Assembly (NCBI GenBank): GCA_016125215.1
Contig: WGMF01000021.1
Span: 10,439-50,438, forward strand
Reading direction: 5' to 3'
Source of the DNA: Phycisphaera sp.
GTDB taxonomy: Bacteria > Planctomycetota > Phycisphaerae > Phycisphaerales > Phycisphaeraceae
DNA length: 40,000 bases
The translations under genes were made by a program, and so were the position numbers. The notes under the pieces are model-generated. The model searched no databases. It was not told the DNA's origin and saw nothing but the letters and a program-made list of their open reading frames with translations. Of this stretch, positions 1 through 40,000 are shown piece by piece. Positions within the stretch are counted from its first letter, which is position 1; every line of letters begins with the position of its first letter.

Positions 1-2
1 AA

Positions 3-1439
3 TACGATGCGATCGTCCAGCAGCGCAACGCCACGGGCATGAGCTACACCCCGATGGAGATGGCCCAGATCGAGTCCGACCCGACGATCGTGAGCCTGGA
101 CAATGAAGCGGCCTCGCTGCGTCGGGAGCGTGGGGCCATGATCCAGTCGGGCTACGGCGAGAAGCACCCGCAGATCGGCCGCATCGACGAGCGCCTGCGT
201 ACACTCGAACAGACCCGGTCGCGCGCCGTCTCGCAGGTGATGCAGCAGCGTATCAACATGCAGATCGAACAGGCGCGGGGCGACTGGCAACAGGCCCTGC
301 AGAAAGTCGAGTCGATAGCCAACCAGCAGAAGGAAGTCCACACACGCCTGCACGACATGGAGACCAAGCTCGACGAACTCCGCCAACTCGAAGGCTCGCT
401 GACCGCCGCCAAGGAACGCGAAGATCGCGCGCAGGGCCTGCTCGAAAACCTGCGCATCAAACTCATCCGGCCCGACTCGAGCCAGATCCGCGTTTACGCC
501 GCCCCCAGCGACGCCGAGAAGACCTTCCCGAAAGTCACCTCCATGGTCCCCGCGGTGACCTTTGTCGTGCTCCTGCTGACTTCGGGCGTCATCTATCTCA
601 GGGAACTGTTCGACCAACGGCTCAAACGGCCGCAGGACGTTCGCTTGCTGCCGTCGGCTGAACTCATGGGTGTGATCCCCAGCGCCGCGGAAGACCCCTC
701 GGGCACGACCCACATGGAGGGCGTGGTCGCGCGTGAGCCGCACGGCCTGATCGCCGAGATGTTCAGGCAGCTCCGCACCGCGATCCTCTCACGCATGGAC
801 CGCCGTGGGTACAAGAGCCTTCTGGTCGTCTCGCCACAAGCCGGCAGCGGCGTGTCGACCGTCATCAACAACCTGGCGCTGAGCCTCTCGCACAACAACA
901 GGCGGGTCCTCGTGATCGACGCCAACTTCCGCAGGCCCTCGGTCCATCGGCTCTTTGAGGTCCAGCCCAAACCGGGCCTCTTCGAGGTGCTCGAAGAAAA
1001 AGCCTCGATGCAGGAGGCTATCACGCACATCGAGGGGACCACCATCGACGTGCTCCCCGCCGGCGACGCGCACATGGCTCCGCCCGAGACGCTGGAAAGA
1101 CCTTCCTGCCGGGCACTGCTAGCCGAAGCCGAGGGACGCTACGACGTGATCCTCATCGATTCGCCGCCCGCCCTGGTCGCCACCGAGAGCCAGCTCCTGG
1201 CCAAACACGTCGACGCGCTGGTCCTGGTCGTCCGTGCGATGCAGGACAAGCGCGGCATGGTCAACCGTATGCTCAGGCAGCTCGACGGCTCCCGTGCCGA
1301 CGTGCTGGGCCTGGTGCTCAACGATGTCCGTTCGAGCTCCGCGGGCTACTTCCGAAAGAGCTACCAGGAGTTTTACGATTACCGTTCGGGCACATCATCC
1401 AAAGCGACGGACAAGAAACCCAGCACCAGCGCCGCCTGA
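3..1439 (+). CDS. Polysaccharide chain-length determinant / tyrosine autokinase (Wzc/GumC-EpsG type), 5'-truncated by the window edge
   Basis: The frame is open from nt 3 with no stop before the listed ATG at 39, so the N-terminus lies upstream. It has a long coiled-coil stretch, a TM helix (VPAVTFVVLLLTSGVIYL), then a CpsD/CapB-type P-loop domain: 'VVSPQAGSGVSTV', 'VLVIDANFRRPSVH', 'DVILIDSPPAL'. Confidence 0.8.
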   Translation, partial: YDAIVQQRNATGMSYTPMEMAQIESDPTIVSLDNEAASLRRERGAMIQSGYGEKHPQIGRIDERLRTLEQTRSRAVSQVMQQRINMQIEQARGDWQQALQKVESIANQQKEVHTRLHDMETKLDELRQLEGSLTAAKEREDRAQGLLENLRIKLIRPDSSQIRVYAAPSDAEKTFPKVTSMVPAVTFVVLLLTSGVIYLRELFDQRLKRPQDVRLLPSAELMGVIPSAAEDPSGTTHMEGVVAREPHGLIAEMFRQLRTAILSRMDRRGYKSLLVVSPQAGSGVSTVINNLALSLSHNNRRVLVIDANFRRPSVHRLFEVQPKPGLFEVLEEKASMQEAITHIEGTTIDVLPAGDAHMAPPETLERPSCRALLAEAEGRYDVILIDSPPALVATESQLLAKHVDALVLVVRAMQDKRGMVNRMLRQLDGSRADVLGLVLNDVRSSSAGYFRKSYQEFYDYRSGTSSKATDKKPSTSAA

Positions 1440-1514
1440 ACGCTGCGAAGACTTGTGCTGGCGACAGCACGCCTTTCCGATGGTCCGGGGCATCAAAGCT
1501 GACTCGACCTACGC

Positions 1515-2813
1515 ATGACCCTCGACATCGTTCAACTCGCGCAGGCCACCGTCGACGACCCGGTCAACAGGGTCCTGTCGCCCTACATGTACGTCTTTTT
1601 CATGGCCTTTATCCTGGCCTTCGCGCTGACACCGACGATGCGGTGGCTCGCGGTCCGCGGCGGGATCGTCGATTGGCCCGACCTCAAACGCAAGAGCCAC
1701 ATCGAACCGGTGGCCTACCTCGGCGGCGTGGCGATCTTCATGGGATGGGCGGCCGGCCTGTTCATCTCCATGTTCATCGAGACCCACAACTCCTACCTCT
1801 TCTCCGGGTACACCGACATCCACGTCCGCTTCCCGATCAAGCTCTTCGTCGGGGCGGCCATCATCACCATCACCGGCCTGTGTGACGACGTGTACGGCAT
1901 CAGCCCGCGCGTCAAGCTCGGCGGGCAGATCATCGCCTCGGCGGTCCTGGCCTCCGAACCCTACGGCGCACACATGGTCAACCAGGTCCTGCAGGCGGTC
2001 AGCATCCAGGCCCCGGCGTGGTTCGTCTCCTCCACGGGCACGATCCTCCTGGTCTTCTTCGTGCTCGGCGGGTGCAACTCCATCAACCTCATCGACGGGC
2101 TGGACGGGCTGGCGGCCGGCATCAGCGCCATTGCCACCGCGGGGTTTTTGTTCATGTCCGTCTTCGTCGCGGTGCTGCACCTGCAGCCCGAATTCCTCGA
2201 AAGCGGCCTGGCGTTTGTGAACGACCCGGTCAGGCTGGTCTTGTGCCTGGCGCTGCTCGGAGCGCTGTTGGGCTACCTGCCTTACAACTTCAACCCCGCC
2301 ACGATCTTCATGGGCGACGCGGGGTCGCTGCTCCTGGGCTATCTCGGGTCGGCCATGATCCTGATGTTTGCCGACGTCAAGGGCATGGGGGCGCTCCTGG
2401 TGATGGCGGCCATCATCGTCTTTGCCGTGCCCATCAGTGACACGCTCCTGGCCATCGTCCGCAGGCTCATGCGCGGCCAACCCATCTTCAGCCCCGACAG
2501 CCATCACCTCCACCACATGCTCATCCGTTCAGGCTTCACCGTCCGCAAGGCGGTGCTCACGCTCTACGCCATGGGCATCTGTTTTGCGTTTCTGGGGTGC
2601 TCGCTCGTCTTTCTGCGTTGGCGTTATGTGATCGCGGTTTTCATCGTGCTCTTTGGCTTTATCCTCGTCACGGCGTACAAAATCAGCCACCGCCAGATGA
2701 TGAGACAGAAACTGGCCGTCGCCCAGCACGCGCCGCCGGCCAAAGCCACGCCCGTGCCCCCCAAACCGTCCGAGGACGGCTCATCGGCCACACGGGTGCA
2801 TACCGGCATCTGA
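1515..2813 (+). CDS. MraY/WecA-family (glycosyltransferase family 4) undecaprenyl-phosphate sugar-1-phosphate transferase
   Basis: ATG at 1515. Polytopic membrane protein with the family motifs 'NSINLIDGLDGLAAG' and 'FMGDAGSLLLGYLG'. It follows the Wzc-like gene, consistent with an EPS locus. Confidence 0.85.
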   Translation: MTLDIVQLAQATVDDPVNRVLSPYMYVFFMAFILAFALTPTMRWLAVRGGIVDWPDLKRKSHIEPVAYLGGVAIFMGWAAGLFISMFIETHNSYLFSGYTDIHVRFPIKLFVGAAIITITGLCDDVYGISPRVKLGGQIIASAVLASEPYGAHMVNQVLQAVSIQAPAWFVSSTGTILLVFFVLGGCNSINLIDGLDGLAAGISAIATAGFLFMSVFVAVLHLQPEFLESGLAFVNDPVRLVLCLALLGALLGYLPYNFNPATIFMGDAGSLLLGYLGSAMILMFADVKGMGALLVMAAIIVFAVPISDTLLAIVRRLMRGQPIFSPDSHHLHHMLIRSGFTVRKAVLTLYAMGICFAFLGCSLVFLRWRYVIAVFIVLFGFILVTAYKISHRQMMRQKLAVAQHAPPAKATPVPPKPSEDGSSATRVHTGI

Positions 2814-2861
2814 CCCATCGTTCCCTCAAGACTCATGGGCATCCGCCGCTGCGGGCGCAAC

Positions 2862-2889
2862 TTGCAGGGGTTGGACAGTGCGTTACAAT
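2862..2889 (+). promoter_or_regulatory. Candidate sigma70-type promoter (TTGCAG-16 nt-TACAAT) about 300 nt upstream of rpsB
   Basis: TTGCAG at 2862-2867 and TACAAT at 2884-2889, with a 16-nt spacer. Hexamer match only. Confidence 0.3.
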
Positions 2890-3018
2890 ATCGCAAGCGA
2901 CCGGGTGGTACCGTGACCACCCCAGCCTGACCCTCCCTGGTTTGCGGGCCTCTGTCAAAGGCCTTAAGCACTCGGGACGTTGTCTGGGACCACGGACGGT
3001 CGTTGATTTCGCAATGTT

Positions 3019-3050
3019 CCCGCCGCGGGCGGGTTGTGTGTTTTTCTTCA
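3019..3050 (+). terminator. Weak terminator/attenuator-like hairpin plus U-rich tail in the rpsB leader
   Basis: Stem cccgc(3019-3023)/gcggg(3029-3033), followed by ttgtgtgtttttcttc. The stem is only 5 bp. Confidence 0.3.
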
Positions 3051-3191
3051 AGCGCCCAGGCGCGTGGGCACCCGAACCCATGTCGGGTTCAAGCAAGAGG
3101 GTGCCGGTTGTGTTCTCGCTCGTATCGTGGGCTGTTTCCCACGGGCAATAACCGACACACGCGGGTGTCGCTGACCTTCAAGGAGTCGTTC

Positions 3192-4049
3192 ATGGCATCG
3201 CTGGTTAAAGACCTCGTCGACGCGGGCATCCACTTCGGGCACCGCTCGACCAACTGGAACCCGAAGATGGCCCCTTACATCTTCGGCAAACGCAACAAGA
3301 TCCACGTCATCGACGTCAAGGCCACCATCAAGGGCCTCCTGCTCGCTCGCAAGTTCATCACCCGCGTCGTCGGGTCGGGCAAGGACGTGCTCTTCGTCGG
3401 CACCAAGCGACAGGCCCGTGCCTCCCTCGAATCCCACGTCCGCGAGTGCGGCATGCACTTCGTCACCGAACGCTGGCTCGGCGGAACGCTCACCAACTTC
3501 CGAACCATCCGCGAACGCCTCAAGCGTCTCGAAGAACTCGAACGCCTCGACGAAACCGGCGAGATCAACACCTACTCCAAAAAAATGGAGAGCCAGCTCA
3601 AACGCGAGAAGGAAAAAATCCTCCGCAACCTCGACGGCATCCGCAACATGACCAAGCTCCCCGGGGCCATGGTCGTCATCGACGTGCAGCGTGAACTCAA
3701 CGCCGTCAAGGAAGCCCGCAAGCTCGGCATCCCCACGGTCTGTCTCATCGACACCGACTCCGACCCCGACTACGCCGACATCCCCATCCCCGGCAACGAC
3801 GACGCCATGCGCGCCATCGACCTCGTGGTCGACGCCCTTTGCAAGGCCGTCAACGAGGGCAAACAGACGCGTGCCTCGACCGCCGCCGCCAAAGACGAGC
3901 AGGCCTCCAGCGGTGAACAACCCCGCCGGCGCAGCAGCCGTGCCAAGTTCCGCGCCGATGAACCGGTGGCGTCCGAATCAGACTCTGCCGGTGAGGGTGC
4001 CCAAAACGAGACTGTGGCCTCACAACCGCCCTCGCCCGCACAGGCCTGA
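3192..4049 (+). CDS. rpsB: 30S ribosomal protein S2
   Basis: AGGAG at 3181-3185, 6 nt before ATG 3192. N-terminus 'MASLVKDLVDAGIHFGHRSTNWNPKM' and 'ERWLGGTLTNF' are typical S2. The upstream part of the listed ORF (3003-) is non-coding leader. The C-terminal tail is acidic/low-complexity. Confidence 0.95.
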   Translation: MASLVKDLVDAGIHFGHRSTNWNPKMAPYIFGKRNKIHVIDVKATIKGLLLARKFITRVVGSGKDVLFVGTKRQARASLESHVRECGMHFVTERWLGGTLTNFRTIRERLKRLEELERLDETGEINTYSKKMESQLKREKEKILRNLDGIRNMTKLPGAMVVIDVQRELNAVKEARKLGIPTVCLIDTDSDPDYADIPIPGNDDAMRAIDLVVDALCKAVNEGKQTRASTAAAKDEQASSGEQPRRRSSRAKFRADEPVASESDSAGEGAQNETVASQPPSPAQA

Positions 4050-4175
4050 ACGGCAAGACAGGCAGATCGGCAACGCTATCTGACGATGTAACGAACGATC
4101 ACCGGAGATCGTTTACGGACCGACCCCGACCGATCTTCGGTTTACTCACCCCAACCTTTCCACGGGAGTATGACC

Positions 4176-4991
4176 ATGGCGATCTCAGCCAAGGACGTGA
4201 TGGAACTTCGAGGCCAGACGGGCCTGGGCATGATGGAGTGCAAGCAGGCTCTGGCCGAGACCGATGGCGACATCGGCAAAGCGGTCGACCTGCTGCGACA
4301 ACGCGGCCTGGCCAAGATGGACAGCCGTTCCGACCGCACCTCCGCCGAGGGCCGTGTCGCCGCCGCTCTTGCCCCCGATGGCTCCAAGGGCGCGATCGTC
4401 GAAGTCTCCACCGAGACCGACTTCACCGCCGGCAACGACGCCTTCAAGAACATGATCCAGTCCATCGCCGGCGAAGCGCTCAAGGGTTCAGCCGGTGAGG
4501 TGGCTAAGACCGATGCCATGCAGGCCGCCATCGACGAAGTCCGCCTCACGACCAAAGAGAACGTGCAGTTCGGCCGCGGCAAGGTGCTCGGCGGCAACGG
4601 CTCGAAGGTCGGCTCCTACGTCCACTTCAACGGCAAGACCGGCGCCCTGATTGAACTCGCCGGCGACACCTCGTCCGTCACCGATGACCTGCTCAAGGAA
4701 CTGTGCCAGCACATCGTGGCCGTCAGCCCCGCGCCCATCGCCGTGAGTGACGACGGCGTCCCCGCCGACGTGATCGCCAAGGAACGCGAGATCGCCAAAG
4801 CCCAGGCCATCGAGTCCGGCAAGCCCCCGCAGATCGCCGAGAAAATGGTCGAGGGTAAGATCCGCAAGTACCTCGAAGACCACGTCCTGACCAAGCAGCT
4901 CTTCATCAAGGACGACAAGAAACGCATCCACGAGATCCTGCCCAAGGGCGCGCAGATCAAGTCGTTCGCCCGCTTCGTCGTCGGCGGGTGA
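4176..4991 (+). CDS. tsf: Translation elongation factor Ts
   Basis: 'MAISAKDVMELRGQTGLGMMECKQALAETDGDIGKAVDLLRQRG' is the UBA-like EF-Ts N-terminus. GGGAG at 4164-4168 sits 7 nt before ATG 4176; the listed ATG 4170 is only 1 nt from the SD. The rpsB-tsf order is conserved. Confidence 0.93.
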   Translation: MAISAKDVMELRGQTGLGMMECKQALAETDGDIGKAVDLLRQRGLAKMDSRSDRTSAEGRVAAALAPDGSKGAIVEVSTETDFTAGNDAFKNMIQSIAGEALKGSAGEVAKTDAMQAAIDEVRLTTKENVQFGRGKVLGGNGSKVGSYVHFNGKTGALIELAGDTSSVTDDLLKELCQHIVAVSPAPIAVSDDGVPADVIAKEREIAKAQAIESGKPPQIAEKMVEGKIRKYLEDHVLTKQLFIKDDKKRIHEILPKGAQIKSFARFVVGG

Positions 4992-5025
4992 CCATCGCTT
5001 GACATCTTTTATCCGCAACAACAAA

Positions 5026-5056
5026 GCGGAGGGATCGCCATCCCTCCGCTTTTTTC
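5026..5056. terminator. Intrinsic terminator between convergent tsf and the oxidoreductase gene (probably bidirectional)
   Basis: Perfect 9-bp stem gcggaggga(5026-5034)/tccctccgc(5041-5049) with a 6-nt loop, then ttttttc. The opposite strand reads tttgttgttg after the stem. Confidence 0.75.
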
Positions 5057-5090
5057 TTTGCGGTGAATAGTCGCCTGTCAGTTTGCCCGG

Positions 5091-6170
5091 TTACTTGATC
5101 GGGACTTCCTTGCCCGCGGCGGCGCTTTCGTAGATGCCGTCGAGCATCTTCTGGATCGCCAGTCCGTCTTCGAGGGGGTTCTGGGTGGGCTTGTTGTATT
5201 TCACGTGGTCGACGAAGTCGCGGAGCTTGGACTCGAACATGAAGCCCCAGTCGGTCTTCTTAATGAAGGCGGGTTTGGAGTTGAGCATGTAGCCCGCGTC
5301 GTCACGGAAGATCTCCGTGTTTTCCCAGTCACAGCCGGCCTTCGTGCCCATGAGCTGGAAGTTCCACACGTCCTTTTCCATGTGGCCCGCGAAGGAGGCC
5401 TCGATGGAGAGGATCGCGCCATTCTCGAAACGCACCTGACCGACCGCCAGGTCCTCGACGGTGTAGGTCTTGGCGTCCCAGTTGGGCCAGGATGAGGCGA
5501 TCTTGGTGGCCTTGGGGTTGTTGCCGATGTAGGTCCACGTCGCGCCGAACGCCGCGACGGGCTTGGGCGAACCCATCGTGTAGTGCGCCATCTCGGTGAC
5601 GTGGACGCCGATGTCGATCATCGGACCGCCGCCCTGGAGGTCTTTGCGACCGAACACGCCCCAGTTGGGGATGCCGCGGCGACGCAGCGCCTGGCAGCGG
5701 GCGTACATGATGTCACCGAACTGCCCCGCTTCACGCGCTGCTTTGATGAACTGCGTCTTGGGGTGGAAGCGGAACTGGAAACCGACGAGCAGCTTGACAC
5801 CCGCTTTCTTCGCGGCGTCCGCCATGGCCTGGCCCTCTTTGGCGTTCATCGCCATGGGCTTCTCCACGATCACGTGCGCGCCCGCCTTGGCCGCGGCGAT
5901 CGAGGCCGGCGCGTGCGCGCCGTTGGGTGTGCAGACGCTCACCGCGTCGGGCTTAACCTTGTCGAGCAGTTCCTGATAGTCCTTGAAGGTCTGCGTGACC
6001 GTGGGGAAGGCCTTGGAATACTTTTCGAGCGATTTGTCGCTGACGTCCGCCGCGGCCACGACCTCGACGTCGTCAAACTTCATCAGGGCATTGGTGTGGG
6101 AGTGCGAGATGCCGCCCGCGCCGATGATCGCGTAGCGGAGCTTGGACTTGGATGAACTTTTGCGGGCCAT
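5091..6170 (-). CDS. Gfo/Idh/MocA-family NAD(P)-dependent oxidoreductase
   Basis: N-terminal Rossmann 'LRYAIIGAGGISHSH', 'VIVEKPMA', and a C-terminal alpha/beta domain typical of the family. Confidence 0.85.
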   Translation of the reverse strand: MARKSSSKSKLRYAIIGAGGISHSHTNALMKFDDVEVVAAADVSDKSLEKYSKAFPTVTQTFKDYQELLDKVKPDAVSVCTPNGAHAPASIAAAKAGAHVIVEKPMAMNAKEGQAMADAAKKAGVKLLVGFQFRFHPKTQFIKAAREAGQFGDIMYARCQALRRRGIPNWGVFGRKDLQGGGPMIDIGVHVTEMAHYTMGSPKPVAAFGATWTYIGNNPKATKIASSWPNWDAKTYTVEDLAVGQVRFENGAILSIEASFAGHMEKDVWNFQLMGTKAGCDWENTEIFRDDAGYMLNSKPAFIKKTDWGFMFESKLRDFVDHVKYNKPTQNPLEDGLAIQKMLDGIYESAAAGKEVPIK

Positions 6171-6262
6171 GAAACGTCCTTTGCGGTTGGAGAGAAGGTG
6201 TCACGGATCGGCGGGACATTGTCTTGTCACCGGGTGGGGGACGCAAGTCAGGCCGGGATATC

Positions 6263-7072
6263 CTATTTTGCCAGCGCCACGCCGTGCCGGTCGCACAGTT
6301 CCTGCATGTCTTTGCGGTAGAGGCGCAGAGACTCCGACGGGTCCGGGCCGTACATGGTGTGAAACCACTCGCCGCTGAGGTAGCCGTCGTAGTTGGCGTT
6401 ATGCAACGCAGTGAACATCTCGTCGATGGGCAACTGCCCCTTGCCCACGGGGGTGATGACGACTTTGTCATCAAGGTTGAGTGCGTCGTGGAAGTGGGTG
6501 TGCCGGATGAGGCCGTCGAGGTGCTGGAGTGTTTCGGCTAAAGGCTCGCCTTTGCGGAAGGGGTGCATGTTGTCGTAGTTGATACCCACGTTGGGCCGAC
6601 CGCACAGGCGTACCGCGCGAGAGGCGTCGCTTGCCTTGCAGAACGTGTCGTGGGTCTCCAAGAGCAGTTGCACCTCGGCTTGCAGCGCGAGGTCGGCCAC
6701 CTGCGTAAGGTGGTCGGCCACGATGCGCACGGTGTCGGCCATGTTGGTCCCCTCGGGCATCGGGCCACAGAACACACGCAGCGCGTGGCAACCGAGTTGG
6801 TTGGCCAGATCGATCCGCGCGGGCGCGTCCTTGAGCACGCTGTCACGGATGAACTGCAGGCTTGTGGCCAGGCAGCACACCTCGATGTCCGCACTGTCGA
6901 AGCGTTTCCTGGCATCGTTGAGGGTGTCACGCGCGGCAAAGACCTCGACGCCGTGCTTGTGATTGGCGTCGATACGCAGTTCCACGCCGTGGTATCGGTG
7001 CTCCACCGCCGCGTCGAGCACCTCCCGCAGCGAGAACTCCGGACATGCAAAGGTCATGAAGCTGACTTTCAA
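6263..7072 (-). CDS. Sugar phosphate isomerase/epimerase (xylose-isomerase-like TIM barrel, AP endonuclease 2 family)
   Basis: 'MTFACPEFSLREVLDAA..HGVELR', 'LRVFCG', 'LLLETHDTF', 'HTHFHD'. GAGGAG lies 6 nt before TTG 7072; ATG 7057 is an alternative start. The listed start 7171 adds an implausible 33-aa leader. Confidence 0.8.
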   Translation of the reverse strand: MKVSFMTFACPEFSLREVLDAAVEHRYHGVELRIDANHKHGVEVFAARDTLNDARKRFDSADIEVCCLATSLQFIRDSVLKDAPARIDLANQLGCHALRVFCGPMPEGTNMADTVRIVADHLTQVADLALQAEVQLLLETHDTFCKASDASRAVRLCGRPNVGINYDNMHPFRKGEPLAETLQHLDGLIRHTHFHDALNLDDKVVITPVGKGQLPIDEMFTALHNANYDGYLSGEWFHTMYGPDPSESLRLYRKDMQELCDRHGVALAK

Positions 7073-7252
7073 AACAGTCTCCTCTATCAAGTGAACCCGT
7101 GGCCGACAAACGCAGTTTAGCGTAAGGCGCAGCCAGACCTCAATCAGACCACCCTCATCGATGCATGTCACCGGCAGCCATCAAAGGTATAATCTCCGGC
7201 CCGTTCGGGGGGATGGCCCCCGCGGTCTGGCTTCAATCAAGAAAGAGAACCC

Positions 7253-8146
7253 GTGTCCACGCCCAACAACACCGTCTGGCTCAACGGCAAACTCGTCCCC
7301 TCGCACGAGGCCGCCATCAACGTCTACGACCACGGCCTGCTCTACGGCGACGGCGTCTTCGAGGGCATCCGCATCTACAACAACCGCATCTTCAAGGCCC
7401 GGACCCACCTGCGCAGGCTCTTCGAGTCTGCCAAGGCGATCCGCATGGACATCCCGTTCTCGACCGAGGACCTCTACAACGCGATGCGCCAGACGCTCGA
7501 CGCCAACAAGCGCACGGACGGCTACATCCGCCTCTGCGTGACACGCGGTGTCGGGTCGCTGGGCCTCAACCCGTTCACGTGCAAGACGCCCTCCGTCTTC
7601 ATCATCAGTGACGCCATCGCGCTCTACCCGCGCGAGACCTACGAGAACGGACTGGCGGTCATCACCAGTTCCGTCATGCGCAACCACCCCGCTGCGCTCT
7701 CGCCGCGCATCAAGAGCCTGAACTACCTCAACAACATCCTGGCCAAGATCGAGGCCATCGACGCAGGCGTCCTCGAAGCGGTGATGCTCAACAGCCAGGG
7801 TCTCGTGGCCGAATGCACCGGCGACAACATCTTCATCGTCCGCAAATTCTCAGGCACGACCGTGCTGGCGACCCCGCCACTGCACGCGGGCATCCTCGAG
7901 GGCGTCACGATGTCCACCGTGATGGATCTGGCACGCGCAGCCGGCATCGAGGTCCGGTCATATGACATGACCAAGCACGACCTCTACACCGCGGATGAAA
8001 TGTTCCTCACCGGCACCGCCGCGGAGGTCGTGCCCGTCACCAGGATCGACGGCCGAACGCTCGGCGATGGCACGATCGGCCAGGTGACGCGCAAGCTCCT
8101 CGACGCCTTCCGCGCGGTCGTCAAAGCCAACGCCCCGGAAGATTAA
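7253..8146 (+). CDS. ilvE: Branched-chain amino acid aminotransferase (class IV PLP enzyme)
   Basis: GTG start. 'VWLNGKLVPSHEAAINVYDHGLLYGDGVFEGIRIY', 'GYIRLCVTRG' and 'LEGVT' motifs of IlvE. Confidence 0.9.
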   Translation: MSTPNNTVWLNGKLVPSHEAAINVYDHGLLYGDGVFEGIRIYNNRIFKARTHLRRLFESAKAIRMDIPFSTEDLYNAMRQTLDANKRTDGYIRLCVTRGVGSLGLNPFTCKTPSVFIISDAIALYPRETYENGLAVITSSVMRNHPAALSPRIKSLNYLNNILAKIEAIDAGVLEAVMLNSQGLVAECTGDNIFIVRKFSGTTVLATPPLHAGILEGVTMSTVMDLARAAGIEVRSYDMTKHDLYTADEMFLTGTAAEVVPVTRIDGRTLGDGTIGQVTRKLLDAFRAVVKANAPED

Positions 8147-8158
8147 GCCACCGATCCA

Positions 8159-8258
8159 TTGATAATTGATGATTGATGATTGATAATCTCAGAGGCGCTC
8201 ATGGTGCCTGTGTCCTTTTGAGATCATCAATCAATCATCAATCATCAATCATCAATTG
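8159..8258. repeat. Long imperfect palindrome built from heptamers: 4 x TTGATRA, 27-nt centre, 4 x TCATCAA
   Basis: Left arm heptamers lie at 8159-8186 and right arm heptamers at 8224-8255 (one 4-nt insertion). An inner tctca/tgaga pairing extends the stem. The left arm has TGA in all three frames. Confidence 0.85.
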
Positions 8259-9572
8259 CCCCACTCCCCTCCCTGCACCCCCGCTGAACTTTCCTACTCC
8301 ACACCCGACCTGCCGGGGGTCGGCGGCGTGCTCAAGCAAAGACCCACGGACTTCGTTGTCGATGAGCAGCCGCTCTACCAGCCTGTCGGCCACGGCGAGC
8401 ACCTGATGCTCTACATCGAAAAAGAAGGCATGACCACGATCGAGGTCGTCCGAAGACTGGCCAAGATTTTCAAGGTCCGACGCAGCGACGTCGGCTACGC
8501 GGGCCTCAAGGACAAACACGCTGTCACACGGCAACACCTGACCATATACCTGCCTAACCCACGCTACGACGCGGAACTGGTGGAGAAGATCGGCTTCACG
8601 CCGATCCGGGTCCTCTGGGCCACACGGCACACCAACAAAATCCGTCGCGGCCATCACGGGGGCAACCTGTTTTCGATCCGCATACGTGAGGTCGACCCGA
8701 CACATGTCGTCGCCGCAAAGGCGATCTTCGATGAACTGGTCAAGAGGGGGGCACCGAATTACATCGGCGAGCAGCGGTTCGGCTTCCGCCAGCGCAACCA
8801 TCTCGCCGGGGCCGCGATGCTCCGTGGGGAGTACCGCAGGGTGTTGGATATCCTGCTGGGTGAACCCGAGGGCTACGAATCCGAGGCGCTGCGGGAGGCG
8901 CGGCTGCATTACATGAATGGCCAATACGCCCAGGCGCTTGAGGCCTGGCCCCGCCGTCTGCACCACGACCGCCAGGCACTCGACGCGCTGCGACAGGGTT
9001 TGAGTGACGAGCGATCCGTCAAAATGATCGACGTCCAGCAGCGCGAGTTCCTCGTCGGGGCCACGCAGAGCGCGATCTTCAACCAGGTGCTCGACGAGCG
9101 TTTGCGATCAGGCAAGCTGCACGAACTGGTGCCCGGCGACCTCGCGTGGAAACACGAAAACGGCGCGGTCTTCTCGGTCGATGAATCCATCGTTGAGAAA
9201 GAGAACGCCAACGACGGACGCATGCGCAGCATCGAAGTCTCACCCACCGGCCCGATGCACGGCCCGGACATGATGCAGCCCACCGCGCAACCCTTCGAGA
9301 GTGAATCCCGCGTCCTCACGTCGTGGGGACTCAGGAGTGAGGACTTCGGCAAACCGCCGTTCCGCATGCACGGGAGCAGGCGGCCGATGCGCATGGCAAT
9401 AGGCCGTCCGGATATCTCGGCGGGTGTGGATGAGCACGGGCCCTTCATCCGTGTGGCGTTTGAGTTGGCGGGGGGGTGCTTTGCCACGACGCTGCTGCGT
9501 GAGATCATGAAAACCCAAACGCGCGTGAGCCACACGGACACGCTTCCCCACGACATCGAGGAAGCCACCTGA
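8256..9572 (+). CDS. truD: tRNA pseudouridine(13) synthase TruD
   Basis: 'LKQRPTDFVVDEQPLY..GEHLMLYIEKEGMTT..VGYAGLKDKHAVTRQ' matches the TruD N-terminal/catalytic-Asp region. The only start upstream of the conserved block is TTG 8256, which lies inside the palindrome. Confidence 0.85.
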   Translation: MPHSPPCTPAELSYSTPDLPGVGGVLKQRPTDFVVDEQPLYQPVGHGEHLMLYIEKEGMTTIEVVRRLAKIFKVRRSDVGYAGLKDKHAVTRQHLTIYLPNPRYDAELVEKIGFTPIRVLWATRHTNKIRRGHHGGNLFSIRIREVDPTHVVAAKAIFDELVKRGAPNYIGEQRFGFRQRNHLAGAAMLRGEYRRVLDILLGEPEGYESEALREARLHYMNGQYAQALEAWPRRLHHDRQALDALRQGLSDERSVKMIDVQQREFLVGATQSAIFNQVLDERLRSGKLHELVPGDLAWKHENGAVFSVDESIVEKENANDGRMRSIEVSPTGPMHGPDMMQPTAQPFESESRVLTSWGLRSEDFGKPPFRMHGSRRPMRMAIGRPDISAGVDEHGPFIRVAFELAGGCFATTLLREIMKTQTRVSHTDTLPHDIEEAT

Positions 9573-10294
9573 TGGCCCGGGATACCGTCAAAACCAAATT
9601 GCTCGTAAGCGTGCGGGACGGCATCGAAGCCCGTGAGGCCCTGGAGGGCGGTGCCGACATCATCGATGTCAAGGAACCGAACCACGGCTCACTCGGCAGA
9701 CCCGACCCCCGGAAGGTGGGGGAGGTCGTCCGGGTGATTGCGGGGCGATTGCCGGTGAGCGTGGCCCTGGGAGAGCTTGACGAGGGACGACGGCTTGACG
9801 GGTTTGCGTTCGATACGGTTCATTACGTCAAAGTGGGGTTGCACGGCGTGTCGGATGGCTGGCCTAATCATCTGTCTGAACTCTATGCCTCGCTGCCCGG
9901 GGGAACCCGTGGCGTGGCGGTGGCGTACGCGGAGCGCGACGTGACCGTGCCCGTGGCCCAGGTCCTTTCATGGGCGATCGAAAATCATTGTGCCGGCCTG
10001 CTCATCGACACCCATGAAAAAGACGGGCGGACGCTCCTGGACCACCGGACAACCGGGGAACTGTGCCTGCTTCGTGAATCCCTGCACAAGTACGGCTTGT
10101 TCCTGGCCCTGGCGGGGTCGATCTCGGCACAGGCCATTGAAAAAGTGCTGACGGTTTCACCCGACATCGTCGCCGTGCGCGGCGCGGTGTGCGAGCGGGG
10201 AGACAGGACCGGTCGTGTCCGGGCGGATCGGGTGTTCGCAGTCAAAGCGATGATCGAAGCACACAACGCCCGGGCGGTCGTGTCCGCAGGTTGA
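9572..10294 (+). CDS. mfnB: (5-formylfuran-3-yl)methyl phosphate synthase, MfnB-like (DUF556) - methanofuran/methylofuran biosynthesis
   Basis: 'KLLVSVRDGIEAREALEGGADIIDVKEPNHGSLG' is the characteristic MfnB N-terminus. ATG 9572 overlaps the truD TGA by 1 nt (TGATG). Confidence 0.75.
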   Translation: MARDTVKTKLLVSVRDGIEAREALEGGADIIDVKEPNHGSLGRPDPRKVGEVVRVIAGRLPVSVALGELDEGRRLDGFAFDTVHYVKVGLHGVSDGWPNHLSELYASLPGGTRGVAVAYAERDVTVPVAQVLSWAIENHCAGLLIDTHEKDGRTLLDHRTTGELCLLRESLHKYGLFLALAGSISAQAIEKVLTVSPDIVAVRGAVCERGDRTGRVRADRVFAVKAMIEAHNARAVVSAG

Positions 10295-10853
10295 CAAGCT
10301 CAACGTGCGGCACCCCGGCGGACGCCTGTGCAAAATCGCTGTCCACAACACCCTGTTCACAGGCGGCAGCGAAAGTGGACGCCGAGGGCAGTGTGGATTT
10401 GAGGAGCGTCAACCGCGCCGCTACGACTGATCGTGCCACCAAGGCCGCGATGGAATCGCTGGTGAAACTCCATCGGCGTGGGACGAAATCCCCGGTTTTT
10501 TTTTCATGCGCGTCAAGCCAGGCCACGGGATCGAGCACACCCAAACCGTGCGGCTGCTCATCGCTTGCGAACCGATCCGGGTCCACGGTCCATGTCGCGC
10601 CGGGCAGGATGGGGTACACGAGCATCGCGTTGAACCGCATCGCTTCCACCGCAAGACGGTGGCCGACATCGGGGCCAAGTGTGAATTGACTGTCCATTGT
10701 CCTCACGTGGTCCGCCGCTTGACCCCCACCGACGACAAAGAGAAAACGCGCAGGGGATTGTTCGTGCAACCACAACATCACCTTTTCGCGCAGGTCGGGC
10801 AGGTCGAGCAGGCTCCCGCCGAGTTTAACCACATGCAGCGCATGATTAGACAT
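10242..10853 (-). CDS. Amino-acid-kinase-fold protein (MfnE-like kinase of methanofuran biosynthesis)
   Basis: 'HVVKLGGSLLD' glycine-rich kinase N-terminus. ATG 10853 overlaps the upstream stop by 8 nt. It is the last gene of the C1 operon. The assignment to MfnE is by context and fold only. Confidence 0.6.
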   Translation of the reverse strand: MSNHALHVVKLGGSLLDLPDLREKVMLWLHEQSPARFLFVVGGGQAADHVRTMDSQFTLGPDVGHRLAVEAMRFNAMLVYPILPGATWTVDPDRFASDEQPHGLGVLDPVAWLDAHEKKTGDFVPRRWSFTSDSIAALVARSVVAARLTLLKSTLPSASTFAAACEQGVVDSDFAQASAGVPHVELVNLRTRPPGRCVLRSSL

Positions 10854-11838
10854 GGCCCTTTGCCCCCAGTTGGACCAGGGCCCAGGCACAAGCGCAGGAT
10901 GACGCGGGCAACCCGACCCGGTCCGAGAGCCGTTGAACCCCGCAACCCGGCAGGGCCCGTTCTACCGCGTCAGATGCGAGTCGCTCACCGCTGCCGCTCA
11001 CGATCACGAACGACGGACGAAGGATTTGAATGAACGGGACCAGGCGCTCAACGGCCATCCTGTAAAAGTTTGTCGCCAGTCCACGCGCGTCGTCCGAAGT
11101 GAATATCTCGCAATCGCCCCCGACCATACGCAGCACACGCGCCGCGGCGAAAGGCCCGGTCATCGGTCTGCCGTCGCCGGTGTCGAGGTCGCCCGGGTCA
11201 TCGGGGCGATGGCCCAGCAGCACCATGACATCCGCCATGGTGGCAAAATACTCGGCCATCACGCCGTGGGTTTTGCCTTTGAATTCGATATCGGTTCCAA
11301 GCGCCATCAACGGTGTGCGTGCAGCGCCGAGATAGACCAGTTCGCCCTCGGCCAGCCGCTGTGTATCGGTCTTGCCTTTTGCGGTAACGTAGCCATCTGC
11401 GAATGGGATGATGTCCGTTGTGGTCGAGCCGGTGTCGATGAGTAAGCCCGGTCGGTCGGGGTACGCCGACGCGACCCATGTCGCCAACGCGTGCCAGTTG
11501 GCCGCGGCGCAGGCAAGGGGGTTAACCCGTGCGATGTCGGTTGAGACAAAGCGCCCGTCCGTGGTCCAGACGGTGAGAGGCACATTCCCACAGGCCCCGA
11601 TCATCGCCTCGAGTATGGCCCCGACGCCGACGCGTTTGGTGGCAAAACAGTCGCACAATTCGCCCGTCATGGTGCAGGCAACCCGGTCAAATGGCGGTGA
11701 ATCATCCAGGATATTTCGCAGCACCTGCCTCAGATTGTATGGGGATCGCCACAAAGCAAAGGGGATGCTCCGCACGCCTCCGTCCGTGTGCGCGGTTTTG
11801 ATGTTTGCTCCGCCGATGTCCAGGCCGAGGATGCTCAT
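10846..11838 (-). CDS. Hydantoinase/oxoprolinase-like ASKHA ATPase, H4MPT-linked C1 pathway protein (MfnF-like)
   Basis: 'ILGLDIGGANIKTAH' and 'LIDTGSTTTDIIP' phosphate-binding motifs. ATG 11838 forms an ATGA overlap with the upstream gene. Confidence 0.65.
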   Translation of the reverse strand: MSILGLDIGGANIKTAHTDGGVRSIPFALWRSPYNLRQVLRNILDDSPPFDRVACTMTGELCDCFATKRVGVGAILEAMIGACGNVPLTVWTTDGRFVSTDIARVNPLACAAANWHALATWVASAYPDRPGLLIDTGSTTTDIIPFADGYVTAKGKTDTQRLAEGELVYLGAARTPLMALGTDIEFKGKTHGVMAEYFATMADVMVLLGHRPDDPGDLDTGDGRPMTGPFAAARVLRMVGGDCEIFTSDDARGLATNFYRMAVERLVPFIQILRPSFVIVSGSGERLASDAVERALPGCGVQRLSDRVGLPASSCACAWALVQLGAKGHV

Positions 11839-12818
11839 GCGTTCACCGCGTCGAAGGGCAGGCCTCGCGCATCGTATCGGATGACCCGGTCGTGCCATTG
11901 CAGCTCGCTGCCGGGCTGGAGAATGGCTTGCGCAAGGCTGGTCTTGCACAGCAGGCTTAGCGCTGAATAGGACACCGTAAGTCGCGGGTTGATCTCAATG
12001 ACCGTGTCTTGTTCGGGGTCATCCGTGATGATGAGGTCGACGCCGACAAAACCATTCAAACCCCTGCACACCTTGAGCGTTCGTTCACCGAGGTTTTTGA
12101 TTCTTTGCCCCATCGTGCCGACGACCGGCAGCTCACCGCCGTGGTACGCCAATTTGTGTTGACCCTCGACCGTCTGCCTCCCCGGCGGAAGCATCGTCAC
12201 ACGATCCCCGTTGACCAGTGCGCACACACTGCAGACCTGCCCACGTACACAGGGTTGCACGATCAGGTCCGTGTCATGGGGAATGGACGCCCAATCAGTT
12301 TCGCGCTCGACAATCCAGGTTCTCTCGCAGCCCGCGCCGTATCGTGGTTTGACGACACAGGGGAAACCAAAGGCGGGTTTTGTTGAGATAACTTGCGTAC
12401 GCGGTGTGGGCACACCCGCAGCCGAGAGCGCCTCGTATGTCGCAAGCTTGTCGCCGTATTGTCGGATCGCCTCGAGCGAGCAGCCCAGGTGACGCACGCC
12501 CGACTCGATCACCAGACGCGACCATCGTTCGAGCAGCCCATCAAACTCCGGCGCAATGACAAGAGCCGCATCACACGCAACCAGCGCGTGCTTGAAAAGA
12601 CTTTCCGCACAATCCCGCTGCCCCACGGGGATGATCCGGTGGGCGTGGTGGTTGAGTTGCACTCGGGTGTCGACCGTGGTGAAGACCTCGCAGCCGGCTC
12701 GGACAAAATCATCGACCGCCGCGCACAGAATAGCCCCGCCCGGCGCGATGAGTTCCCGGTTCATCTCCCGTCCAGCCAGCCCGCCGCCGCAGATGAATTC
12801 AAAGATCATCACCCGCAT
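11835..12818 (-). CDS. ATP-grasp ligase (MfnD-like tyramine-glutamate ligase family)
   Basis: 'MRVMIFEFICGGGLAG' N-terminus and 'FPCVVKPRYGAG' ATP-grasp core. Start is ATG 12818 (or 12809); either overlaps the CitG-like stop. Confidence 0.65.
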   Translation of the reverse strand: MRVMIFEFICGGGLAGREMNRELIAPGGAILCAAVDDFVRAGCEVFTTVDTRVQLNHHAHRIIPVGQRDCAESLFKHALVACDAALVIAPEFDGLLERWSRLVIESGVRHLGCSLEAIRQYGDKLATYEALSAAGVPTPRTQVISTKPAFGFPCVVKPRYGAGCERTWIVERETDWASIPHDTDLIVQPCVRGQVCSVCALVNGDRVTMLPPGRQTVEGQHKLAYHGGELPVVGTMGQRIKNLGERTLKVCRGLNGFVGVDLIITDDPEQDTVIEINPRLTVSYSALSLLCKTSLAQAILQPGSELQWHDRVIRYDARGLPFDAVNA

Positions 12819-13699
12819 GAGCCGCTCCCCTGGCAAGCCGACGCCCAGACAAGCGGGTGGGTGATCGATCCTTCTCGCAACGCCACATACAACGCCGCGG
12901 TGACCAGGTCGGCGCTCGTGCCGGGGTTGCGTCTGTGCCCGTCGGCCCGGAGGTAACGGTCGAGTTCATCGAAGCGGGTCTTTGACGCTTCACCACTGGA
13001 CCAACCCGCGTCCAACACGTCCGCAGCCATGCGCTGGGCCTGCAAAGCCGTCTTCATCCCGCACTTTCGCACGATCAGGCTGTCGGGTTCGTGTGCGAGT
13101 TGTTCGAGGTGACAACCGACGATGGCCGTGTCGACGGACTGTCCCTTCACGCAACGCGTGACCAGTGCGGGAGTCAATCTTTCCATCACATCGGCAAAGC
13201 TGGTGGTGTATTGCCGTGCGACCGCGTCGCGGTCCTGCGCCCAGCGCATCGCCTGCATCAGGGATGACGCCGGTGGAGCCGAGACATCCCCGTCTTTAAC
13301 GACGCCGATCCCCCCGGGCGATGCAAGACGGATCGCGTCGTAAACATACCCGGCGTCTTCGCTGTCGAGAGCGCATAACACTTGCGCAATCCCCGTGTGC
13401 ATGTCCTGCTCCCTCGGCACGGCACACAGCGGCGCGAGCAACAACACCATACCCAGGTTCGTGTTCACACCCACCGCATCGCGCGTCGCCTTCACACACT
13501 CCCAAACCGCCCGGCCGACGCCGATCTCCGATACGCGGTCCAGGATCGGCTCGATCACAAGCGCGCTGGTCATGAACTCGACCCACGTCACATCCTCGAA
13601 CGCCGCGCCGGGATGGACGTTGCCCGCCTTGGCGGCGCAGACCTCCGCGGCGCAGGCGATCTGTGCGAGTCTTCCGGGCGTGAGTTCGGACCGGGCCAT
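12809..13699 (-). CDS. CitG/MdcB-family triphosphoribosyl-dephospho-CoA synthase-like protein (H4MPT-cluster associated)
   Basis: 'EVCAAKAGNVHPG' and 'GVNTNLGMVLLLAPL' are CitG-family motifs. ATG at 13699. Confidence 0.75.
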   Translation of the reverse strand: MARSELTPGRLAQIACAAEVCAAKAGNVHPGAAFEDVTWVEFMTSALVIEPILDRVSEIGVGRAVWECVKATRDAVGVNTNLGMVLLLAPLCAVPREQDMHTGIAQVLCALDSEDAGYVYDAIRLASPGGIGVVKDGDVSAPPASSLMQAMRWAQDRDAVARQYTTSFADVMERLTPALVTRCVKGQSVDTAIVGCHLEQLAHEPDSLIVRKCGMKTALQAQRMAADVLDAGWSSGEASKTRFDELDRYLRADGHRRNPGTSADLVTAALYVALREGSITHPLVWASACQGSGSCG

Positions 13700-13708
13700 G
13701 CCTGGATT

Positions 13709-14593
13709 TTACTGATGTGTCGAGAGGGACGCGACGACGCGCGACGCCACGTCGATCCCGCAGACCTGTGAGATCGCCCGCCAACCCGGGACAGCGTTAA
13801 CCTCCAGCACCACCGTTTTCCCATCCACCCCTGGGAGTAAATCCACGCCCGACACATGTGCACCGACCGCTTTGGCCGCGGTGAGGGCCAGTTCAACCTG
13901 CTCGGGCGTGGGTGTGTACGGCTCGCCCTGACCGCCCTGGGCGATGTTGGTCCGCCATTCGCCCCCGGTCCCGGTCCGCTTCATCGACGCGAGCACCTTG
14001 CCTTCCAACACAAACAGCCGAAGGTCGTAACCGTGGTGGGGGACAAACCGCTGCACATACATCACGCTGCGCATCGCTTCGAGCATCGTGAACAACCGCT
14101 GCGCACCGGCGGTGTCCGTGACGCGCGTCATCCCGAAGCCCTCCGACCCGAAGATCGGCTTGACCACCACATCACGCCCAAGCGCATCGAACGCGCCCAT
14201 CGCATCGCTGTACCTTTGACACACCACCGTCCCGGGCACCGGCAGGCCGGCGGCCTTGAGCTGCGACAGGCTCAAAAACTTGTCCACCGCCGCTTCGATC
14301 GTGCGCGGGCTGTTGACGACCCGGACCCCGATCGCCGCAAGCCTGTGCAGCATGTCCATCCGCAGGACGATCTGCTCCAGCGAACCGGCGGGCATCGTAC
14401 GCACGAGCACCGCGTCCATCGAGTGCAAGGGTTCAAGGTCACAAGCGACGAGGGTGCCGTCGTCGTCGACGGTGGCCAGCACCTGCGTCCATGGGCAGAT
14501 GACCGCTTCGTGCCCCGATGATCGCGCCGCCCGTTGCAGGTCCATCGAGTGCCAGCCGGCCTTGGGAGAGAGGATCGCAATGCGCACGTTCAA
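13709..14593 (-). CDS. RimK-type ATP-grasp alpha-L-glutamate ligase (MptN-like, H4MPT glutamylation)
   Basis: 'DVVVKPIFGSEGFGMTRV', 'GEWRTNIAQGG' and 'GVDLLP' RimK motifs. Start is TTG 14593 or GTG 14587, 8-14 nt after the mch stop. Confidence 0.75.
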   Translation of the reverse strand: MNVRIAILSPKAGWHSMDLQRAARSSGHEAVICPWTQVLATVDDDGTLVACDLEPLHSMDAVLVRTMPAGSLEQIVLRMDMLHRLAAIGVRVVNSPRTIEAAVDKFLSLSQLKAAGLPVPGTVVCQRYSDAMGAFDALGRDVVVKPIFGSEGFGMTRVTDTAGAQRLFTMLEAMRSVMYVQRFVPHHGYDLRLFVLEGKVLASMKRTGTGGEWRTNIAQGGQGEPYTPTPEQVELALTAAKAVGAHVSGVDLLPGVDGKTVVLEVNAVPGWRAISQVCGIDVASRVVASLSTHQ

Positions 14594-14601
14594 AAACTCC
14601 G

Positions 14602-15552
14602 TTAACGGTAGAACGACTCGGCGAGCACCTGTTCATTCACCCTGCCAAACACGTGCGTCCTGCCGGTCTCGTTGTTCTGGAAGATCACCTGCGCCGGGGC
14701 AAAGAGCATGGGGTCGATCTTGTAAAAGTCGTGGTCGTAACGCTTGAAGACCTGCGCGAAGGGTTGGCCGTAGTCCCTCGAAGACGACGAGGGGAGCTGC
14801 TTGCCGACCTCGATGAGCGACTCGTCATCGCCCTTGACGTAGAGCACGACGCGCCCGCCGTAGAGCACCGCGTCGTTGGTTCGACCGATGCCCGCCAGGT
14901 CGTCCTTGGCCACCGGAGGGAGGGGGGCAAAACCGTAAGCGCTCTGGATGCGTGCGAGCTTGAACTTGAGTTCGTGGAGCTTGTGCAGCGCGGTCTCAAC
15001 GCTGCGTGCGACGACCTGGACCGAGCCTGCGATGCTCGCGGTGCGTGCCACGACGAGCGTGACCTTGTTGGGCCTGACCTTGCACTTGTCAGCAATCATC
15101 CCGACCACGGAATCGCTTGGGAGATTGGATGTTTCCAGCACGCCGACCGCGACAGGCACGCGCTCACGGAAGCCGATGTCGTCGTAGAGTTTTTCTTTCC
15201 CGTAGACCGCACGCATCGGGCCGGACCCCATCGCAAAAAACTTGTCGACACTCACCTGCCAGCCGGCGTATTGGCTGGCCATGCACGCGACGACGGGGTG
15301 GTGGACATTGACCGCGATCACCGGGCAAGGCACGTCGCCGACGGCGCCGGGGTGGACACTGGCCACGCCCAGGTCCGCCAGGCAGATGCGTGAGACGAGC
15401 AGCCCCGCCTCGATCCCGCCGATCACGTTCACACCCGCGTCGATCACACGCGCCTTGGCCACCGTATGAACCTCGACCGCCAGTTCGCCGGCCCGTCTGG
15501 CCAGTTCGTCCGCGATCAGGTTGGCCCTTTCGTTGAGCGTCAATAGAGACAT
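14602..15552 (-). CDS. mch: Methenyl-tetrahydromethanopterin cyclohydrolase
   Basis: 'LNERANLIADEL..VIDAGVNVIGGIEAGLLVSRICLADLG' is typical Mch. ATG 15552 overlaps the fhcC end by 13 nt. Confidence 0.9.
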   Translation of the reverse strand: MSLLTLNERANLIADELARRAGELAVEVHTVAKARVIDAGVNVIGGIEAGLLVSRICLADLGVASVHPGAVGDVPCPVIAVNVHHPVVACMASQYAGWQVSVDKFFAMGSGPMRAVYGKEKLYDDIGFRERVPVAVGVLETSNLPSDSVVGMIADKCKVRPNKVTLVVARTASIAGSVQVVARSVETALHKLHELKFKLARIQSAYGFAPLPPVAKDDLAGIGRTNDAVLYGGRVVLYVKGDDESLIEVGKQLPSSSSRDYGQPFAQVFKRYDHDFYKIDPMLFAPAQVIFQNNETGRTHVFGRVNEQVLAESFYR

Positions 15553-16301
15553 TGGATCACCTCGCCGCGCGAAAGCTCGAAGCGGTCGCCCGTGAAAAGT
15601 TGAAGCTTTGTTACGGAGTCTGGGATAGTCTGCAACAGATGATTAGCCCTGCGGAGTGTCATCGAAATAGCGGGCAGCGCCGAGGGGTCGAATAGACCGG
15701 CGTCAGCCAGGTGTGCGTGAAGTTCGGGTAACTTACCCAATGCCAAGATTGTGCCGCGTCGCATGGACAAGCCGGGGTCGGACGCGATCTGTTGGCCGAC
15801 CACGATTGTGCCCGCGCCCATCTGGTACCCCGGCGCGTGGCCGCAGTCCCCGCCGATCACGATCAGGCCTCGCCTCATGCGAGTGCCCGCGTGGTCGCCG
15901 GCGTTGCCGTGGATGACAATTTCCCCGCCGGTCATGCCTCGGTTTTGGGTGGGGGATGGTCCACCAACACGGTGTCGTGCGTGGCCTATGACGGCGATCA
16001 ATCCGCCTTTCATCGAAGCGCCCAGGTCGTCGCCGGCGTTGCCCTCGATGACGAGCGTGCCCGACGCCATCTCCCGGCCGATCATGGGCAGGGGGGGCAT
16101 GGCTTTGACATGGAGTGTGTCGCCGGGCTTGCCTGTGATGTCAAAGAGTTGGCCCAGACCCACCGTGTGCCTGCCGACTCGGACGGGGTATTGTGACAGT
16201 TGATTAGGGACAAGGCCCGTCAGGATATCCGGTCGCAGGAACGCGCCGTCACCGGGTGATGGTGAGTGTGTTGATTTCCATGTGAGGGTGTAACCATTCA
16301 C
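15540..16301 (-). CDS. fhcC: Formyltransferase/hydrolase complex subunit C (formylmethanofuran dehydrogenase subunit C homologue)
   Basis: Repeated 'GNAGDxxGxxMxxGxIxVxG' beta-helix motifs ('GNAGDDLGASMKGGLIAVIG', 'GNAGDHAGTRMRRGLIVIGG'). The GTG start forms a GTGA overlap with the fhcD stop. Confidence 0.85.
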   Translation of the reverse strand: MNGYTLTWKSTHSPSPGDGAFLRPDILTGLVPNQLSQYPVRVGRHTVGLGQLFDITGKPGDTLHVKAMPPLPMIGREMASGTLVIEGNAGDDLGASMKGGLIAVIGHARHRVGGPSPTQNRGMTGGEIVIHGNAGDHAGTRMRRGLIVIGGDCGHAPGYQMGAGTIVVGQQIASDPGLSMRRGTILALGKLPELHAHLADAGLFDPSALPAISMTLRRANHLLQTIPDSVTKLQLFTGDRFELSRGEVIQCLY

Positions 16302-17227
16302 GCGGTGGCGTCCCCCCCGAGGATCGTGCGGAGTTTGAAGTGGAACTTGCCGAGTTTACCGCCGTAGTTGCCCGCACTGACCGCGATGATGTCCGGACCG
16401 ATTGAGGCCAGGATGCCGTCTCGCATCGCGCCGGCGATGGCATTTTCGGTTAAGCCATTGATGACGATTTCGTAGACGCAGCCCACATCCTGTTGGAGGA
16501 GCGTCGGGACAACGCGGCGCAGTGTCGGGCAATAGAAATGGTTGGTCGAGGCAAAGAGGGCTTTGTAACGCGAGCCGACCTTGGAGCCGCTGCGGACGAC
16601 GCCGCCGGGGAACGGGGTGATGATGTTGGGCGTGTGGGCAATCGCTTCGACGCCGCGCCGGGCCGCGTCGAGTGTGGTCTTCTGGTCGCGGCCGCAGAGC
16701 AGGTAGTTGCCGCCGCCGATGGCTTTGACGCAGCCGACCGATTCTTCGACGACGAACTCGCCGTCCATCACGGGCACGCGCCAGTAGCGTCTTGGGCCGG
16801 TGGGGGATTCGACGCGTTTGCTTTTCTGGTAGCCGTCGCCGAAGTACCGGATTTTCTTGCCCAGGTCGAAGCGGTCGGAGTCGTCGGATTTCACCACGCC
16901 GGGCAACCCGTCATAGACGCTGGCGGTGGGGCAGGTCATGAGGCACTGCCCGACGCGGTTGGGGATGGCCTTGGCCAGGGCCTTGGCGTTGAAGGCAAAA
17001 AAGAGCAGCGACACGCCCGGTCTGCCGTCGGGGGTTTCGTCGGGGGTGAGAGTGCGTTCCAGGCCGGCCTCGGCGTCGCAACCGATCACGCTTGACCCGT
17101 AGCCGGTGGCTTCTCTGGCGGCGACCTGTGCCCAGTGCTCATCGATGGCGGTGACGATCAGTCGGCAGGCCCACATGCGGAAGGCCTCGGCGAACTGGTC
17201 GTCGATGAGGGTGTTGTGGATATGCAC
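16298..17227 (-). CDS. fhcD: Formylmethanofuran:H4MPT N-formyltransferase (Fhc subunit D / Ftr)
   Basis: 'IDDQFAEAFRMWACRLIVTA' and the rest are Ftr-like. I prefer GTG 17227 because the listed start 17284 would translate a decamer repeat element (17261-17290). Confidence 0.85.
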   Translation of the reverse strand: MHIHNTLIDDQFAEAFRMWACRLIVTAIDEHWAQVAAREATGYGSSVIGCDAEAGLERTLTPDETPDGRPGVSLLFFAFNAKALAKAIPNRVGQCLMTCPTASVYDGLPGVVKSDDSDRFDLGKKIRYFGDGYQKSKRVESPTGPRRYWRVPVMDGEFVVEESVGCVKAIGGGNYLLCGRDQKTTLDAARRGVEAIAHTPNIITPFPGGVVRSGSKVGSRYKALFASTNHFYCPTLRRVVPTLLQQDVGCVYEIVINGLTENAIAGAMRDGILASIGPDIIAVSAGNYGGKLGKFHFKLRTILGGDATA

Positions 17228-17260
17228 ACGTGGGATTGTAAAGCGGGCGGTGAATTGGCC

Positions 17261-17463
17261 GCAAATGAACGCGAATGGACGCAAATGGATGGGATCGAGG
17301 AAGATTTCACGCGGGGGTCGCCAAGAGCGCAGGGTAGAGCGTATGGGTCACACCCGGGTTTGTGATGATTGCAGGATTGAATTGGTAAACATGGGTACGG
17401 CGTTTCAATGGACACTTGGCAAGACACGGGCCTGCACATTCGCGTTTATTTGCGTTCATTCGC
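17261..17463. repeat. Inverted pair of trimeric decamer arrays (GCRAATGRAY x3) enclosing 143 bp, in the fhcD / pterin dehydratase divergent region
   Basis: Positions 17261-17290 read gcaaatgaac gcgaatggac gcaaatggat. The reverse complement of 17434-17463 reads gcgaatgaac gcaaataaac gcgaatgtgc, about 22/30 identical. Confidence 0.8.
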
Positions 17464-17533
17464 GGCTCAGCAGGGCTTTGGTGTGTGTGGAGGGTATGAT
17501 GCCTGAGAGAGCCTGATCAAGAAAGGAGATGTC

Positions 17534-17893
17534 ATGTCGGATGAAAAGAGCTACAGCGAACAGGAGATTACCGAACGCCTGGCGAGCGAATTGCCCCATT
17601 GGGAGTACCGTGACGGTTGGGTCCGCAGGAAGTACAAGACGATCGGCTGGCCTTACACGTTGTTAGTCGTCAACGCGGTCGGGCACATCGCGGAGGCGGC
17701 GTGTCACCACCCGGACTTGTCTGTCTCGTACGGCGAGGTCACGGTGAAGCTGATGACGCACTCTGCCAAGGGGGTGACGGACAAGGATTTTGAGCTGGCC
17801 AAGCTCATCGAACAACACGTCACGTGGTTGCCGGGTGAGGGTAGCCCGCTGGATGGTTTTGAGAAGGGCATGAAAAAGAAGTGGACGCGGTAG
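17534..17893 (+). CDS. Pterin-4-alpha-carbinolamine dehydratase (PCD/DCoH family)
   Basis: AGGAG lies 6 nt before ATG 17534. 'W..RDG.VRRKYKT.GW..TLLVVNAVGHIAEAACHHPDL.VSYGEVTVKL.TH' is the PCD signature. Confidence 0.85.
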   Translation: MSDEKSYSEQEITERLASELPHWEYRDGWVRRKYKTIGWPYTLLVVNAVGHIAEAACHHPDLSVSYGEVTVKLMTHSAKGVTDKDFELAKLIEQHVTWLPGEGSPLDGFEKGMKKKWTR

Positions 17894-17971
17894 AGGGATC
17901 GCCCGAACACGTGAGCGGAGTGCCTGCCCATCACAAGCCCAACCCACAGGAAGAACAAGCCCCCGGAGCGT

Positions 17972-19363
17972 GTGGCCTTGGTGACGGGCAAGCTGGCCGA
18001 GGGCGCGCTGCGGCGAGTGGCGGGTGAGCTTGAACAGGGGGGCACGGTCCAGCCGAGCGTCGTGGTGATGAACATCCAGGTCGCGGCGTTGATGACGGCG
18101 GATTGGCTGTCGCGCAAGCTCACCCGTGAGAGGGTGGAGGGTGTCACAAGGGTGATCCTGCCCGGGTATTGCCGGGGCGATGTGTCGGCACTGTCCGGTC
18201 GAATAGGGGTCGATGTGGAGCTCGGACCCAAAGACCTTTGCGACCTGCCGGTGACGCTGGGCGCGGGCAAGCGCGACATGTCAGGCTACGGGGCGCACGA
18301 CATCGAGATCGTCGCGGAGATCAACGAGGCCTCGCGCCTTGCGATGGATGAACTCGTTGCGCTTGCGGACGGCCTTCGTGAAGACGGCGCAGACGTGATC
18401 GATGTGGGGTGCGACCCGTATGTGAAGGGTTCGCGCCGCCAAGCGTGGAAGGGTGTGGGCGATGTGGTCAAAGCGCTGCGCGACCGGGACCAAAGGGTTT
18501 CGGTCGACACGTTCCACCCCAAAGAGGCAGCCGCGGCGGTGAAGGCGGGTGCGGAGCTGGTGCTGAGTGTGAACTCGCGCAACGTGAGGCAGGCGTGCGA
18601 CTGGGGCGCCGAGGTGGTCGTGGTCCCGGATGACCCAAGAAGCCGAGGCTATCTCTCGAACATCGAAAAGACAATCAACATTCTGAAAAAAAATAACGTT
18701 CCGCATCGCGTCGACCCCGTGGTCGAACCGATCGGTTTTGGTTTTGCTCCATCACTAGGCAGGTACCTGCGTGTCCGCGAAAGGCTGCCCGGCGTGGAGA
18801 TGATGATGGGCCTCGGGAACCTCACCGAACTGACTGCGGCCGACTCGGCAGGGGTCAACATGCTCCTGGTCGGCTTGTGTCAGGAACTGGGTATCCGCAG
18901 CGTCCTCACCACACAGGTCATCAACTGGGCACGGTCGAGCGTCCGTGAGATCGACACCGCACGCAGGCTCGCGTACTACGCCGTCGCGCACGGTGTGTTG
19001 CCCAAGCACCTCGACGACCGCCTTGTGCAACTCCGCTCGCCCCGGCTGCGTCAGTTCGATCAGAAACAACTCGACAAGCTCGCACGCAGCCTCACGGACC
19101 GCAACGTACGCATCTTCGCGGATCATGACACACAGACCATTCACGCGATGCTCAAAGGCATCCACGCCCACGGGGCTGACCCCTATGAGGTCTTCCGCCA
19201 ACTGGGCATCACCGAGGCTTCGCACGCCTTCTACTTGGGTTATGAGATGGCCAAAGCGGCGACCGCGCTGACGCTGGCAAAGAATTACACCCAGGACGAA
19301 CCGCTCGACTGGGGCCTACACACGAAACAGGAAGTGAGTCACCACCCCCGGAAGAAGAAGTAG
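17972..19363 (+). CDS. Dihydropteroate-synthase-related pterin-binding protein (H4MPT biosynthesis type, N-terminal extra domain)
   Basis: GTG start. 'LVTGKLAE' N-domain, then a DHPS-like barrel with 'GADVIDVGCDP' and 'VSVDTFHP'. Sits in H4MPT context. Confidence 0.7.
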   Translation: MALVTGKLAEGALRRVAGELEQGGTVQPSVVVMNIQVAALMTADWLSRKLTRERVEGVTRVILPGYCRGDVSALSGRIGVDVELGPKDLCDLPVTLGAGKRDMSGYGAHDIEIVAEINEASRLAMDELVALADGLREDGADVIDVGCDPYVKGSRRQAWKGVGDVVKALRDRDQRVSVDTFHPKEAAAAVKAGAELVLSVNSRNVRQACDWGAEVVVVPDDPRSRGYLSNIEKTINILKKNNVPHRVDPVVEPIGFGFAPSLGRYLRVRERLPGVEMMMGLGNLTELTAADSAGVNMLLVGLCQELGIRSVLTTQVINWARSSVREIDTARRLAYYAVAHGVLPKHLDDRLVQLRSPRLRQFDQKQLDKLARSLTDRNVRIFADHDTQTIHAMLKGIHAHGADPYEVFRQLGITEASHAFYLGYEMAKAATALTLAKNYTQDEPLDWGLHTKQEVSHHPRKKK

Positions 19364-19400
19364 GGTCGGTCGATCTCCTGAACGGGTCTATCCCTCACGT

Positions 19401-19889
19401 TCACACGCCCCGGCCGCTCAGGTGATCGATGATGGCTTTCATCAATGACCGATTGCCGTCCGGGAAGGGGTAGTGCGCCAGTTCGTGGGGTCGGACCCAG
19501 CGGTGCTCCGCGACCTGGAGGTTAGCTGGCTGGCCGTGAACAAGAGAACAGACAAACGGGTGGAGGCGAACAAGGGCATGGTCGTAGGGGTATTCGGTGG
19601 TCGGCAGGGGGTGGTCGACGACGACGGTGATGTCCAGTTCTTCCTTGATCTCCCGGATGGTGCAGGCCTCGGGGGTCTCGCCGGGCTCGATCTTGCCCCC
19701 GGGAAGCTCCCACAAGCCGCCGAGGACCGTGTGATCGTGCCGACGGGCTATGAGCACCTCCCAGCCCCGCCCTTCCAGCCCCGCCCCAGAGGGCATCTCC
19801 GGGGTTGGCCTGACCACAACCCCGACCGCCACGTCAACCCGATTTAACACAGTGAAGTCCTTGTAGTCAGGGATTGAAAAATATCGCAA
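19401..19889 (-). CDS. NUDIX hydrolase, MutT-like (8-oxo-dGTP diphosphatase type)
   Basis: NUDIX box 'GGLWELPGGKIEPGETPEACTIREIKEELDI' and a C-terminal 'FPDGNRSLM'. The start is uncertain: TTG 19889, or GTG near 19850. Confidence 0.8.
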   Translation of the reverse strand: MRYFSIPDYKDFTVLNRVDVAVGVVVRPTPEMPSGAGLEGRGWEVLIARRHDHTVLGGLWELPGGKIEPGETPEACTIREIKEELDITVVVDHPLPTTEYPYDHALVRLHPFVCSLVHGQPANLQVAEHRWVRPHELAHYPFPDGNRSLMKAIIDHLSGRGV

Positions 19890-20045
19890 AAAAGTTCCGA
19901 CGACCCGGATAATGATACAACTTAATCACAATGAAACACTTAGAAAAACATCCCTTACGGCAAGCCGGCGGGCTCGGAAGATAAAAACGCGCAAAATCAT
20001 ATTATATAATGGTTTATGAAATAATTAAAAATCATACGCGCTGCG

Positions 20046-20075
20046 TTGACATGCCGATCCGCTTACCGATAGGAT
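20046..20075 (+). promoter_or_regulatory. Promoter TTGACA-18 nt-TAGGAT preceded by a ~60-bp A/T-rich UP-like tract
   Basis: A perfect -35 at 20046-20051 and a -10-like TAGGAT at 20070-20075. Positions 19975-20035 are strongly A/T-rich in a ~60% GC genome and contain the palindromic ATTATATAAT at 20001-20010. Confidence 0.5.
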
Positions 20076-20082
20076 AGTGGGT

Positions 20083-20205
20083 GTGGTGGTTGGCTGAGCG
20101 ATCATTCACCATCACGCACGGGATTGAACATCACGTTCTTATCACGGTTTTTGCCGTGGCGCACCTCCGCAGACAGGATCGGAGCCCTGATGCGGAGGTT
20201 TTTTA
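20083..20205 (+). ncRNA. Candidate ~120-nt small RNA (orphan promoter-to-terminator unit), family unknown
   Basis: Bounded by the promoter above and a strong intrinsic terminator. There is no plausible CDS: the only ORF runs through the terminator and antisense into the next gene. Internal hairpins include gtgtggtg..caccatcac and cacgg-ttttt-gccgtg. Confidence 0.45.
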
Positions 20206-20207
20206 TT
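20164..20207 (+). terminator. Intrinsic terminator (+ orientation)
   Basis: Stem cctccgca(20164-20171)/tgcggagg(20191-20198) with an inner cagg/cctg pairing, followed by ttttttatt. There is no U-tract on the opposite strand. Confidence 0.75.
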
Positions 20208-20244
20208 GTCGTGGACCGAGATGTCTTGATACGAGTTCAGGGGG

Positions 20245-20814
20245 TCAGCGATCCCACAGTGTCAATTCGACGCCGTTGCCGACGTTGACGTGCGTGCTCT
20301 TGGCACCGGGAAGCGAGCGCAGGTGCGTGACGAAGCCCGCAAGTTCCTCGGCGTGTGTGCGTGTGTTGTCGGTGACGAGCAGCGCCCGTTGGGCAAGCCT
20401 CGGTGTCAACGCATCGAGGTAGCCCATCGACTGTTCCTTGGTCGCATCGATGAATGCAAAATCGAATGGCTCTTGGGGCTGGAGGTTCTTGAGCAGCTCA
20501 CGCGCGTCGCCGGTGTGGAGCGTAACCGAGTTGAGTAAGCCCGCTTCGGTCAGGTGCGCGGTGGCGTGCTCGGTCTTGCGGGGGTTGATGTCGAGTGTGT
20601 GGACGTGCCCGCCGTGCTCGCTGGCGGCCGCGGTCAGGTGGAGCGTCGAGTAGCCGTAGCTCGTGCCGATCTCGCAGAGCGATTTGAAGCGCCCGATGCG
20701 GACGAGCTGTGCGAGGAAGAGCGCCTCTTCTTTTGGCACCTGCCAGTGGTCGTTCACCTGCGTGCGAAGCGCGTCGACCTTGTCCATGACCAGTTGAATC
20801 TTGTGCTCAAACAT
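20245..20814 (-). CDS. Class I SAM-dependent O-methyltransferase (family 3, caffeoyl-CoA OMT-like)
   Basis: 'EIGTSYGYSTLHL', 'HTLDINP' and 'FDFAFIDATKEQ' motifs. ATG 20814 (MFEHK...) is preferred over the listed TTG 20835. Confidence 0.8.
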   Translation of the reverse strand: MFEHKIQLVMDKVDALRTQVNDHWQVPKEEALFLAQLVRIGRFKSLCEIGTSYGYSTLHLTAAASEHGGHVHTLDINPRKTEHATAHLTEAGLLNSVTLHTGDARELLKNLQPQEPFDFAFIDATKEQSMGYLDALTPRLAQRALLVTDNTRTHAEELAGFVTHLRSLPGAKSTHVNVGNGVELTLWDR

Positions 20815-21002
20815 GCTTGAAGTGTAGCGTCGCAAGTCGACGATGCAATAAGAATAGACGGGATAACAGGATTGGTTGGATCAACATGAACAGAATCATT
20901 CAATGCGAGCAATGTTAATCCGCCAAGACAGCAAGTCGCCATGAAAGCGATTTTGAAAATCTCAGACATTTCAGGCCTTGGCGTTCTTGGCGGTTCAATC
21001 CC

Positions 21003-22307
21003 TCACGGGAAGATACCCCGTAGTTGGTACACCCTGCCGATCTGTTCGAGGGCCGCGATGTAGGCCGCGTGGCTCAGGTCGGTGCCGTAGCGGTGGGCTG
21101 CGAGTTTGACGCGCTGGGCCGCGGCCGACATGTGGGCACGCAGGTCGTGGTCCACGCGTTCGAGGCTCCACGATTCAGCCTGGCGGTTCTGTTTCCACTC
21201 GAAATAACTCACCGTCACGCCGCCGGCGTTGCAGAGGATCGCAGGAAGAACCGTCACGCCGTGCTCGCGCAGGTGACGCTGTGCGGGCGGGGTGGTGGGC
21301 GCGTTGGCCGCCTCGACCAGGGCCTTGCAGTCGATCATCCTGGCCTTATCGAGCGTGACCATCTGTTCGAGGGCCGCGGGGATGAACAGGTCCACCTTCT
21401 CGGAATAGAACTGCTCTTCGGTGATCGCCTCGGCCATCCCGAAGCCCGCCACGCCGCCGGCTTTCTCGACGTGAAGCCCCAGCGCCACCGTGTCGATGCC
21501 GCGCTCGTTGCGGATCGCGCCGGTGTGGTCCATCACGCAGCGCAGCTTGGCGCCGCGCATAGCCAAAAGCCTGCCCGTCCACGACCCGACATTCCCGAAC
21601 CCTATCAGACTGTAAGTCGTCTGCTCGAACTTGAGCCCGAGCTCGGGGATCATCTGGTCGAGCACGTAGACCAGCCCCTGACCCGTGGCCTTGTCGCGGC
21701 CGGCCGACCCGCCGAACTCCATCGGCTTGCCCGTCACCACACTCTGGGCACGGTGGCGATGCTCGATGTCGACCATGTTCATGTAGGTGTCTGCCATCCA
21801 CGCCATGACCTGCGCGTTCGTCCCCACGTCCGGCGCGGGGATGTCGTGGTCCGGGCTGATGTTGCCCGCCAGTGCGCTGGTGAAACGCCGGGTCATCCTC
21901 ATCAGCTCATCCCGCGACAACTTCCGGGGGTCGGCCTGAACACCGCCCTTGGCCCCGCCCATCGGCAGGCGCACCAGCGAGCACTTCATCGTCATCAGCA
22001 CCGCCAGGCTCTTGACGTGGTCGAGGCTCACGTCCGGGTGGTAACGCATGCCGCCCTTGTAAGGCCCGAGGATGTTGTTGTGTTGCACCCGATAGCCCTT
22101 GAACAGTTGAAAATGCCCGTGGTCCATCCGCACGGGAAAATGGACCATGATCTCCGTCTTGGGCTGCGCGAGGATCAGTTGCAGGTGGTGGGGCAGCTCC
22201 AGCGTCTCGGCCGCGTCGAGCACCGCGTGGATCGTCTGCTGGTAAAGGTTGCTCGGATCGTAACGGAATCCCAGTTCCTTGAGGACAACGTGCTGGGTGC
22301 GTGTCAT
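21003..22307 (-). CDS. gdhA: Glutamate dehydrogenase (Glu/Leu/Phe/Val dehydrogenase family)
   Basis: 'FKGYRVQHNNILGPYKGGMRYHPDVSLDHVKSLAVLMTMKCSLVRLPMGGAKGGV' contains the GDH catalytic Lys motif. The 'GFGNVG' Rossmann is present. ATG 22307 (MTRTQ...) is preferred. Confidence 0.9.
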   Translation of the reverse strand: MTRTQHVVLKELGFRYDPSNLYQQTIHAVLDAAETLELPHHLQLILAQPKTEIMVHFPVRMDHGHFQLFKGYRVQHNNILGPYKGGMRYHPDVSLDHVKSLAVLMTMKCSLVRLPMGGAKGGVQADPRKLSRDELMRMTRRFTSALAGNISPDHDIPAPDVGTNAQVMAWMADTYMNMVDIEHRHRAQSVVTGKPMEFGGSAGRDKATGQGLVYVLDQMIPELGLKFEQTTYSLIGFGNVGSWTGRLLAMRGAKLRCVMDHTGAIRNERGIDTVALGLHVEKAGGVAGFGMAEAITEEQFYSEKVDLFIPAALEQMVTLDKARMIDCKALVEAANAPTTPPAQRHLREHGVTVLPAILCNAGGVTVSYFEWKQNRQAESWSLERVDHDLRAHMSAAAQRVKLAAHRYGTDLSHAAYIAALEQIGRVYQLRGIFP

Positions 22308-22472
22308 AAGCCAAACCCTGTGCGATGGTATGCGGGACCGGGGGCATGAATAAGCCGCTCCGGACAATCATCGACCGACTTGACCACGGTGTATGAGCAA
22401 AAGCGTGCAGTAAGCCCAGATCAAGCGGGATTCTTTTTGTCAGGCCCGAGCAGGGCGACTAAACTTGCTCCT

Positions 22473-23216
22473 ATGAAAATCGCTTTTTTCGTGACCTGCC
22501 TCACCGACACCTTCTACCCGCGCACCGGCATCGCGGCGGTCAAAGTCCTCGAACACCTCGGGCACGAGGTCGAGTTCCCTGCGCTGCAGACCTGTTGCGG
22601 GCAGCCCATGTGGAACAACGGCTTTGCCGACGAGAGCCGGGAACTGGCCAAACGCATGATCCGCGTCTTCGAGCCGTTCGATTGTGTCGTCACGCCCTCG
22701 GGCTCGTGTGCCGCCATGGTCCGCGATTACTACCCCGAGATGTTCCATCACGACCACGCCTGGGAACACGACGCCCAAAAACTGGCAGGTAAAACCTACG
22801 AGTTCGTCGAGTTCCTCGTGAAAATCCTGAAGGTCGACTTCAAAGCACTCGGTGTTCGTTGGCCAGGCAAGACGACATACCACTACTCCTGCCACCTGCG
22901 AGGCATCGGCGTCACCACCGAGGCCTCCGACACGCTCAGGCAGATCGACGGCCTGGAGTACGTCCCCCTCGAGAAAGCCGACCAGTGCTGCGGCTTCGGC
23001 GGGACCTTTGCCATCAACTACCCCGAAGTCTCCGGCTCGATGGTCCGCGACAAGGTCAACTGCATCAAAGCCACCGGTGCCCCGACCGTCGTGAGCAACG
23101 ACGCCGGCTGCACCATGAACCTCGCCGGCGCCTGCCGACGTGAGGGCGCCCACGTCGAGTTCAAAAGCCTCGCCGAAATCCTCGCGGAGGGATTGGGATT
23201 GATGGAGAATACCTGA
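22473..23216 (+). CDS. lutA: L-lactate utilization protein LutA ((Fe-S)-binding CCG-domain oxidoreductase)
   Basis: 'MKIAFFVTCLTDTFYP..CCGQP' and a second 'CCGFGG' CCG motif. ATG at 22473. Confidence 0.85.
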   Translation: MKIAFFVTCLTDTFYPRTGIAAVKVLEHLGHEVEFPALQTCCGQPMWNNGFADESRELAKRMIRVFEPFDCVVTPSGSCAAMVRDYYPEMFHHDHAWEHDAQKLAGKTYEFVEFLVKILKVDFKALGVRWPGKTTYHYSCHLRGIGVTTEASDTLRQIDGLEYVPLEKADQCCGFGGTFAINYPEVSGSMVRDKVNCIKATGAPTVVSNDAGCTMNLAGACRREGAHVEFKSLAEILAEGLGLMENT

Positions 23217-23237
23217 CATTCAGATGCCAATCAGTTT

Positions 23238-23742
23238 CTCGCGAAGACCGCGAAGGACGCGAAGATGAGTCCAAATGAGATTGAAGAGATTGGTGCTCAG
23301 GTTGTGGATTCGGCCTACAAAGTCCACCGTATACTTGGGCCGGGGCTATTGGAATCAGTTTACGAAGCCGCGATGGCCGTTGAACTCGGAAGGCGAAGTC
23401 TCCATGTGGAAAGGCAGAAGCCGATCAATGTCACCTACTAGGGCATTGACCTGGGATTGGGCTACCGGCTTGACTTGTTCGTCTGTGGTTGTGTGATCGT
23501 CGAATTGAAATCGGTCGAAAAGATGAACGACCTTTTCAAGAAACAAACATTAACCTACCTTCGCCTAACAGGAACACCGTTAGGCTTCTTGATCACTTTC
23601 AATACAGACCTGATAAAAAACGGTATTACACGGATCGTCAACAAACTCTCATCCTCAAAATACGATTCGGAACAATCCAACAGTATCTCTAACATTCCAG
23701 CAAACACCCTCTCCACTTCGCGCTCTTCGCGAGCTTCGCGAG
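23238..23742. mobile_element. Low-GC cassette bounded by 27-nt inverted repeats (3 x CGCGAAGNN) carrying the GxxExxY gene, inserted in the lutA-lutB spacer
   Basis: Left arm ctcgcgaagaccgcgaaggacgcgaag lies at 23238-23264. The reverse complement of 23716-23742 is ctcgcgaagctcgcgaagagcgcgaag, 23/27 identical. The interior is visibly more A/T-rich than the flanks. No transposase is present. Confidence 0.55.
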
Positions 23743-23753
23743 ACCCACTCTGA
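23265..23753 (+). pseudogene. GxxExxY-family protein (PD-(D/E)XK nuclease fold) interrupted by an in-frame TAG
   Basis: 'MSPNEIEEIGAQVVDSAYKVHRILGPGLLESVYEAAMAVELGRRSLHVERQKPINVTY*GIDLGLGYRLDLFVCGCVIVELKSVEKM..QTLTYLRLTG..LGFLITFN' has the GxxExxY and D..(V)ELK motifs. The TAG at 23439-23441 is in frame with both halves. Confidence 0.75.
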
Positions 23754-23755
23754 CC

Positions 23756-25258
23756 ATGCCCAAACCCACCGGCCACGACATCCTCTTCCCCTCCCTGCCT
23801 TACGACCTGCACGGGCGCGCCCAGGCCGCCACGCACGACGAGCAGCTCCAGCGGTTTGTCAATCACGCGACGCTCTCCAAGGACCAGTCGCGCAAGAAAG
23901 TCACGCTCGAGATCTACGGACGCGACCACCTCGACGACGCCCGCACTCTGGCCGGCCAGATCAAGCAGCACACCCTCGACCACCTCGACCACTACCTCGA
24001 AACCTTCGTGGACAACGCCACCCGCGCCGGGGCCAAGGTCCATTTTGCCCGCAACGGCGAACAGGCCAACGCGATCGCGGTCGCCATTGCCAAGCGCATC
24101 AACGCCCGACTCTGCGTCAAGAGCAAGAGCATGGTCACCGAGGAAACGCTGCTCCTGCCCGCGCTCGAAGCCATCGGCTGCGAGACCGTCGAGACCGACC
24201 TGGGTGAATACATCCTCCAGCTCGACCACGACGCGCCGTCGCACATCGTGACGCCCATGATCCATAAGGACCGCACCGCCGTCGCAAGGGCGTTTCAACG
24301 CGAACTGGGCGCAAAATACACCGAAGACCCCAAGGAACTGACCAAGATCGCCCGTGAAGTGCTCCGCCAGAAATACCGCAAGGCCGACCTGGGCATCAGC
24401 GGCGGCAACTTCCTCGTGGCCAGCACCGGCTCGGTCGTCATCTGCACCAACGAGGGCAACGGACGCCTCTGCACCAGCGCCCCGCGCGTCCACATCGCCT
24501 TCGTCGGCATCGAAAAACTCGTCCCCTCGCTCGAACACCTCACCGTCCTGCTCAAGATGCTCGCACGCAGCTCGACCGGGCAACCGCTGACCGTCTATAC
24601 GCACACGATGACCGGCCCCAGGAAAGCTTCCGGGGGAGAACACGACGGCCCGGAGGAGATGCACATCGTCCTCGTCGACAACGGACGCACCGAGGTGCTG
24701 CGCGAAGAGACGCGCGAGATGCTGCGCTGCATCCGCTGCGGCGCGTGCCTCAACGCCTGCCCCGTCTACCGCAAGATCGGCGGACATTCGTATGGAACCG
24801 TCTACTCCGGCCCGATCGGTGCGATCCTCTCGCCCATGTTCAAGGGCCTGGCTAACTACCCCGACCTGCCCAACGCCAGCTCCCTCTGCGGTGCGTGCTA
24901 CGAGGCCTGCCCGGTCAAGATCAACATCCCCAAGTACCTCATCCACCTGCGCGGCGAGATGGTCAGCCGAAAGATTACCAAGTGGTCAGACCGACTGCTC
25001 TACCGCCTGTGGGCCAAGTCCCTGACCAATGTCCTGACCTACCGACTTGGCGGCTGGGCACAGAAGGTCATGTTCCGCAGGCGTGCAAAGATGTTCGACA
25101 ACACCCTGCCCGAGGGCGGCAACCCCTACACCAACCGCGGCTGGGTCGGCCATTTACCGGGCAAAGTCGGCGGCTGGACCAGCGAACGCGACATGCCCAC
25201 GCCACCGGAAAAAAGCTTCCGCCAGTGGTGGGCGAAGCACTCAAGCGGTAAGCCGTAA
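23756..25258 (+). CDS. lutB: L-lactate utilization iron-sulfur protein LutB (LldF/YkgF family)
   Basis: LUD domain plus 'CIRCGACLNACPVYRKIGGHSYGTVYSGPIGAILSP' and 'CGACYEACPVKI' ferredoxin motifs. ATG at 23756. Confidence 0.9.
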   Translation: MPKPTGHDILFPSLPYDLHGRAQAATHDEQLQRFVNHATLSKDQSRKKVTLEIYGRDHLDDARTLAGQIKQHTLDHLDHYLETFVDNATRAGAKVHFARNGEQANAIAVAIAKRINARLCVKSKSMVTEETLLLPALEAIGCETVETDLGEYILQLDHDAPSHIVTPMIHKDRTAVARAFQRELGAKYTEDPKELTKIAREVLRQKYRKADLGISGGNFLVASTGSVVICTNEGNGRLCTSAPRVHIAFVGIEKLVPSLEHLTVLLKMLARSSTGQPLTVYTHTMTGPRKASGGEHDGPEEMHIVLVDNGRTEVLREETREMLRCIRCGACLNACPVYRKIGGHSYGTVYSGPIGAILSPMFKGLANYPDLPNASSLCGACYEACPVKINIPKYLIHLRGEMVSRKITKWSDRLLYRLWAKSLTNVLTYRLGGWAQKVMFRRRAKMFDNTLPEGGNPYTNRGWVGHLPGKVGGWTSERDMPTPPEKSFRQWWAKHSSGKP

Positions 25259-25312
25259 TTGTTTTGGATGCCATGGTCGAATGGCCAATGAACACATCCC
25301 AATGACCAACGT
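25220..25312 (+). repeat. Direct repeat copy A (includes the last ~13 codons of lutB plus an AATGACCAATGAAC-type element)
   Basis: Aligns by eye with 25939-26031 at roughly three quarters identity with one 2-nt indel: cgccagtggtgggcgaagcactcaagcggtaagccg... versus cgccagaaatgggtgaaatactcaagtggcaaaccg... Confidence 0.7.
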
Positions 25313-25350
25313 TGGGTTCACCCCATTGGGCATTTAATCATGGTCATTGG

Positions 25351-25653
25351 TCATTTTCTCTTGGATCCGTGAACGAAGCCCAGCATGGTCTCGGTTTTCC
25401 CATCTTTGTTCACCGTGTAGGTGAGAAGGTAGTGTCCGAAGTTGGCCTTGCGGGTCTCGCGTTTCACAGCTTGTGTGAGTACCCGATCGACGGGATAACG
25501 CTCCAACCATTCGCTCAGGCTGTCCACCAACATGAATAATTAGCCGTACCAGCGATCGATGGTTTGCTGGGATACACCCTCACTACGAAGAAAGGCGAGG
25601 TGGTCGTCCAGGTTGGTGGTGAACTCATCGGTGAACAGGACGCGATAGCTCAT
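25351..25653 (-). pseudogene. RelE/ParE-family toxin with an in-frame TAA
   Basis: ATG 25653 overlaps the antitoxin stop (ATGA). The product reads 'MSYRVLFTDEFTTNLDDHLAFLRSEGVSQQTIDRWYG*LFMLVDSLSEWLERYP..GHYLLTYTVNKDGKTETMLGFVHGSKR'. The TAA at 25540-25542 is in the same frame as both halves. The C-terminal 'Y.L.Y.V....v.......HG.R' pattern is ParE/RelE-like. Confidence 0.65.
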
Positions 25654-25898
25654 CCGGGTGGCACCAGACTGTGCTTTTTCGCCAACTCATTCATCGCTTC
25701 ATGAGCGTCACGCACCTTACCGGCTTTAGCATCCGCCAAGCCTCGCTGGGTGCGCACGAGTAGTTCTGCGTGGACGTCGGGGTCGTCTTCGAGATCGAGC
25801 TGGTCGCTGACCACCTGCGCGACATAGGCTGCCACGTCGCCGTCCACGTGCTTACGCACACGGGCATCCAGATCATCGGGGACTTCCCATTTCGCCAT
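25650..25898 (-). CDS. Putative antitoxin (ParD/RHH-like) of the adjacent toxin
   Basis: 82 aa, acidic, ending in a 'GLADAKAGKVRDAHEAMNEL' type C-terminus. It is upstream of and 4-nt-overlapping the toxin. ATG 25898 is preferred over the listed TTG 25913. Confidence 0.6.
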   Translation of the reverse strand: MAKWEVPDDLDARVRKHVDGDVAAYVAQVVSDQLDLEDDPDVHAELLVRTQRGLADAKAGKVRDAHEAMNELAKKHSLVPPG

Positions 25899-25927
25899 GG
25901 ATGATGCACTCAAAAGCTGCCCGTCGT

Positions 25928-25933
25928 ATTATA
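25928..25933 (-). promoter_or_regulatory. Perfect TATAAT -10 box about 30 nt upstream of the antitoxin ATG
   Basis: The + strand reads attata at 25928-25933, which is TATAAT on the - strand. The -35 is only weak (TTTCAC at 17-nt spacing). Confidence 0.35.
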
Positions 25934-25938
25934 TCCAT

Positions 25939-26031
25939 CGCCAGAAATGGGTGAAATACTCAAGTGGCAAACCGACATTTTTATCTGGAAGCTGTAGGCG
26001 AATGACCAATGAACAAATCCTAATGACCCAT
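25939..26031 (+). repeat. Direct repeat copy B (degenerate duplicate of the lutB 3' end plus repeat element)
   Basis: Translates as '..HRQKWVKYSSGKP..', compared with the LutB C-terminus '..FRQWWAKHSSGKP*'. See copy A. Confidence 0.7.
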
Positions 26032-26063
26032 GACAGACTTTCTCCATGGGTCATTTCTTTTCC
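26022..26063. terminator. Hairpin terminator between the lutB-remnant side and the convergent DUF4139 gene
   Basis: Perfect 11-bp stem aatgacccatg(26022-26032)/catgggtcatt(26045-26055) with a 12-nt loop, then tcttttcc. The opposite strand has a moderately U-rich tail. Confidence 0.6.
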
Positions 26064-26072
26064 GCTTCGAAC

Positions 26073-28160
26073 TCATCCCACGTTCAGGTTGCCCAGAAAC
26101 TTCGACAGTTCCTCGCGTTTGGCGTTGAGGTCGTTCTGTAAATCCTCGACCTGTTTTTCGAGGCGTTCGATGTCGTCCTCTTCGCTGCTGAGTTTGGCGA
26201 GGTAGCGTTTACCCAATGGCGAATCATTGCCCACGGTCTTGAGGTTTTCACGCAGGCGTTGCTGGCCGTTCTTGATGTCGTTGAGCTGTTTGGTGGCCTG
26301 GTTGAGCGACTGCTCGGTGTCGGCGATAGCCTGACGGCGTGCGGCGACATCCTCCAGGGCCTTGCGCACTTCGCCGGGGATCTCACCGTTGCGCTGGTAA
26401 TAAAGCAACTGACCCAGGTCGTAGTTGAGCAGGGCATAACCCTGGCTGGTCACCTGTTCTTCCTTCACGGGCAGGTCGACCGTCTTGCCCGCGGGTACGT
26501 CCACGGAAAAACGATAGAGGTCGGGGGTCTTCTCTTCATACTTGGCCGGCTCAAGGAGCTTGCGCGAGGCATCGAACGGGTGTTCGACGATGACCTTGCG
26601 GTCGGCATCCGCCTTGTTCTTGATCGAGTAAGTCTGGTCGTAAACATTGCGACGCGAAACGTAGAGCACCCCTTTGTTCACCCTGGCCGAGGTGATGTTC
26701 GATGACGATTTCACGGACGGGTCCACGATCACCGCCAGGTCCACCGCATACGAGAGCAGCCGTTTGTCGCCCGGTGCCAGGTGGTCGATCTGCGCGTCGC
26801 CTGCGTAGCTCGAACCATCGAAGACCGTGACCGGCCCGCCCAGGAGTTTGAGGTTGGTTGAGTTGGTCAGCCAAACGCCGTTGAGCGGGTGCGTGGTGTG
26901 GACGGATGGGTTGTAGATGCTGACCTTTGTGGCTTCCACCCCGTCGTTGACGATGGGGATCATCGCGCTGCGGCGGCGCGGCAGGTCGATGGGCTGCTGC
27001 ATGGTGTATTGGAAAAGCTCGCCGACGCTGCCCGCGCTGGCGGCGGACTGCACGGAGCCGGCGATGTCCAAAGATGGGGCGGGGGCATCCGACACCATAC
27101 CGCCGAAGAGCGCGGCACCGTTCCTGCCGCCTCCCGAGTAACCCCTCATCCGTCTGCTACCGGGCACGGTTAATGATTCATCCAATTCGGCCTTTGCCTC
27201 CGCGGCTTGCATACGACCGTCTTCCATTGCGATCCCTTCGCCATACACACGTGGCATGAGCGACGCCATCAGCGGCGGTTTCACCACCGGTCTTGTCGCG
27301 TAGAGCGGCGTGTAGAGGTCCATCACGAACGAGATCGGTCGGCCACTCACGAGCGAGAGCGTGATGCCCTTCCAGTCTGTGTCGCTGGTGTTCTCGACGA
27401 TGGCCCAGCCCTGGAGCACGGGCTTTTGCTTGTCCGCGATGGGGGAGAGGTCCAGCCGGTAGGCCGTCTTCCACACGGGGGACTCGACGAGGTAGCCCAC
27501 GCGGACGTTTCGTTCGCCCTTGCCTCGCAGGTCGAGTTCGACGGGCTTGCGCTCGGTGTCCCGCGCCGTGGCAAGCAGCGTCAGGGCTTTGTTCAGCTCG
27601 TCTGTGAGCTTGGCGTCGTCGAACTCGATGTTCTCGATGCTCTTGAGCGGCAGGGTCTTGATGCCGGTGTTGGTGACGAGCACCAGGTCGTATTCGGTCG
27701 TCTCGACGGAGGGGTTGCCCACCGCGACGGTGCGCTCCTGCACGGTGAGGATGCTGCCGTCGATCTTGTCCGGCGCGAGCACCGTGACCCTGGCCCCGCG
27801 CAGTTGACCCAGCAACGTGGGCATGTCGGGGTTGTCGGAGAGGTCGATGCCGAAACTGCGCAGGGCGCGTTCGAGCGGATCGTTGGACGGGTAGCTCACC
27901 GTGGTCACCGTGCCCCCGCCGGCGTCGGCAAAGACCAGCGACTTGAGCACGTCGTTGATCTGTTCGGTCTTGAATCCGATGGACAGCCGGGCATCGCCAT
28001 CGACCTTGCCCGCGTGCTCGAAATAACCCACGCCAGAGGAAAAAAGCACCGCCCGCTTAACGGGCAGGTCGGTGACGGGCGGAGCAGCCTGTTTGGCGTC
28101 CTGGGCAAACACCGACGAACACAGACCGATCCCGATAATCGACAGCGCAATAACACGCAT
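26073..28160 (-). CDS. Secreted DUF4139-type protein (MuiA-like family) with a C-terminal coiled coil
   Basis: Signal peptide 'MRVIALSIIGIGLCSSVFAQ'. 'VWKTAYRLDL', 'LQGWAIVENTSDTDWKGITLSLVSGRPISF' and 'GPVTVFDGSSYAGDAQIDHLAPGDKRLLSYAVDLAV' resemble DUF4140/DUF4139 signatures. The last ~90 aa are heptad-rich. GGAG lies 7 nt before the ATG. Confidence 0.65.
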   Translation of the reverse strand: MRVIALSIIGIGLCSSVFAQDAKQAAPPVTDLPVKRAVLFSSGVGYFEHAGKVDGDARLSIGFKTEQINDVLKSLVFADAGGGTVTTVSYPSNDPLERALRSFGIDLSDNPDMPTLLGQLRGARVTVLAPDKIDGSILTVQERTVAVGNPSVETTEYDLVLVTNTGIKTLPLKSIENIEFDDAKLTDELNKALTLLATARDTERKPVELDLRGKGERNVRVGYLVESPVWKTAYRLDLSPIADKQKPVLQGWAIVENTSDTDWKGITLSLVSGRPISFVMDLYTPLYATRPVVKPPLMASLMPRVYGEGIAMEDGRMQAAEAKAELDESLTVPGSRRMRGYSGGGRNGAALFGGMVSDAPAPSLDIAGSVQSAASAGSVGELFQYTMQQPIDLPRRRSAMIPIVNDGVEATKVSIYNPSVHTTHPLNGVWLTNSTNLKLLGGPVTVFDGSSYAGDAQIDHLAPGDKRLLSYAVDLAVIVDPSVKSSSNITSARVNKGVLYVSRRNVYDQTYSIKNKADADRKVIVEHPFDASRKLLEPAKYEEKTPDLYRFSVDVPAGKTVDLPVKEEQVTSQGYALLNYDLGQLLYYQRNGEIPGEVRKALEDVAARRQAIADTEQSLNQATKQLNDIKNGQQRLRENLKTVGNDSPLGKRYLAKLSSEEDDIERLEKQVEDLQNDLNAKREELSKFLGNLNVG

Positions 28161-28226
28161 GGCAAAACTCCGGGGTGTAAAGGTGTCAGGTCAGACGCAC
28201 GAACCGTCGATATGTTCCGCTTGACC

Positions 28227-29004
28227 GGGGATCAACGCAAATGAACGCGAGCAACGGTATGACGGGATCGCAGGATCAGCAGATTCACCTGGATGATTTT
28301 GTCCGTGACAGAGACCCTGACCGCGTTGAACAGGATCAGACACCCGCACCTGACCCTGGAATGCCAGCCCCGATCGGTGGGTGCGCCCGCGAGGTGGGGC
28401 ACTCACACCGCAATGCCCCGACGGGGCACGGAAGCTTGATGACCACAAAACCCGGTGACGCTCAGCCCGCGCATGTGCCGCATCGACCCGCTGCCATGAA
28501 CCGGCAATGACAGCGCCGGTCGGGGTGCTTGCACAACTCACGATCATCCTCACCGGTTCGATGGGTTATCCAGAGCAACCACAGATTTCACAGATGACGC
28601 AGATTCAGAGCGGGACATGTGAAGAGGTATCCGCAGATTACGCAGATTTCACAGACTCAGAGCGGGGGGCGGAGAAAGATCAATCCGCAGATGACACAGA
28701 TGCCGAGTCGGATGGGGCATGATCCAACCCATTCTGGTCCAACGCGAAGTAACCGAGCATAAAGCCGGCGATGTCATTGCCGGTCTACATATGCCTACGA
28801 CATACGTCTGTCACTCGCGCATTTCACCCACTGGCAAACAAGCCGTCAGTGGCACCCGTCCGAGGGTGGAGCACTTCATCACTCCAAATCCAGTTAACTC
28901 ACAACCTGTGCATGTACTGCAACGGCCCGCTGTCGGGGACCCACGATGCCATCGCCGGCTTTATGACGATCGGCATCTATTCGCGTTTATTGGCGTTCAT
29001 TCGC
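28227..29004. repeat. Non-coding island bounded by inverted trimeric decamer arrays (same family as 17261-17463)
   Basis: Positions 28227-28256 read ggggatcaac gcaaatgaac gcgagcaacg (degenerate). The reverse complement of 28975-29004 reads gcgaatgaac gccaataaac gcgaatagat. The 718 bp between them has no convincing ORF on either strand. Confidence 0.5.
28580..28717 (+). repeat. Three direct copies (period 52-54 nt) of a ~35-nt unit = (CRCAGATNN)x3 + AGAGCGGG
   Basis: Copies lie at 28580-28614, 28632-28666 and 28686-28717 (the last degenerate), separated by 17-19-nt unrelated spacers. Confidence 0.75.
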
Positions 29005-29028
29005 GGCTCTTCCTGAGGCTTGGACTAC

Positions 29029-30237
29029 TCACTCGTCCGATTCGGCGGGGATGGCTTCGTCGTCGCCCCCGCTCCCGCCCCCGGAAGATTTCAAGCTTGA
29101 GACGCCCTTGGTGTCGAGGACTTTCGTGCGGACCTCGGCGAAGAGTTCGGGGTTGTCCTTGAGGAAGGTCTTGGCGTTCTCCCGGCCCTGGCCGAGGCGC
29201 ACGTCGCCGTAGCTGAACCACGCGCCGGACTTGTCGACGATCTTTTCGTTGACCGCAAGGTCGAGCAGGTCGCCCGTGGCGCTGATGCCCGAGTCGAACA
29301 TGATGTCGAACTCGGCGTCGCGGAAGGGGGGGGCGACCTTGTTCTTGACCACCCGGGCACGGACGCGGTTGCCCACGGCGGTGTCGCCCTCCTTGATGGA
29401 GCCTGTGCGTCGGATGTCGATGCGGACGGAGGAGTAGAACTTGAGGGCGCGGCCGCCGGGCGTGGTTTCCGGGTTGCCGAACATGACGCCGATTTTTTCA
29501 CGGATCTGGTTGATGAAGACGACGGAGCAGCGTGACTTGGCAATGGCGCCGGTGAGCTTGCGCAGGGCCTGGCTCATGAGGCGGGCCTGCAGGCCAACGT
29601 GGGTGTCGCCCATCTCGCCCTCGATCTCGGCACGGGGGATGAGGGCGGCCACGGAGTCGACGACGATGACATCGACCGCGTTGGACCGCACGAGCAGTTC
29701 GCAGATTTCCAGGGCTTGCTCACCGGTGTCGGGCTGGGAGACGAGGAGGTCTTCGAGGTTGACACCCAGACGCCGCGACCACGAGGGGTCGAGCGCGTGC
29801 TCGGCATCGATGAAGGCGGCCACGCCCCCGGCGGCTTGGGCGCTGGCGATCACATGCAGGGCAAGTGTGGTTTTACCCGACGATTCCGGGCCGAACACTT
29901 CGATGACGCGACCCCGTGGGATGCCCCGGCCACCCAGTGCCAGGTCGAGACTGATGGAGCCGGTCGAGATGCCGGGCACGACGGACTCGGGGTTGTCGTC
30001 GAGTCGCATGATCGAGCCTTTGCCGAAGGATCGTTCGATCTGCCCGACGGCCTGTTCGAGGGCACGCGAGCGGTTGGCATCGACCGTGGAGGTCGAAGAA
30101 CCGGAGGACTTGGTGGAGGACTTGGCCATGGAGGAACCCCTCGATTTGAGCCTGGACGAGCCATTGGAAGGGGCGGCGTCCCGGGCGGCGGTTTCGGAAT
30201 CGGTTTCGTTCACGGTAGCGGTTGCGGCAATTACCAT
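29029..30237 (-). CDS. recA: Recombinase RecA (with an S/T-rich N-terminal extension)
   Basis: '[21 protein letters not shown]', Walker A '[12 protein letters not shown]', 'FIDAEHALD' and an acidic C-terminal tail. AGGAG lies 7 nt before ATG 30237; ATG 30129 (GAGGGG 7 nt upstream) is an alternative. The listed 30261 is a TTG. Confidence 0.93.
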
Positions 30238-30363
30238 ACCCTTGCTCCTGTTAGAGGTCAACGTTCGGTAGTTGTCAGGGTATTGTTTGTTCGGTATTTG
30301 TCAAGGGGTGTCTTGAAAATTTGTGTAGAAAATGTGTGTACGGTGACACATAGTTGTCACCGT

Positions 30364-31524
30364 CTACTGCCCAATAGCGTCGCGATGGTGTTGTCGGTAT
30401 TGTCCCGGGCTTAAGCCGAGGTGTTGTTTGAATTGTCGGTAGAGGTTGATGCGGTCTTTGAAGCCACAGTCCGTTGCCACGTTGTCGATGGCTTTGTCGC
30501 TGTTGACGAGCACACGCTTGGCTTTATCGAGTCGGATGCGTGTGAGGACCGCGACGGGGGATTGGCTGGTGTCTTTGTGGAAGGCGGCGTAGAGGCGGGA
30601 CTGGGACATGCCGCTGGCACGGACGAGATCGGGCAGGCCGATGGGTTTGGGATAATGATCGAGCATGTAGCGGATGGCCCTGGCGACGCCGGGGGTCTGG
30701 GCGGCAATGGTGTCGGTGCTTGCGCGTGTGGCAATGCCGGTGGGGGGGATCAGGATGGGTTTGTCCGGGGGCGGGTGTGGCTGACCATCCATCATCGAGT
30801 CCAGCAGGTCGCAGGCGATGCGTGTCTGCGTGTCGAAGTCGACGGTGACGCTCGAGAGGGGGATGGTGGTGCTGTGTCTGAACAGGGGCATGTCGAGCAT
30901 GCCCAGGACGCCGACGTCGTCGGGGATTTTCAATCCGATCGTCTGGCAGGCTTCGATGACCTCGACCGCGCTGGCGTCGTCCACAGCGAAGACCGCGACG
31001 GGCTTGTGCAGTTGTCGGAGCAACTCGCAGAGAAGTTGATGTCGTGTGGTCCACTCGTTGAGGTCGTCTAGGTCCGTGTGGGCATCGGGCATGCGTGTCA
31101 CGGTGTGGCCGAATGTAGCGAGTTTTTCCGCATAGGCTTTGTAGCGCTGGTTGCCCGCGTGTTGATCGCTACGGCCGTACATGGCAAAGGATGTGAAGCC
31201 GCGTTCGAGAAAGTGGTCAGCCGCGAGTTGGCCTGCGATTTTGTTGTCGATGCCCACGCGTGGGATGGGGATGTGCGGGTGATTGAGGCTCAGGGAAACC
31301 GCTGGGCAGCCAGCCCGTTGAATCAGGCGCTCAAGTTCCGTCACAACACTCCCGAGGTTTGTCAGGATGCCGTCGCCGTTCCATTTTTCGGGCAGCCGAC
31401 CGCTCAGGGCGGGGTCGAGATTCAGGTGCCAGCCATGAGCGGCGGCATGGCGAGCGATGCCTTGCATGAGGTCTTCGTGCCACCACGGGGCGGCAAAGAG
31501 GACGCGTTTGATGTTGTGCTCCAT
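30364..31524 (-). CDS. XylR-like regulator: periplasmic-binding-protein-type sugar sensor domain fused to an AraC-type HTH
   Basis: The C-terminal 'LPDLVRASGMSQSRLYAAFHK...IDNVATDCGFKDRINLYRQFKQHLGLSPGQYR' is an AraC/XylS HTH pair. The N-terminal ~270 aa are LacI/PBP-I-like. Confidence 0.85.
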   Translation of the reverse strand: MEHNIKRVLFAAPWWHEDLMQGIARHAAAHGWHLNLDPALSGRLPEKWNGDGILTNLGSVVTELERLIQRAGCPAVSLSLNHPHIPIPRVGIDNKIAGQLAADHFLERGFTSFAMYGRSDQHAGNQRYKAYAEKLATFGHTVTRMPDAHTDLDDLNEWTTRHQLLCELLRQLHKPVAVFAVDDASAVEVIEACQTIGLKIPDDVGVLGMLDMPLFRHSTTIPLSSVTVDFDTQTRIACDLLDSMMDGQPHPPPDKPILIPPTGIATRASTDTIAAQTPGVARAIRYMLDHYPKPIGLPDLVRASGMSQSRLYAAFHKDTSQSPVAVLTRIRLDKAKRVLVNSDKAIDNVATDCGFKDRINLYRQFKQHLGLSPGQYRQHHRDAIGQ

Positions 31525-31728
31525 GTCAATTCAGATAATTTAAGGATATCAGACACAATATGGTAAATATTGTAACATATAATAAAATTAATGATATTGA
31601 TTTTATTTAGCTTTTTGGTATTCTTGAGGTTAGATTTCAGGAACAAATCATAACCGGTTGTTAGGTGTGTTCTTGATGTCTCGCGGTTGTGTGTCTTGAT
31701 GGTTGAATTTGCAAAGCAGGAGGATTCG

Positions 31729-32388
31729 ATGAAATCGAGTTTAATCGGACCAGTGGTGGTTCTTGGCCTCTTCACCGGGGCCATCACGACACAGGCGGCG
31801 ACAATCCTGGCGGACTACCCTTTCACAGGAAGCAGCCTTGCTTCCACCGACGCCTCAGCGAACTGGGACACAACGGCCCTCGGCTCCGGCGGGGGGGTGC
31901 CTCTTGCCTTCGACAACAGTGTTGGCAACCCCGCGCCTTCGCTGGCTCTGAGCATGGGGAACATCAACGATGGGACGTTCCTTGACGACGATTATTACGT
32001 CTTGACCATCACGCCCGATGCCGGTTGGAGCATCGATTTCACATCGTTCAGCTTCGATATCAACAAAATCTCGGGTGGAGCCAATGTGGACGCCCGCCTC
32101 TATTCGTCGATCGGCGGTTTCACGGCTGGGCAGGAGCTGGGCACCTTCAGCGCCAGCGCGACGAACTCGTGGTACTCGCCGAGCTTTGACATCAGCAGCC
32201 TGCCTTCCGTCTCTACCGCGACCGAGTTTCGGCTGTACCTCTTGACCACCGGCACCTTTGGCGCCAACCAGATCAAGCTGGACAACCTCCAGATCGAAGG
32301 CACACCGGGACAGATTCCCGAGCCGGCGTCGATGGTGATGCTGGGTTTGGGTCTGTTGGGTCTGATCACACGCAGAAGGCCCGGCTGA
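31729..32388 (+). CDS. PEP-CTERM sorting-domain secreted protein
   Basis: GGAGGA lies 4 nt before ATG 31729. Signal peptide 'MKSSLIGPVVVLGLFTGAITTQA'. C-terminal 'IPEPASMVMLGLGLLGLITRRRPG' is PEP + TM + basic tail. Confidence 0.85.
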   Translation: MKSSLIGPVVVLGLFTGAITTQAATILADYPFTGSSLASTDASANWDTTALGSGGGVPLAFDNSVGNPAPSLALSMGNINDGTFLDDDYYVLTITPDAGWSIDFTSFSFDINKISGGANVDARLYSSIGGFTAGQELGTFSASATNSWYSPSFDISSLPSVSTATEFRLYLLTTGTFGANQIKLDNLQIEGTPGQIPEPASMVMLGLGLLGLITRRRPG

Positions 32389-32467
32389 AATTGATCTTTT
32401 CAGACGTGCAACGGCTACATCGTTATTTCCAATCCACGAGATCAGCAAGAACGTTCAGGAGGTTCAG

Positions 32468-33169
32468 ATGATGAAAGTTTCTTTAATCATCGTGAGTACC
32501 GTCGTGGGTATCGCCGCGGTCAGCGCAAACGCCGCGGTGCTTTTCACCGACTTCGACAACACCGGAGTGAGTGGCGGCGATATGGTCGGCGTCGTCTGGA
32601 CCGAGAACGGCTTGTCCGCACCGACCACACTGGGTGCCTCGGCCAGCGTAAGGTCCGGACTCACCGGTGACGGCGATGTGGAGGGCGGATACTTCAGCCC
32701 CAACGCGAACGTCAACGGTTCGTCTGAAGGATCGCCCGCGTGGACTGCCACGTGGACCATCACCGTCGGAGCCGGCAACGTCGAACTGACCGACATCGTG
32801 CTCCGCTCAGCGGAGTCCAACAGCGGTGCCCTGCTCGGTGGCGGTAACGGGGGCAGCAATATCAAGCTGACCATCAAGGACAATACCACCACCAACGAGA
32901 TCGCCAACCAGACGCAAGCACGCAGCGACCAGTCCGGTGTATCGCAGTCACTGACCTACACCCTTCCACTGACACTGACAGCGGGCAACACCTACGACGT
33001 AACCTTCGCGGTCTGGGAACTTGGCACGACTTCATCGGGTCACTACGAGTCCATGGACTCACTCGAGTTCAATGGGAGTGTGACCCCCGTCCCCGAGCCG
33101 GCGACGCTGGCACTGCTGGGCATCGGCGGGTTGATGTTGATCCCACGTAAGCGTCACGCAAAAGCCTGA
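32468..33169 (+). CDS. PEP-CTERM sorting-domain secreted protein (second, distantly related architecture)
   Basis: AGGAGG precedes ATG 32468. Signal peptide 'MMKVSLIIVSTVVGIAAVSANA'. C-terminal 'VPEPATLALLGIGGLMLIPRKRHAKA'. Confidence 0.85.
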   Translation: MMKVSLIIVSTVVGIAAVSANAAVLFTDFDNTGVSGGDMVGVVWTENGLSAPTTLGASASVRSGLTGDGDVEGGYFSPNANVNGSSEGSPAWTATWTITVGAGNVELTDIVLRSAESNSGALLGGGNGGSNIKLTIKDNTTTNEIANQTQARSDQSGVSQSLTYTLPLTLTAGNTYDVTFAVWELGTTSSGHYESMDSLEFNGSVTPVPEPATLALLGIGGLMLIPRKRHAKA

Positions 33170-33213
33170 GAGACCACCGGCGGTCACGAAGCGATTTTTC
33201 CAGCTCCTGCTCC

Positions 33214-33257
33214 ACCCGTCTTCCCTCTGGGACGGGTTCTTCATCTTGTGTTGTTTC
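33214..33257 (+). terminator. Probable intrinsic terminator after the PEP-CTERM pair
   Basis: Stem acccgtc(33214-33220)/gacgggt(33231-33237), then a T-rich tcttcatcttgtgttgtttc. Confidence 0.5.
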
Positions 33258-33268
33258 ACCGCTCAGCA

Positions 33269-35656
33269 TCAGACCTGTAAGGTCAGGTCCGTGGATCGGC
33301 TGAGCTTGTGAGTCTGGCCCTTCCAATAGAGCGTCCCCTCGGTGGCCTCGGGGAGCTTGACCTGCGTCTTCCATTGACCGCCGACCAGTTTCATCGCCAG
33401 CTCGACCTTGCCTGCCGGGTGGGGGATGACGCTGGAGATTTCGGTCAGTGACCCGGGGCTGGGCGTGATGCGGACGGACTTGAACCCCGGGCTCGCAGGT
33501 TGGATGCCGGCCAGGCTCGCGTGCATGTGGAAGAGCGGGTGGCTCGACCAGGCGTGGCAATCGCTCCTCGAAGGCTCGGGCGATTCGAGCGGGGTCTTCA
33601 TGCCCATCGCGACCATCTGTTTCCAGAAGTCGAACTTCTTCAGGATCAGATCGCCCCGGCCGAATTTCGCGTAGGTCTCCAGGAGGTAGTACATGAAATA
33701 GACCGTCGTGCGGAGCAGGTCGGGCGCGGTGATGAGCGACTCGAAACACCCGGCTTCGAGGTGCGGGTAGTAGCCGCTGAGCAGCGCCAGACACTGCGCG
33801 TGCTCGCTGTATCGCGTGTGAGCGGGGTCCTCAGCGAAGAGGTTTCGCTCTTTGTTCCAGAACTTTTCCTCGACGGCCCCGGCGATGCGCGAGGCCCAGG
33901 CACGGTTGTAGTCCGCAAGGTGCTTTTCGCCCAGGTGGGTTTCGACCTCCGCCGCGGCGTTGAGCGCGTTGACGAAGAGCAGGTTCACGAGGCTCGAGAC
34001 GCTCTGGTTGGGGCCGGGGTTGTTGACGAAGCTCAGGTGGTCGACCCAGTCCATGAAGCTCCACCCGGGCAGCGCGGGCAGCAACGGCGAGTGCGTGTCC
34101 GGCAGGGCCTTGAACTCCTCGAGCATGCAGCGCATCCCCTTGACACGCTGCATGAGAAACGCCGGGTTGTTCCGCCAATACAGGTAGTCGCGCAGCATGA
34201 GAACCCAGATCATCGAGAACGTGCAACTAAGTTGCTTGGGCTGGCTGGGCGTGCGTTCGTGGACGAAACCCGTCTCCTGCCTCGACCAGTCGAAGATCTC
34301 CAGCCCCCGCTGGACCAGGCGGTCTTCGCTGTTCATGACGTAGGCGGTGAGCATCTGGATGCGCGTGTCGCCGGAGTACATGAGCTGCTCGTAATAAGGG
34401 CAGTCCATGAACGTCTCGTGCGAGCACATCTGGATGCCGCGCGTCGCGAGCTTGACCACGGGCTGGAGATCGGCATCACTGCCAGTGAACGTGCTGTTGT
34501 TTTCGATGGGCATCCTGCTCTCGAAGACGCGCAGGGCCTCGAGCGTGAGCGGTTCGCCACCGGTCTGGACGGTGATGCGTGCGTAGCGTCCTGCCCGCCA
34601 CCAGAAGGTGTGAAACGTGCGCTTCGGGCCGTCGGGGAGGAACGTGTCGCCATAGCCGAGGAAGGTCTTGCCCTTGACCTGGCCGCGGTGGCCTTTGTTC
34701 GCGTGGGGCTTGACCTCGATTGCGTTTTGTGTTTCGTAACACGACTCGGCCCATTCGATCTTGACCTGCGCACCCGTGCCGCCGGTCGTGGTCAGTTCGG
34801 GGTAAACGCAGTGGTATTCATCGAGGTCCCAGAGCACGACGGTGCGTGTGTTGGCAGGGACCGTCACCGGGGCGCGGCCCTCGACAAACGCCTGCCACCT
34901 CGGGTCGGGTGCAGCGTCGTCATGCGGGAAGGGCGCATCGTCTGCGATGTCGCTCACGCACCGCACGCGCCCGCCGCCGACGGGCCTGCGGAGCTGCTCG
35001 GGCAGCCTCGTCGGGTAGAGCTTCCACCCCGGCTGGATTGTGCCCGATTCGTTGTGCCTCCCCGAGTCGCGCACGACGACCGGATCAACCGCCGCGGGGG
35101 GGGTGAAGAACGCCTTGCCGTCTATTCTATAGTTAGGTCCGACCACGAAGAACCCACGCAACGCCGCCTTCTCCGGCGTCACCCCATTGAGCTTCGTCAC
35201 CTTCCACGGCGCGCTGCCGGTATTCAGGTCGATCGGTGAGTTCTCGGCAAACAACACGAAGCCCGGCTCGATGCACGTCTGCGCCCACGGACGCCACATC
35301 GGGCCGACACCCGAGAAATAAACCTCCGCAAGCAGCGTGTGCCTGCCCGCTTCAAGTGAAACGCGGTAGCTGTGGAAGCTCCAGTGTTCGAGGTCGGCCC
35401 GGTCCGGGCCCATGCCCATGAACTGCCCGTCACAGAACATCTCGAACCGGCAGTCGGCGCTGACGTGCAGATCGATCGTCGCCCCGGCTTCGAGCGTAAA
35501 GCCGAGCGTGAAGTGGCAGAAGTTTGGATCAGCCGCGTTAACGTGCGGGTGGCGGACCCATTTGCCTTTGTGGATCGGGTACTGATGGCGGATGTTGTTG
35601 TCCGCCGCCAGAGGCGCAGCGGGGAGAGAGAAACGTTCAAACTTGATGTGACTCAT
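33269..35656 (-). CDS. Six-hairpin glycoside hydrolase, alpha-L-rhamnosidase-like (GH78-related)
   Basis: 'ETFMDCPYYEQLMYSGDTRIQ' and 'DCHAWSSHPLFH' resemble the Bac_rhamnosidase (alpha/alpha)6 catalytic domain. ATG 35656 (MSHIKFERF...) is preferred over the listed GTG 35734. No signal peptide is seen. Confidence 0.6.
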   Translation of the reverse strand: MSHIKFERFSLPAAPLAADNNIRHQYPIHKGKWVRHPHVNAADPNFCHFTLGFTLEAGATIDLHVSADCRFEMFCDGQFMGMGPDRADLEHWSFHSYRVSLEAGRHTLLAEVYFSGVGPMWRPWAQTCIEPGFVLFAENSPIDLNTGSAPWKVTKLNGVTPEKAALRGFFVVGPNYRIDGKAFFTPPAAVDPVVVRDSGRHNESGTIQPGWKLYPTRLPEQLRRPVGGGRVRCVSDIADDAPFPHDDAAPDPRWQAFVEGRAPVTVPANTRTVVLWDLDEYHCVYPELTTTGGTGAQVKIEWAESCYETQNAIEVKPHANKGHRGQVKGKTFLGYGDTFLPDGPKRTFHTFWWRAGRYARITVQTGGEPLTLEALRVFESRMPIENNSTFTGSDADLQPVVKLATRGIQMCSHETFMDCPYYEQLMYSGDTRIQMLTAYVMNSEDRLVQRGLEIFDWSRQETGFVHERTPSQPKQLSCTFSMIWVLMLRDYLYWRNNPAFLMQRVKGMRCMLEEFKALPDTHSPLLPALPGWSFMDWVDHLSFVNNPGPNQSVSSLVNLLFVNALNAAAEVETHLGEKHLADYNRAWASRIAGAVEEKFWNKERNLFAEDPAHTRYSEHAQCLALLSGYYPHLEAGCFESLITAPDLLRTTVYFMYYLLETYAKFGRGDLILKKFDFWKQMVAMGMKTPLESPEPSRSDCHAWSSHPLFHMHASLAGIQPASPGFKSVRITPSPGSLTEISSVIPHPAGKVELAMKLVGGQWKTQVKLPEATEGTLYWKGQTHKLSRSTDLTLQV

Positions 35657-35752
35657 GGCGGTGTTGATTCCACGGTTGCGGGGAGGGGGTTGGAAAGACC
35701 GCAACAGTGTAATCGCATCCGGCCCTGTGTTCACCGGGAACGAGGCTACGGG

Positions 35753-36952
35753 CTACAACCCCGTCCGCCGTTTGGCACGGTACGCCGACGGCGACAAACC
35801 CTCTTCACGCACGAAGGTTTCATACAACACACGCACGTTGTTGAACCCCGAGTCGCGCACGAGGGTTTTGATCGGTGTGTCGTTCTCACTCAGCCGACGC
35901 TTGAGCCTCTCGAGTCGGCAGCGTGTGATCTCCTGCATGACCGAACGGTCGAGGACCTTGCGGAACCGTCGTTCGAGCGTCCGCCGGGTGGAGGCCGCCT
36001 GGAACGCCACGTCCTTGACGCCGATGCGTTCGTGCGCATGTTCGAGGATGTACCGCATCGCGCCGGCGACGAGCGGGTCACGCACACTCGTGGCATCGGT
36101 TGAGCGGCGAGGGTGCAGGGCACGCGGTTCGATGTGCAAGATCTCCCGTGCCCTCTGGCTGGTGCGATCGTTCATCAGCCTGTGCAGCATGGCCGCGGCC
36201 TCGTAGCCCACCCGGCGATACCCCAGGTCTATGGCCGTGAGCGATGGCGTCGTGAGCATGCAGAGGTTCGGCTCGTTCTCGGCACAAACCAGCCCCACGT
36301 CGTGCGGGACCTTGTAACCCAGATCGCCCGCCACGTCCGCGGTGTAGCGACACAACCAGTCGCTGGGTACGAACAAACCGATCGGCTTGGGTTGTTGTGC
36401 AAGCCAACCACGGACCATCTCCGACCATCGCTTCCAGACGCGGACGTTGGCATCGACCACGCGCGGCGCCAGCAACTGTGAACACGCAAAGCCTTGACCA
36501 TTGATCACACCGGCAAACCCATTGGACTCACCGCCGATCAACGTCCCGTCGCACATCTCAGCCTGCGAGGGCAAGCCCCGGTTGACGATATACCCGAATC
36601 GCTCAAAGCCGCGCGAGACCAGGTGCTGTGCCACCATGCGGCCGGCCGCGGCAAAGTCGGGGAAGACACAGTTGATCGGCACGGACACCAGCGAGTCACG
36701 CCAGACATCGACCACGGGCACGCCGACCTTCGTCGCCAGTTTGACCAGCTCCGGCGTCGCCTGTGCCAGGACGCCATCGAACGGCGGGGCCGACCCCGTC
36801 GCGGCCTTGAGTTCCTCGGCTGCGAAGGGCGCCAAGGCACACTCGAGCCCGGGGTGCTCCTTGCTGTACGACCGCACGCCCTGGTAAAGCTCCTGGTCCT
36901 CGGCGTGGACGTGCTGGGTGTTGATGGCAATACCGATCCGCTGCGAACCCAT
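35753..36952 (-). CDS. XylR-like regulator (PBP-type sensor + AraC-type HTH), second copy
   Basis: The C-terminal 'GVKDVAFQAASTRRTLERRFRKVL...IKTLVRDSGFNNVRVLYETFVREEGLSPSAYR' is an AraC HTH. The N-terminal domain is PBP-I-like. Confidence 0.85.
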   Translation of the reverse strand: MGSQRIGIAINTQHVHAEDQELYQGVRSYSKEHPGLECALAPFAAEELKAATGSAPPFDGVLAQATPELVKLATKVGVPVVDVWRDSLVSVPINCVFPDFAAAGRMVAQHLVSRGFERFGYIVNRGLPSQAEMCDGTLIGGESNGFAGVINGQGFACSQLLAPRVVDANVRVWKRWSEMVRGWLAQQPKPIGLFVPSDWLCRYTADVAGDLGYKVPHDVGLVCAENEPNLCMLTTPSLTAIDLGYRRVGYEAAAMLHRLMNDRTSQRAREILHIEPRALHPRRSTDATSVRDPLVAGAMRYILEHAHERIGVKDVAFQAASTRRTLERRFRKVLDRSVMQEITRCRLERLKRRLSENDTPIKTLVRDSGFNNVRVLYETFVREEGLSPSAYRAKRRTGL

Positions 36953-37080
36953 GACTCACAAGCCCTCACGGGAGTCGAAAACCGTTCGTATTGTATGCGA
37001 CAGGCATGCCACACGAAAGCGACACCGCCCGCGCGGGCTTCTACACACAACGCGTTGTGTCGGTCTTGTTGTCGATTGGG

Positions 37081-38037
37081 TCACTTCGCGCCCGGCCACC
37101 GGCCCCACCACGTCTTGAAGAGTTTCCACTGCGATTCGAGGTGGGCCTTCTGGCTGGTGGAGAGTATGTCGGTCGCGTTGATCTGGTGCGCGTATTCCGG
37201 GCTGCCCTCGAGCACCATCAGGTGTTTGTAATACAGCACGAGGTCGGGGCCTTCGTCGAAAGTCGAGAGCACCGAGAGCGCCTCGGTGAGTTCTCCGGCC
37301 CACTGTCTGGCCTGCACGTCGCCTTGCTGCGCCTTTTCACACAGCGCGACGAGGCGCAACACTTGCTTAGGCAGCGCGTTGCCCACACCCGTGATCGCGC
37401 CGGCCGCGCCGCAGTTCACAAAACCGTGGTAGACCTGCGTGTCGACGCCGACCATCAGCACGAGGTCCTTGTCGCCCGACGTGATGTGCTCGGCGGCGTA
37501 GGTCAGTGACGCGGCCCCGCCGAACTCCTTGAACCCCACGAGGCTCGGGAACTTCTTGCGCAGCTCGAAGAACAATTCCGCACGGGTCTGGAACCCGTAG
37601 TAGGGGCTGTTGTAGATCACCGCCGGGATGCCGCCGCCGGCCTCGAGGATGCCGCAGAAGTGCGCGTACTGGGCCGACGGCGACGAGCCACGCGAGAGCA
37701 CACGGGGGATGACCATGAGGCCCGCCGCACCGACCTTCTTCGCGTGGGCCGCGTGTGCCGCGGCGATCTTCGAGTTCTGTGCCCCGGTGCCCACCACGAC
37801 CGGCACGCCGGCTTTGACGAGTTTCTCCACGCCCGTCATGCGCTCTTCGTCGGTGAGCAGCGGCCAGTCGCCCATCGACCCGCAGTAGACCATCGCCCTC
37901 ATGCCCAGCGACATGAGCTCCTTGCCTTTGGCGACCAGCGCGTCAAAGAGCGGTTGGCCTTTCTTATCACAAGGTGTCATCAAAGCGGGGATACACCCCC
38001 GGAAGACGGAATCGGACGGACTCATGGTAGGCTCCAT
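37081..38037 (-). CDS. Dihydrodipicolinate-synthase-family enzyme (likely 2-keto-3-deoxy-sugar-acid dehydratase/aldolase or pyrroline-hydroxy-carboxylate deaminase type)
   Basis: 'IPALMTP', 'MVYCGSMGDWPLLTDEER' and 'GTGAQN' show the DHDPS/NAL fold. It is paired with a KGSADH-type dehydrogenase. ATG 38025 (GGAG 6 nt upstream) is an alternative start. Confidence 0.8.
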   Translation of the reverse strand: MEPTMSPSDSVFRGCIPALMTPCDKKGQPLFDALVAKGKELMSLGMRAMVYCGSMGDWPLLTDEERMTGVEKLVKAGVPVVVGTGAQNSKIAAAHAAHAKKVGAAGLMVIPRVLSRGSSPSAQYAHFCGILEAGGGIPAVIYNSPYYGFQTRAELFFELRKKFPSLVGFKEFGGAASLTYAAEHITSGDKDLVLMVGVDTQVYHGFVNCGAAGAITGVGNALPKQVLRLVALCEKAQQGDVQARQWAGELTEALSVLSTFDEGPDLVLYYKHLMVLEGSPEYAHQINATDILSTSQKAHLESQWKLFKTWWGRWPGAK

Positions 38038-38092
38038 ATCGTGAAAGTTGTGTGATGGTGGATGTTATTCAGCGGGCTTGCATCACTGATCT

Positions 38093-38220
38093 GCCCTCCC
38101 TCTTCAGAGGGAGGGGTTGGGGGAGGGTGTGGCTTGCATACTACGCATGTTGATGACTCACAGAGGTCCCCTCCCCCAGCCCCTCCCCCAGCCCCTCCCC
38201 TTGAAAGAGGAGGGGAGGAA
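38093..38220. repeat. G/C-tract palindromic element in the spacer between two co-directional genes (12-mer CCCCTCCCCCAG x ~3 plus two local hairpins)
   Basis: Hairpin ccctccctc(38094-38102)/gagggaggg(38107-38115). Tandem 12-mers lie at 38168-38200. Hairpin cctcccct(38194-38201)/aggggagg(38211-38218). Positions 38111-38129 are nearly the reverse complement of part of 38169-38199. Confidence 0.8.
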
Positions 38221-38235
38221 ATCAAAGTCGGATGT

Positions 38236-39780
38236 TCAGCCTTTGTTGGCCACCGTGTCGCGCAGGACAGCGGGCAGGCGGTGGGGGCGGACGTTGTCGT
38301 AGCACGCAAGTCGTGTGAAGCGGCGCATCGAAGCCGGCAGGCCGACGGACGTGAAGTGCGGGTGGCCTGTTGCGGGGAACGGCCCGCCGTGGTTCATGGC
38401 CGGGCTGACGGCGACGCCGGTGGGCATCTTGTCGTTGAGCAACCGCCCGACGCGCGTGCGCAGGACCTTGGCCACCGCGGGGTAGTGTTCGTCGTCACGC
38501 CCGTCCTTGGCGGAATAGATGCACCCCGTGAGGTTGCCCTCGCAGTGACGCAGGGCCTTGGCCAGTTCACCCGTGTTCTTCACGACGACCGCAAGCGTGG
38601 CATTGCCAAAAGCCTCGGTCTGCAGGGCGACGGGGTTCTTGACGAATTGTTCGCCGGTCACACGTAACAAAGTGTTAGACCACGCATACCCCGCGCGGTC
38701 GGCGGGCTTGGCGCCGGTCACGACCGATGCACCGGCTTTGACGATTGTCTGGATGCCCTCGTCCAGCCCGGTCATCGTGCCCTTGCTCAAGAGCGTCCCG
38801 CACGGCGAGGCTGCGTATTTCTCGGCCAGCGCCTTGAGGAAGCCCTCGGTTGCCTGGCCCTCGACGAGGAAGACCAGCCCCGGGTTCGTGCAGAACTGGC
38901 CCGTGCCCATCAGCGCACTGGTGGTCAGTTCCGTCACGACTTCTTCCGCCCGTTCTGCCAAAGCCCCCGGCAGGATCACCACCGGGTTGACGCTGGACAT
39001 CTCGAGATAGATCGGCTTGCCCACCGCATCGGCGGCGTGTTTGAGCGACATGCCCGCGGTGCGTGACCCGGTGAAAGCCGCGGCCCCGAGGCGCGGGTCG
39101 CTGACCATGCGCGTGCCGTCCTCGCGCTTCATGCCGTAGATCAACTGCACGGTGCCGGGGGGCATCCCGGTGGCCACCGCCGCCTCGTGTGCGCAACGGG
39201 CTAACAACCTGCAAGTCGCCGGGTGGCTCGAGTGCGCCTTGGCCAGCACGGGGTTGCCCGCCGCGACCGCCGCTGCGAAGTCGCCGCCCGCGATGCCGTT
39301 GAACGCCAACGGGAAATTATTCGGCCCGAACACCGCCGTAGGCCCGATGGGTTCGAGCACGGAACAGATGTTGGTCTTGCGGTCGATCACAGGCAAACGC
39401 CACGACGGGTCGAGCGCACAGGCCGCCGCCTGACGCAACTGGTCGATGGTGCGGACGAGTTCGACTTCCTGCAACCGGGGCTTGACGGGGTAGCCGGTCT
39501 CTTCGCTGGCGGTGGTGGCAATCTCGTGGGCACGCGCATCGAGCTTGTCCGCGTAGGCCCTGAGAAACTCGGCCAGCTTCGTCCCGGGCATATCCAGCAT
39601 CGCTTCAAACGCCTCGGCCGCGGCGGTCAGGGCTTCGTCGATATCCGACCAGTCGCTGACGGGGAACAGCGCGGGCAGCTTCTGGCCTGTTGCCGGATTG
39701 TCCGCCTGAAAGGTCTTGACCACCTTGGCCTGCCGCCACTGGCCGGCAATCAGCACGGGGGATGGGGTTGTGTCTGCCAT
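38236..39780 (-). CDS. Aldehyde dehydrogenase, alpha-ketoglutaric semialdehyde (2,5-dioxovalerate) dehydrogenase type
   Basis: 'FGPNNFPLAFNGIAGGDFAAAVAAGNPVLAKAHSSHP', 'EMSSVNPVVILPGAL' and 'GQFCTNPG' match the KGSADH subgroup of ALDHs. AAGGAG lies 9 nt before ATG 39780. Confidence 0.8.
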   Translation of the reverse strand: MADTTPSPVLIAGQWRQAKVVKTFQADNPATGQKLPALFPVSDWSDIDEALTAAAEAFEAMLDMPGTKLAEFLRAYADKLDARAHEIATTASEETGYPVKPRLQEVELVRTIDQLRQAAACALDPSWRLPVIDRKTNICSVLEPIGPTAVFGPNNFPLAFNGIAGGDFAAAVAAGNPVLAKAHSSHPATCRLLARCAHEAAVATGMPPGTVQLIYGMKREDGTRMVSDPRLGAAAFTGSRTAGMSLKHAADAVGKPIYLEMSSVNPVVILPGALAERAEEVVTELTTSALMGTGQFCTNPGLVFLVEGQATEGFLKALAEKYAASPCGTLLSKGTMTGLDEGIQTIVKAGASVVTGAKPADRAGYAWSNTLLRVTGEQFVKNPVALQTEAFGNATLAVVVKNTGELAKALRHCEGNLTGCIYSAKDGRDDEHYPAVAKVLRTRVGRLLNDKMPTGVAVSPAMNHGGPFPATGHPHFTSVGLPASMRRFTRLACYDNVRPHRLPAVLRDTVANKG

Positions 39781-39827
39781 CTTGGGTCACTCCTTTGAAT
39801 CTACTTGGTTGCGGCATCGAAATCAGC

Positions 39828-39911
39828 CGCAGAGTACGCAGAGTACGCTGAGAGGAAAGTAAAGATCATCATTTTTGATTTGCTTTCTCCGCGATCTCTG
39901 CGATCTCTGCG
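39828..39911. repeat. Inverted pair of trimeric nonamer arrays (CGCAGAGTA type) with a 30-nt A/T-rich centre
   Basis: Positions 39828-39854 read cgcagagta cgcagagta cgctgagag. The reverse complement of 39885-39911 reads cgcagagat cgcagagat cgcggagaa, 21/27 identical. Confidence 0.8.
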
Positions 39912-40000
39912 GTAATATGTTTTCTTGGTATGTCACAGTGTATTAGTGAAACGACTCAACTCAATTGCAGTTTACTCGTCTGTGTCAGGTACACGGGGAT

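Follow-up and report, generated by a model that had tools for sequence, protein, structure and literature searches.

Background

IS1397 and ISKpn1 are insertion sequences that target REP elements; they encode DDE transposases, have ends of their own and occur in multiple copies. In the intervening sequences of 23S rRNA, a small ORF lies inside an inverted-repeat stem in the host transcript and encodes a four-helix-bundle IVS protein (PF05635/TIGR02436), from a family rich in paralogs that is scattered patchily over phyla; processing of these sequences by RNase III has been demonstrated. The STRR heptamers of cyanobacteria, reportedly described by Mazel et al. in 1990, are said to be short tandem units dispersed intergenically, often as inverted pairs, and we know of no enzyme linked to them.

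For the REP/REPIN repeats and their RAYT enzymes, the comparison made here draws on Bertels & Rainey 2011 (PMC3116915), Bertels et al. 2017 (PMC5581495) and Di Nocera et al. 2013 (PMC3733652). RAYT genes are described as present in single copy, seldom found on plasmids and flanked by 16-mers that are over-represented (PMC5581495). Among proteins with a PD-(D/E)XK fold, PDDEXK_2 has been listed as a putative transposase (PMC3424549), and the same census gives the function of PF13366/TIGR04256, the GxxExxY family, as unknown (PMC3424549). This latter family is very large, with 7,997 of 8,000 scored candidates at E <= 1e-10.

The cassette between lutA and lutB

The window, i.e. the whole 40-kb stretch of DNA analysed here, contains a 507-nt low-GC cassette (23237-23743) within the lutA-lutB spacer, with a GC content of 0.39-0.51 against approximately 0.65 in its surroundings. 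The features of the locus are as follows.

22473-23216, + strand: lutA, CCG-domain subunit (Pfam CCG, E 1.3e-33; also called as a gene in Logan contig L001, which is identical)
23237-23264, + strand: left arm, outer tag TCT and three CGCGAAG units, TCTCGCGAAGACCGCGAAGGACGCGAAG
23265-23753, + strand: GxxExxY / PDDEXK_3 gene, decayed (Pfam and NCBIfam profile matches)
23716-23743, + strand: right arm, three CTTCGCG units and outer tag AGA, CTTCGCGCTCTTCGCGAGCTTCGCGAGA
23756-25258, + strand: lutB, with LUD, Fer4/4Fe-4S and LutB_C domains (Pfam)

The lutA stop codon (23214-23216) lies 20 nt upstream of the left arm, and the lutB ATG, at 23756, is 12 nt downstream of the right arm; the lutB product is 100% identical to a Phycisphaera sp. 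MAG protein (P0121). Given these positions of stop and start codon, the spacer without 23237-23743 would be approximately 32 nt. The initial annotation, in which a lower-GC cassette of about 500 bp was placed 21 nt after lutA and 13 nt before lutB, was correct to within 1 nt at both ends.

The units of the left arm occupy 23240-46, 23249-55 and 23258-64, with a period of 9 nt, and the arm directly abuts the GxxExxY ATG at 23265; it fits the arm consensus of the whole family, tYTCR-(CGCRRAG-N1-2)x3. The right arm, with units at 23716-22, 23725-31 and 23734-40, is the reverse complement of the left save for four spacer bases. The 27-nt inverted arms of three units each, matching at 23/27 positions and with the left arm against the start codon, are therefore as first described, and all four mismatches fall in the 2-nt spacers between units. 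An inverted-repeat search of the window extended the arm pairing to 33 nt, with 82% complementarity. When the 1.2 kb around the cassette was simulated 200 times with a first-order Markov model, the highest-scoring inverted match of 27 nt had a mean of 18.0 (sd 0.86) and a maximum of 22, against the 23 observed. Folded as DNA through a short linker, the two arms reach -30.6 kcal/mol (z = -7.6).

The identification of the cargo as a GxxExxY (PD-(D/E)XK) gene was borne out by full-length matches to both family profiles: PF13366 PDDEXK_3 (E 2.9e-37, 128.1 bits, cut-off 22), which aligns residues 8-124 with profile positions 2-117 of 117, and TIGR04256 GxxExxY (E 9.5e-39, 132.4 bits, cut-off 35). 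GLLESVY, RLD and ELK stand at the invariant columns, and E30, D70, E80 and K82 are kept; across 85 GxxExxY sequences, the catalytic-type E, D and ExK vary little or not at all. The nearest relative of the window protein, in a search of 5.8 billion proteins, is 65% identical. A search of the PDB by sequence with GxxExxY gave no match. The AF2 model (pLDDT 93) matched only PD-(D/E)XK nucleases in Foldseek, all of them weakly, the best being Cas4 SSO0001 (E 1.5e-3).

The window copy is nevertheless not the intact ORF of about 125 aa. An in-frame TAG occupies 23439-23441 (codon 59), where the family consensus is E, and only a 58-aa product is called in the identical contig L001. Homology to the family stops near 23639; the reading frame then continues as an AT-rich, non-homologous tail of 37 codons, which crosses the right arm and ends with a TGA at 23751-23753. 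Relatives are typically 125-127 aa long, with a stop codon 5-13 nt upstream of the right arm. Because of the nonsense codon, the lost stop and the mismatched spacers, this copy is not an active enzyme here: the gene is dead, and the cassette is a relic in the lutA-lutB spacer.

Association of arrays with GxxExxY genes across bacteria

Whether GxxExxY genes elsewhere also have flanking arms was a check proposed with the initial annotation. The comparison covered 80 loci, representing more than 10 phyla: arrays of approximately three 8-9-nt units flank 75 of the 79 genes with full flanks, arrays being found within 300 nt on both sides of 59 genes, on one side of 16 and on neither side of 4. The density of arrays with at least three units is 2.81 kb-1 up to 300 nt from a GxxExxY gene, compared with 0.068 kb-1 elsewhere in the same loci, a 41-fold enrichment, while shuffled loci contained no arrays of this size. 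Exactly three units are present in 133 of 147 arrays, a single array being a direct tandem that becomes a palindrome only as an arm pair. Hence the geometry of a gene with inverted trimeric arms is a near-universal property of GxxExxY and not an accident of the lutA-lutB locus.

The unit core in this family is CGCRRAG and the outer tag TCTCR, and this one arm superfamily is common to all 80 close relatives; the core CGCAAAG is kept in loci spanning 0.32-0.70 GC. Comparing protein identity with unit-profile distance reveals a negative correlation (Spearman -0.39, Mantel p = 0.0005), which is retained when GC content is controlled for (partial correlation -0.39, p = 0.001). Units and protein lineages have thus diverged together, and GC content does not account for this.

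In many type 1 cassettes, the arms lie 4-8 nt upstream of the ATG and 5-13 nt downstream of the stop codon; 14 type 2 genes lie between outward-facing arms. Some of the divergent family members, from Persicobacter, Fusobacteria and Prevotella, are flanked by direct instead of inverted repeats. The arm sequences were not found in the literature searched, where three papers mention GxxExxY, one of them in passing, and the partnership of this nuclease family with dispersed hairpin repeats is apparently undescribed.

Arrays away from the gene

The window contains no second GxxExxY gene. The following further arrays were found.

8158-8256: inverted pair of ATTGATG heptamers
17256-17466, no strand assigned: inverted pair of 10-nt units, CGCAAATGNA x3 and CATTCGCGTT x3, with a 149-nt loop (repeat search)
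25280-25355: inverted pair of CCAATGA heptamers
26001-26058: inverted pair of CCAATGA heptamers
28634-28655, no strand assigned: solo array CGCAGATTA-CGCAGATTT-CACAGA, of the CGCAGAT unit type
38091-38217: inverted pair of GGGAGGGG-type units
39826-39913, no strand assigned: empty hairpin of the CGCRRAG superfamily, GCCGCAGAGTACGCAGAGTACGCTGAG and CTCCGCGATCTCTGCGATCTCTGCGGT on either side of a loop of approximately 33 nt, with the inverted pair CGCAGAGTA / TCTCTGCGA at 39828-39911

The last of these, of CGCAGAG type, has a DNA fold of -26.2 kcal/mol (z = -6.2), and units of the CGCAGAT type flank a GxxExxY gene, 49% identical, in viral contig L252. A third array of the CGCAAATGNA family lies at 28978-29005, and a unit of this family, AAACGCGAAT, also occurs in viral contig L123. 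The initial annotation had noted empty three-unit pairs with other unit sequences and had linked them to GxxExxY. The pairs are present; the link is not upheld for the ATTGATG, CCAATGA and GGGAGGGG units, which have no demonstrated GxxExxY partner, as all 80 relatives share CGCRRAG. No GxxExxY partner was identified either for the CGCAAATGNA 10-mer family or for the heptamer families of the window and of phage contigs.

Dispersal of arrays of the same type without the gene, also claimed from the window, is seen both in viral contigs and in hairpin clusters. The exact 23-nt arm pattern is present in 62 viral contigs, none of which (0/62) carries a GxxExxY gene. A co-occurrence test in plasmids, by BLAST with a consensus hairpin, retrieved 3 records and was set aside for its low sensitivity. 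Gene-free arrays are seen as hairpins with a short loop, as clusters of the BIME kind and as pairs on either side of ordinary genes. Four loci (L022, L023, L090 and L120) contain clusters of hairpins and multi-copy hairpins whose loops are conserved, the first two having tandem clusters of complete hairpins in which both loops and flanks are conserved.

The relationship between paralogs and repeat families was studied in Gemmatirosa kalamazoonensis, where three paralogs on plasmid 1 each lie beside a different multi-copy family of dispersed hairpins, as had been predicted. The paralog L253 is paired with CGCAGAGGN (at least 39 places on plasmid 1 and at least 39 on plasmid 2), L254 with GGACTGAAGA (at least 40 and at least 28) and L255 with CGCGGATNN (7 and 11), such that the flanking families occupy from 18 to at least 78 places over the two megaplasmids. 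No match to GxxExxY was found on plasmid 2. The unit GGACTGAAGA is common to L254 and L258, whose proteins are 77% identical; L254 and L257 have proteins that are 71% identical and different units. A strict one-to-one mapping of paralogs to families may not hold in Gemmatirosa: a 200-kb sample contained further array families (GGGACTC, GGACAGGAT and CACGGAGGA) and no GxxExxY gene. Over-represented flanking repeats, as described for RAYTs, are hence found in Gemmatirosa, and in the window in part, with one more CGCAGAG hairpin.

Mobility and distribution of the gene

Identical GxxExxY proteins from 12 and from 13 contigs always occur in one genomic context, and the gene itself looks sedentary. 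It is absent from all 50,697 phage records and present in a single one of 2.9 million viral contigs and in 8 of 72,556 plasmids; one context for each identical protein and rarity on plasmids and phages correspond to the housekeeping behaviour of RAYTs. Target-site duplications were sought at 47 arm pairs, which follow the shuffled-partner null (30 without a direct repeat, 11 with one of 1 nt); the flanks of the window cassette read ...cagtt and ...ccact. No multiple near-identical copies of the element were found. A classical TIR transposon or MITE was rejected on the lack of target-site duplications beyond chance and of identical copies in several contexts. A defence system or phage gene was likewise discarded: PADLOC and PHROGs give only weak similarity to a Cas4-like core, with one homolog (E 1e-3), and the phage records lack the gene.

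A comparison of lutA-lutB spacers extends to distant relatives only, since identity to the nearest relatives does not exceed 75% for LutB and 71% for LutA, and it yielded no strain-level pair of filled and empty sites.

A putative repeat-associated nuclease

The explanation preferred here, to which a probability of roughly 0.45 is given, joins a decayed two-part module in the window, REPIN-like arrays, and GxxExxY as the putative enzyme of those arrays. GxxExxY is most likely their cognate, sequence-specific enzyme, and by analogy most likely a functional counterpart of what RAYT is for REP/REPIN, built on another fold.

The module, a conserved one, would combine a small PD-(D/E)XK nuclease gene with an array of three short units on each side, the two arrays being inverted relative to each other. 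Presumably lacking a promoter of its own, the gene would be read from the host transcript, and its protein would bind the three tandem units of each arm, the arm doublets being computed to fold to stems of 23-28 bp as single-stranded DNA. The E...D...ExK active site would then cut at the arrays, and, acting in trans, would copy or move hairpin doublets to spacers between genes and between cistrons, with the gene staying in place. Such recognition could keep the units from changing in hosts that range from 32 to 70% GC and could also cause the observed co-divergence of units and protein lineages.

Several observations weigh against this explanation. Arrays that lack a gene, in viral contigs and on Gemmatirosa plasmid 2, require action in trans, and rival explanations fit them equally well. 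To these are added the further array families of the gene-free 200-kb Gemmatirosa sample, the heptamer families without a known partner, the 4/79 genes without arrays, the direct repeats of some divergent members and the unit mismatch between L254 and L257, as well as the non-palindromic form of the lone array, unlike that of REP, and the window copy being a pseudogene.

The rival that survives best, which nonetheless seems unlikely, is that GxxExxY is a selfish gene, a homing-type nuclease that inserts or is copied into the hairpins it recognises, as certain IS elements do with REPs, and does not spread them; the hairpins would owe their existence to the host or to other causes. Many type 1 cassettes resemble a gene dropped into a hairpin loop, there is a weak fold match to the homing endonuclease I-Bth0305I (E 0.34), and the co-divergence of protein and unit would follow equally well from target recognition. 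Two relatives (L144 and L188) have degenerate CGCGAAG / CGCAAAG arms but no gene in the lutA-lutB spacer, consistent with a pre-existing landing pad; arms of this kind in gene-less relatives had been named in the initial annotation as evidence that would count against its proposal, and in this degenerate form they do so in part. However, tens of hairpins exist for each gene, near-identical gene copies are lacking and identical proteins keep to a single context, whereas active homing should fill many sites. The conservation of one core across phyla is also unexplained unless the nuclease maintains the units as well, and neither the outward-facing arms of type 2 nor the Gemmatirosa genes, which sit between two complete hairpins and not inside a loop, suit insertion into a loop.

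A doubtful reading places the element at the level of RNA: the arms would pair in the transcript, the stem enclosing the ORF would be processed by RNase III or by GxxExxY, insulating the operon and setting expression of the inserted gene, much as stems enclose the ORFs of 23S rRNA intervening sequences, and dispersed hairpins would be intercistronic elements for mRNA stability or processing. It agrees with the location of cassettes inside operons (lutA-lutB here, fabD-fabG in Sphingomonas and radA-FAD protein in Bacteroides), with the lack of any promoter-like or terminator-like site in the cassette, and with the presence of tRNA-splicing endonucleases among the weak fold matches. In one further relative (L147), hairpins of unrelated unit families occupy the same place between lutA and lutB. 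The left arm of the cassettes is rich in purines (AAAG/GGAG) and terminates 0-8 nt upstream of the start codon, and could for these reasons act as a ribosome-binding site. Yet the mismatches in 1,779 arm base pairs comprise 47 G:U (sense) and 45 A:C, i.e. there is no strand asymmetry and no signal of selection on pairing as RNA, under which an excess of G:U would be expected. Rfam 15, at gathering score, gave no match in the window and eight array-rich loci, and pairing alone does not explain a conserved unit sequence that tracks protein lineage. The RNA-structure reading was set aside on the mismatch counts and the Rfam result.

That the arrays are operators, binding GxxExxY as an autoregulator or as a nucleoid or regulatory factor with no mobility of the repeats, is improbable. 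The near-constant number of three units per arm, their position right beside the start codon and their co-divergence with the protein would fit; the invariant catalytic residues argue for a nuclease over a binder, the tandem hairpin clusters of L022 and L023 resemble amplified repeats rather than operators, and the arrays are found in phage contigs too. Equally improbable is a lack of any functional link at lutA-lutB, with a dead gene and leftover repeats as neutral debris: the in-frame TAG, lost stop codon, AT-rich tail, four mismatched spacer bases and overall degraded look of a locus that lacks lutC within the 40-kb window may well make this fit the window copy, but it cannot explain the 41-fold enrichment or the arms around intact genes.

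Significance

The conserved DNA context, i.e. trimeric arrays tracking protein lineage, provides a first testable handle on what GxxExxY recognises. More tentatively, and with less confidence than the explanation preferred above, GxxExxY may constitute a second, structurally unrelated class of repeat-associated enzyme, a PD-(D/E)XK counterpart of RAYTs, that generates and maintains hairpin repeats (inverted pairs of trimeric 8-10-nt arrays) in more than 10 bacterial phyla, each protein lineage being tuned to a unit sequence of its own. The short tandem intergenic repeats of cyanobacteria, planctomycetes and their phages, which have long lacked an explanation, may be part of such a class of system too. 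If the analogy holds, genome-structuring repeats of the REP kind arose at least twice, with unrelated enzymes, which bears on the debate over the parasitic nature of pairs of repeat and enzyme as opposed to their being domesticated replicators. Enzymes could then also be proposed for those repeat families said to 'lack a dedicated transposase' (PMC3733652). The arrays account for odd N- and C-terminal extensions of annotated GxxExxY proteins, such as SRPSRSSRD tails, and mark small insertions within operons.

Comparison with known systems

Heptamer arrays of the STRR type (TTGGTCA-like and ATTGATG) occur in the window and in phage contigs, whereas the arms linked to GxxExxY differ in having periods of 8-10 nt and other unit sequences. 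With the intervening sequences of 23S rRNA the cassettes share a small ORF enclosed by inverted repeats within a host transcript, in a family with numerous paralogs and patchy occurrence among phyla. Unlike those sequences, which lie in rRNA helices, the cassettes encode another protein family and sit in the spacer of an mRNA operon, and there is no signal at the level of RNA.

GxxExxY belongs to the same fold superfamily as Tn7 TnsA, the Rpn/YhgA-like PDDEXK_2 proteins and I-Bth0305I, which provide a precedent for PD-(D/E)XK enzymes that cut element ends or homing sites. The relation to them is one of fold only (Foldseek E >= 1.5e-3), and, unlike GxxExxY, they are not known to have flanking arms of three tandem units. 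Like IS1397 and ISKpn1, GxxExxY would, by analogy, be a protein-coding element within or beside REP-like hairpins that it putatively recognises; unlike them, it is a nuclease gene of about 125 aa that lacks any further element structure and does not occur in identical copies.

The closest comparison is with REP/RAYT. The differences are that the fold is PD-(D/E)XK by Pfam, NCBIfam, and AF2 with Foldseek, and not the HUH/Y1, IS200-like fold of RAYTs; that the arm is a tandem of three 8-10-nt units rather than a palindrome; that the outer tag is TCTCR rather than GTAG or CGTC; and that the CGCRRAG core is common to more than 10 phyla, most REP families being confined to one or few species. In several respects the two are alike: GxxExxY is apparently single-copy, mostly chromosomal and flanked by short repeats over-represented genome-wide; its arrays form inverted hairpin doublets, head-to-head and tail-to-tail, and tandem clusters; they lie in intergenic and intercistronic spacers, with paralogs having different repeat families; and the cassettes lack target-site duplications. 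Of the REP/RAYT-like relationship first proposed for this locus, geometry, dispersal, paralog families and co-divergence stand, while the fold is not HUH/Y1 and the window copy is dead. As the enzyme fold differs, the analogy is best understood as 'works like' and not as membership.

The cassette between lutA and lutB

The initial annotation had described a GxxExxY gene between lutA and lutB, enclosed by inverted arms of three units each that match at 23 of 27 positions, and this description is confirmed in all essentials:

23214-23216: lutA stop codon, followed by a 20-nt spacer (from the sequence)
23237-23264: left arm, TCT-CGCGAAG-AC-CGCGAAG-GA-CGCGAAG
23265 (ATG) to 23751-23753 (TGA): GxxExxY frame (from translation and profile matches)
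23716-23743: right arm, within the 3' end of the frame, CTTCGCG-CT-CTTCGCG-AG-CTTCGCG-AGA
23756: lutB ATG, 12 nt past the right arm (from the sequence)

All four mismatches between the arms fall within the 2-nt spacers separating the units. In 200 Markov simulations the number of paired positions averaged 18.0 and never rose above 22, against the 23 observed, and DNA folding of the arms with a short linker gives -30.6 kcal/mol (z = -7.6). In profile searches the frame product is a complete GxxExxY/PDDEXK_3 protein (PF13366, E 2.9e-37; TIGR04256, E 9.5e-39), the nearest relative of which is 65% identical. The gene carries a single TAG at codon 59, where the homolog alignment has glutamate as the family consensus, and a 37-codon tail absent from its relatives, whose typical length is 125-127 aa. 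GC falls to 0.39-0.51 across the cassette, and no promoter-like or terminator-like site was found inside it.

The window derives from the MAG of a Phycisphaera-like planctomycete. Other unit families are also present in it. The 10-nt family AAACGCGAAT / CGCAAATGNA occurs three times (17256-17466, 28978-29005), and again at 2579-2611 of the viral contig IMGVR_UViG_3300035698_021332 (L123, GC 0.66), which may stem from a related planctomycete's genome or from a phage of one. At 38091-38217, inverted G-rich and C-rich tandem arrays (GGGAGGGGTTGGGGGAGGG / CCCCTCCCCCAGCCCCTCCC) with a loop of ~43 nt represent another family of the same architecture, the 12-nt unit CCCCTCCCCCAG being repeated 2.8 times.

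Arrays at GxxExxY genes across phyla

A homolog-alignment scan of the genome collection yielded 80 GxxExxY loci, from Acidobacteriota, Verrucomicrobiota, Planctomycetota, Cyanobacteria, Bacteroidota, Pseudomonadota, Chloroflexota, Gemmatimonadota, Ignavibacteria and other phyla. An ungapped inverted-repeat search, comparing 150 nt upstream with 250 nt downstream of each gene, detected arms in almost all of them, with the common consensus tYTCR-(CGCRRAG-N)x3 ... gene ... (N-CTYYGCG)x3-YGARa. Gene and arrays are associated: the density of arrays with three or more units is 2.81 per kb within 300 nt of GxxExxY genes versus 0.068 per kb in the rest of the loci, a 41-fold difference, and shuffled loci have none. 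Full flanks were available for 79 genes; arrays lie on both sides of 59 of these and on one side of 16, and the remaining four lack them. The architecture is trimeric, with exactly three units in 133 of 147 arrays, and units recur every 8 nt in 258 of 309 intervals, the 9-nt period of the window being a minority form.

The usual cassette is very compact, consisting of an arm, 4-8 nt, the ATG, an ORF of 375-384 nt, the stop codon, 5-13 nt and the second arm. Translated arms appear as odd extensions of database GxxExxY proteins, such as a C-terminal SRPSRSSRD (P0110) and an N-terminal SREDAKARR (P0119). Insertion into an operon spacer recurs between fabD and fabG in Sphingomonas, between radA and a FAD protein gene in Bacteroides, and between ade and the gene for mannose-1-phosphate guanylyltransferase in Bernardetia. 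Two topologies are found, the TCTCR tag facing outward (arm, gene, arm') in 37 genes and toward the gene in 14, and empty hairpins likewise occur in both tag orientations. At several loci complete hairpins are tandemly repeated beside the gene (six copies of ~79 nt at L022, three of ~96 nt at L023). These topologies and clusters mirror the head-head and tail-tail dimers and the clusters of REPs (PMC3733652).

Two further arrangements were observed. In a Bryobacterales MAG (L017:2900-4760), four GxxExxY tblastn hits, two of them overlapping, lie within ~1.8 kb, with arrays in either orientation between them; the gene at 3697-4080 is arranged arm/arm' and the next, at 4326-4709, arm'/arm. In Nostoc and Chroococcales (L007, L014, L037), the DNA immediately outside both arms is conserved between genomes, as AACATGAGTTAGGATTGT upstream and, in reverse complement, AGTATAAGTTGCCGGAGT downstream, which suggests that in Cyanobacteria either the conserved unit is bigger or the insertion sites are themselves conserved.

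Unit sequence and protein lineage

The CGCAAAG core is retained at loci with a GC content from 32% to 70%, and where variants occur (CGCAGAG, CGCGGAG, CGCGAAG, CACAAAG, CACCAAG and others) both arms change jointly. Units and proteins co-diverge: over 69 loci, higher protein identity accompanies more similar unit composition (Spearman -0.39, Mantel p = 0.0005), and the correlation is the same once GC difference is taken into account. This points to a constraint on the arms that travels with the gene.

Distant clades carry other units, namely CGCAGAT (L252), GGACTGAAGA (L254 and L258), and CGCGGAT, CGCCGAT, CGGATG and GGAT types (L255, L257, L261, L262). The repeats are non-tandem or direct at GxxExxY genes of Treponema, Fusobacteria and Prevotella. 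Plasmids of Persicobacter, Fusobacteria and Prevotella (L250, L247, L248) encode divergent proteins, 33-43% identical to the homolog P0002, flanked by direct rather than inverted repeats: TAATCC-type tandem arrays in one orientation on both sides in Persicobacter, and CAGATTTAATCCGTGTACCTAT on both sides in Fusobacteria.

Paralogs and dispersed hairpins in Gemmatirosa kalamazoonensis

Plasmid 1 of G. kalamazoonensis encodes three GxxExxY paralogs, each with its own multi-copy hairpin family:

L253: core clade, frameshifted; adjoins CGCAGAGGN hairpins (at least 39 places on plasmid 1, at least 39 on plasmid 2)
L254: adjoins GGACTGAAGA hairpins (at least 40 and at least 28 places)
L255: adjoins one CGCGGATNN hairpin (7 and 11 places)

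Two of these genes are flanked on each side by a complete hairpin. The GGACTGAAGA and CGCGGATNN hairpins were not found in any other plasmid record, and protein searches gave no GxxExxY match on plasmid 2. The correspondence between paralogs and repeat families anticipated in the initial annotation holds for these three genes, but may not extend to every family: a 200-kb sample contains further arrays (GGGACTC, GGACAGGAT, CACGGAGGA), and HMM searches of it found no GxxExxY genes beyond the three. At L254 (555-700 and 1150-1318), GGACTGAAGA hairpins are bracketed on both sides by a CCACGTACGTGG palindrome, hence the repeated element exceeds the tandem-unit stem.

Arrays without the gene

Arrays also occur as dispersed repeats lacking the gene. 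Sixty-two viral contigs contain the exact 23-nt arm pattern, and none of them encodes a GxxExxY relative (best tblastn E 0.07); in these contigs the arrays form hairpins with short, conserved loops and dense series in intergenic DNA, and they also bracket ordinary genes. The gene itself is absent from 50,697 phage records and present in one of 2.9 million viral contigs and eight of 72,556 plasmids. Identical proteins present on 12 contigs (P0011) and 13 contigs (P0041) each have a single genomic context, and target-site duplications at arm pairs do not exceed chance. The GxxExxY gene looks sedentary and single-locus, and in these traits it differs from insertion sequences.

In several phage-like IMG/VR contigs (L122, L115, L117, L090/L103), from which the gene is absent, inverted tandem-heptamer arrays bracket nearly every gene, adjacent genes having different units (GGAGTTA, GGATTTT, GGGGACA, GTGGGTA, TTATTGG) in the manner of a per-gene 'address'.

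The lutA-lutB spacer in relatives

The nearest relatives have at most 75% identity in LutB and 71% in LutA; as no strain-level empty site was present in the data, distant spacers were compared instead. The 44-nt spacer of L144 reads TAA-agtg-TCTCGCGAAGCCCGCGAAG-ttcaaaccacaga-CTTCGC-ag-ATG, with the same outer end as the left arm of the window, two units, and a right arm reduced to a stub; that of L188 has GGTTCACGTAAAGACCGCAAAGACCGTTAAGAGCGCAAAG, a loop of ~35 nt and CCTTTGCGTGAACC. Window-type arms can therefore occupy this spacer without the gene, an observation that the initial annotation had named among those that would refute its proposal. Such arms may be relics of gene loss or landing pads older than the gene. 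At L147:1866-2000, ten GATGGAT heptamers oppose ATCCATC units. In other spacers the cargo consists of small toxin-antitoxin-like genes, a nucleotidyltransferase-like gene of 150 aa (L146, 1376-2000; L173), a DUF433-like small ORF (L198), or a ~1-kb insert opening with GAAGCGTGA-type tandem units (L207/L209). This makes the spacer a hot spot for small cargo as well as for hairpins.

Past lutB, at the position of lutC in relatives (25259-26058), the window has two CCAATGA/TTGGTCA-type heptamer hairpins (25280-25355 and 26001-26058). The interval between the two contains a minus-strand ORF of 87 aa that resembles an antitoxin (25650-25913) and the split remnant of a ParE-like toxin (25351-25533; PF05016 E 0.025, below the cut-off). 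No lutC homolog was found within the 40-kb window (best tblastn E 1.0).

The GxxExxY protein

For an intact planctomycete homolog, a confident AF2 model (pLDDT 93.4) recognisably matches only PD-(D/E)XK nucleases, all weakly: Cas4 SSO0001 (E 1.5e-3), tRNA-splicing endonucleases, AdnAB, Bax1, lambda exonuclease, I-Bth0305I and Hjc. Nothing specific came from sequence searches against the PDB, PADLOC or PHROGs. Nuclease activity is expected, since the E, D and ExK positions show little or no variation in 85 sequences. A census of PD-(D/E)XK families lists PF13366 as being of unknown function, with multiple horizontal transfers (PMC3424549).

Interpretation and comparison with known systems

The reading favoured here, with a probability of roughly 45%, is a repeat-enzyme partnership analogous to that of REPINs and RAYTs, involving a PD-(D/E)XK nuclease and trimeric tandem-unit arms, of which the window cassette would be a dead relic. 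GxxExxY proteins would bind the units sequence-specifically, cleave at arrays, and mobilise or maintain the hairpins in trans.

That the gene is a selfish element targeting hairpins seems unlikely. Slightly more doubtful is an RNA-level stem serving processing or insulation. Arms kept as RNA in the gene's transcript would give more G:U than A:C mismatches on the sense strand; no such excess is seen among 1,779 arm base pairs (47 G:U, 45 A:C), nor is there an Rfam match, so an RNA role finds no support here, although the left arm, being rich in purines, may also serve as a ribosome-binding site. The operator or regulon reading is improbable, as is neutral debris, which would apply to the window copy only.

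The arm sequences were not found in the searchable literature, in which only three papers mention GxxExxY, one of them in passing, and the REP literature consulted does not mention the family. RAYTs are reported to be single copy, rare on plasmids and flanked by over-represented 16-mers (PMC5581495), traits that the sedentary GxxExxY gene matches. The RAYT/REP-like relationship proposed in the initial annotation is thus retained in one sense, in that the GxxExxY system appears to work like REP/RAYT, but it is not a member of that system, because enzyme fold and repeat architecture both differ.
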